Assembly (NCBI RefSeq): GCF_009834535.1
Contig: NC_045711.1
Location: forward strand, 50,840,001-50,904,000
Direction of reading: 5' to 3'
Length of the DNA: 64,000 nt
DNA from: Camelus ferus
Taxonomy: Eukaryota
Shown here piece by piece: positions 1-64,000 of the stretch (positions are counted from its first letter, which is position 1; each line of letters opens with the position of its first letter). The notes under the pieces are model-generated. The model was given only the letters and a program-made list of their open reading frames with translations. It was not told where the DNA came from and did no database searches. A program made the position numbers and the translations under genes.

Positions 1-949
1 AGTGATTGGGCAGAGGAGAACAGTTCTCTTCATCAGAATCCCATCTACTGACACACCTTGAGCCACTGGGTTTTCCCAGAAAATTAGGCCTAGCGATCTG
101 AAAGCATTGCATGCTTTCTATTTTCAGAAACCAGCAAGTTCAAAACTTTGTGATCTCGGAGTTCTAGCCAAAAGAGGAGTTTGCAACTCCCTCCAACTCC
201 CTTCATCCGTTTTATTTTTGCTTTTTGTTTTTCAACCAGTTTTCTCAGACAAGAAACCACTTCAGGCTTCTTTTCCCATTTCCACACCCGGGCCTACACT
301 CCATCTGGTATCCAACACCGTGTCCTGACTCCAGACTTGGTACCTGGCCTAGCTGGCTGGCAGGGCAGGCTCAGTGGTGCCCAGGCCTCCCCGTGCTGGG
401 TGCTGAGGTAGAAACCGCCACTCATAACATCAGTAGAAGGCCAGCTCTGCTTAACCAATCCTCTCTCACATCTGCAGTCTTACAGGAAGGCAGCATTACT
501 TACTATGCTGTTGCAGAGGCAGCTAAGCTACAGGAAGCGCACATCCTCCATATGCCAGCCCCATTCCACACTTTTCACTGAGGACAGAAGAAAACAGGCC
601 CAGTAGGTAGCAAGGAGCTGAGCAGTGTTTGTTAGCAGCCGGTGAGGAGAGGGAAGACTGCTGAGCCTCCTGGCCTGGGGTGCACAAGACCAGGTGGAAG
701 AGCCCCAAGTTTATCCCAGAAAGGGGTCCAGCCAGCTTAGAGGCAAGTGTCCTGGGGACAGAATCCAGGCCTTACTCCTGCCCATCCCCCTAGGGCTAAA
801 CTGCTAAAGGGCCCCCGTCCTGGCCCTCTGTGTGCCCCTGAATGGATAAAAAACCTAGAGTCCTGGACCAGAACCCGGGGTCAGTGCTGGGTCACTGCCT
901 GCCACCAGCCTCAGCCCGTCTGTGCGGGCCAGGCCAGCATTTCCTGTTG

Positions 950-1800
950 TTTAGGTGCCAAGGTGCGGGGTACCTACTTCCCTACGAGTGCCATCCAGAG
1001 AAGCAGCAGCCGCGGGCCTCCCAGCCCGAGTGCAGCTGGCCCCCAGCGAGGCTCTGCAAGACCCCCAAGGTCCCCTCCCAAGGGACTGACCCGTCCCCTC
1101 TCTTTCTGGGCCGCGTACCTGAGGGGACGGACGCCCCACAGCTTTGCTTCCTGCCAGACCCGGGAGAGGCCAACCCGGGCCCCCAGCACCCCCGGACTCC
1201 CGGCGCACAGCCTCCCGAGGCGCAGCATCCCAATGTAGACAGCCATTGTTCGCGACGCCCGAGTCCCGACCCGAGTAAACTTTTAAAGTGCGCCGAGGCG
1301 GGGCGAGCGCGGAGCAGGCGGGGAGGCGGGAGGGTCGCCTCTGCCTATGGGGTGCGGAGGAAGCGGAGCCGGCCGGGCGGGGCGGGGCGAGGTGAGGCCC
1401 AGCCAGACTTGGAGGAAGCGCCAACGCGCGGGCCACCGTCTCCAGGACCCACCGCCCTCCTCCTCCTACCCTCGAAGAATTGCCCTGGTTTTCCCCTGGA
1501 TCCGCAGTTCCCGGCTGCAGCCCGAGGCAGGTCTCCCCACAGGGGCCTCGGTTTGGGGGCGCAAGAACTTGTTGATTTCGTAGACCGGGAGCCAGCGGCG
1601 CGGCGAAGCCAGACGCCACCTTCCCCGGAGCGGAGTTAGCGCGCGCGTCACGTGCTGGCCCCTCGGGTTGCCAGCCGGAGACCATGGGAGCCGGTTCGAA
1701 GCGCCCCTTGACGTGCCAGCCGGAGCAGAGGGCGCGTGGGGATGGGGAGGCAGCTGGGACAAAGGGTGCCGAGGGCGAGCCCTCTGCGGGCGCGGGTCTC
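950..1800. promoter_or_regulatory. CpG island / ACSF2 promoter
   Basis: Very high GC and CpG density; GC boxes (GGGGCGGGGC ~1378-1388); E-box GTCACGTG at 1647-1654. Confidence 0.8.
1119..1246 (-). CDS. ACSF2: ACSF2 coding exon 1 (mitochondrial acyl-CoA synthetase family member 2); rest of gene lies left of the window
   Basis: MAVYIGMLRLGRLCAGSPGVLGARVGLSRVWQEAKLWGVRPL closely matches the human ACSF2 N-terminal presequence; 128 nt exon ends AG|GTACGC at 1119/1118; lies in a CpG island. Confidence 0.92.
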
Positions 1801-3790
1801 TGGTCCTGCTAGGAAGTGGCACTGGGCACCGGAGTGGCACGTGAGCCCGGTCCACAGTGTCTCAGTATAGCCGTGACCTTTCCTCCAGAGGAGAAGGAGG
1901 AGAACAATGGGGGAAAGGTCCTGGAAGAGTGACCTCTCCTTTCCTGACCTGGAGGCAGTGACACTCACTGGGCCAAGCAGAGCTGGCGTGGAGGGTGGGG
2001 CTTGGCCTGAGAAGACCTTTGCCTTGATCTGGGAACTCTGGCTCAACTGAGGTGGTGAGAAGAAAACTACACTGCTTCTCTTCATGATTTTGAGGCTGAC
2101 TTCGGATCCCGCTGAAACCCTGGCTCTGGGGGAGGGTCTCCACACTTCGGTTGTGTGGAGATGGGATAGTAAGGAAGACAGGAGCAGAGATCATGGGGAG
2201 CTGGGCTTCCAAGGGCATGCCGTCCTAATAGACTAACTCGCAGACTCTGATAGCCTGCCCCGTGGAATGTGGGGCACTGGGGAGCGTGCCAAGTCTGGAC
2301 ACGCGCTGTGCTTTAGCAAGCTCTGCTCCTAGATTGCTGGGTGACCCTGGGTAAGTCATTTCTCCTCTCTGGGCCTGTGAAGTGAGGGTGGATACTGATC
2401 TCGCAGGCCCTTGCACTTTCCTTGCTAGTTTGAGGGTCCTGAGGGGAAGGGGAGGAATGAGTTCCTCTGAACTTTGCTCCACCCTCTGCTTTCGGCACAC
2501 TGGGCTCTCCTAACTTCCCATAGATGCCATGGAAACACAGCTACCAGTTGCAAGGTATTTCCCATGTGCCAGGCTCAAGGATGTTATCTCTGGCCTCACA
2601 ATCAACCTGCAAGTAGCAGGCATGCTCTGGAATGTGTCTCTGTTTTTATGGATAAAGAAACTGAGACCCAGAGAGGTTCAGCTACTTGCCCAAGGTCAAG
2701 GTGGGCACAGTGAGCACAGGCCAAAGCTCTGCCCATACTAGCCTTGCAGCTTTAGGCACGTCACAACACCTCTCCAGCCTCAGTCATCTTGAAAATGGGG
2801 ATAATACCAGCCTCACACAGGGGGCTGGGGTAAGGATTGGGTACAGAGGCACAGAACTGGTACTCAACCAGTTTTCAGTGATTGTTAGTTTCTTTCTCCA
2901 TCCTCTCCTTCTGTGTCTACACTCTGAGACCTCCCTCTGTGTGAGGTATTGTAAACTGTTTTTTTTTTTCTAGGAGGAAGAGTTACTTTTCATCTCTGCA
3001 AAGCCTTGATAGCTGTGGTCAGCACTGGTTCCAAGAGAGGAGAGGAGGGCTGGGAGAAAGGAAGCCAGAAATGAGTAATTTGAGAGTTCCTGAGTCTGGG
3101 TAGTGGATCATGTGTCACTCTGAGGGAGTAGGGAGCAGGGCACACTGGCTGTCCACACCTTCCAACTTTCCTCCCTCTTCCTTCAACCAACTCAGTTCCT
3201 CATAGCTCCCCAAGGGGCTTTCTGCCTGAGCCGAGCACATGTGCTATGTGCTGCATGTGACTTGAGCAATTTATGGCCCCTGTGATTTTGGTCTTGCCAT
3301 TGGATACACTGAGAAAGCTCTTAGTCCCTCCCCTTTACCAGTATCCTTCCGTTCTGTGCTTCAAACCCGCTCTCAAACTGTAAACACCACTTACTGATTT
3401 TTTTAAATCTTAGCATCACCTGTGAAAAAGCCCAGAAGACTTAAGTTAGGGAACAGAATGTAAATGCTACAAACCTTGGAAGTCACACTTGACAGTAGCT
3501 AAGAGGTAAGGGACAGGAGGCAGATATTCTTACCTTATAAACTGAGGTGTCAAGAGATCCTGTTTATCGATGATGGAACATGAAATGAAGGGGTATGCCA
3601 TTTAAAGTTACAAAGCAACCAGTGTATGTACAAAAATAACAATAAAACTATACTGGAAGAACTTGAGGAGGAAAGGTGGGAGTGCAAATCCTTACCTATC
3701 AAACAGAAGATCAAGAAATGGCTAAGAATATTGTTTAGAGGTAAATAACAGGGGAAAAAAACCCAGAAACCTTTAAAATAATTCAAAATG

Positions 3791-4620
3791 NNNNNNNNNN
3801 NNNNNNNNNNNNNNNNNNNNNNNNNNNNNNNNNNNNNNNNNNNNNNNNNNNNNNNNNNNNNNNNNNNNNNNNNNNNNNNNNNNNNNNNNNNNNNNNNNNN
3901 NNNNNNNNNNNNNNNNNNNNNNNNNNNNNNNNNNNNNNNNNNNNNNNNNNNNNNNNNNNNNNNNNNNNNNAGGTGTAGANNNNNNNNNNNNNNNNNNNNN
4001 NNNNNNNNNNNNNNNNNNNNNNNNNNNNNNNNNNNNNNNNNNNNNNNNNNNNNNNNNNNNNNNNNNNNNNNNNNNNNNNNNNNNNNNNNNNNNNNNNNNN
4101 NNNNNNNNNNNNNNNNNNNNNNTGAAAGTACAGACTTGAGCAGACATTNNNNNNNNNNNNNNNNNNNNNNNNNNNNNNNNNNNNNNNNNNNNNNNNNNNN
4201 NNNNNNNNNNNNNNNNNNNNNNNNNNNNNNNNNNNNNNNNNNNNNNNNNNNNNNNNNNNNNNNNNNNNNNNNNNNNNNNNNNNNNNNNNNNNNNNNNNNN
4301 NNNGACAAGGGTCATCCTTGTAGCAATCTTGAAGGCATTATTCTAAGTGAGAAAAGGACAAATACTGTATGATTTCACTTATATGAGGACTCTCCAGTAG
4401 TCAAATTCACAGAGACAGGAAGTCAAATGATGGTTGCCAGGGGCTGCGGAGAGTGGGGGAGAGGGACTTACTCTTCTGTGGGTACAGAGTTTTAGTTTCA
4501 GAAGATGGAAGTGTTCTGGAGGCCGGTGCCGGTGATGCTTACAAACAATATGAATGTACTTAATGCCACTGAACTGTATCCCTAAAAATGGTTAAATTTT
4601 ATTTGTATCTACTTCACCAC
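3791..4620 (+). mobile_element. Old L1 (L1MB-like) 3' fragment, partly N-masked
   Basis: Island GACTTGAGCAGACATT resembles L1 ORF2 end; 4304-4620 has L1M 3'UTR motifs (AAGTGA..GGACAAATACTGTATGATT..CACTTATATGAGG; AATGTACTTAATGCCACTGAACTGTA). Confidence 0.75.
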
Positions 4621-5902
4621 ACACACACACAAAAGTGGTTCTCTTTGGAACATGTGATTGGGAGGAGGGGTGAAGCAGAGAAGTACTGCTTTTTGTCAAA
4701 AAGATTTTTCTTGTTTTATTTTCCTGAGACAATGTATATGTTTTATCTTAATAAAATTTTAAATTAATAGCCCAAGGGAGGAATCCTTAGTGTCACTGAT
4801 CATTTACAGAGAGCGTGTTTCATGAGGTTTTCAGTGAGTGCCAAGGGGTTACTACAGGGTTGCAGGCAGTCTCAGAGTCAGATTTGGGAAGAATCCAGCT
4901 CTGCTGCTTTTCCTCTCAATGACCTTGAGCAGAGTTCTTTTTTTGTGGTGTAATTTTTCAGAGCTCTCTGTTGTAAATGACTGCTTCTAAGTAGGAGGAA
5001 AAATGTCTCCTTTAGGGAAAAAAAAAATCTCTTTTAAAGAAATATCTTCACTGTATGTCTGAGAAGGGAGCTGTCTAACAAGAAATGCAGCAGTCATGAA
5101 GGAAAGGTGGAAAAAAGGGATAGACTGCTGGCAGCCAGCCACATCAAGAACAAAGAGGAAGATGAGGAAAGGAGTTTTAATTTTGAAAGAAAAGATGACG
5201 TGATCTGATACATAATGCTTATACTCCAGTCAGATCCAGTAGCCAATACCAAAAATAAAACATCCAAGGAAAAAAAACAAGGCTGATAAAACTTGTTCTA
5301 AAAACGATGTTTCTGAGTTTCAAACTGAAAGTGGAAATAAGGAACTTGTTCTGAACTGCCATGTAAAGTAAAATTATTTTGATCACAGCTAAGAATTAAT
5401 GGCAGACACAGGCAGACGTGATCTTAAATGATCAGTATCTCCTTGCTGACAGCTCAAAATTGAAAGAATGAGATCAGCTGCAATACCAGCAGCTGCCAAA
5501 TTTTGTGAAAGCCTGGCTTTCACAAAGAGTGCAGGACAAAACTCCTTCTTTAGATGATGTAACTTTTAACTTTTCTTGGGTCTAAGTTAAGGGCTAAAGT
5601 TATTGAATAAGACCCAGTGTTATAAACCAAATCTATTTTATCTTCCTTTATTCATTCATTGGTTCAAGGGACATTTATTGAGCCCCCATGTGGTACCAGG
5701 CACAAGGCTGGGTTCTCAGGCTACAGTTATGAATAGGACAGGTATCTGCGCTCTGGCAGCTCACTGTCTAGTATAGAACACCAACCCTGAGACTGATGAT
5801 GGCCTGTGGTGTGGCCAGAGCTGTGGGAGAAGGGGGACAGGACAGGAACATACTTTAGACATATCATCAAAGGTCTCTTAGAGGTTTGAGCTGGGTGAGT
5901 AG

Positions 5903-6376
5903 TGTATTAGTTTCCTAAAACTGCTGGAATAAATTACATAAGTTAAATGGCTTAAAACAACAGAAATGTGTGGTGTCCTCTTGCAGTTTTGGAAGCCAGA
6001 AGTCTGAAGTGAGTCTTATGGGATTGTAAGCAAGACAGGGCTAGTCCTTCCTGGAGGCTCCAGGGGATACTTGTTCCTTGTCTCTTCCAGCTTCTAGTGG
6101 CTCCAGGAATTCCTTGGCTTGTGGTTACATCACACTCATCTCTGCCTCCTTGGCCACATTGCCTCCTCCTCTTCTATGTCCAATCTCCCTCTGCCTTTTT
6201 TATAAGGACACTTATGATTACGTGTAGGGCCCACCTGGATGATCCTGGATCTCCATCTCAAGATCTTTAATTTAGTTACATGTGAAAAGTCCCTTTTGCC
6301 ATGTAAAGTAACATATACACAGGTTCCAGGGATAAGGACACAGATAAATTTGGGAGCCATTAGGCAGCCCACCCCA
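5903..6376 (-). mobile_element. MaLR solo LTR (MLT1C/D-like)
   Basis: Starts TGTATTAGTTT on +; reverse strand reads GGAACCTGTGTATATGTTACTTTACATGGCAAAAGGGACTTTTCACATG, the MLT1 5' motif. Confidence 0.8.
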
Positions 6377-6551
6377 GATAGGACTGGGAAGGGAAACTGG
6401 ATGGCCAGTGGAGTGTTATATACAATGGGAATATGGAGAAAGTATATGTGAAGGCAGGGATCACATACACTCTGGAAGTTGCTAGTATTGTTTTGGGAGT
6501 GCTTTTTATGGGAGTCGTGGGAGGCAAGGCAGGACCTTATGAGGAAGGAGG

Positions 6552-7045
6552 TGTTAGTGGATAGAGAGATTCCCCCCCAATTAGAAAGCCCACCAAATGT
6601 GTGGGCCCTTGCCTGCCAGTTGAGAAAGAATTCTCAGCAGAGGCAGAGGGACAAAGGGAAAACCTGTTTTACTGCTCAAAAGAGGAAAAGAAAAGGTTAA
6701 GTGCTCAAGCAGGGAGCCACCGGCCAGGTGGCTGGTTGAGACAGCTCCACCTCCTGGCTGGGCCGCAGGGCTTCTGTTGGAGGGTTCTGCCATCATATCT
6801 TCATTCTGGTGGTGCTGAAGCCAATAACCTTCTTCCTATTACAGGCTTTTTTCCTTTTGTTGAGCTCGGTCCTAAAACAGAAGCTTTGGCAGGAAAGAGA
6901 ACAAAGAAAGAAATGCTGGGTTATGTCCTTAGGATCAAAGCACCAGCTGCGGAAAAAAGCATCTTAGTTTTCTAGGCCAGGTATTAAAGCATCCCATTTT
7001 TCATGATTAGCCAGAGTCAGCAAGCCTGCCTAATCACCTCTCTCA
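6552..7045 (-). mobile_element. 3' LTR of the ERV (494 bp)
   Basis: On - begins TGAGAGAGGTGATTAGG and ends CACTAACA; both ends match the 14306-14390 copy; AGTAAA poly(A)-like signal at 6673-6668. Confidence 0.85.
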
Positions 7046-7099
7046 ACTCGGCCCTGAGAGACTTCATACTCAAGATTCTTCTTGGGGAAATGGACAAAG

Positions 7100-7560
7100 G
7101 TCACTGTCTTCTATAGCTACTTCCTACTGAAAAAGGGCGTTGGCCTGAGTAGAAGTCTCTCTTTACCTTATCTAAATCTAGATTATATGACCTCAGGATA
7201 GGCTTCAGCCAAGCAGTAGAATTTACTTTGAAACAGCTGGAGATGATTTGAAATAAAGCGAGAAAGTATTTGAATTTTTTAAAAAATAGGGCCAACAGGA
7301 TAGTTATAATGGGGCCTAGAAAGGACAAGAGCCAAGGTAGACATGGGGCGATTGCCAACTGAATTCTTTGCCCTGTCTGTTATGTTTCTTGCCTGCTCCA
7401 GTAAGCCTTTGATCTTCTCCTGCACCAGGCCTGACTGGTTGTAGAAAAAAATGACATTCCTCCCTTAGATAGACACAGATCCCTCCTTGACTTTCAGTGA
7501 GAGGATCTAAGGAAGCCTTGCAACCACAAAGTTGCAGCTGCTTTGAGAGTGGCTAGAGGT
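7100..7560 (-). pseudogene. Retroviral env transmembrane-subunit remnant (gamma-type), frameshifted
   Basis: Minus strand gives LDPLTESQGGICVYLREECHFF / YNQSGLVQEKIK (degenerate ISD plus CX6C motif) followed by PWLLSFLGPIITILLALFF (membrane anchor), just upstream of the 3' LTR. Confidence 0.8.
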
Positions 7561-10500
7561 GTCCTTGAGTCTGATACAGTTGAGAAAATTAAAGTCCTCA
7601 TTAAGACAGGAACATATCTGAAGCCTTACCCATCATGGCCACCTAGTATTACCTTTGATGTGAGAACCACAGCTACTCTGTTTTGATTTTCAAGTGCATA
7701 TCTCTACTTAATGGCCAAAGCAGATGCCACTGTTAATGATTTTAGTACTTTTTTAGATTTGAGGAGATGTAAGAACTTGGGCTCATAAAATCCTCTCCTG
7801 AAAATATCTAACTGAAGGCCTGCTCTGCCGGTTTTTCTCAGAGAACTGAACGCCTTATTCCTAATCTCCACCCTGAACTCCTTTCAGGGTGTGTTGAAAG
7901 TCAGCCACAGTAGTGCCTTATGACTTAATCCTGGTAGAGGCAGATAATAAGAGCCAATTTTTAGTTGGCAGGGTTCCCTCATTGTTATATATTCCACCAT
8001 GATTTGGGAGGCATTTCATCCCACAGTGCTAGGAATGCTCATTCCGGAGTTAGGCAAAGATTTTGTTGGTAGGCTACTCAATATGCTATTACTGGACTGG
8101 GCCTTATTAACAGTAGCCGAAAGTCTCTGGACCACCTGTCTTTCTAGTCTGTTTTGGTCCAGGAGAAAGTTCCCTCTTGTTTCTTTTTATATTATTATTT
8201 ATCACTGATCTTGTTTAGAACTATATATCTGGTCAACTGTTTCAAGTTGCCTAGTTGTCACTATCTTTATCAGCGGTTCAGTCACAATTTGGGAATATAA
8301 GAAACAATAATTTTGTAAAATAGGCAACATACAAATAATATAGCTAGCAAGGTCATAAGAAAGGTCATAAGAAAGAATTTGAGACAAGAGCTTCCACTGG
8401 GTGCAGTCCAGTATATCCCCAGGTTGTCTGACTTAGTCCATTCTATACCAGTCCTTATCTTTAAGGGAAGTTATATATTGGCATTGTCCATAAGGCAGCC
8501 AGCCTAATTTCCTAGTGTTACTAGACTAGTTATACTTAGTATGCTTCTCAACATAAGAGAGCCTTTAAACTTAAATGACCATAGCCTGGTGTTAACCACA
8601 GAAATCCATCCCACAATCGTGGGAGGTTATACTGTTGGCTGAAGTTTTAATTTTTGCTCTGACTGAGCTTGAATAACTTTAGAAGAAAACTCATATTTAT
8701 GAGTAGGGTCAGACCAGGTATTATTAATTGGCCAGGTGAAAGGATCTCACCTAGTAATACCAACAGTGGCCTGAACAGGACTATAATTTCTTTTTTCCAG
8801 AATAAATTTCCTAAGGGCCATCCAACTAGAGACTTAGAGTGGAGAAATCCACCTAGGTAACCCAGAAGTGCTAGATATAGGTAACTGACCATAAACTTAA
8901 CAATTGGATTAACTTTAACTCTACATAAGATTGTGAAATATATTTGGTTCATAAGCAAATGTGTGAACAATTATCAAAGTAATTGACATATAGTCCTGGT
9001 CCAGTGTCTTAGCTCAGCTGTCTACCTCACATGCTGTCTTTTCCAGTATGCAAAATCTCCTGCCTGCAGGCCGTGGGGTATTTGGATGGGGCATCCATTG
9101 GAAGATAGATTACCGAGCTAAGCTCCAGAAACAAACTTAGATTGCCCTTTAATAATTCAATTAAAAATAATTCAATTAAACATTTCAACAATATAAGGCA
9201 ACAGCAAGGAACTATCCGGGAAGTGAGTCTTTGTAAATACAGATCCCAATTAACAAAACTAGAATTTACTATCCACTGAATCTCTTTTTCTCTAAAATTA
9301 CCTTCATTTTTACCAAACATACCCAAATTAAGACTAATTTGTAAAACAAGTCTGATTAATTGATCATATTGGCTCTTTAAATTGGCTGTGCTGGAACTTT
9401 TCAGAAGAAACCTTAGACTGAAATTTTAAAAGGCCTCTCAGAGCCAGGAAAGCCATGCCAACAGCTTGTCATAGATTTTGCCTTATAGGTTTGGGTGAAT
9501 TAAAAGAATTAAAAGGTAAAAAAGCTTTACAATCTGTTATCAAAAGCAGATTAACAGTTTAAGAAAATTTGTCCTCTTAACAGAGAGAGAAAACCAAACG
9601 TAGTTACGTACCAGCTTACTTTGAACAACAAAATTCATTTACTTGATTAAATTCAATATAAACTTAGTCAATCCTGACCATGCACAAAGCTTTTTTCTCT
9701 GGATTCCTTTTTCATAAACCTTCCCATTTTCTGTATCCATATTATTTTGTCCCCTAGTTTTCCCATCTAGAAATAATCAGCTCTAGGACAAAAATCACTT
9801 TATTTTCCCTTAACAAACTGCAATTCCATTCCTTATACCTTCTTTTTTTTTTTTTCAAGACACACAGCCTACATTTCTACTATATACTGAAGTGTTTATT
9901 ATTTCTATTAGCTTTAATAACGTTTAAATTAGAATCCTCAACTCTAAAAAAACCCTTATTTCTAGTGAAAACTAAGTAAGCAATTATCTTTTTACATTAG
10001 CATTCTGAAATTGGCAAGCACAAATACCAGTAGTATCTAAAAACATGTGCTTTCTTAAAGAAAATATCTCAGGGTGGCACCAGACATATTCATCAATAGT
10101 CCTAAATACTTTCAGTTTCTCTGCAAAGGGGAGCCAATTTTCAGCAATTAATGTTTCTGTATCTTATTTTATTTGGGAATGACCTAGCTATTCCATAAAC
10201 TTTCATCATTTAATTTAATTTAGCACAATTCTAGATTCAAAGTGCCAAATATCTGGAGAGATTATTCTTAAGTATGTGTTTCTAAAATATAATTATTCCT
10301 GAAGTGTTCATCCAAAAGCTCTTATCTCACCTGCTTTTGATTTACTTATAAGAATTTCATTTCACTAAATTATTTTTCTTGCTGACAAATTTGCCACAGG
10401 TACAACAAGATCTTATTTGATTTCTATTAAACCTAGGTGCAATGAAAGTATTATACTTGATTTTGATGACTCTAAAGACATGTCTATATTAATTAGATCA

Positions 10501-11631
10501 ACAAACTTAAACCAACTTTAATACCTGGTACTAACTTAATATTGAATATTTCCCAGTTCATGTGCATCTGAAAGTAATTTTGTCTAGCTCCTTTTAGAAA
10601 TATTTAGTTTATAAGCCCTTACCTTTAAGTAAATTAAATAGAGGTCTTTGATCATATTTTCCAGAGATAGAGACATCTGATATGTACACAGATATGTAAA
10701 CAGACAAAACTAGAGATCCCATAACTTCACTTTAAAACCTGGTTTTGAATCAGGTATTACAATATAAACTTACTAGCCAAAAATAACAGTTGCTTGCTCA
10801 GAGGACTAAGGCCTTACTATTTGTGAAAAAATACCTTTAAGATTTATATTTGAGGCTATGAATTAGATTTTTAACGGAGGGAGGCTTTTTAGTGGTTTGA
10901 GTTTTAAGATGCCAAAAATTTCCTCTTGGTTTCTGGTTCTACCTGATTGAGATAATTGGGCTCAGTCTTAGGTCATTGTTGTATTTACATTTCTGACTTA
11001 GAGAGATTTGTGGGATAGACATTGCTTTTAATTCCCCATGAACTGGTCTGTCACCTAAAGGATATTTGAATGATTGATATGTCCTATGCAGTGCAGTGTT
11101 GTAAGCCTACTTTATCTTTTAGGATTATTCTTAATTGCATTTTCTTTATAAACTTGGCTTGCTGTCTTAGCAAGATAAATTATATTTTTTTTTAAATGAG
11201 AAAAAAAGATTGGTATGACCAACTATATTTGTAAATATGCTTTTCTATATCAGTGAGAAAATTTTAAACTGAAATGTAAGAGTTTTGTGTTCTGACTTTA
11301 GGATTTAATTTATCATACCTTCAAAGTTTGCATGAGGCATTCAACAAGGGCCCTCTTTCTGAGTTCACAAGTTAAACCCAGAGCAAATCTCTATTATTAT
11401 TATTGGCCCTTGAATATTAGTCCCCAGTTTTACTTTATATTGTATGGCTCACGTAACACTATTGGTTTTCTTTAGTATGTTTAATGTTTCCTGAGGGGCA
11501 GATTTATTGCCCTGTCTAATAACACCAAGCAAGGGAAGTATTCCCCAGTGAAACTTGCTTATCCCATGATATAATTAAGCAAATAATGTAACCATCTTAC
11601 ATAAAAACTTATTTAAATACACCAATTTTTA

Positions 11632-11703
11632 ATTGAAATATAGTTGATTTACAATGTTGTGTTAGTTTCAGGTGTACAGCAAAATGGTTCAATTGAATAT
11701 ACC

Positions 11704-11749
<46 letters not shown>

Positions 11750-12198
11750 GCCTTTTCAGATTCTTTTTATTTATAGGTTATTACAAGATATTGACTATAG
11801 TTCCCTGTGCTGTATGGTATGTCCTTGTTGTTTATCTATTCTATATATAGTAGTGTATATATGTTCATCTCAAACTCCTAATTTCTCCCTTCCCCCACCT
11901 CTTTCCTTTTTGGTAACCATAGCTTTTTCCCCCTATATCTATGAGTCTATTTCTGGTTTATAATAAGTTCATTTATATCATTTTTAAAGATTCCACACAT
12001 AAGTGATATCATATGATATTNNNNNNNNNNNNNNNNNNNNNNNNNNNNNNNNNNNNNNNNNNNNNNNNNNNNNNNNNNNNNNNNNNNNNNNNNNNNNNNN
12101 NNNNNNNNNNNNNNNNNNNNNNNNNNNNNNNNNNNNNNNNNNNNNNNNNNNNNNNNNNNNNNNNNNNNNNNNNNNNNNNNNNNNNNNNNNNNNNNTCA
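11632..12198 (-). mobile_element. 5'-truncated L1 3' end nested in the ERV, with (TATC)n microsatellite ~11704-11748
   Basis: TTGAAATATAGTTGATTTACAATGTTGTGTTAGTTTCAGGTGTACAGCAA...GATTCCACACATAAGTGATATCATA is the artiodactyl L1 3'UTR; tentative TSD CAATTTTTA at 11623-11631 and 12199-12207. Confidence 0.8.
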
Positions 12199-14285
12199 CA
12201 ATTTTTATAAGCTTTTATTTCAATCCTATCAACTGTATACTTTAAATTTTAGTTTTTATTAGGACTTAATAAACACGTTTTGATCTTATAGGAGGAGTCC
12301 TAGAAGCTTTTCTTTCTTTTTTCCCATGTCTATTTTGTCTAATTTTTTATAAAAGGCTCTGGGATCCCCAGAGAGGGTTTGAACCAAGGGACTCTGGCCC
12401 TTTGTCAATCTTTAGACTTGATTAGTTGGTCTAAGTGTTGCTCCAAGTAAATGTTGGTCAGGTATCTCTGTCTAATTCTTTTTCTCTCCAGTTAATCAGC
12501 CTAATTAACATCAGTTATTCTAATGATCTTATTAGCTTCTGTAAGACCCATTGAGGAAAAGGAGAGAACACAAATCATGCCACCCAAATGGGTTTTTCTT
12601 GTCTGTTTTAAACTAAGGGGTATTTTTAGGTTAACTGTATATTTTTTTCACTTTTTAATTTGATTTTTTATAGGTATCAAAGAACAGCCATTTACAATCA
12701 GAGTTCTCTAAAATTTTACCAGTTTAGAAATTTCTTCAGTTTATAGGATTCATCATCTGGCCATCAGTGAGATTTGTATTAATGGTGATTTAAATCAATA
12801 AGGTGAAGAGCCTTCCCTGTAAGAGAGTGAGGAGGATGCTGCCTAAATAAGATTCAGAAAGTTCACTCACCAAAAGTAAAAGCCTTTGTGGTACAGGCTT
12901 ATGTAACGAACGTTAAGATGGCAAAAAGTCTTAGAGTTGATACAATCAAAGGATTGTTTAGAATACCAATCTATTTGCTTGGCTGCCAAATGTACACCAT
13001 ATTAGTACCTTTTGGATGGCAGAGACCAAGTTTTTTGTTTTGTTTTGTTTTTTAACATACACACACAAATACATCTAGACAAACACCCAAAGAGGATCAG
13101 GTAGAACATTTGTATTACAAAGGCACAGGAAGAGAAATGCAAGTTCCTCCTAGAAGGGCCTTTGCTTCTGTAAGATCAGAATTCTAAAAAGATGTTTTTC
13201 TGAAGCTGACTTTTCCATATATGGGAAGAGATCTTGTCATCTGTTAATTATTTATTCTCCATTTTTGTTTCTTTGATCTGAGCTAACCATCCCTGTTCAT
13301 TTTTTTGTATGCAGAAGTGCAAGATATTTTGTTCCAGGACTGACTCACAGAAAATAGAAATAGTTGGAACTGTGGTCTTGGAAAGAAGGGAGATAAGAAA
13401 CAGTTGATATCACAAGTCTGTTGACTAGAGAAAGGCAAAAAAGAGAAAAAAAAAAAAAAAAAGAGATGAGTAGAGTTTCAGATTTGGTGGGCTCCTTCAC
13501 AGCTAGAGGGGTGTTCTCTCCCAAATCTTGAAGGTAGCTTCAGCCACTATCCAAAGAGCTACTTGAATCTACACAACTCAGGATGAGTCCCAGCCACCCA
13601 CTATGGAGGGGAGCCATAGCCCAATAGGCAGATCAAGGTTATGCCCTGTGAGCTCTGTCGCTCTGTGGAGGAGGGAAGAAAGATAGAAGGAGAGAGAAAG
13701 AGAGACAGAGAGAGAAAGAGAGCTGGGTTGGGGGGAGAGGGAGAGAAGGAGAGAGAGAGGAGAGTGAGCCAGTTTGAGGGGGAGGGAAGAGGAAAGAAGA
13801 TGGTGGCCTTACTGATGTCTCCATACCACACCAGGTGCACAGGCGTTATGGGACTTTTCCCCAGGCCCTTTTTGCAGTGGTATGTGGACTTGGCCCAACA
13901 GATCAGAAAGTATACAAAAACAAGTCCTCTGCCCATTGGGATTGATCAGGCCCTAATTCCTTGGCTCTGGTGGGAATCAAACCCATGTATCTACTGAAGA
14001 CCTTCACCTGTGTCCTGTGTCCAGGACTTTGAAAAAGAGAAAAAAAAGAAGATGAGAAACCAAAAATAGAAGTAGGAGGGGACAGGTATAGGGGCCTGCA
14101 AGAAGTACAGAAGACTAGGAGAGCAAATATAGCAGCTGTATGCTTACCTAAGTTGAGTAAGCATCCATGAGTTGCATCAAGACAGAACAAAAAGGACAAA
14201 ATGGAGTCCTAAAGGCAGGCATACTATTCAGTCCAGTCTGCGATGTCCAGTCTCAGGGAACCCCGAGTATTCAGCATTCACAAGT

Positions 14286-14303
14286 GCCCCACATTGGGCG
14301 CCA
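14286..14303 (-). promoter_or_regulatory. Retroviral primer-binding site, tRNA-Lys(CUU)
   Basis: TGGCGCCCAATGTGGGGC is a 17/18 match to TGGCGCCCAACGTGGGGC (complement of the tRNA-Lys1,2 3' end); 2 nt from the LTR CA end; donor TAG|GTAAGC follows at 14148/14147. Confidence 0.88.
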
Positions 14304-14305
14304 TT

Positions 14306-14390
14306 TGTTAGCGGATAGAGAGGGATCTTCCCCAAATTGGAAAGCCCACAAACATGTGGGTCAGCAAGCCTGCCTAATCCTCCTCTCTCA
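14306..14390 (-). mobile_element. 5' LTR of the ERV, internally deleted (85 bp)
   Basis: First ~55 nt match 6552-6605 and last ~31 nt match 7016-7045. Confidence 0.85.
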
Positions 14391-15469
14391 GGAGCAGAGT
14401 GTATAATGATTACAGATTTTATTTCTAGTAAGCCCTTAGCTAACATGTGTCATGTGGTAAGTATTCAATATATTTTCAGTGATTTGAGTCAAATGAATGA
14501 CTCAAACAAGTAATATTCTTAGAATGCCTGCTATCCATTTGTTGGAGATATAAATAGAAAAAGTATTCAAACCCTATGACCAAGAAGTGAGGTCTTTCAA
14601 GGCCTGGGCACTGTGTCAGGATGCTTCCAGATGCTGGTACCATGACCTAAGTTAATCCATCTTGTCACTGTACCATTCTCAGTGTACAGTTAGTGTCTTC
14701 CCTCGTGGTCTCACCATGGCACAAACAGAGCAAGGAAAGAAGCATGACAGCCTTTGCTTAACAAGGAAAGCCTTTCTCTTGAGCTCCCTAGCAGACTGTC
14801 TGGGGTTCAGTCAGTGTTATCCCAGCCAACAGTTCTAATGCAAAGCAGATGTTATGCTAAGGGCATGAGGTAGCCATAGGGCATAAAATAGCTCACGTTT
14901 GTTCAGGGTGATCAGGCAAGTATTTCTGGAGGAGGTGATATCGAGACTTGACCTTGAAGGATTAGCAGGATGGTAACAATGGAATGCAGGGGAAAGGCAT
15001 TCTAAGCTGAACGGCATGAGAAAAGAGGAGGAGGTGGGAACATACAAGAGGAGATGAGTTGATTGGTTTTATAAGAATTATTTTTTTAAGTGCCTTCTAG
15101 GGACTGAGAAGTTTATATTTTTCCCCCCATTTAATTCTTATTGAAAAAATAGAGCTTCCTCTATAGATGGAAATTTATGATTGGGGAAATCCAGGATTGG
15201 AGAGATTAGGTGATGTGTCCAAAATAGGATTTGAGCTCAAGTTTGTCTCCAACATACAGTGATTTCATTCATTCATTCATTGTTTATATTAAACTCTTCT
15301 TCATTATAATTTATTACAGAAGTAATACGTGCACCTTGTAGCAAATAAAAAGGTAAGCAAAGTTAAAAGTGTGGATATTCCATACCTTTCCTAAGCTTAT
15401 ACAAACATGTAGACACATATAAATTTTTTTCACCTCTACCTTTATATATTTTTTTTCAAAAAAATGAAA

Positions 15470-15790
15470 TCATGCTGGACAATTGATGAAATCTGAATAA
15501 GGTCCATAGATTGATAATAGTATTCATCAGTATTAACTTAACTGATTTTTATAACTATCCTATGGTTATAGAAGAGATTTCCTTGTGTTGGGAGGGAAAT
15601 ACTGATGTATATATGGATAAAAGGGTATCATGTCTGCAACACACTCTTAAATAGTTCAAATATATATGTATTTCTGTAGTAAAATGTTAACAGTTCAGAA
15701 ATCTGGCTAAAGGGTATGCAATAATTCTTCCTTCAATTCTTGCAACTTTTTTGTAAGTCTGAAACAATGTCAAAATTTAAACTTTTTAAA
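15470..15790 (+). mobile_element. Old L1 (L1MC/ME-like) 3' fragment
   Basis: TATCATGTCTGCAAC..CTCTTAAATAGTTC and AAATGTTAACA..AATCTGG..AAAGGGTAT motifs; boundaries approximate. Confidence 0.6.
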
Positions 15791-16914
15791 AAATGAGATC
15801 ATGCCAGGCATCTACTCAGTGACTTGCATTTTTTGCTTGAGCATATACAACAAACATTTTTTTTCCAGGTCAATATATATAGTTCTATGTATTCTCTTTA
15901 ATGATTGCATAATGTTCTACAGAAAAGTTCCATTGTATAAATACAGTCTAATTTGTTCAACTACTCTCTTTATGATGGATTTGACTTTAAATGCAATGTT
16001 AATTATATATTAAGGACTCCTGAAAATCTGTATCTGTTTCCAGACTTTCTATTTTGTTTCACTGATACCTGCCCATGATCATGCTAGACTGTTTTTAATT
16101 TTCTTGTAATGTCTAATATCAGGTTGAACAAGAGCCTCATGGCTATTTTTAATTTCATGAAGTTTTCTTGGCAATTCTCATACATTTATCCTCCCATGTT
16201 AGATTTTTTTTCCCTCTTATGCTCATTTTAAGACCATTTTTACCTAGTTCTAAATATAAGACAAAAATCTTGCCGAGATTTCTAATTGCAATTGCTTTAA
16301 ATTTGAAGTTTACCTTGGGACGGACTCATTTATAGCAACATAGTGTATCTCTATACATGTGAAAGCATTTAAAGCAAATCTATGTAAATAAGTAAACTAT
16401 ATAAGCAGAGATCATTTGCATTAAAAAGGTATTTTGGGGCTTCCAATCTTCAAGGGCTCTCTGAGTCTGCCTTTTTTTCAGTCCATCTCTGGCTACCGGA
16501 CAAAGGATGAAGGGGGCCAGCCGTGCTCAGAAAGGCATGGTACCATTCCGCTCTTTCTTACATGTGTCTTTCTGTGGGTCCTTGACACACTTTCCCATTT
16601 TATTATCCCAATTTGACAGAAGGGGAAACAGAAGCTGGGAGAGCTGGAGTGACTTGCCAGGATCACGCTGGACCTAGTAGTGATGCCCAAGGTTTGTCCG
16701 GGGAGGTGCTGCCTCCTGTCCTGGTCCGGATCTTTGGCTTCTCAAGGGCTGTGGTACCAGTGTTCTCTTTGGCAGCTGCTTAAACCACCTTGACATTCAG
16801 GTACAAGGTGGCACTTGGTCTGAGGGGCTGCAGCACAAGGCCAGTATGTTGTTCCTGAGGGAAAACTGCCAACAGACAACAGGCTTCACGTTTTTCTTAA
16901 AACAGCATTTTGTT

Positions 16915-17052
16915 TTGTTTTGTTTTTGGTATGGTGGGGAAGGGTAATTTGGTATTCATTTATTTATTTAGTTAATGGCAGTACTGGGGATTGAATCCAG
17001 AACCTCGTGCATGCTAAGCATGCACTCTACCACTGAGCTCTACCTTCCCCTC
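16915..17052 (-). mobile_element. Camelid-type tRNA-derived SINE
   Basis: Reverse strand reads GGGGAAGGTAGAGCTCAGTGGTAGAGTGCATGCTTAGCATGCACGAGGTTCTGGATTCAATCCCCAG plus A-rich tail. Confidence 0.85.
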
Positions 17053-18859
17053 TCAAGCTTCACTTTCTAATGAAGCTGTGGGTTTCCAGCATCAGGGAAT
17101 TAAAAAATCCTTCTCCAAGTGAAGAGCTGTTGTCAGTTCCTCATTCAGCTGCCCTGCTTCCCTGGGGTGCATCTCTGCCTGTCTGAATCTTATCTGTTCT
17201 TCAAAGCCTAACTTAAATGCCATCTCCTCCACAGAGCCTTTTCTGATTTATTCCTTCCTCCCAGTCTCCTCCTTTCTGCCATGCTGAGTGTGACCCACCT
17301 TCCTCAGAATACACTCATTTATTTCCTGTGATTATCCTTAACTATTTAAATAGTTGATCTCTCTGAGCCTCAATTACTTTCTTTGTAAAACTGAAATAAT
17401 ATCTGCCTTATAAGGTTGCTGTGAGTTAAAAGAAAGACTATATGTAAAGCACAGTCTTAGGCACACAGGATGCTCTTACACATGTTAGTTTGTTGTTATC
17501 ACATTCAAATATACACACATAGATTTTATCTGTATTTGTTAGGGCCCTTATTATCTCTACCTTCTTTAATAATTGCTTGTGTAGGCTCAGGTTGGGGTGG
17601 AGGGTAGGGAAAATAGGGTGTAGTAAAAAGAAACAGGATTTGCAATAAAAAATTGGGGTCTTCCCCTCAACCAGCTACATGACTGAGGTCAAATGACTTC
17701 TCCCTGAGTTTCTTCCTTCATAAAAGATAGATGACAATAACAATGTGCCTCACAGTCTCTTCCTGTACATTATCAAAATAAGAGAATGGATGCTCAAGGG
17801 CTTTAGAGATTGCGAAGTGCTAACATATCGATACTTGATTGCTCTTGTCTATTTCCCAGGAGCCCAGAGCACAGCGCCTTGCTGGGGATGGGAAGGGGTG
17901 CACACAGTGATTTGTTAAATGAGTTAGGCCACTGCACTGACTTCATTTGGTCTTCAGAGTTCCCCTCTGAGATAATCTTTAATATCCCCATTTCAAAGAT
18001 AAGCAAACTGAGACTTAGATTGGGTAAAGTGTTTCATTCGTTCAGCATACCCCTGAATGAGCAACTACCTTGCATCAGACACTGGGGATACAAAGATAAA
18101 ATCTCGGCCATCACAGTCCAGAGTGTAGGAAAGACACATAAAGGTAAGTATAACACAAGATGGATTATGAGTGATAGCTAGTATTTATTGGGAACTTACT
18201 AAGTGTCACACATTGCTGTGAGCTCTTTGTGTCTTACTCATTCAATCCTCTCTGAACTACCAGCCAGGTACCATTATTATGTTTCTCATGTGTCCACAGA
18301 TAAAGTGTGGTGATTACTTAAGGTTTCCATAAACCTCAGCAAAGGTTTCCTCAAGGACTAGGAATTAGCTAGGCAGAGAAGGTGAGTGGGGAAGGCAGGG
18401 CCTCCTGGAGAGGGAAAGGTGTGGAGACCATCTACTGGAAGTCTACACAGGCCAGGGCTTGTCAGGACGCTGCAGGAGCACGCGGGACTTTGTCTAGAAG
18501 AAAGAGTGGTTCACATCCTATAGGTAGCCAGAGGTTTGAAGGGTTTTAAGCAGAAGGGAGTGTTGGCTAGATTTTTAGAAAGATCATCTGGGCAGCTGGG
18601 TGAAGGTGGATAGGAGAAGACAGACTAAAAGTAGTAATCCAGGCGCGAGCTGATGGTCGCCTGAATAAAGGCTGGGACAGAGGAATAAGAGAGAGAGGCA
18701 GTTTTCCGGCTGATGATTTCAGGATTGTTAAACAGAGGACGGAGAGCAATTTTGAAGGGCACCCAGTTTCTGCTCCTAATCCAGGGGAATGGGAGATCAA
18801 ATAAGGTCAGTTTTGGATGCGAGTTCTGGTCTTCTGGCCCCTAGTCTTTTCACCTCCTG

Positions 18860-19700
18860 GTGCTGCCAGCGACAGCTGTCTTCGCGGTCACGGGGGAACG
18901 CGGCTGCTCCGCGGGATACCGGAACTCAGAGCCGTAACCCCACGCCCCTGGCAGTGGCGACAACAGCAGTGCGCTGTCCTGGGCGCCAGAGGGCGCCCCC
19001 GCACACGCTCGGGCCGCTCTGGCCCGGCTCGTCTCAGTGGCCGCGGAAGGTGACGTGGACACGGAAGTGGTCGTCGTCGCGGCGGCACCGGTGGGAGCGG
19101 GGCGCGGAGCTCAGAGTACAGCCGGTGGGCGGACGGGTAGCGGCGGTCTCGCATTTGCGGCGGCAGAGGACGCAAGCGTTGTCGGTTGAGTGCGAGTTCG
19201 CCGAGCCGACGAGCGGCTTCTCAGCCCTTCTCCTGCCAGTCGGAGCCCCGGAGCCGGGACCCGTTCGGCCGGCGTCACCATGACCAAGACCGGTAGCAAG
19301 GGCGGGAACCTCCGCGACAAGCTGGACGGCAATGAGCTAGACCTGAGCCTCAGCGACCTGAATGAGGTCCCAGTCAAGGAGCTGGTCAGTATAGTCCCGC
19401 GAGGCCCAGGCGCCCACCCGCGGTTGGCGCTGGCCCCTGCGTGGGTCTCCTCCTTTTCCTTGCCTCAGTTTCCATAACTTAAAACAAGGTCGGGGGAATG
19501 GGACTAAGCCCTTGGAGAGGCCGCGTCCGGCCCCAGTGTTCTTTCTGGGAAGTACACGTGTCACTTTGGCGCAGTTCCAGAAGATGGGGAGGAGCTGCTT
19601 GTCCGGCCATGGGCTTTTTACGGGTCAGGCGTGATCTGCCCTCATTTCAAGGGCTTTCACCGCGCTCAGCTCTGTGCAGGACCCAAAGTAGGCCCCCACG
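18860..19700. promoter_or_regulatory. CpG island / LRRC59 promoter
   Basis: CpG-dense; ETS/GABP motif CGGAAGT at 19062-19068, ~210 nt upstream of the ATG. Confidence 0.8.
19280..19384 (+). CDS. LRRC59: LRRC59 exon 1
   Basis: GTCACCATG start; MTKTGSK...VKEL; donor GTCAGT. Confidence 0.96.
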
Positions 19701-22700
19701 GAGCAGTTACTGTGTATTCGGAGAATGAATGAAGAAATGAATGAATGACTGTCCAAGAAGGCCTCCAGGTAGACCTGGGTGTGGCCCAGAACCTGGCTTT
19801 TCTAGGAAGCCAGCAATCCCAGGAAGCAATTTAGGAAGCTCACTGCCCCAGCCCTGAGGCGTCCTTCCTTGAAGAATGTGAAATCTCACTGCTTGATTGG
19901 CAAAGTCTCTCCCTAACTGTGAAACAGGTGTGAATCCTGCACCTATCCCTCCATCCACCTACTCCCACACCCGCAACCGGGATACAGGCCTGAGGCCCCA
20001 GGGACATTAGGAGTATGTTGCCAAAGTGGAGTTAGACCCTAAATCCCTCCTTTGCCCACCTGGTCCCGCACCCCCCACAGTAGCCTCACTTTGGATAACC
20101 TGCACTTCCCTCACTGCCTTTAACGAATTACATTTACCTTTGGCACTTGGCCCAGTCTTCCTTTCTTGGTTGTGTAGCATGGAGGTTCGAACAGGATTCC
20201 CAATTCATAAACCAGCTCCATTGCTGATTTATGAATTGGGTGCCCCTGGCCGGCTAGTTAACCTTTATGTCTAGATTTCTTCACTTATAAAATAGTGATG
20301 ATTGTTCCATCTCACAGGGTTGTTGGGAGGATTAGATAAGATTGTAATGTAGACTACTTGGCAGACAAATGCTGAGGCATGTAGCTATTACCAGTGTTCT
20401 TCCCACTGTAAAACCTCAAACTTTTTTAGGTGGTCAAACTTAATTTTGGGGACTTCCTGACCGTTGGAAAGTGCAGGTTGGTCCAGTGTCCTTAACTGAA
20501 TATTTGCTTTCTTCCCCACCCCAGGAAGATGGCCAACCATGTTTCAGCCAGGCCCTAGGACTGCTATTTGAAAACATTTCTCTAGGCATCTGGTCAGCAT
20601 TGCCCCTGGGAGACAGAAGGGTCAGTCTTGCTGAGCCTCTCCAGCCCAAATCCCATGGGGGAAGTAGAGGTGGGCTATGAGGGTCTTGTGTTCACTCTGC
20701 ATTCACTCATTTACTCACTCATTCAGTCATGAATCAGCCAACGGATATATTGAGTGCCTAGAAGGCACTGAATGGGGACTATGGAAATCACAAAGCCATA
20801 TCAGACACAGTCCCTGCCCTAAAACCTAATAAGGAGTGATGCTAGAGAGAACTTAAATGTGCTATGGAGAATTCCTAAGAATCTGTTTTCCTTTCTTGAA
20901 TGTTCCACAGCCAAGTCTCTACTCTTTGCATTCTTCTCTGGGTCGTGGTTGACTGGCTCATTTTTTCTTTCCTGTCTCCAGGAATATTATACTTTAGAGC
21001 TTTTTTTTTTTTTTTTTTTTTTAAGGCCTTTTCTAATTGTGAGAGCTTTCTCCAGAAACTCAGATGTTACTGAATCATTCCATGTGTTGATCTGACATTT
21101 TGTTCCCATTCCCTTTCCTAGGCTGCCCTCCCAAAGGCCACCATCCTGGATCTGTCCTGCAATAAACTGACAACTCTACCGGTAAGACTGGCAAGCAAGC
21201 ACAATTCCTTCTAGAGCCACAGTGCTTCTCTTTCCTGTTTGGGGGAGTTGTGTCAAAGGCATAATTTCAGGATAGACCTGCAGGCAGGCCACCACTAGAT
21301 TGGAGTGAGTTGGGGTTAGAGGGAGGTGGTTTGTCTTAGTGGGAGGGGAAGAAAGGCCTCATTCTTTAGAACATTGGGAAAGCCAGGTCCCAGAAAACTA
21401 AAGTCAGCAGGATGCTGGCTTAGACACTTATTGGTCTCATCTTTTTTTCTGCCTATTTTATTCCTTTGAAAAATAATTTATCTCCCTATTACAATAGAGG
21501 AGGCTAAAGACCATTTTTTAAGTTGCTCTGTATTCCAGAGAGAAAGCTGTTTCTGAACAGCCTCCTTGTGCATCTTCTGATGGAGTATGGGAAAAAGCAT
21601 GGTTTTGCGGGACTGCCATATCATTATCCTCCCAGTACTTGAATTATTTAAGATACGTTTTGTTTAGCATGTCCGATCTAGTCCTTTTGATTTTTCTTTT
21701 GCGACTTCTCCCAGTTCTCCTTTTGCTTCAGCTGTGATAACACAGGAATCATTCAGTCCCTCAGCCTCTCTGGGCAATGGCTGGTCTCTCCGTGGCAGTG
21801 CTCCTTCACTGTCAGGCCTAAGTTTGTTGTCCTTGTTGCCTTTTCCATCCATTAGTCTGGCCTCATCACTCCTTGCCATACTCTGTTGGGCTCTGGCTCA
21901 GGGATCAAATCTCAGAAGTTGGCGGTTTCTTCATTGGCTCATTAGTTCATTTCTGTCTCAACATTCTTCTGAGCCTCACTTATTGTTTATAGCATCTTCC
22001 TGCAGCTCATCAAGAACCATTTGTAGGGGGAGAAGGTATAGCTCAGTGGTAGAGTGCATGCCATGCCTAGCATGCATAAGGTCTTGGGTTCAATCCCTAG
22101 CACCACCACTAAAAAAATAAATACACCTAATTACCTCCCCTCCTGAAAAACAAAACAAAAAAGCAAAAACAAAAGAACCATTTTCCATTTCTTGGGAAAA
22201 AGCATCTGAGATCCCACTTTTTCCAGGAAGTATTTTGTCTCCAGTTAAAGACGGGTAGCAGTTCCTTGCAGCCTGACCCTGACCCCTGCTATACACTTTG
22301 TCAGATTGTCACTGGACACCCCTAAGTGCACTTTTCAGTCTGAGTGTTCAGTTGTCTTGCCTTCCTCTGCAGTGCAGATCCACAGGCCCCCAGAGAACAC
22401 ACATAGCGCTTCATTAGCTGAGGTTGGAGCATCACTGCAGATGGGTGCTGAGCAAAGGCTTAATGACAAAAGGGATGTTTTGAACTGTGCTAAAGAAGAG
22501 CCAGGATATAGGTGGGATGGGCCCAGTCAGTCAAAGACCACTCCTTGAGTTTTGCGGGACTACCATATCATAGGTGCTCCAAAAAATAAAGGAAGAATAA
22601 CACTGGGAACTCAAAGGGCGCTTGATCTTCTGGGGAAAGTGGATGGTAGCACCATGTTTTGACAGCTTCCACGGAAGGTGAATGTAGGGTGCTGTGGGAG

Positions 22701-25700
22701 GACGGAGTCACTCCGGGGGCAGCATGGAGGATAGGTCCGAGGGAGAGGGAAACCACACCTTCTCTCTGCCTAGTTCAAGCTATGCCCTTTTGCATACACA
22801 TCTCACCACTTACCAGGAGCAAGGCTGCACATCCCTATTTTTATTTGAGGTGGAATAGCTGGTAAAAGGTAGAGTCGGGGTTTGCTCAGAGGTGCTCTCT
22901 GACTTGGGGGCTTCTGGACGCTTACATCACAGTGTGTGAGCCCAAGGCTTAGGTCTTCTCTCTTTGGGTCCTAGGCGGACTTCTGCGGCCTCACGCACCT
23001 GGTGAAGCTGGATCTGAGTAAGAACAAGCTGCGGCAGCTGCCAGTGGACTTTGGCCGACTGGTCAACCTCCAGCACCTGGACCTCCTCAACAACAGGCTG
23101 GTCACCCTGCCTGTCAGCTTCGCTCAGCTCAAGGTAACGACTGAACCAATGTTTCATGGCCAGGTGTGGCAGAGGGCTTGGGGACTGAGAGAGCGTGGCT
23201 GTGAGAAAGGCTGCCAGAAATGTCACCTGTTACCACACCCTCAGATGGCTTTCCCTGCAGCTGGAACACAGAGGGGCTTTCTTCCTGCTCATTTGGTTCC
23301 ACTTTGAAGGGCTCTTTACGTGCACTTGGGCTTACCAGCCTCTCCGCCCATCTCTTTAGAGCCTGAAGTGGCTGGACCTGAAGGATAACCCCCTGGATCC
23401 TGTCCTGGCCAAGGTGGCAGGGGATTGCTTGGATGAGAAGCAGTGTAAGCAGTGTGCCAACAAGGTAAGCAGGTGGCTCCTTCACACAGTCCCCTGGGAC
23501 TTGCCTCTGCTGCCTCTTGGTTTTCCCTCCTAGGGCATCTGCAACTGTGTGATGATTGAGGCACAAATCTCTGAGCCTGTCAAGCAAGGGCACCTTTGTT
23601 TCTGTTTACTTTACAAGTAATGGAATAATACTGTTGTCTCTTCTACTGTGGTACTTCCGTGCTTAAGAAACCAGGACCTTGCGTGATCCAACATTGCACT
23701 GTTGACAGTTGTCTGTATGGAACAAGAGGGTTGGGGGCTGTGACCTTTCTTCTTCATGGTTATTGTAGGAATTTTGATAATGAAGGTGTTAATATTTGTT
23801 AAGTTTATACCTGTAAGCAGACATATCCTGGACAGATCTGGCATTTGGTTTTAGTCACATCATCTGGAGGAAGCAACTAACTGGCAGCCTGGAAAGCAAA
23901 CATCACCAGTAACATTGAAGATGATTTATACTGTTTCTTAAGAATTGTTTCTAGCATTTAAAGTTAAGTCTTTTTGGTTCACAACACCCCTAAACAAAGC
24001 CAAATAAGTCATCTGTCACTCAGCCAAAGAAGCAGCAATCTGTTCTAACGCTGAAGGGAACAAATGACTATGGCTAGAGGTTCTGAGAGATGGGCATAGT
24101 GCCCATCATTAGCTCAGGGCTGCTTACATAATCTCAATATCTGTAACATCCACTGTTACCAGAAACCCAGCACAAGGTCAGTGCATCCAAGAAGCCAAGA
24201 CAACAGTTTGCCCAAGGCTAGAACTGTACAAGTGATCAGTGAAATCTTGTTTGGAAAACTTGGTGCTTTCAGAGTAATGTCTGTTCTGAAGACTGACAGT
24301 AGCTACCACGGACTCTTCCTCTGTCGCACTAGCTCTGCACGTTTCATCTCATAATCCTCGTAACCCTGGGAAGTGGGTATGACTCCCCTACTTCTGATGT
24401 GAGAGACCTCAGTGCACAGCACCTTTCATTTAGCCCTTGTTCATTCAACTAATAGTATGTTGAACCATGTGAAGTTGCTGATATTCCAGTGTTTGACTTA
24501 CAAAAATAACTTTTATTGAGTGCAGAGGTCTTTGGCATTCACATATACCTTCCAGGCAAAGCTCCAGGGAGCAGAGTGCATTGTGAAAGTGGTGAGTCAG
24601 CCACGCTCCCAGCACCGCTGCCCAGAGCTGTCTCCTGCTGCACCTTGAAGCACGTGACGTGGGCCAGTCAGAATGAGGTCACTTGTCTCCAGGAGTTAGT
24701 TTACATCTCACCAGCCCTGACCCTGTGGATGCATAGTAACGGATCAGCTCGGCGCATAATAAAATACCTTAGCACCTTTTAAAAATAAATTTGTTAGTTC
24801 AGCAGTGCCTACTACGTGCTATGGACTGGAATAGGTAGACAAGATCTCCCCTCCAGAAGCTCACAGCTCATCTAGAAGAGCCACTCCCATTTCTGAATTT
24901 GCTGTGTTTTCAGAAAACTTAACTCCTGATGTATTGTATCCAAGCTAAAAGGGCGGCTCTTAAATGTTCCAGCTCTTCATTTAGCCAGCTTTTACCCGCT
25001 AAAATCAACTGAATGGTTGGTGCTTATTTAAAATTCAGAGATCAGCATGAGGCAGGGACTTGGAACTTGGGCTGCCTCTCCACCGCGCTGGGCCTTCCTC
25101 CAGATCCTGCAGCTCCTTGTTGAGCTGCCATTTGTTAGTTACCTTAACCCTTTGGAGAGGTGCCAGCAGGTGCAGGTCCTGGGTTACTCAGGACATGGTT
25201 CCTTGTGGCTTTAAACTAGGCTCTCAGGGGGAGCAGCTTTTGTAGGCCAACTCCTGAGCCCTCATATGATAGATGTATGCATATCTGAAGTTTCCACAAA
25301 GTAAAATAATTGCATTTGAATATACGTCTGTCCTGCAGGTTGTCTAGTACAGCAGTGAAAGAGACAGTTAAGACAACTTGCTGTCTTAATTTAGAATACT
25401 TAAGGTTTTCTTATCTTACTAATGCAGTCAAGAAGATAAGGTAAAAAAGCAACAGTGTTTATTAAGCACACATAATGCCTTTCTCTTGGAGTTCTGCCGC
25501 TGTGCCCTAGAAATAAGAGGGACAAGCTTTGGCCTAAGAACTCAGGAGACCTGCCCTCTCAGCTGTGCTGCTCTCTAGCTGTGACATCAGAGCCTCAGTT
25601 TTCTTATTTTTAAAATGGGAATCCAGTCCATTGTTCATCACACCTGTATTGAGTACTTGTAATTAGCTAAGCCCAGTGTTCCTCTACAGAGCTATAATGG

Positions 25701-28700
25701 CAGTAGTCCCTACCCCGAGGGAACACACAGTCTAGGACTGAGATGGATAAGAAAACTCCCCCGGAGGGGGTGGGGGCTGAGGCAGCCAGAGGAGGGGAAG
25801 GTCAGGGAAGTGTCTCAGAATAAGTGCTGTCCCTGCTCATCACAGAAAGTTGCTGGGGGACTTACATGAAGTGATTGTAAACGGCAGGACTCTTGCAGGT
25901 TCCAGTTGGCATTGTGTTTCACAGACTTCTTTCCTGACAGCCCTGAACCGGGCGCATATGACTCTTACCCAGCCAAGGTTGGAACAGTGAAGATACAAAG
26001 ATAGATTCCATTAGCTCCGCCCTGCTTCCAGGGCCTCTGGTGATCTGGGCTCCTGAATAAAGCAGTCTCTTTTTTTGAGACTCCCCCAGGAAAATGACTC
26101 TTTGAGTCTAGCGCCCTCCTCTCCCTTTGCAGGTGTTACAGCACATGAAGGCCGTGCAGGTGGATCAGGAACGAGAGAGGCAGCGGCGGCTGGAAATAGA
26201 CCGAGGTAGGTAGCCATCTCTTTTCTGGTCTCTGCCGGGTCCTTATCCCAGCCAACTGGCCGTCAGCTTCTGGAGCTCGGAGCCAGCAGAGGAGCCATGC
26301 TGAGCAGTGGGGAACAGTGTGGTAAGAGACGACATCTTCTTTGACAGATCTCTCTCCAGGCCTGGCTTCCTCACTGGCCCTGCGGTCAGAGTCAACTGCT
26401 TGTCTTTCTGCCTGCTGGGAGGGTTAATAAGTATCTCAAATTAAACATGGCTAAGCCGGGTCCTCTTCAGCATCTCCCTGTGTTCCCCAGTAATGAGAAA
26501 TCACCATCCCTGTGGTTACTCAGTCCTGAAATTGGAAAGCTGTCCACGATTCCTTTCTTCTGATTCTCTCCCATCCCACCTGTCAGCAGTGGCTCCTCAG
26601 GGCCACCACCTCATGGACTGCCACAGGACCTCCTAGCACAATGTCCTGGCTCCACACCTGTGCCCTCTCCACAAAGCCATTTTCCACACAACAGCCAGGG
26701 AGGTCTTTTTAAAACATAAGTCAGTTCTGCTGCCATTTGCTTAAAACCCTCTCATGGCTTCCGACTGAACTTAGAATGAAATTCAAACTCAGTCACATGG
26801 CTGACAAGGCCACTGTGGCACACACCTGTTTGCTTCTCTGGCCTCACTCCACACACCAGTGAGAGGATGCAGTCGACTTGAGCCACACGAGCCTGAACAC
26901 ACCAAGCACAGTCTCATCTTAGGGGCTTTGCTTGGTTTCCTTTCCCTGGCTTCCGGCTTCAGCTTCGTGTAGTCCCTCCTGTCTCTGCTCATATGTTGCC
27001 TTAGGTTAACCTTAACCCTTTCACAACCACCCAGACTAGAATGGCCAGTGCATCTGTCACTGTCATATCCTCAGTTATTTCCTCGATGGCTCACATCACT
27101 GTCTTTCTTTGTTCACTTTATTTATTGTTTGTCTCCTCCTCGAGAAGGCAGACGATTTAGGCACTGCAGCCTGACTTTTTTTCACTGCCGTATCTCAGGC
27201 ACTTAGAACAAGGCCTGGCACACAGCAGGCGCTATGTCGGCCAGCTGGCTGACTTCTGAGCCTGCCTACTGGAGGACTCCTGTGCTTGGAGGGACATACA
27301 CAGTACTGATCACAGGCGGACCCTGAGATCGGAACCTCATGACCATCCCTGTACACACGTGGCTGCTGTACCGCCTGTGTTTACTCTGACCGCTGCTGCT
27401 TTTGCTTCTGGATGGCACGTGTCGTCCCGAGGCTGCATGGAGTGTGTTCTTGGCATTCTCAGTGCCCAGCTGGAACTTGGAGCTTGTTTGTCTGTAGAGA
27501 AGCAGTGGAAAGCTACAGTACTAAGAGTGCTACTTTTCAGCTACAGGATAGTTCAAAGAGGCTTTTGAGCCCTAAAAGGACATGTAACCACCATTTGTGG
27601 CATTCTGGCTTTGGAAAAATGCAGCCTTCCAGATAACTAATTTGGAAATGCATTTTTGGAACCCAGTAATTTGTAAGTTGGCTACTGTGTAAACATACTT
27701 GGGCTGTGAAGTAAATCTGAGCGTGACATAGGCTCCCAAGTTGGAGTCGAGAGAGCACCCTCTGACAAAGTGTTAGTCTTGCTTTTTCAGGAGAACATTT
27801 CCATCCTCTCTAACCCCGAACTGAGTGCTCAGTTTTCTTCCTGCTAGCCCTCTCCATGCCACGTTCCTTTCTGAAGCTTGCGAAGACAGGAATCAACACC
27901 TCCATTATTTCTTCTCTTCATAGTTGGCGTTGTGCAAGGCTGTCAATGGCTGTGTCTTCTGAATCAGTACCTAATTCTAAAGGAGCACCAGATTCATCAC
28001 CTCCGCCTTTCTTATTCCCTGCTAGTTACATCCCCCTAATCTCTGCTGCTTGTGGCTAGGAACCCCTTAATAAGGATCCATTCGATAAACCCTGAGAGCA
28101 GCTTATTGTATTTTAGGGAGGGCTTACTTCCCTGAGATTGCCTTCTAATACACCTTATGTGAGCCACGGCATAAGGGAAAGAGCCTGAATCCACACTTTT
28201 AATCACTTGGGAAAGCAAGCTGGAGGTCTGTGGGAGAAGCCACTTTTGGATCTCCTTTCTCGTAGAGGCCGAGAAGAAGTGGGAGGCCAAGCAGCGAGCT
28301 AAGGAGGCTCAGGAGCGGGAGCTGCGGAAGCGGGAGAAGGCGGAAGAGAAGGAGCGCCGGAGAAAGGAGTACGACGCCCTCAAAGCAGCCAAGCGGGAGC
28401 AGGAGAAGAAACCTAAGAAGGAAACAAACCAGGCCCCGAGTACGTTTTCCTCTCAGTTGCAGGGTTCCAGCAGGAGTGCAGTGGGGGGACTTGCCTGTGT
28501 TTTCAGGATAGATGAGCGAGTGAGAGAATGAGCTTGTAAACCTTGTCAGATGCAATATACTCTAAGGCCTGGGAGTAACTTGGAGGGTCTGCTTGCAGGG
28601 AGCAAGGGGACCCTCCAAGTGCCCTGGCTGGTTTGTTTCCCCAGTGTCACATGCTTATGTGCAGATGTTTGGGTCAGATGTGGCTTAGAACATTCCCAGA

Positions 28701-30249
28701 ACAGGGTGTTGCCCTTTTTGTAAGGGTTATAGTCTGAAGTCACCCAGAATGGTGAAGACTGCATATGTTCACATTACTCTTAAAAGTCCCTGATGTCAGG
28801 TGGGGAGGGTATAGCTCTGGTAGAGTGCGTGCCTAGCATGCAGGAAGTCCTGGGTTCAATCCCCAGTCTCTCTATTAAAAAAAAAAAGAAAGAAAAAGTC
28901 CCTGATGTCACCCATGAGGTGTACTGGGCTTTGAGTGTGTGGTGCCATCTCGGTACCACCTGCACTGCCTGAGATTTTCTTTACAAGTTGGACCAGGTCA
29001 CTCTCTTTGGTGAGCACCAGGGGAATCATTTAATCTGTGTTCAGGGAACCATGTTGTATAAAAAATACTCACTAGTGTTTTACCTGAATATGTCCTGTTG
29101 GATTTGTGTAGTGGTGTGGATCCACGGATGAGGGAGGACCATGTATCCTCTGGGCCAAAAGGGACCCCTGAGGGAGAGGCGCTTGAGCAGGGAAGAAGCT
29201 CTGTAGGGAGTGGAGGCCTGTACCTGTCCCTGCTCATCCCCACTGGCCTTGAGCAAGTCACCCCCTCACACCTTTTTGTTTCCTCTGTGTAAATGAGGAT
29301 CATACCTCCTTATAGGGTAGTGATAGGAAGTGAAAAAAGCTACTTGACAGAATCATGTAGTTCTTGGCCTGTGGGTGCTCAGTCGAGTTTTTTAAAATGT
29401 TGCCTAAAAGTCCCCAAGCCAATTTTTTTTCTAATTATACATACATTTGTTCATTGCAAATAATTTCTGTATATATCAGGAAATGGCGATTGCCTGTAAC
29501 CCCCCGATTCCCAGCAGCAGCCGTTGTTACCAATATGGTGCACCGTTTTCCAGGCTTTCTTTTTATATGCATCTTATATAATAATAATGACATTAACAGT
29601 ATTAATACATTTCAAACCTGTTTCCCCAAATGGGAGACGCTCTATCCATGCTAGATGCTTCCTGGTGAGCACCTCCCTTGATCCCGAGGGGCCCAGATCA
29701 TCGCCATGTTATGAAGGAGAACTTAGGACCCTCGGGACTATGCGCTATGTGAGGCAGAATGAGTCCAGTTTTGAATCTACTCCTCAAGATCCAAGGGAGA
29801 AGGAGTTTGTGTTTTAGTCTCTGCATAGCAACATTTTTAAGAGCTCAGACATTCTTAAAACCGTTTTCTCCTCAGGGCCTGGGGAGTTTTCAGCAGAACT
29901 GGGGTGTAAGTGGATCTGCACAGAGGAGACGAGCATTGATTGGTAGCGTGTGGGTCTCCTCAGACTGACTGGACCTTTTGTCTCCCATGACTTTGTCCCT
30001 CCAGAATCCAAGTCCGGCTCTCGGCCCCGTAAGCCGCCCCCCCGGAAACANNNNNNNNNNNNNNNNNNNNNNNNNNNNNNNNNNNNNNNNNNNNNNNNNN
30101 NNNNNNNNNNNNNNNNNNNNNNNNNNNNNNNNNNNNNNNNNNNNNNNNNNNNNNNNNNNNNNNNNNNNNNNNNNNNNNNNNNNNNNNNNNNNNNNNNNNN
30201 NNNCCATGACATCCTCCGGTGGGTCCTGCAGACCGATTCTCAGCAGTNN
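19280..30249 (+). CDS. LRRC59: LRRC59 (p34, ER/nuclear-envelope LRR membrane protein), ~306 aa; join(19280-19384,21122-21181,22975-23133,23360-23464,26133-26205,28266-28439,30005-30249)
   Basis: Spliced translation [35 protein letters not shown]...[14 protein letters not shown] matches LRRC59; all introns GT-AG; total 921 nt is in frame; TM segment and stop partly under Ns. Confidence 0.97.
21122..21181 (+). CDS. LRRC59: LRRC59 exon 2
   Basis: [20 protein letters not shown]; CTAG / GTAAGA. Confidence 0.95.
22023..22172 (+). mobile_element. Camelid-type tRNA-derived SINE in LRRC59 intron 2
   Basis: GGTATAGCTCAGTGGTAGAGTGCATG...GGTTCAATCCC (A and B boxes), A-rich tail, TSD AAGAACCATTT at 22012-22022 and 22173-22183. 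Confidence 0.88.
22975..23133 (+). CDS. LRRC59: LRRC59 exon 3
   Basis: [19 protein letters not shown]...FAQLK; CTAG / GTAACG. Confidence 0.96.
23360..23464 (+). CDS. LRRC59: LRRC59 exon 4
   Basis: [14 protein letters not shown]...QCANK; TTAG / GTAAGC. Confidence 0.96.
26133..26205 (+). CDS. LRRC59: LRRC59 exon 5
   Basis: [24 protein letters not shown]; GCAG / GTAGGT. Confidence 0.95.
26440..27225 (+). mobile_element. L2 fragment(s)
   Basis: TTTTAAAACATAAGTCAG..GCTTAAAACCCT..TTAGAATGAAATTCAAACTC and GCACTTAGAACAAGGCCTGGCACACAGCAGG motifs; boundaries approximate. Confidence 0.6.
28266..28439 (+). CDS. LRRC59: LRRC59 exon 6 (charged coiled coil)
   Basis: [24 protein letters not shown]...NQAP; GTAG / GTACGT. 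Confidence 0.95.
28799..28893 (+). mobile_element. Camelid-type tRNA-derived SINE in LRRC59 intron 6
   Basis: GGGGAGGGTATAGCTCTGGTAGAG...GGTTCAATCCCCAG plus poly(A); perfect 17-bp TSD AAAAGTCCCTGATGTCA at 28782-28798 and 28894-28910; TT/AAAA L1 endonuclease site. Confidence 0.92.
30005..30249 (+). CDS. LRRC59: LRRC59 exon 7, coding part
   Basis: [14 protein letters not shown]-[153 N, frame kept][14 protein letters not shown], then T followed by N at the expected stop. Confidence 0.9.
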
Positions 30250-31966
30250 NNNNNNNNNNNNNNNNNNNNNNNNNNNNNNNNNNNNNNNNNNNNNNNNNNN
30301 NNNNNNNNNNNNNNNNNNNNNNNNNNNNNNNNNNNNNNNNNNNNNNNNNNNNNNNNNNNNNNNNNNNNNNNNNNNNNNNTAGACCTCCTCTTTGTAAGAC
30401 CTCCTTGTTCCTCAGTCAGGGTTCCCTGGTTGAATAGGGAGAAGTAAGAGGTAGGGACAGTAACCTGCATGCTTAAAAGAATAGGCTTGAGGTGGGGAGA
30501 GGAAAAAACAGCCTTTTCTAGTTGTTATACGAAGCTGTGTAAAGGCAAGACTCATTTCTACTAAAGGTCAGCTGTCACTCCATTTATACTTTTGTATGTC
30601 ACAGACCCTTTTTTTCATTCCTCCCTGGGGAGCCAGGGCAGATCAGGAGGCAGTGTGTTATTGGGGACTAGGGGGAACACTATACTCAGCAAATCTAGCC
30701 TAAATTTGGGGGGAGGGACATACCTATTTTTAAGGACCTCAGACATTTCAGGTATTTTAAATGATCATACAAAATCTCAGGCTGTGAAAGGGACTTCAAG
30801 ACCATCCAGTCCAATATAACACTTGTAGATGGGGAAACTGAGGCCTTCCATGACTTGCCTGCAGTCTCAGTTTGAGGCAGAACTGGATTTCCACCCTGGT
30901 GTCCTTCCTTTCCTTTCCATCATTTTGCCTCCTTTATAATGTCCTGAGAAAACAAAACTTACACTAGAATTGTGTATCTCTTGGCTGGAGTATAGACTCT
31001 TTCCTGGGAAACAGATTTATGACTCACAAACAAATCTCATAGCTACGAGGGTCTTGGGCAGCTCCTGCGAAGTCCTGCCGCAGCTTATGTGGTTTCTATA
31101 AAACGGGGATGGTCCAGGCTCCTGGCGTCAGTTTGAGAGCATGAACTCCCTGACTGCCAGTAAACAAGGTGGACCCTTGCAAAGCCACACTGTCTGTGAC
31201 AGCTCTGTTAAGTAACTGGTGTGATTAAATACCTCAGAGCAACCTGGAAACTCAAGCTTCATAGACAATGAGGTGTAGAACTGTTTTGACTGTAGACATC
31301 ACTACATGTATACAACGAAGGGAAACAAGTAGCATCGTGGAGTTTAAAAGTGACACATTAAGGACTAGCACAAATAAGGGGGGAACTGTCTGTTCTCATC
31401 TGCCAGGTTAAGCATTTTCTTGCTCTGTGGCCTCCTTTGCCTCTTTTCACAACAGCTGGACGGAGGGATCAGAAATGGCCATGTCATGGTGCTCATTCTT
31501 AGAAAACTCCGGATTGCGAGCTCTTTGCCTCTCCCCAGGGAGAGCAAGAACCTGCCATGTTCAGTCAGAACGGGATCCAGCTTTTCAGCACTAGTGGCCC
31601 ATTTGGATAGGACTGACACACAACTGTCCTGACAGTGGAAGAGAGGACTTGTTCTCCCTCAAGGACAGCTCTGCCGCGCAGGCCCACACCTCACTCAGAA
31701 TCACTACACATTCCTTTAGTCTTCCTCCAAGCTCCAGAGCCGTTGGCGTATATGCTTCACTGAAACTAAACACATAGTACATAAAATGAGATTAAGAGCA
31801 TACAGCAGTCAGCACAGTGACCAGACCCCGTTCCCTGGCTGGGGGAGGCAGCTTCAGTGGGTGGGGGAAGGCTGGGGCCCACTCAGTCCTGTCGAGCAGC
31901 TCACCAAGGGCAGTTCACTCATGACCTCGAGATTTGATGCTGAGGTTCTTTTGGATTTCTCCTGTT

Positions 31967-31972
31967 ATTAAA
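31967..31972 (+). terminator. Probable LRRC59 poly(A) signal ATTAAA
   Basis: ATTAAA followed ~20 nt later by a GU-rich tract (GTCTGTCTTTGTTCCTTTGTGTTCTG). Confidence 0.55.
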
Positions 31973-32278
31973 TACGTGTCTGAGTGGTCTGTCTTTGTTC
32001 CTTTGTGTTCTGAGGGCTGGCTGGGGTAGGGGGTTCTGCATGGCAGCTAGGAGAGGAATGTTAAATGCCTGTGAGCACAAATGCAAGCACCTCAGCCTTC
32101 ACCCGTACGTCGACAGGTACGGAGATAACTGCAAATAGTGACGCCCACGAAAGCCTGCTGTAGGCAGGACCCAGGCCTGTGCTGCGGGTGACGTTTTCAA
32201 TCCCTGCGTTGCAGTCATGCTTCCAGGTGGGGGAGGTGGAAATCTCCAGCTTTTCATCCTTGTCCCTGAGGGCTGGCA

Positions 32279-32455
32279 TCAGTCTGCAGTGTCTAAAGAG
32301 AGATCTGGCTGCAAAGCTGTCATCTGAAGGTAGATGCGCCTGGAGAGCTCTGGCCCAATACGGCGGGAGGTGGCTGTCACACCTTCTCCACGGCGCACCT
32401 GTATGTCTGCGAGCAAATTCTGGCGTTCTTGCTCAGAAATACACCGCTTATAAGC
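32279..32455 (-). CDS. EME1: EME1 exon 9, coding part
   Basis: [58 protein letters not shown]. Confidence 0.95.
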
Positions 32456-35400
32456 CTGAAAATGGTAAATGACCTGTTAATACCACACCATACACAGCCA
32501 TTCCTCATGAATAAGGGTTGGGGGGTAAGAACCCATCCTCCCTCCCTGGTCAGTGTTGACTCTGATCTCAGTAGACCCACACTGGTGACATACAAGGTAT
32601 TCTTGGGCCCTCACTGGTGTGGTCCTGGAAACTGGCACCCCACTAAGGCCACAGTGCACTAGGCAGTGACGCCTGGAACAGCATACCTGGATCAGGAGCT
32701 GCGGGGAGGGATAGGTGTCCACAACAGCACTGGCCATTTCCAGGCTGACTCGGTTCAGCTGCTGAATCTGTCTCTTCCAGACCAGCGCGAGCCCCCTGCC
32801 ACAGCGGTCCACCTTTGCCCCTTCCAGCCCAGTCACTCTCCAGGCAGAAGGAGAAACTAGTTTGATCTCGGAGCTTTCTGAAAACAGCACAGTTGAGGAG
32901 CTACGAGTCACTTGTTACTCTGCTGCACCTGTCCCCTTAACTAATAATTCCTCCACTGACCTCAGAAGAGGTGGGCACAATGGTCTATCTGGCCTAGTTA
33001 AACGCTCACTGTTCCCAAGCAGTGCCAGTTGATGATTCCTCTTAAAACATCTATTCCTTTTCATTAAAAGAGAAGGTACCAGAGAACTATGAGACCCTTG
33101 CTTATATTGAGATAGGGTTGTATTGATCAGAGAGGCCATGTGCACAGGGTAGGCACAAGGGACTGAGTATCAGGCCATTTGGAGTCTGGTTCTGGTTCTA
33201 ATTTGCTAGGAACTTTGACAAGTTGGTCTCTCCAGGCCTCGGTTCCCTCAGGTATAAAATGAGGGACTTGGACTGGATTGTCTCTGAGGTCTCATTAATT
33301 TTAAATTCTGGCTATGAATAGTCCTTGAGCTAGCTAGGCTAGAATTGTGTTTGACAAGGGCTTATTACATTGTGACCTGATCTACAGTGAGTCCTGGTAA
33401 CTTGGCCCACTGGTGACCCAGTACCACCTTGCAGGACACAAACTTACACATAAGGTAAAGGAGAACATTTTAAGGGGACTAGAGGGCTCTTTCCAAGAAT
33501 GCCCAGGGTTAGGTCAGCTCCTTCTGCTTCTAGCTTGAGTGACCACAGACTAGCAGCAGAGTTCAGAGGAAAGGGATATCTTTGGGTACCAGAACCACTG
33601 TAAAGGACAGGGCCCAGCGACGGAGCCAGGACTTGATGGGGCACTCACTTGAAGGGTGCTTCAGCCACAGCCTTTGTGAACGTGCATGCAAAGTTGGCCA
33701 GCTCTTTCCAGCTCTGCACAATTCGAGCCTGGGCTTCTGTGTGTAGCTGCAGATCCACCAGTGCCTAGAAACCCAAAAGCAGGATGGACTGGAAGGGCAC
33801 AGAGAGACTAGTTTGAAACTGCTCTCCTCTCCCTGTTCAGTGAAGCTGCACCCCAGCCCCTTGGCTCCCTGTTTGGCCCCTTCTTAGTGCCAAGGCATAA
33901 AGTAGTGTCCAGCAGGCATTTTACTCTTTATCAGCAGCAAATTGGGTTAGATGAGAGTGGGCACCCACGCTGACTCAGGCAACAGAAGTTCTTACCTCTT
34001 CTATGTCTACCCTGGTCACCCCGGCCGCTGTGTTGGCCTCTAGTTGTCTTTCCTTCCTCTTCTCCTTGGCCTGTTCTCTGGTGGCCACTCCCTGTTTCCT
34101 TCTCCTCGGAGGATTCGGAGCACTGGAGCAGGGGAGGAAATCAAAGAGTGACACCTCCAGGCTGAGCTCAGGCAGAAGAGGTATGCAAAGCTTAGAGCAG
34201 AGAGTCCCACAGGGCTGGTCAGGGACACTAGTTTGCAGAGGGACCTAGATCTGGGATAAATAAATTCAACCCTGTTGGCCCAAGAGCTGCCCCTTTTAAC
34301 GCCAAGTCTCAAGGACAAATCCAAACCTGAAACAGTTCTCCTGATCCACAACCACCAGTGACACAGCTTTCCCAGCTGTCCTTGCCGTGATGTCAGTTAC
34401 AAAGCTCTGAAGCGTTTCCTTCCCTTCCTCGGTGCTGCCCAGAGTTCTCTGTATAAATGGGCAGAAACTGCATGAATGCCTGCTCCCTAGGGTCATCCCT
34501 CTGTCCCATGCCTCGGCACCAACCCCTCTGGCTCTGCCCACCTGTTTGAAATTGTAGATCATAGGTACAAATGCCTCTGCCAAGAGCAACACCAGGATCA
34601 TTGGCTCCTCCACCCAGTCCTCTCCATCCTGTCAAAGGACATGGAACCCAGCAGAGGGAGGCAGGTCAGCAGGTGCTCAGCACCTGTGAGAGTGACCCAG
34701 GCCTTTTGGGTGAATGAACACATCCCCATCAGCCTAGTCCATTTTGCATTACCCTTTTTCTTCTGAAATGAAGTCACAGTTACAAGAAACAGTGATCCAT
34801 GATCCTGTCCCTCCCAGTCTCAACTGTTCAACCTTGGTGTACTGCATCTCAGAGGCAGTGAATAAGAAAAGAACATTAGTGAATTGAAATGGATTGAGAA
34901 ATAACTGCCAATATTTCTATGCATTTTGAACAGGGAGACAGAGAGAAGGAAACTCTTCCAAAAGATTTGGAACAAATAAGTAACTTGGGCTTTGAGGGTA
35001 GATGCTAAGTATGAGCTGAGCGGCCCATACAAACACACAGGTTTTGTGTGACAAAGAACCACTAGGGAAACTTCAGTCTGTGAGAGCACCTCTTTGCCAT
35101 ACTAGGGCGTAATCAAACAGAGCCAGGGCCGCCTTGTGGTCCACAATCCTACAGCAGTACAGTATTACAGAGTGCAGTTTTCTGATTAGGTCCCTATAAT
35201 AAGAAAAAGCCAAGTCCCACAATATAGCAAAGCACAAGTGGGAAGAGCTCTGGGTTATAGTCCCCGCCCACCGCCGCCACCACTCAGCTGTGATCCTTAA
35301 CAAGGCTTTCCAACTTCTCATTTTCCCCCCTGTGATGTGGGGATGAGAATTCCTTCCTTATAGGATAACTGTGAGAGAAACAGGGGCGATCTTTCCCCAC

Positions 35401-36778
35401 CACAAGGGATGCCTGACAATATCTGGAGTCCACTCGGAGGTGGACTACTGAAATCTAGGGTGTGGAGGCCAGGGACACTGCTAAATGTCCTACAATGCAC
35501 AGGACAGGCTGGCACAACAGGGAACTAACCAATCTGAAATGGCAACAGTCCCTGAGGAGGAGAAAGCGAGTTAACATCATTATTACCTTGAGGTACTGCG
35601 CTGTCCCTTGTAGTTTCCTTGTGTCCCACTCCTGCCTTGGAAAACAGTCCCTTTATTAAATCCTGAGTGTGCCATCTGCTTTCCTGCTGGGGCCCTGACT
35701 GCTATATGTCCCTTAGAATAAAAGCATATTTATTCTGTGACTCTCAGGAGGAGGAGAGACAGCAGCCAGAAAAGCCCTACCTCAGCGGGCCCAGCCCTTC
35801 TCCTCCAGGAGATGCTGCGAGGCACGGCCTGCGCCTCAATCACACAGGAGCACTCCATGGACTGCAGTGCACCGAGGAGCTGGCCCCCACCTTCCATCTG
35901 TAAGAGCACTGCAACAGAGGGGAAAGGGGTTGTCAGTGGGGCCCAGGAAGCAGTTCACACAGCACAGGGTAAAGAAGGCTGCCTGGAGGACCTGGATCCA
36001 GCAGCACAACGATGTGCTTTAAGCATTCCTCTGGCCTCTGAGCTTTCAGCCTGTTGACCAGGGCTGCCTTCTTCTTCCTTTCCTGTTGCCTCAGGGTGCT
36101 TTCCTTCTGGCTTGCTAGTCCCCGCTGCTGGCATCTCTGGGAGTCTCTCTTCTGGACCTTCTGATTATGCTTGGTTCTCTTCTGAGGCGGGGGTACCTCT
36201 TCATTTGTTTGGGCTACTGTCAAGCTGTTGCTCTGGACACAGCAGGTAGTTGGGCAGGCTGGAAGCCGATGGCATGGATGGTCTAACATAGGGTCCTTGC
36301 ACTTGGATGCACGCCTTGCTAAGGTGTCATGGGGGGGAATATAAGTGATCCTTGGAAAGGGCTGGTTTTGCCAGTCACATGATGCTCCTTCATTAGTCTG
36401 ATGAGCCAAAACACTTTTAGCTGGGGAGCTGGAGTCCTCAGGGCTCAGCTGCTTGTGGGTCAAAAATCTACAAGTAAGTCTCTCAGCCAGGGGAATAAAT
36501 TCCTCCTCATCGTCACTTCCACTGCTTAGCACCCTAACTGGCTCTGTTTGTGAGACAGTTTGAGCTGTGTCTGGGACAGGTGGTGGATCTTTCCATTTTG
36601 GTGATGGAGGACAGGAGGCCTCAGAATCTGAGATGTCAACCACTACAATCTCCTCCTCTTTCTGAGGCTCCCTCCTCTTTGCTGAAGATGGTTCCTTCTT
36701 CAGGAAGGCAAATGTTGGCAACTCCTCAGAGTCACTCTCACTGGAATCCAGTGAGAGTGATGACTTCTTTAGAGCCAT
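32279..36778 (-). CDS. EME1: EME1 (MUS81 partner); join(36778-35992,35908-35781,34628-34542,34448-34327,34122-33996,33764-33649,32877-32687,32455-32279); +1 frameshift in exon 8 as written
   Basis: [30 protein letters not shown]...[20 protein letters not shown] matches EME1 throughout; summed exon length 1735 nt = 3n+1. Confidence 0.95.
32687..32877 (-). CDS. EME1: EME1 exon 8 (191 nt, one extra base)
   Basis: [18 protein letters not shown] in one frame, [45 protein letters not shown] in another; TCAG / GTATGC. Confidence 0.92.
33649..33764 (-). CDS. EME1: EME1 exon 7
   Basis: [38 protein letters not shown]; CTAG / GTGAGT. Confidence 0.95.
33996..34122 (-). CDS. EME1: EME1 exon 6 (alternative upstream acceptor at 34161)
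   Basis: [11 protein letters not shown]...VTRVDIEE; CCAG / GTAAGA. Confidence 0.9.
34327..34448 (-). CDS. EME1: EME1 exon 5
   Basis: [40 protein letters not shown]; ACAG / GTTTGG. Confidence 0.94.
34542..34628 (-). CDS. EME1: EME1 exon 4
   Basis: [29 protein letters not shown]; ACAG / GTGGGC. Confidence 0.94.
35375..35570. mobile_element. MER20 (hAT-Charlie) DNA transposon fossil
   Basis: GAGGCCAGGGACACTGCTAAATGTCCTACAATGCACAGGACAG matches the MER20 core. Confidence 0.75.
35781..35908 (-). CDS. EME1: EME1 exon 3
   Basis: [43 protein letters not shown]; GCAG / GTAGGG. Confidence 0.95.
35992..36778 (-). CDS. EME1: EME1 exon 2, coding part (acceptor at 36802)
   Basis: MALKK...[17 protein letters not shown]; donor GTCCTC. 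Confidence 0.93.
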
Positions 36779-37124
36779 CAAAAATGCTATCCGATTAATT
36801 CCCTAAAAGGAAAAGATAAGACACAGACTGTAGCATTGAATTCAGTCCACTAGATGTGTTCTACAGCCAAGCTTTATAGAAATAAATATGATACACAGAG
36901 AAATGGAGAAATAGAGAAATAGGGCATGGTCCCAGCAAGGTCAGCCTGGAACTCAGAACAGCTTTGTCTGTAATCTAACAGGAACCCTCCTCAAATCCTT
37001 TCTAGGTCAAGGTGAAGTATAAACAAAGTGGATGCTACTATTAAAAAGTCTTAATGGAGTAGAAGCGAGATTCCACACCACCCCTTTGTTGATCTCTGCA
37101 TTTAAAATGGAAGTACCGAGTCAT

Positions 37125-37617
37125 TAAAAATTGAGATATAATTTGCATCCTATAAAATTCACCCTTTTAAAGTGTACAGTTCAGTATGTTTCAGTATATT
37201 TGCAAGGCTGGATAACCATCACTACCATCTAATTCCAGAACATTCTCATCACCCCAAAAAGAAATGCCACAGCCATTAGGCAGTCAATCCATTTCCCTTC
37301 CCCCACCAGCCCCTGGCAACCATAAATCTTCAGTCTCTATGGATCTGCCTATTCTGGATATTTCATATAAATGGACTCATAGCATGTGCTCTTTTGTGAA
37401 AGGCTTCTTTTACTTAGCATGTTTTCAAGGTTCATTTATGTTATAACACGTGTCAGCACTTCATTGCTTTTAATGGCTGAATAATACTCCAATGTATGCA
37501 TATACTACATTTTGTTTATCCATTCATCACTTGGTGGACATTCGGCTTGTTTCCATTTTTTGGCCACTATGAATAATGCTGCATGAACACCATGTCCAAA
37601 TTTTTGTGAGGACATGT
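37125..37617 (-). mobile_element. L1M (L1MB-like) 3' fragment in EME1 intron 1
   Basis: TAAAATTCACCCTTTTAAAGTGTACAGTTCAG..CCAGAACATTCTCATCACCCCAAAAAGAAA..TTTATCCATTCATCA motifs. Confidence 0.82.
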
Positions 37618-37849
37618 TGCTGGGTCGTGCACAAGAGTCACTCTTTGAACAAATATTCACTAACACTGTGTGACCCGGGATGAGCCATGTAACTCCTGGG
37701 GGCCTCGCCTTCATTTTCAGTAAATTTGGGATAATAAAAATAACTACAAGGTTATGAGAGTTTAAAAAAAAATTTAATGCATCAACAGCACTCTGTACAG
37801 TACCCAGCAATCACCAAGAGTTCAGTAAAGTAAGCTTAACGACTAGAGA

Positions 37850-38450
37850 GGGACCTCACCCCTGTCCCCGTCCGGGCCTCTGCTGACTGGCAGAATACGG
37901 AGATCGGACAAGCCGGCCCCTGCCAGGCATATTCCACGCCTTTCCAGCCGGCATCAGGGCAGGCAGCTCGTCCACACGCCGCAGCAGAGGCCCCGGACGC
38001 CCCGGCCACAAAGCCGCTACGGAGCAGAGCTCAAGAGGGAGGTCCTACCTCGCCCGCCTGCCAGCTTGCCTGCAGGCCGGGCTGTACTCACCAGCAACTT
38101 CTCGCGCCACTCTTTCAACCGCCACGTAGGACCCGGAAGTAGATCTTCCCGTAGCGGAAACGGAAGGTTTCGGAGACCGAAAGCGCGCGTACAGCAAGCA
38201 TGGCGTTGGCGGCGCTGACGCTGAGGACGCGGACAGCTGGTAGCGGGACGCCGTCGCCGTCGCGGGGCGAGGGGTGGAGGCGGGATGGAGACCTTGCCGG
38301 GAGCCGGGGGATGGAGGCCGTTCCCCGCGGGGGACCCTGGGGGCGGGAGGGTTGGGGGATAGTGCGGGGTCCAAGAGGTTTGAGGGGCGGCAGTCGCCGA
38401 TCACATGACATCTGGGGCGAGGGTCAGGTGACCATCCCTGCCTGGCTTGC
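37850..38450. promoter_or_regulatory. Bidirectional CpG-island promoter of EME1 and MRPL27, including EME1 non-coding exon 1
   Basis: CCGGAAGT (ETS/GABP) at 38133-38140 plus further CGGAA motifs; EME1 donor CTG|GTGAGT at 38092/38091 is only ~110 nt from the MRPL27 ATG. Confidence 0.85.
38200..38239 (+). CDS. MRPL27: MRPL27 exon 1
   Basis: [13 protein letters not shown]; donor GTAGCG. Confidence 0.92.
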
Positions 38451-41400
38451 AAGTACAGCTCCCTTAGCGGTTGGTGACTTAAGTTCCCCGCTTCTCCTGT
38501 CTGGCTTTGTTTGGGTTCCTTCATCTGTAAACATGAGTTATTACCTCAGGCTCATTGGAGCCCAAAAAACGAATCCGTCCGTTCAACAGACTGAGGTCTG
38601 TCTTTGTGCCAGACACAGTGGTAGGTGTTGAGGATTTCAGCAGAGAAAATAAAGACGTAGTCTCTCCCCCAAGGCTGGTCCTTTCTAATGGATAAGTCAG
38701 TTAAGAAGCACATAAATAAAATAGTTGTAAATTGTAACAAGTACTGTGAAAGAAAGGAAAAAATGTGTCTGTTTCTCTTTTTTAAGGTGAGTGGTCAGGG
38801 GAGCCCTCTGAGGAGGTAACATGTAAGTTAAGACCTAAAGGATGACAGGAGGCCTGGCTTTGTAAGAGAGGCAAGAGAGTGACTTGACCCAGTTTTACAT
38901 CTTGAGAAGTAAACTTGTTTTTATGTGAATTTAAAGGGAATAGCAGTGGAAATGAGGAAACCAGATGGGAAGCTTTAATAGTAGCCCTGATGAGAGATGA
39001 TTTAGCCGAGATGTTAGTACTGTCAGTGAACTTGGAGGGAACTGGGTGGATTTGAGATCCATTTGGAGTTAGAATCCACAGGACTTGCTGGTGAACTAGA
39101 TATGTGAGGTGAGCAAAGGGAAGGAATCAGCAGTGATTCCTTGATTTCTGCTTGAGCAACTGCATTTCCTTTGAGCATTGTTTAAGGAGGAGGATGGTAA
39201 ATAGGGTGAAGGGCAAAGGTTTGTGAATGAGATAAGGTAGATAAAGCAAGTCTAGTTCCTGACCTTAGTAAGAAAGTGAATGAATGAATAAATAGGTGTT
39301 TAAAGGTAGGGAGATCCTGGTGCTGTGCTCTAAGTCCTTATCTTTGATCCTTTGCCCCAGCTAGTCTGTGTTCTCATTAAAACTTCAGAAACCTAGGTTT
39401 TAGGAAATCTGAATTTACGGGCTCCAGGGACCCACAAAGGCTCTAAAGATCCTGGCATCACCCTGACTAAGCATAGCTGTATCTGCAGACCTGAGGGCAG
39501 GGACTGCCATTCCTCGGCTTTACGTGGGGCACAAGGCTTCCATCCTGGTTAGTATGAATTTTAGTTCCCTTTCCTTTTTAAAATAAATGCCGTTGACCAC
39601 TTTGGAATGAAAATGGAGACATCAGATTAACAAGGGCAGGGTGTCAGCCTTCTTGGTTGGACTTGTACTTGGTGGGCTTGCCGAATGAAGAAAGGGCCCA
39701 GCCTTCTGAAATGGACAGGAGCCTGTGGTAGCCTCCCTCAGAAAGGCTGCCCTTTTTGTTTACAAGTGTATGGTGTGCCATGGATGGATGGTTGGATGGA
39801 TGGCTGAGAAAGTGGTGGGTGAGGTCAAAGCAGGCGCCTCTCCCTGGGTGTCCTGTGCTGAGCTCTGTGGTCTGGCCCCTACACAGTGCATGGAGCCTTG
39901 AGGGCATGATGGTGAGTGAGGCTGAAACAGGCAGCTCTGTGGTGTCCTCTTGCTTGCGGGCTTCTGTTTCTGTGGTGTTTGTTTCTCCTCATTAGGACTG
40001 GATGTGTCAGGACCTAGGGCACATGGTGTTTATTTTTTTCCATTAATATGTTATTCCGTCCCCCCCTCTCCTAACCCCCTACCCACCCAAAGCCACACAC
40101 ACACACATGCACATTTCATGCAGTGCTTACACCCTGGACAATACAAGGAATGACTTGTCCCCTGTCATGGGAGAAGGCCAAGGACTTCAGACACTCCCTG
40201 AAAGCCCACACAGTCAAGTGGCATTTCTGCTCACGTATCTTCCTCACCTCCCCTGCCACTACCCACTGCCACCTCTCAGCTTAGCAGATGGCCCATTGAG
40301 ACAGAAAGAGAGTCTGATTGGGAGCCTCCCTGTTTGAACAACATTTCTGTTCTCTCTGCAGTTACAGCCCTGCTGAACCCCCCTCAGGCTGCAGCTCTTG
40401 CTGTCAGATATGCATCCAAGAAGACAGGTGGCAGCTCCAAGAACCTGGGTGGAAAGTCACCAGGCAAACGCTTTGGCGTCAAGAAAATGGAGGGTGAGGG
40501 TGTGGCTTGGTTTCCACTTCCCAGTTAGCACCTACCCTGCTACCCCTGGCGTTCCTATGAAGAGCAGGAAAAACACGCAAGGGCCCAGCCCTGTACTCTC
40601 CATTTTGCTTACCAGAACATTTGGCTCCTGATTAAAGAGGCAGATTAGAACTGAGGTGGGGTGGGGGGCCTGAGGAAGAGCAGATAAGTGGGAAGCTTGG
40701 CCATGCAACAGGAGAGGGGGCTGCCAGGTGGGGGACAGGGAGCTGCTTATGTCAGACTTTTGGGAGTTGGTCTTATCCAGGGGCAGGCCTAGAGGGTGGT
40801 GTACAGCATTTGGGCTAGGAAAGCGAGGGCTGCCATGTTTTCTTACCAGTTTGCTGTGCCTGCCTCATCCTGGGGGCCCAGAGTTAGTTAGTGCACTTGT
40901 GGACTTTTCTTCTAGGTCACTACGTTCATGCTGGCAACATCCTTGCAACACAGCGCCACTTCCGCTGGCACCCAGGTGCTCATGTGAGTTGCTCTGTACC
41001 CTCCTGCCTCACTTTTTCTTCTCTAAAATGAGCTCTCCATGCTCCTAAGCATAGTAATTTTTACAGTTGCATTTAAATTGAGTGCTTATTAAATGCCAAG
41101 TGTCATGTTGATTCCTGGGCCTACATTATCTCCATTCATCCATACCTCCATCCCTAGGGTAGGTAGATATCACCTCTTGTTTACAGGTAAGATGCCAGAA
41201 ACTTAGAAAGGTGGGGAATGGGGCGCGGGGTGGGGGGGCAAGTGACAGAGCTGGGATTTGAACCAGGTCTGCCTGACTACCAAATCACTTTTTTGCCTTG
41301 GTAATAACATTAGCCTGGTTCTCTTGGGTGTCTTTTCTAACCTCCAGTTCTTAGAAGAGGAGATTTCTAGTGATTTAAGATATTTTTTTTAACCTTTTCA

Positions 41401-43031
41401 ATTTATTCACTTTCTCTTATTTTTAAGAATTCCTCCTTTACATAGAGTTATTCTTAGATGGCTGAAAGACAGCTTAAGTTTAATAAAATAGAATTTAGTG
41501 TGTGAATCAGAAATTGGGTCCGTACCAAGCAGGGATTTCAGTTTCAGTAAGTTGGTATTACTTTCTGAGGTAGGAAGGGTCTTTAACACAGGCTTATATT
41601 ATATATTCTTTTTTTTTAAAATTACATTACATTAATTTAAATATTACATTACATTAATTTAATTATTACATTAATTTAAATATTAGTTTTGTTTCCTCTG
41701 TAATCAGTTTCCTTCTCCCTTCTTACTATTTTCTTGGCATTTTAGTAGGCACAGAAAGACTGATAGTAACCTATAATTATTTTTTAAATGCTGATTTCTA
41801 TGTGAATTGATTGTATCTGTAGTAGCTTTTTTTTTTTTTTTTAGAACTTAAGACATTTACTATGTGGCTCTGTTAACTCTTGGGACTTAATAAAATAATG
41901 ATAACAATAATTTAAAAAGTTAACATGTTTTGACCTGGGCAGTGTTCTAAGCTCTTTATGATTGCTAACTCATCTCATCCTCAGGATGATCCCATAGAAT
42001 AGTTAATATTTATCCCCATTTTGCAGATGAAAAAACTGAGACATAGTGAAGTAAGTTAACTTGCCCAGATCACCCTACAGTAAGTAGTAGTGCTAGGATT
42101 TGAACCAGTCTGTTCTTTTAATCAGAGAAATATTGAATAATGCTAGACTGCCTGGGTGCACACATCCAATCTCAAGTTCTAAAAGAAAAAAGCTAAAATA
42201 TGGATGGTTAAAAAACTACATATATGATACATAATTATTTAATCTCTTTGCTCATATTTATTTATTATGAAAAACAAGGTTAGAAATAGTAACTACTTTA
42301 CAAGGTAAGAATTAAATGAGTTAATGTATATAATAGGGCTTGGAAAAGTGGTTACACACAGTGAGTATTACATAATTATTAACTGATATTATTATTATTT
42401 AATTAGCATATGCATTATCCATATAGCTTTGAGCCTAAACTTTATAGATCACCATATAGATGAAAATGTGTATCAAACTAGTGTTGTGTTAAGCCTAACT
42501 GAAGCAAGCTCTCAAGGGCAGTAATTAGAGGCATTTTCCAGGGCCTGGTTGGGGAATATGACCGCTGTGGCTTCTGACTAGCTGCACAGACACGAGTCCA
42601 GGTATCAGTCCTAAGGAACTGAGTAACCACCACGATTGACTGTTGGAATTTTCTTGTCCTGCCTTTGTCATGGAGTAACTACTAAAGCACTGGGGAAGGA
42701 AGCCTGAAATGGAGCTTTTTGAATCCTCCCCTTTAGCCTTAGGCCTGAATCCTTGTGAAAAGTCTGTCCTGAAGCCGCGGGATGACCACCTGGCTGTCCA
42801 GCTGACTAGGTCTGTGTGTTGCAGGTGGGGCTGGGAAAGAAGAAGTGCCTGTATGCCCTGGAGGAGGGGGTAGTCCGCTACACTAAGGAGGTCTACGTGC
42901 CCAGTCCCAGCAACTCGGAGGCTGTAGATCTGGTCACCAGGCTGCCCAAGGGCGCTGTGCTCTATAAGACTTTTGTCCACGTGGTTCCTGCCAAGCCTGA
43001 GGGCACCTTCAAACTGGTGGCTATGCTTTGA
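38200..43031 (+). CDS. MRPL27: MRPL27 (mitoribosomal bL27m), 148 aa; join(38200-38239,40362-40493,40916-40983,42825-43031)
   Basis: [14 protein letters not shown]...[54 protein letters not shown]...FKLVAML*; 447 nt; GT-AG introns. Confidence 0.97.
38570..39300 (-). mobile_element. L2 fragment in MRPL27 intron 1
   Basis: GGTGAGTGGTCAGGGGAGCCCTCTGAGGAGGTAACATGTAAGTTAAGACCTAAAGGATGA and GAATCCACAGGACTTGCTG motifs; boundaries approximate. Confidence 0.6.
40362..40493 (+). CDS. MRPL27: MRPL27 exon 2
   Basis: [30 protein letters not shown]...KKME; GCAG / GTGAGG. Confidence 0.95.
40916..40983 (+). CDS. MRPL27: MRPL27 exon 3
   Basis: [22 protein letters not shown]; CTAG / GTGAGT. Confidence 0.95.
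41920..42115 (-). mobile_element. MIR (one of many MIR fragments, e.g. ~2640-2900, 17340-17500, 51190-51310)
   Basis: CCCCATTTTGCAGATGAAAAAACTGAG..TAACTTGCCCAG..GGATTTGAACC MIR core. Confidence 0.75.
42825..43031 (+). CDS. MRPL27: MRPL27 exon 4, coding part
   Basis: [22 protein letters not shown]...GTFKLVAML*. Confidence 0.96.
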
Positions 43032-43214
43032 GCTCCTGGTTGAGGCCTTTGGACGGAAACTGGAACACAGATGACAGGAGAGAGGTATCAGAAGTTGTCA
43101 AGGGTTAGAGTGATGACAAGGCCTCCCAAGGAAGAAGTCTGCTTGATGGTGACTGCAGGAGACTGTGAAGTGACTGGCTGGGAAGCCCTTTGGGAGACCT
43201 GACTAGGGATCAAT

Positions 43215-43220
43215 AATAAA
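43215..43220 (+). terminator. MRPL27 poly(A) signal AATAAA
   Basis: Canonical hexamer ~185 nt after the stop. Confidence 0.75.
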
Positions 43221-46200
43221 GTTAGTTGGAGTCATGAGTCTGTGCTGTTTTGGGGGCAAACCTGGATGGAGTGGCTTACTGATTTGTTTACCCATGTTCT
43301 CTAGTGCACACCCAGGGGGACCCTCAAAGCAGGAAAGAGCCCTGTCAGAGTGAGGAATAAGAAGAGAGGACTTCATTTTGAGGAGAGGAGGTTGCTGTAG
43401 CACCATCCTCCAGAGAGGGATGTAGGGGAGAGCTTGTGCTTGAGGCCATCACTGCTCCATCCCCTCCGGGATCCCACAGGTGACAGGGCCCTGGAGAGAG
43501 TGGGTGGAGAGGCCAATAGAGAAAGCCAACAGCGTCAGATTCCTCCCCTGGAGCACATTCAGAGGGAGCTGGACAGCAGCCCCAGAAATGGCCACATGAC
43601 AGGCCCCGGGTGTCCAGGGCATAGAGGCCCTGTGTGGCCTGGAATACCAGGGTCCTTCCAAAGATAAGGCAGAATCGGTGACAGATGGGCATCAGAGACA
43701 CAAGTTTACATTCTTTTCTGATTCTTGGTTTATCTCAAGCCATAAACAGCAGCAAAGAATCTGGCTTCAGGAATACTCAGTCTGGGCCTAGAGTGGGCTG
43801 GGGGCAGGTCTTCATTGTCAACCCAAGACCTTTAGAAACTTGGCTTCAGGTGGAAGGGCGGGGAAGGAAGTCTTTGCTGGGGTGGAGGGTCCTCCTGGCT
43901 GGAGGTAGGCAGTGTTGGCTGAGCTCCATAGAGGGCTGAGCTCCAGAGTTAGTGACTTCCTCCTCCCAAGGACTCCTCTGCCCTGAAGGCAGGAGCTCCA
44001 GGGATTAAGGACAGAGAAGTCTCCTCATTGTAGAGGTCTGCTTTGAACTTGTCACCTTGTTTTCTCAGGGCATGACCCCAGATTTCCTGCCTCCTGCAAA
44101 GGTGACCCAGGGTTTGTTGAGGTACACTTTGACTTCCTTCTTGTAGGGTCTCATGTACTGAGGCCCAGCTGGGGGAGGTTGGTGGAGGCATCTCTGTAGG
44201 CTCAGTGCTGTCCCTGCCAGGCCCCTGGAGAAGCAGGAGGGGACAGGATGGAGGAGCTTGCTCCCTCTTACACAGTGTTTCCTGAGTGGGGCAGACGGTG
44301 GCTTCCTGGGGTGGGTAAGCAGAGCCGTGGATGGGTGGTAGTGCAGGCAGTGGCCTGAAGGCCTAGCTGGCTGGCAGCTGGGAAAGGTAGGAGAGCAAAG
44401 ACATTAGCCATTCCCTTACAGCCTCCGTTCACATATGCTCTTTGGTCTTTGTTTTCTGCGTCTCCTCTCCTGCAGTGATGGTCCTTCCTGGGAACTACAT
44501 AGATCTTAGAGCTGTTGGCTCCATTTCTATGGGTAGCTCTTCTGCGAAGCCCATCCTAAGTGGCTTCCCTGTACTGGGGTCTGCCATCCTATCCTCTACC
44601 CAGAGAGGTGAAGTGGCATCTCTAGCCAAATCCTGGAACTCTCCATCCTTGGTCCTTTCCTTGTTCCAGGGGCTCTAATTGGGCATTGTGTGTAAAAAAG
44701 TAATACAGGGAAAAAAGCTCAGCTCTCCAGGGCACTCAAGGGTGGGAGGGCTGAACATTCACCTCTCAGGCCCAGAGCCAGAAGTGCTGTGCAGTCAGCT
44801 GCTGCCTGTCCCTTTGAACACTCATAGCTGGGCAGGGGAGCGGTTTCCATAGGGGTGGCTGATAGCCGTTGGGCAGCCCTGCACAGAATACCTCACCCGC
44901 CCTGGAGTAGCCCTGTGACCAAGGGCTAGCCTGGGACGTCAGCGTGAAGCTCAGGGTTCAGCCAGTGAGCAAGAGAGCAGAACGCAAAACCTTTCTTGTC
45001 CCCATGTCCCTCTCCTCATCTCGTTACTTCTCTTCCCACCAGTCCGAGGCACAAAGCTCGGCCCCTCAGCATTCTGAAATGCACTCAGCTGTGAAGAAAT
45101 TCCACCCTTTTCTGGCCACTTGTTCAGTCTCTCATGATGTGGCAGCCAGCTCTGATGACCTTCGTGGGAGAGTCAGAGAACACTTTATCCGTCCCCACCT
45201 CTCCAACCTGTCTGGTGCTCACGGCTGGAGTCAGAGCCTGGGGAAGCTGCAGGTCCCAAGATTTCTTTTGCTTTTTGTACCCAGCATCCCATGTGGGGCC
45301 CTGTCCCTGGGGAGAGGACTGGCAATACCTTAGTCACCACCTACCTCCTCCCACAGAATTTGGCTCTGGGCTTTCCCCTGGGAGCCAGGGAGAATGTGGG
45401 CCTCCAGTTGGCTTGGAGAGCTGAGACCATTTTCTTCACCAGCAGCTCACAGCACTGGGTCCTGTTTCACAATGGCCAGGGAGGCTAGCCAGGATGTTGT
45501 TAACCCTTTCCATACTGCTTCCTTAGCCCAGAGGGAACCCAGACTGGAAGATGCAGAGAGCATAGAGTAGATTCAAAGGCCCCCTCCATACTAAGCAGAG
45601 AGCAGGTGTCCTTTTGTTGGGATTGGAGTAGGGGGCCCTGAAGGGAAGGGGTTGATGGGTCACGGTGCTTACATATTAGCTGGGGCCCCAGAAGAAGTGG
45701 CAGGAGCAGAGGACGTGGCAGTAGTGGGGCTTGCACTGGTACAGCAGCAGAACAGCCATGATGAACACTGGGATGAAACGATCCTTTCCCCGGAGGCAAT
45801 GTCCCGGGTTCAGCCTGGACCTGGCATGCACGGTCCCATCTCACCTTTCCAGGTTGGAATTCCACTCCAGGAGTTGGGTAGGAATGACCTGGCTGGAACT
45901 AGTATCAGCTTGACATGCAGGGGAAACTGAGGGGCAGACAGCTCCCCTTTGCTGCTGTGTGTCAGTTCCCTGTGGCAGAGGGAGGAGGGAGGACAGAGCA
46001 GCTTTATCCTGCTCAGCCCAAGGAAGGGGTGGTGTATGAAAGGGAGTATACAGAGGGACAGACTTAGGGAGGAGAAGGAGTTTGTGGCAGGGGCAGATAT
46101 CCTTAGAAACTGGATCTGAGGACGTAGGGTAGGACTGAACAGTCTGAACTCAGACTCCTGGTGCCCAGCTCTTCTTCCACTGTCACGGACTGTGGCATCA

Positions 46201-49200
46201 TAGAACTCAGCAGGGAAGGAACCCCAGGGTTCAGAGACCAACCACACATAGCATTCTTCCCAAGTGGCTTGCTCCAGGTGACCCTATAGATAAAGAGGCT
46301 GGGCTTCTGGCCTCTGGTAGGGGCCAAGGGTGCATCTGCCCCAACCCTGGGGCTTGGGCCAGTAATAGATACTCACCAGTGGCCACAACTGTGGCTAGGA
46401 GGCTGTCGTCCACAGTGAGCAGCAGTGGCAGAGGAGTGCCAAGTAAGGGCATCGGCCTTGGATGACCCTGTAGACAGCCAGCAGGGCCACAGGACTGGCT
46501 CTCTCCTCTGTCCCCACCGGGCAACCTTCCAACTCAGGGACCCTGGCCCAGAGAAGCAACTTCATTCAGAGCCAGGGTATCTGAGCAGCTCTACAGGTTC
46601 TCAGCTTCTGCCTCTGCTTGTCCTGGTCGATACCATGCCAGGACCTATAGATGTCCTATAGATGGGAAGGCACTCCACTTTGCAGGCCTGGCAGACATAA
46701 GGGTCCCTCAACAACTGGCAGGGGACAGGGTGGGCAGGAAGACTCAGCCTCTGCTAAACCCAGAAGACAGCCAGGGGAGCTCCAACTCACCCAGATGTCT
46801 ATGCTTCTCAGTCCCAATCCCCTTCTAGCCTGACTCTGCCCCTGGCCCCTCCTCTACTTCCCATTGGCCCAGATAACTGGGCGCCACATGCCAGTTGGCT
46901 GTCCTCTGGTCTTTGCATCCATCTCTAATGGAACTGAGGTGTCCATAGTTGTCCTGGAAACTGTGCACAAAATACAAGTCTCTCTCCCCAGGCCCTCTCC
47001 TTCCAAAGGAATTCTTGTGCAGCTCCAGGGGCCCAGCCCACCCCACCTTAGCCTAGCCAGTCTCCCGATTTTGCCCCAGGGGCCCAGCCAGGGGAGGATT
47101 TCAAAGCCTAAAAAAGCTCAACCCTATGGAAAGATAAAGGTGGAAAACACTGTTGACCAGGAATTCAGGCAGAGAAGCTGCACTCGCACTTGCTTCAGTG
47201 ATCTGGATGGGGGAGAGGACAGGAGAGGAGGGCCTGCACGCCAGCCCCACACTCTGACCACTCCAGTCCCACAGACACTTCTCACTCACAGGGCCAAGAT
47301 GAGCCGGCCAGAGCAGTGGGGGTGGGGCTGGGCTTTGTGAATCAGCATTGCCTGGGGGAGCTTCGAATCCATAGCAAGGGTGGGTTGCCACCTCAGACCA
47401 ATTAACGCAGAACCCTCAGTCAGGATCCCAATCCACTGGGCTAAAAGTGCAAGCTCAAAGTGTTCACAGCAGTGACAGTAACTAGAACCTGGCAGGGGCT
47501 GGGGCTGAAACAGACTGCATGTCCCACCCAAGTTCAAAAAATAAGACTGGAAAAAGGTGCGCTAGTCCATAGCATAGCCGTAGCCTGGGTTAAGCCTGCA
47601 GGCTGGCCTGTGAACCCTTAGGCAGCAGACTCTAAATGTTCTGATATTTACTGCCTGTGCCTAATATGCTAAACCCATTACTAATTTTTCTTTTCATTGA
47701 CGTAAAGGTTGATGTAAAAAAAAGTTTTAGAGAACCAGAGTAGAGCTTCAGATAGGAAGCTCGACTAAAATTGGAGCCAGAAAAAAGCAATCATCTCAGG
47801 CCCTGAACCCAAGCACTATTTCCTTGGGAGTTTTTGCTGTTACCGGCCCTTAGAGCAGGAGAATGTGGTGGCAGAGGGGTGTGGAGTCCTCCTGCTTCCA
47901 TCTGAAGCCCGCAGCCACCACCTAATCATTTTGACTTTGGGTTCATCATTTCAGGTTCCTGATGTGCTAAACGAAGATAATAGAAGTGCCCGCCCCACAG
48001 GGTTCTGAGGATTAAATGAGATACTGCATGCAGGGTCAGCACAGTGGCTGAACAAGCAGAAAGCCAAAGGCTGCTACTGGTGGTCAGGGGTGCCCTCTCC
48101 TGGCAACTTGAAAAACTTGACATGTTCAGGACCTTTTGTTCCCCAGGCTGAGCTGACCAGGCCCTGGTGACTGGCTGACAGGGTGATTTTAAAGGTCTGA
48201 GAAACCTTCACCCTTGCTCCCACGTAAAGTAAGGAATGATACCCCTTGCTAACAATGGCAGGAGAGTCGGAGGGGAGAAAGGGCTTGAGAAAAAGAGGGA
48301 GGTCGGACAAACCTTCCCATGTGGCCCTCCCAGGTCCTAAAGCAATGGCTAGGAACCCAAACTACCACTGCTTCTGCCTCTAAAGGGGCAATGAAAACCA
48401 CCAGGCCCTGGCTGGGATGGCCTCTGTTCTTGAGGGTGCCTGATAACTCACGGGCCCTGGTGACGCCAAACGCAGAGAAGCCAGCCTCTGGCTGCAAGGG
48501 AACAAGCGCTGGGTTGGGACCCTGACAAACTGAACTGGCTCTCCTGCTGGCCTGCTGGGTGGCAATGAGGAAGTCTCTGAGCATCTCTGGGCCTGTTTGT
48601 TTACCCCTCAGAAAAAGAGGGATCTGGATTGGATGGTTTCTTGTGTCCCTTCTGGCTCTTGAATGGATTCTAAACTGCTCCCACTCTGGGGGCATGAGAC
48701 CTCCACCTTCTGCCAAAGCACCAGCCAAGACTTTCAGGAGAAGGCCCAACAGTGATGGCTCACTTGTCAGCCAGGAGGAAAAACAGAGGCTTGGTTTAGA
48801 GAGATAGATATATTTCTTCTGTTGCATATTTCAGACTCGACACTGAGCTTCAGGCACAATGCTGCTCCAGGTTCTTCTGAGAGCCCCAGCAGAGTCTTCT
48901 TCCCATGCTGCTCACGAGGGCTTGCCCCTGCAGGGCGGGAGCCCCAGCCCTGCTTGCAGTTCAGGGTACCTGGGAGACTCTGCCGTAGTCCCAGTAGGTC
49001 CCAGTGCCCTGCCATTCTCATCAGGGGCAGGGTATGCTGGAAAGCCCTGGAGCCAGCCCCACCCCTTCTTCTGTGGTCCCCTGGCTGCAAGAGGAGAGGC
49101 TGACCCATTAGCATCCAGCTCCACAGTGCTCCCCTAAATCGCCTGTTCTCTGGCCCTCAGAGCCTGGCACCACACTTGCACCCCACAGAGCCTCGGCCGT

Positions 49201-49645
49201 GAGCACCACAGGCCAAGGCTGGGGAATGAGGTCCTGGAGAGCAAGGCAGGCCCAGCCACCCCCGGAGCAACAGCAGACGGGCTCGTCAGGCCCCTGCTCC
49301 CCAGGGCCATGGCCCACTTCCTGGGGCTGCTCTGAGCCCTATTGCACATCTTTTGTTTCCAGTTCATCCTCCACCACCCATTTTCCTTTAAAAAAAAAAT
49401 CAGAGGGGAAGGTGAGGAAGAGTGGGCCCTGGAAGCTGGAGCCCATGTTCCTGCCAATGTCTGGTCCCTAGCAGAGCCGTCAGCAGTAGTATTATGGCCA
49501 CCTTCCCTGCCGTCCACATGCGTTCTTGATGGTTGACATGGGTGCACTGCCTGGGCCTCTGGTTCTTGCCTGTGAGGAGGACGCCCCTCCACTGTTTGTA
49601 AGGTGCAATTCCCCAGGTCATCCGGGGGCGCTGGCTGGGGCCCTG

Positions 49646-63100
<13,455 letters not shown>

Positions 63101-63249
63101 GAGAAATTGTGTAAGTGCCACAGTCCCTGCTTAAAAACCCTGCAGGCCGCACCTGCCGGGCAAAGCCTAACTCCTTTAACTGGCATCTGAGGCCCTTCTC
63201 AAAGCCTTGTTTCCTCTCCTTCCCTCTTATCCTAAACATCTTCTGCTAG

Positions 63250-63442
63250 AGCCTTGGTTCTCGGACTCCAGGATACATCAGAATCGCCTGGAGGACTTGG
63301 TAAAACAGATTGCTGGTCCCCACTCTCAGAGTTTCTGCTTTGATAGATGGGGAGTGGGGGGTGGGGGGCTGAGAATTAGAATTTGCAATAAGTCCCAGAT
63401 GATGTTGATGTTGCTAGTCTGGGGGCACACTTGGAGAACTAG
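63250..63442. mobile_element. MER5A-like hAT-Charlie fossil
   Basis: CATCAGAATCGCCTGGAGGACTTGGTAAAACAGATTGCTGGTCCCCACTCTCAGAGTTTCTG...CACACTTGGAGAAC. Confidence 0.78.
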
Positions 63443-64000
63443 ACCTTTGCGCATGCTGTCTATTCCCTCCGCCCAGCCCTAGCAACTCCTCCCCTACTTC
63501 ACTCCCCCTCCCCATCAGTGGCCTCCTCCCTCAATGCTTACGCAGCACTGGACAGTCCAGAACTGATCACATATCTAATTGTGATTCCTCTGGCATCGTG
63601 CCTTCTTCACCTTTGAATACTTAGCCGGGCAACGGACACCCAGCAATGCTCAATAAATGTGGAAATAAAGAGCAGGTGAAGCCCAACTTCCTGTTGCACC
63701 AGCTGACCCCAACATTTTTGGAAAGCCTGGCGTGTTCAAGCACCGCATAGACAAGATCTGAACCCCTGCTGCCCTCCCCCGAACCTAGCAGGACCACTGA
63801 GAGACGGAAGGGGAGAAGAGGAAGAGCCGTGCGCAGGACAGCCAGGTGCACGCCCAACCGTGAAGAAGGAACCAATAAAAAGAGCAAAGCCAAGATTTAA
63901 GATTTATAATGAAGATTTAAGAACCATACACAAGAGATATGGAAAAAGAAATGGTTGGGGGGGGATTTGAAAGCAATGATAAAAGGGTTTGGAAATTGCT

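What the first reader, a model, noticed from the sequence alone, without database searches (positions are those of the whole stretch)
32687..32877. Apparent +1 frameshift in EME1 exon 8 that would remove the C-terminal HhH2 region
Seen: the exon is 191 nt and the CDS sums to 3n+1. The minus strand reads GCT GGA A GGG GCA AAG GTG, with one extra A (T at 32822/32823 on +). The conserved [18 protein letters not shown] and [18 protein letters not shown] lie in different frames. Read literally, the frame continues RGKGGPLW...AAPDP and stops at TAA 32450-32448 in the last exon, so the mRNA would likely escape NMD. Established: the EME1 C-terminal tandem helix-hairpin-helix region contributes to MUS81 dimerisation and DNA binding. 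Inference: this is either an indel error next to a G4 run (most likely a priori), a segregating loss-of-function allele, or a lineage-specific change. The other exons show no decay.
Basis: partly seen in the sequence, partly recalled or inferred. Interest (0 to 1): 0.75.

Follow-up and report, generated by a model that had tools for sequence, protein, structure and literature searches.

The report
False frameshift in wild camel EME1
The one-base frameshift that seems to cut off the DNA-binding tail of the repair protein EME1 in this wild Bactrian camel assembly is almost certainly a long-read consensus error at a variable site, because seven other camelid sequences, including an Illumina assembly of the same species, have the normal 190-base exon.

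Summary
EME1 lies on the minus strand. The exon at 32877-32687 is 191 nt, the CDS is 1735 nt (3n+1), and a literal reading stops at TAA 32450-32448.

The window is Camelus ferus GCA_009834535.1, chromosome CM020783.1, positions 50,840,001-50,904,000, a PacBio Sequel assembly. Seven other camelid sources have a 190-nt exon:
- C. bactrianus HiFi, two C. dromedarius assemblies, alpaca and two spliced RNA-seq contigs read GGAGGGGCA.
- The 2012 Illumina C. ferus assembly (CB1) reads GGAAGGGCA, a G>A change giving Gly475Arg.

The window reads GGAAGGGGCA. That is exactly the gap-shifted union of these two alleles, or equally the CB1 allele with one extra G in a G run. This is the pattern expected from a consensus or polishing error at a polymorphic site beside a homopolymer.

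Over 7.4 kb the two C. ferus assemblies differ only by this base and one SNP. The other seven coding exons are intact, and the sequence after the shift still encodes a complete EME1-MUS81_C domain. RefSeq labels the C. ferus protein LOW QUALITY.

Verdict: assembly artefact (about 0.88). No reads could be inspected, so a real heterozygous allele is not excluded (about 0.09). The probably real by-product is Gly475Arg at an otherwise invariant linker glycine.

An earlier follow-up in this scan reached the same verdict for another frameshift in this genome (OR51E2).

The parts
32818..32823 (-). The frame break. The minus strand reads GGAAGGGG here, where all other camelid copies have 7 bases (GGAGGGG or GGAAGGG). 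This is record position CM020783.1:50,872,818-50,872,823.
32687..32877 (-). EME1 coding exon 7 (exon 8 counting the 5' non-coding exon). It is 191 nt here and 190 nt in seven other camelid sources. It encodes the end of the inter-domain linker and the first half of the EME1-MUS81_C domain.
32279..32455 (-). Last coding exon, encoding the second half of the EME1-MUS81_C domain and the true stop. The literal frameshifted reading stops at TAA 32450-32448.
33649..33764 (-). EME1 coding exon 6, 100% identical to the camel protein P0196.
33996..34122 (-). EME1 coding exon 5.
34327..34448 (-). EME1 coding exon 4.
34542..34628 (-). EME1 coding exon 3.
35781..35908 (-). EME1 coding exon 2.
35992..36778 (-). 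EME1 first coding exon, with the start ATG at 36778.

Best explanation
The extra base is not in the animal's gene. It is a consensus or polishing artefact of the PacBio Sequel (continuous long read) assembly GCA_009834535.1.

C. ferus carries, at least as one allele, a G>A substitution (c.1423G>A, Gly475Arg). This turns the ancestral GGAGGGG into GGAAGGG. The window's GGAAGGGG can arise in three ways:
- Reads of the two alleles are piled up with the gap placed differently (GGA-GGGG against GGAAGGG-), and each column is called separately.
- A polisher applies only the insertion half of an insertion+deletion pair.
- The G run of the A allele is simply over-called by one.

The real EME1 of this animal is then a normal 577-residue protein with both its ERCC4-like domain and its C-terminal (HhH)2 domain, possibly with Arg instead of Gly at position 475.

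Shown: the sequence states in eight sources, the intactness of everything else, and the sequencing platforms. Inferred: the exact route by which the consensus went wrong, and the heterozygosity of the sequenced animal.
For: 1. **Identity of the window.** It is an exact substring of C. ferus GCA_009834535.1, CM020783.1.
2. **Exon length.** It is 191 nt only here. It is 190 nt in C. bactrianus HiFi GCA_048773025.1, C. ferus CB1 GCA_000311805.2, C. dromedarius GCA_036321535.1 and GCA_000803125.3, alpaca GCA_048564905.1, and two spliced Logan RNA-seq contigs from SRR33129664 and SRR33129665.
3. **The same-species witness.** CB1 reads GGAAGGGCA and its protein EPY86711.1 has DWAGRAKVD. Its contigs came from Illumina GAIIx 500-bp paired reads assembled with SOAPdenovo (PMC3514880). 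The locus holds no N in 7.9 kb.
4. **Platforms.** The window's assembly is PacBio Sequel at 130x (PMC9374477). The intact C. bactrianus copy is HiFi/hifiasm (PMC12905343).
5. **Union of alleles.** The window 8-mer is the union of the two 7-mers. MAFFT against CB1 places the gap in the G run.
6. **Near-identity of the two C. ferus assemblies.** Over 38004-30579 (7.4 kb) they differ only by this base and one SNP at 30917.
7. **No decay.** All other exons match camel EME1 at 100%. The two pieces after the shift each match their half of PF21292, profile positions 1-32 and 33-74.
8. **RefSeq label.** XP_032354032.1 is named LOW QUALITY PROTEIN [Camelus ferus] and is identical to the C. bactrianus protein. 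This site is the only place where the window cannot encode it.
9. **Lead only, not evidence.** The scan's notebook holds 92 notes mentioning frameshifts in 559 windows of this genome. One follow-up (OR51E2) also concluded assembly error.
Against: - No raw reads of the sequenced animal could be inspected.
- With 130x coverage, most consensus errors should have been removed.
- Only one indel discrepancy was seen in 7.4 kb, so the local error rate is not high.
- Whether the two C. ferus assemblies come from different animals, and which reads were used for polishing, could not be established. The assembly paper is not held.
- The species of the two RNA-seq runs is unverified. They carry the Bactrian/wild-type bases but the ancestral G allele.
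- Heterozygous EME1 loss would probably be tolerated, so a real allele is not biologically absurd.
Confidence: 0.88

Rival explanations
1. A real one-base insertion allele, heterozygous or homozygous, in the individual wild camel used for the PacBio assembly. It would encode a 521-residue EME1 that keeps the nuclease-like domain but lacks the (HhH)2 domain. The mRNA would escape nonsense-mediated decay because the stop lies in the last exon.
For: - The sequence is what the deposited assembly says.
- Coverage was high, at 130x.
- Wild camels are a small, inbred population where deleterious alleles can drift.
- The stop is 5 nt into the last exon.
- G-run slippage on the A allele is a plausible mutation.
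Against: - It is absent from the other C. ferus assembly and from all six other camelid sources.
- It needs two separate mutations at adjacent bases within C. ferus: the G>A change and then +G.
- There is no other lesion in the gene.
- The 8-mer is exactly the form a consensus error at this site would take.
- RefSeq treated it as an error.
Confidence: 0.09
2. A lineage-specific, fixed change in C. ferus: loss or remodelling of the EME1 C-terminus in wild camels.
For: Only the window itself.
Against: - The Illumina assembly of the wild camel 'Naran' has an in-frame 190-nt exon.
- Sequence downstream of the shift is identical to C. bactrianus and still encodes a full PF21292 domain.
Confidence: 0.01
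3. The extra base is real but is compensated at the RNA level. The second AG of the acceptor (cagAAAG|C, exon start moved from 32877 to 32873) removes 4 nt. The frame then returns at the extra base, and the protein keeps its (HhH)2 domain, with about 18 residues replaced ([18 protein letters not shown] in place of [19 protein letters not shown]).
For: That frame is open across the whole exon (and the ORF 32477-32911). An AG sits at 32875-32874.
Against: - The replaced segment is among the most conserved parts of EME1.
- The same AG exists in all camelids without any sign of use.
- The spliced RNA contigs use the normal acceptor.
- It presupposes that the insertion is real.
Confidence: 0.01

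Closest known systems
Uncorrected single-base indels in PacBio continuous-long-read assemblies, which RefSeq marks as 'LOW QUALITY PROTEIN' and corrects in its gene models
   Same: - One extra base beside or in a short homopolymer.
- Present only in the long-read assembly and absent from Illumina and HiFi assemblies.
- The gene is otherwise perfect.
- RefSeq corrected the model.
   Different: The error sits exactly on a polymorphic base, and the wrong sequence equals the union of the two alleles. This points to a heterozygous-site or polishing mix-up rather than a plain homopolymer miscount. That distinction could not be tested without reads.
EME1, the non-catalytic partner of MUS81 (human structures 2ZIU, 2ZIX, 4P0P and 9F98)
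   Same: - The camel protein aligns end to end with 4p0p_B at E = 8e-175.
- It has ERCC4 (274-446) and EME1-MUS81_C (488-561) domains.
- It lies head to head with MRPL27.
   Different: Nothing beyond ordinary species differences, apart from the Gly475Arg variant in the CB1 copy.
Real truncating alleles or unitary pseudogenes of DNA-repair genes in mammals
   Same: A premature stop would remove a functional domain.
   Different: - It is not shared by another individual of the species or by sister species.
- There are no secondary lesions.
- No substitutions have accumulated downstream.

Membership tests
EME1 orthologue | ERCC4-like (nuclease-like) domain followed by the EME1/MUS81 C-terminal (HhH)2 domain | tested here: met
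   Pfam on the camel protein P0196 finds PF02732 at residues 274-446 and PF21292 at 488-561. The window's post-shift pieces match PF21292 profile positions 1-32 and 33-74.
EME1 orthologue | Full-length similarity to EME1 of other mammals and to solved EME1 chains | tested here: met
   Exons are 100% identical to C. bactrianus/C. ferus EME1 and about 95% identical to alpaca EME1. The match to 4p0p_B has E = 8e-175.
EME1 orthologue | Conserved neighbourhood (MRPL27 divergently upstream) | tested here: met
   A Ribosomal_L27 gene is called on the opposite strand upstream. An MRPL27-like ORF lies at 40334-40528.
Assembly indel artefact | Absent from independent assemblies of the same species and of close relatives | tested here: met
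   CB1 (C. ferus, Illumina), C. bactrianus HiFi, two dromedary assemblies and alpaca all have 190 nt.
Assembly indel artefact | Error-prone platform and homopolymer context | tested here: met
   The platform is PacBio Sequel. The base is in or next to AA/GGGG.
Assembly indel artefact | Raw reads of the same animal disagree with the consensus | not testable with these tools
   No read archive is available. Logan look-ups for genomic ORFs over the site found nothing.
Assembly indel artefact | Transcripts show the intact frame | tested here: inconclusive
   Two spliced RNA contigs are intact. Their animals are unknown and are not the assembly animal.
Real loss-of-function allele or pseudogene | Lesion shared by other individuals or species, or accompanied by further lesions or relaxed constraint | tested here: not met
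   The lesion is unique to one assembly. All other exons are intact. Downstream sequence is identical to C. bactrianus.

The most novel reading that the evidence does not exclude
The sequenced wild camel really carries a frameshift allele of EME1. It would make a stable mRNA (stop in the last exon) for a protein with the nuclease-like domain but no (HhH)2 domain. That would be a natural truncation, and possibly a dominant-negative partner of MUS81, segregating in a critically endangered species.

A weaker but more likely version (about 0.6): only the Gly475Arg substitution is real. It lies at a linker glycine that is invariant in every other homologue matched by the motif search, more than 140 sequences.
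Probability: 0.09. Interest if true: 0.45.

Novelty: not a real feature. Interest (0 to 1): 0.1.

Why it matters
Taken at face value, the frameshift would mean a mammal lacking the DNA-binding and dimerising tail of EME1, which would be notable for MUS81 biology. It is instead a caution. This assembly carries single-base indels in coding exons, and at least here the error coincides with a real polymorphism. Gene-loss screens that use GCA_009834535.1 alone would therefore call false losses. RefSeq's repaired protein also hides the probably real Gly475Arg variant, because it restores Gly rather than Arg. For conservation genetics, Gly475Arg at an invariant glycine is a small candidate for the genetic load of wild camels.

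Tried and rejected
1. **Logan contigs from camel whole-genome runs.** I looked for independent reads by searching with the exon-8 ORF. All 37 hits were 50-88% identical over at most 77% of the query, so none was a camel genomic copy. An exact look-up of the antisense ORF that spans the site was not on record. That look-up may have failed only because of its GTG start.
2. **The assembly paper** (doi 10.1111/1755-0998.13141) and Gwon et al. 2014 (PMC4193937) are not held. The polishing procedure, the identity of the animal and the role of the linker glycine therefore rest on secondary sources or stay open.
3. **SRR33129664 and SRR33129665** could not be tied to a species through the literature.
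4. **Fixed lineage-specific loss** was rejected because CB1 is in frame.
5. **Rescue by the AG 4 nt into the exon** is formally possible but would replace a highly conserved segment, and there is no evidence that this AG is used.
6. **Structure prediction** was not run. Pfam borders and the PDB sequence alignment already place the break in the inter-domain linker.
7. **Flanks were kept short.** Fetched loci never reached the N runs at 30051-30379. Those runs were not read in other copies.

Full report
**What is in the window**

On the minus strand, the exon bounded by AG at 32879-32878 and GT at 32686-32685 is 191 nt long. Translation shows [18 protein letters not shown] in one frame and [45 protein letters not shown] in the next frame. 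tblastn with EME1 from whale, horse, buffalo, pig, alpaca and camels breaks at 32823/32821 every time.

I derived an exact spliced model on the C. bactrianus copy and transferred it to the window. It has eight coding exons, all with AG/GT borders:

| Coding exon | Window coordinates (minus strand) |
|---|---|
| 1 | 36778-35992 |
| 2 | 35908-35781 |
| 3 | 34628-34542 |
| 4 | 34448-34327 |
| 5 | 34122-33996 |
| 6 | 33764-33649 |
| 7 | 32877-32687 |
| 8 | 32455-32279 |

The CDS is 1735 nt, which is 3n+1. Read literally, the protein has 474 native residues, then 47 foreign ones, and stops at TAA 32450-32448, 5 nt into the last exon.

**Where the window comes from**

The gene is EME1. Exon 2 finds EME1 of many mammals. 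The alpaca protein is about 95% identical. The protein shared by C. bactrianus and C. ferus (P0196) matches every exon at 100%, except that it cannot be read across the break.

Fetching the DNA that encodes P0196 gave two loci. L001 comes from C. ferus GCA_009834535.1 (CM020783.1) and is an exact substring of the window. L002 comes from C. bactrianus GCA_048773025.1 and is one base shorter. The window is CM020783.1:50,840,001-50,904,000.

**The site in eight sources**

| Source | Sequence at the site | Exon length |
|---|---|---|
| Window (= L001), C. ferus, PacBio | GGAAGGGGCA | 191 nt |
| C. ferus CB1 GCA_000311805.2, Illumina | GGAAGGGCA | 190 nt |
| C. bactrianus GCA_048773025.1, HiFi | GGAGGGGCA | 190 nt |
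| C. dromedarius GCA_036321535.1 | GGAGGGGCA | 190 nt |
| C. dromedarius GCA_000803125.3 | GGAGGGGCA | 190 nt |
| Vicugna pacos GCA_048564905.1 | GGAGGGGCA | 190 nt |
| Logan RNA-seq contig, SRR33129664 (spliced) | GGAGGGGCA | 190 nt |
| Logan RNA-seq contig, SRR33129665 (spliced) | GGAGGGGCA | 190 nt |

The CB1 allele is in frame and encodes DWAGRAKVD, as in GenBank protein EPY86711.1. So the ancestral camelid state is GGAGGGG. C. ferus has an A allele, GGAAGGG. The window has eight bases where everything else has seven.

**Why this looks like an artefact**

- **Form of the error.** The window's 8-mer is what results when the two 7-mers are aligned as GGA-GGGG and GGAAGGG- and every column is kept. 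Seen from CB1, it is the A allele with one G too many in the G run, which is where MAFFT puts the gap.
- **Platforms.** The window's assembly was made from PacBio Sequel reads at 130x (PMC9374477, table 2). CB1 contigs were built with SOAPdenovo from Illumina GAIIx 500-bp paired reads. SOLiD and 454 were used only for mate pairs (PMC3514880). The CB1 locus has no N in 7.9 kb. The intact C. bactrianus copy is a HiFi/hifiasm assembly (PMC12905343).
- **Near-identity of the two C. ferus assemblies.** Over window 38004-30579 (7.4 kb) they differ only by this base and one SNP at 30917.
- **No decay.** Downstream of the break the window is identical to C. bactrianus. The two post-shift pieces still match profile positions 1-32 and 33-74 of PF21292.
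- **RefSeq treated it as an error.** RefSeq names the C. ferus protein 'LOW QUALITY PROTEIN' and gives it the C. bactrianus sequence. This break is the only place where the genome cannot encode that protein, so the label must refer to this site.

The scan's own notebook lists 92 notes mentioning frameshifts in 559 windows of this genome. They include single-base cases in CD19, SLC4A2, IL2RB, OTOG and others, and one follow-up (OR51E2) also concluded assembly error. I use this only as a lead. I did not test those cases.

**What a real frameshift would mean**

Pfam places the ERCC4-like domain at residues 274-446 and the EME1-MUS81_C domain at 488-561. The break at residue 474/475 is therefore in the inter-domain linker, and the whole (HhH)2 domain would be lost. 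The camel C-terminal 338 residues align end to end with human EME1 in 4P0P chain B.

According to a review of the Chang 2008 and Gwon 2014 structures, both (HhH)2 domains help to bind branched DNA, and the linkers shape the quaternary structure (PMC7516265). A real truncation would be a substantial lesion.

I give a real allele in the assembly animal about 0.09, for these reasons:
- It needs two adjacent mutations within C. ferus.
- It is absent from every other source.
- It has exactly the form of a consensus error.

A fixed species-level loss is contradicted by CB1.

**A by-product that is probably real**

Both C. ferus assemblies carry the A. They may be independent, but that is unconfirmed, because the second could have been polished with the first animal's reads.

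The change is c.1423G>A, Gly475Arg. RefSeq's repair restores Gly, so the database protein for C. ferus may differ from the animal's protein at this residue. Whether Arg475 is fixed, segregating or confined to one animal is unknown.

**What is not settled**

- No reads of the assembly animal were available. Logan searches gave no camel genomic contigs over the site.
- The assembly paper is not held.
- The RNA-seq runs could not be assigned to a species.
- The exact error route is inferred, not shown. The candidates are a heterozygous pile-up, polishing with another animal's reads, or a plain G-run over-call.

**Verdict**

As a biological feature the frameshift is most likely not real, so interest is low.

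Noticed in passing
window 32821 (minus-strand codon 475); L003:4255-4262: The 2012 C. ferus assembly has GGAAGGG (Gly475Arg, DWAGRAKVD). This glycine is G in every other EME1 homologue matched by the motif search (more than 140 sequences). RefSeq's corrected C. ferus protein restores Gly, so it may misreport this residue.
   Followed up: partly
L007:1-475 versus window 38005-38478 and 35067-35541: Upstream of window position 38004, the CB1 scaffold does not continue into the 67%-GC EME1/MRPL27 promoter. It carries instead a 475-nt stretch 100% identical to EME1 intron sequence at 35541-35067. This looks like a gap-closing or misjoin error in CB1.
   Followed up: partly
window 32873-32877: A second AG lies 4 nt into the exon (cagAAAG|C). 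The frame it would open is free of stops across the exon and rejoins the normal frame at the extra base. This is a formal rescue route with no evidence of use.
   Followed up: partly
P0004 (Pteropus medius isoform X2) against window 33648 and 32460: A predicted bat isoform skips this exon entirely, joining exon 7 directly to exon 9. Skipping a 190-nt exon shifts the frame, so such models end early. Whether this isoform is real was not examined.
   Followed up: no
window 38133-38201 and 36779-36808: The 608-residue dromedary model KAB1266651.1 adds 31 N-terminal residues from an upstream exon. In the window that reading meets a stop just before the normal ATG, so the extension is probably an annotation artefact.
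   Followed up: no
window 33783 and 30917: These are the only other differences seen. At 33783 (intron) the base is C in both C. ferus assemblies and T in C. bactrianus. At 30917 it is G in the window and A in CB1. The low count shows how little the two-humped camels differ here.
   Followed up: yes
whole genome (scan notebook): The notebook holds 92 notes mentioning frameshifts in 559 windows of this assembly, many described as +1 single-base cases in otherwise intact essential genes. A systematic check against the HiFi C. bactrianus assembly would probably clear most of them at once.
   Followed up: no
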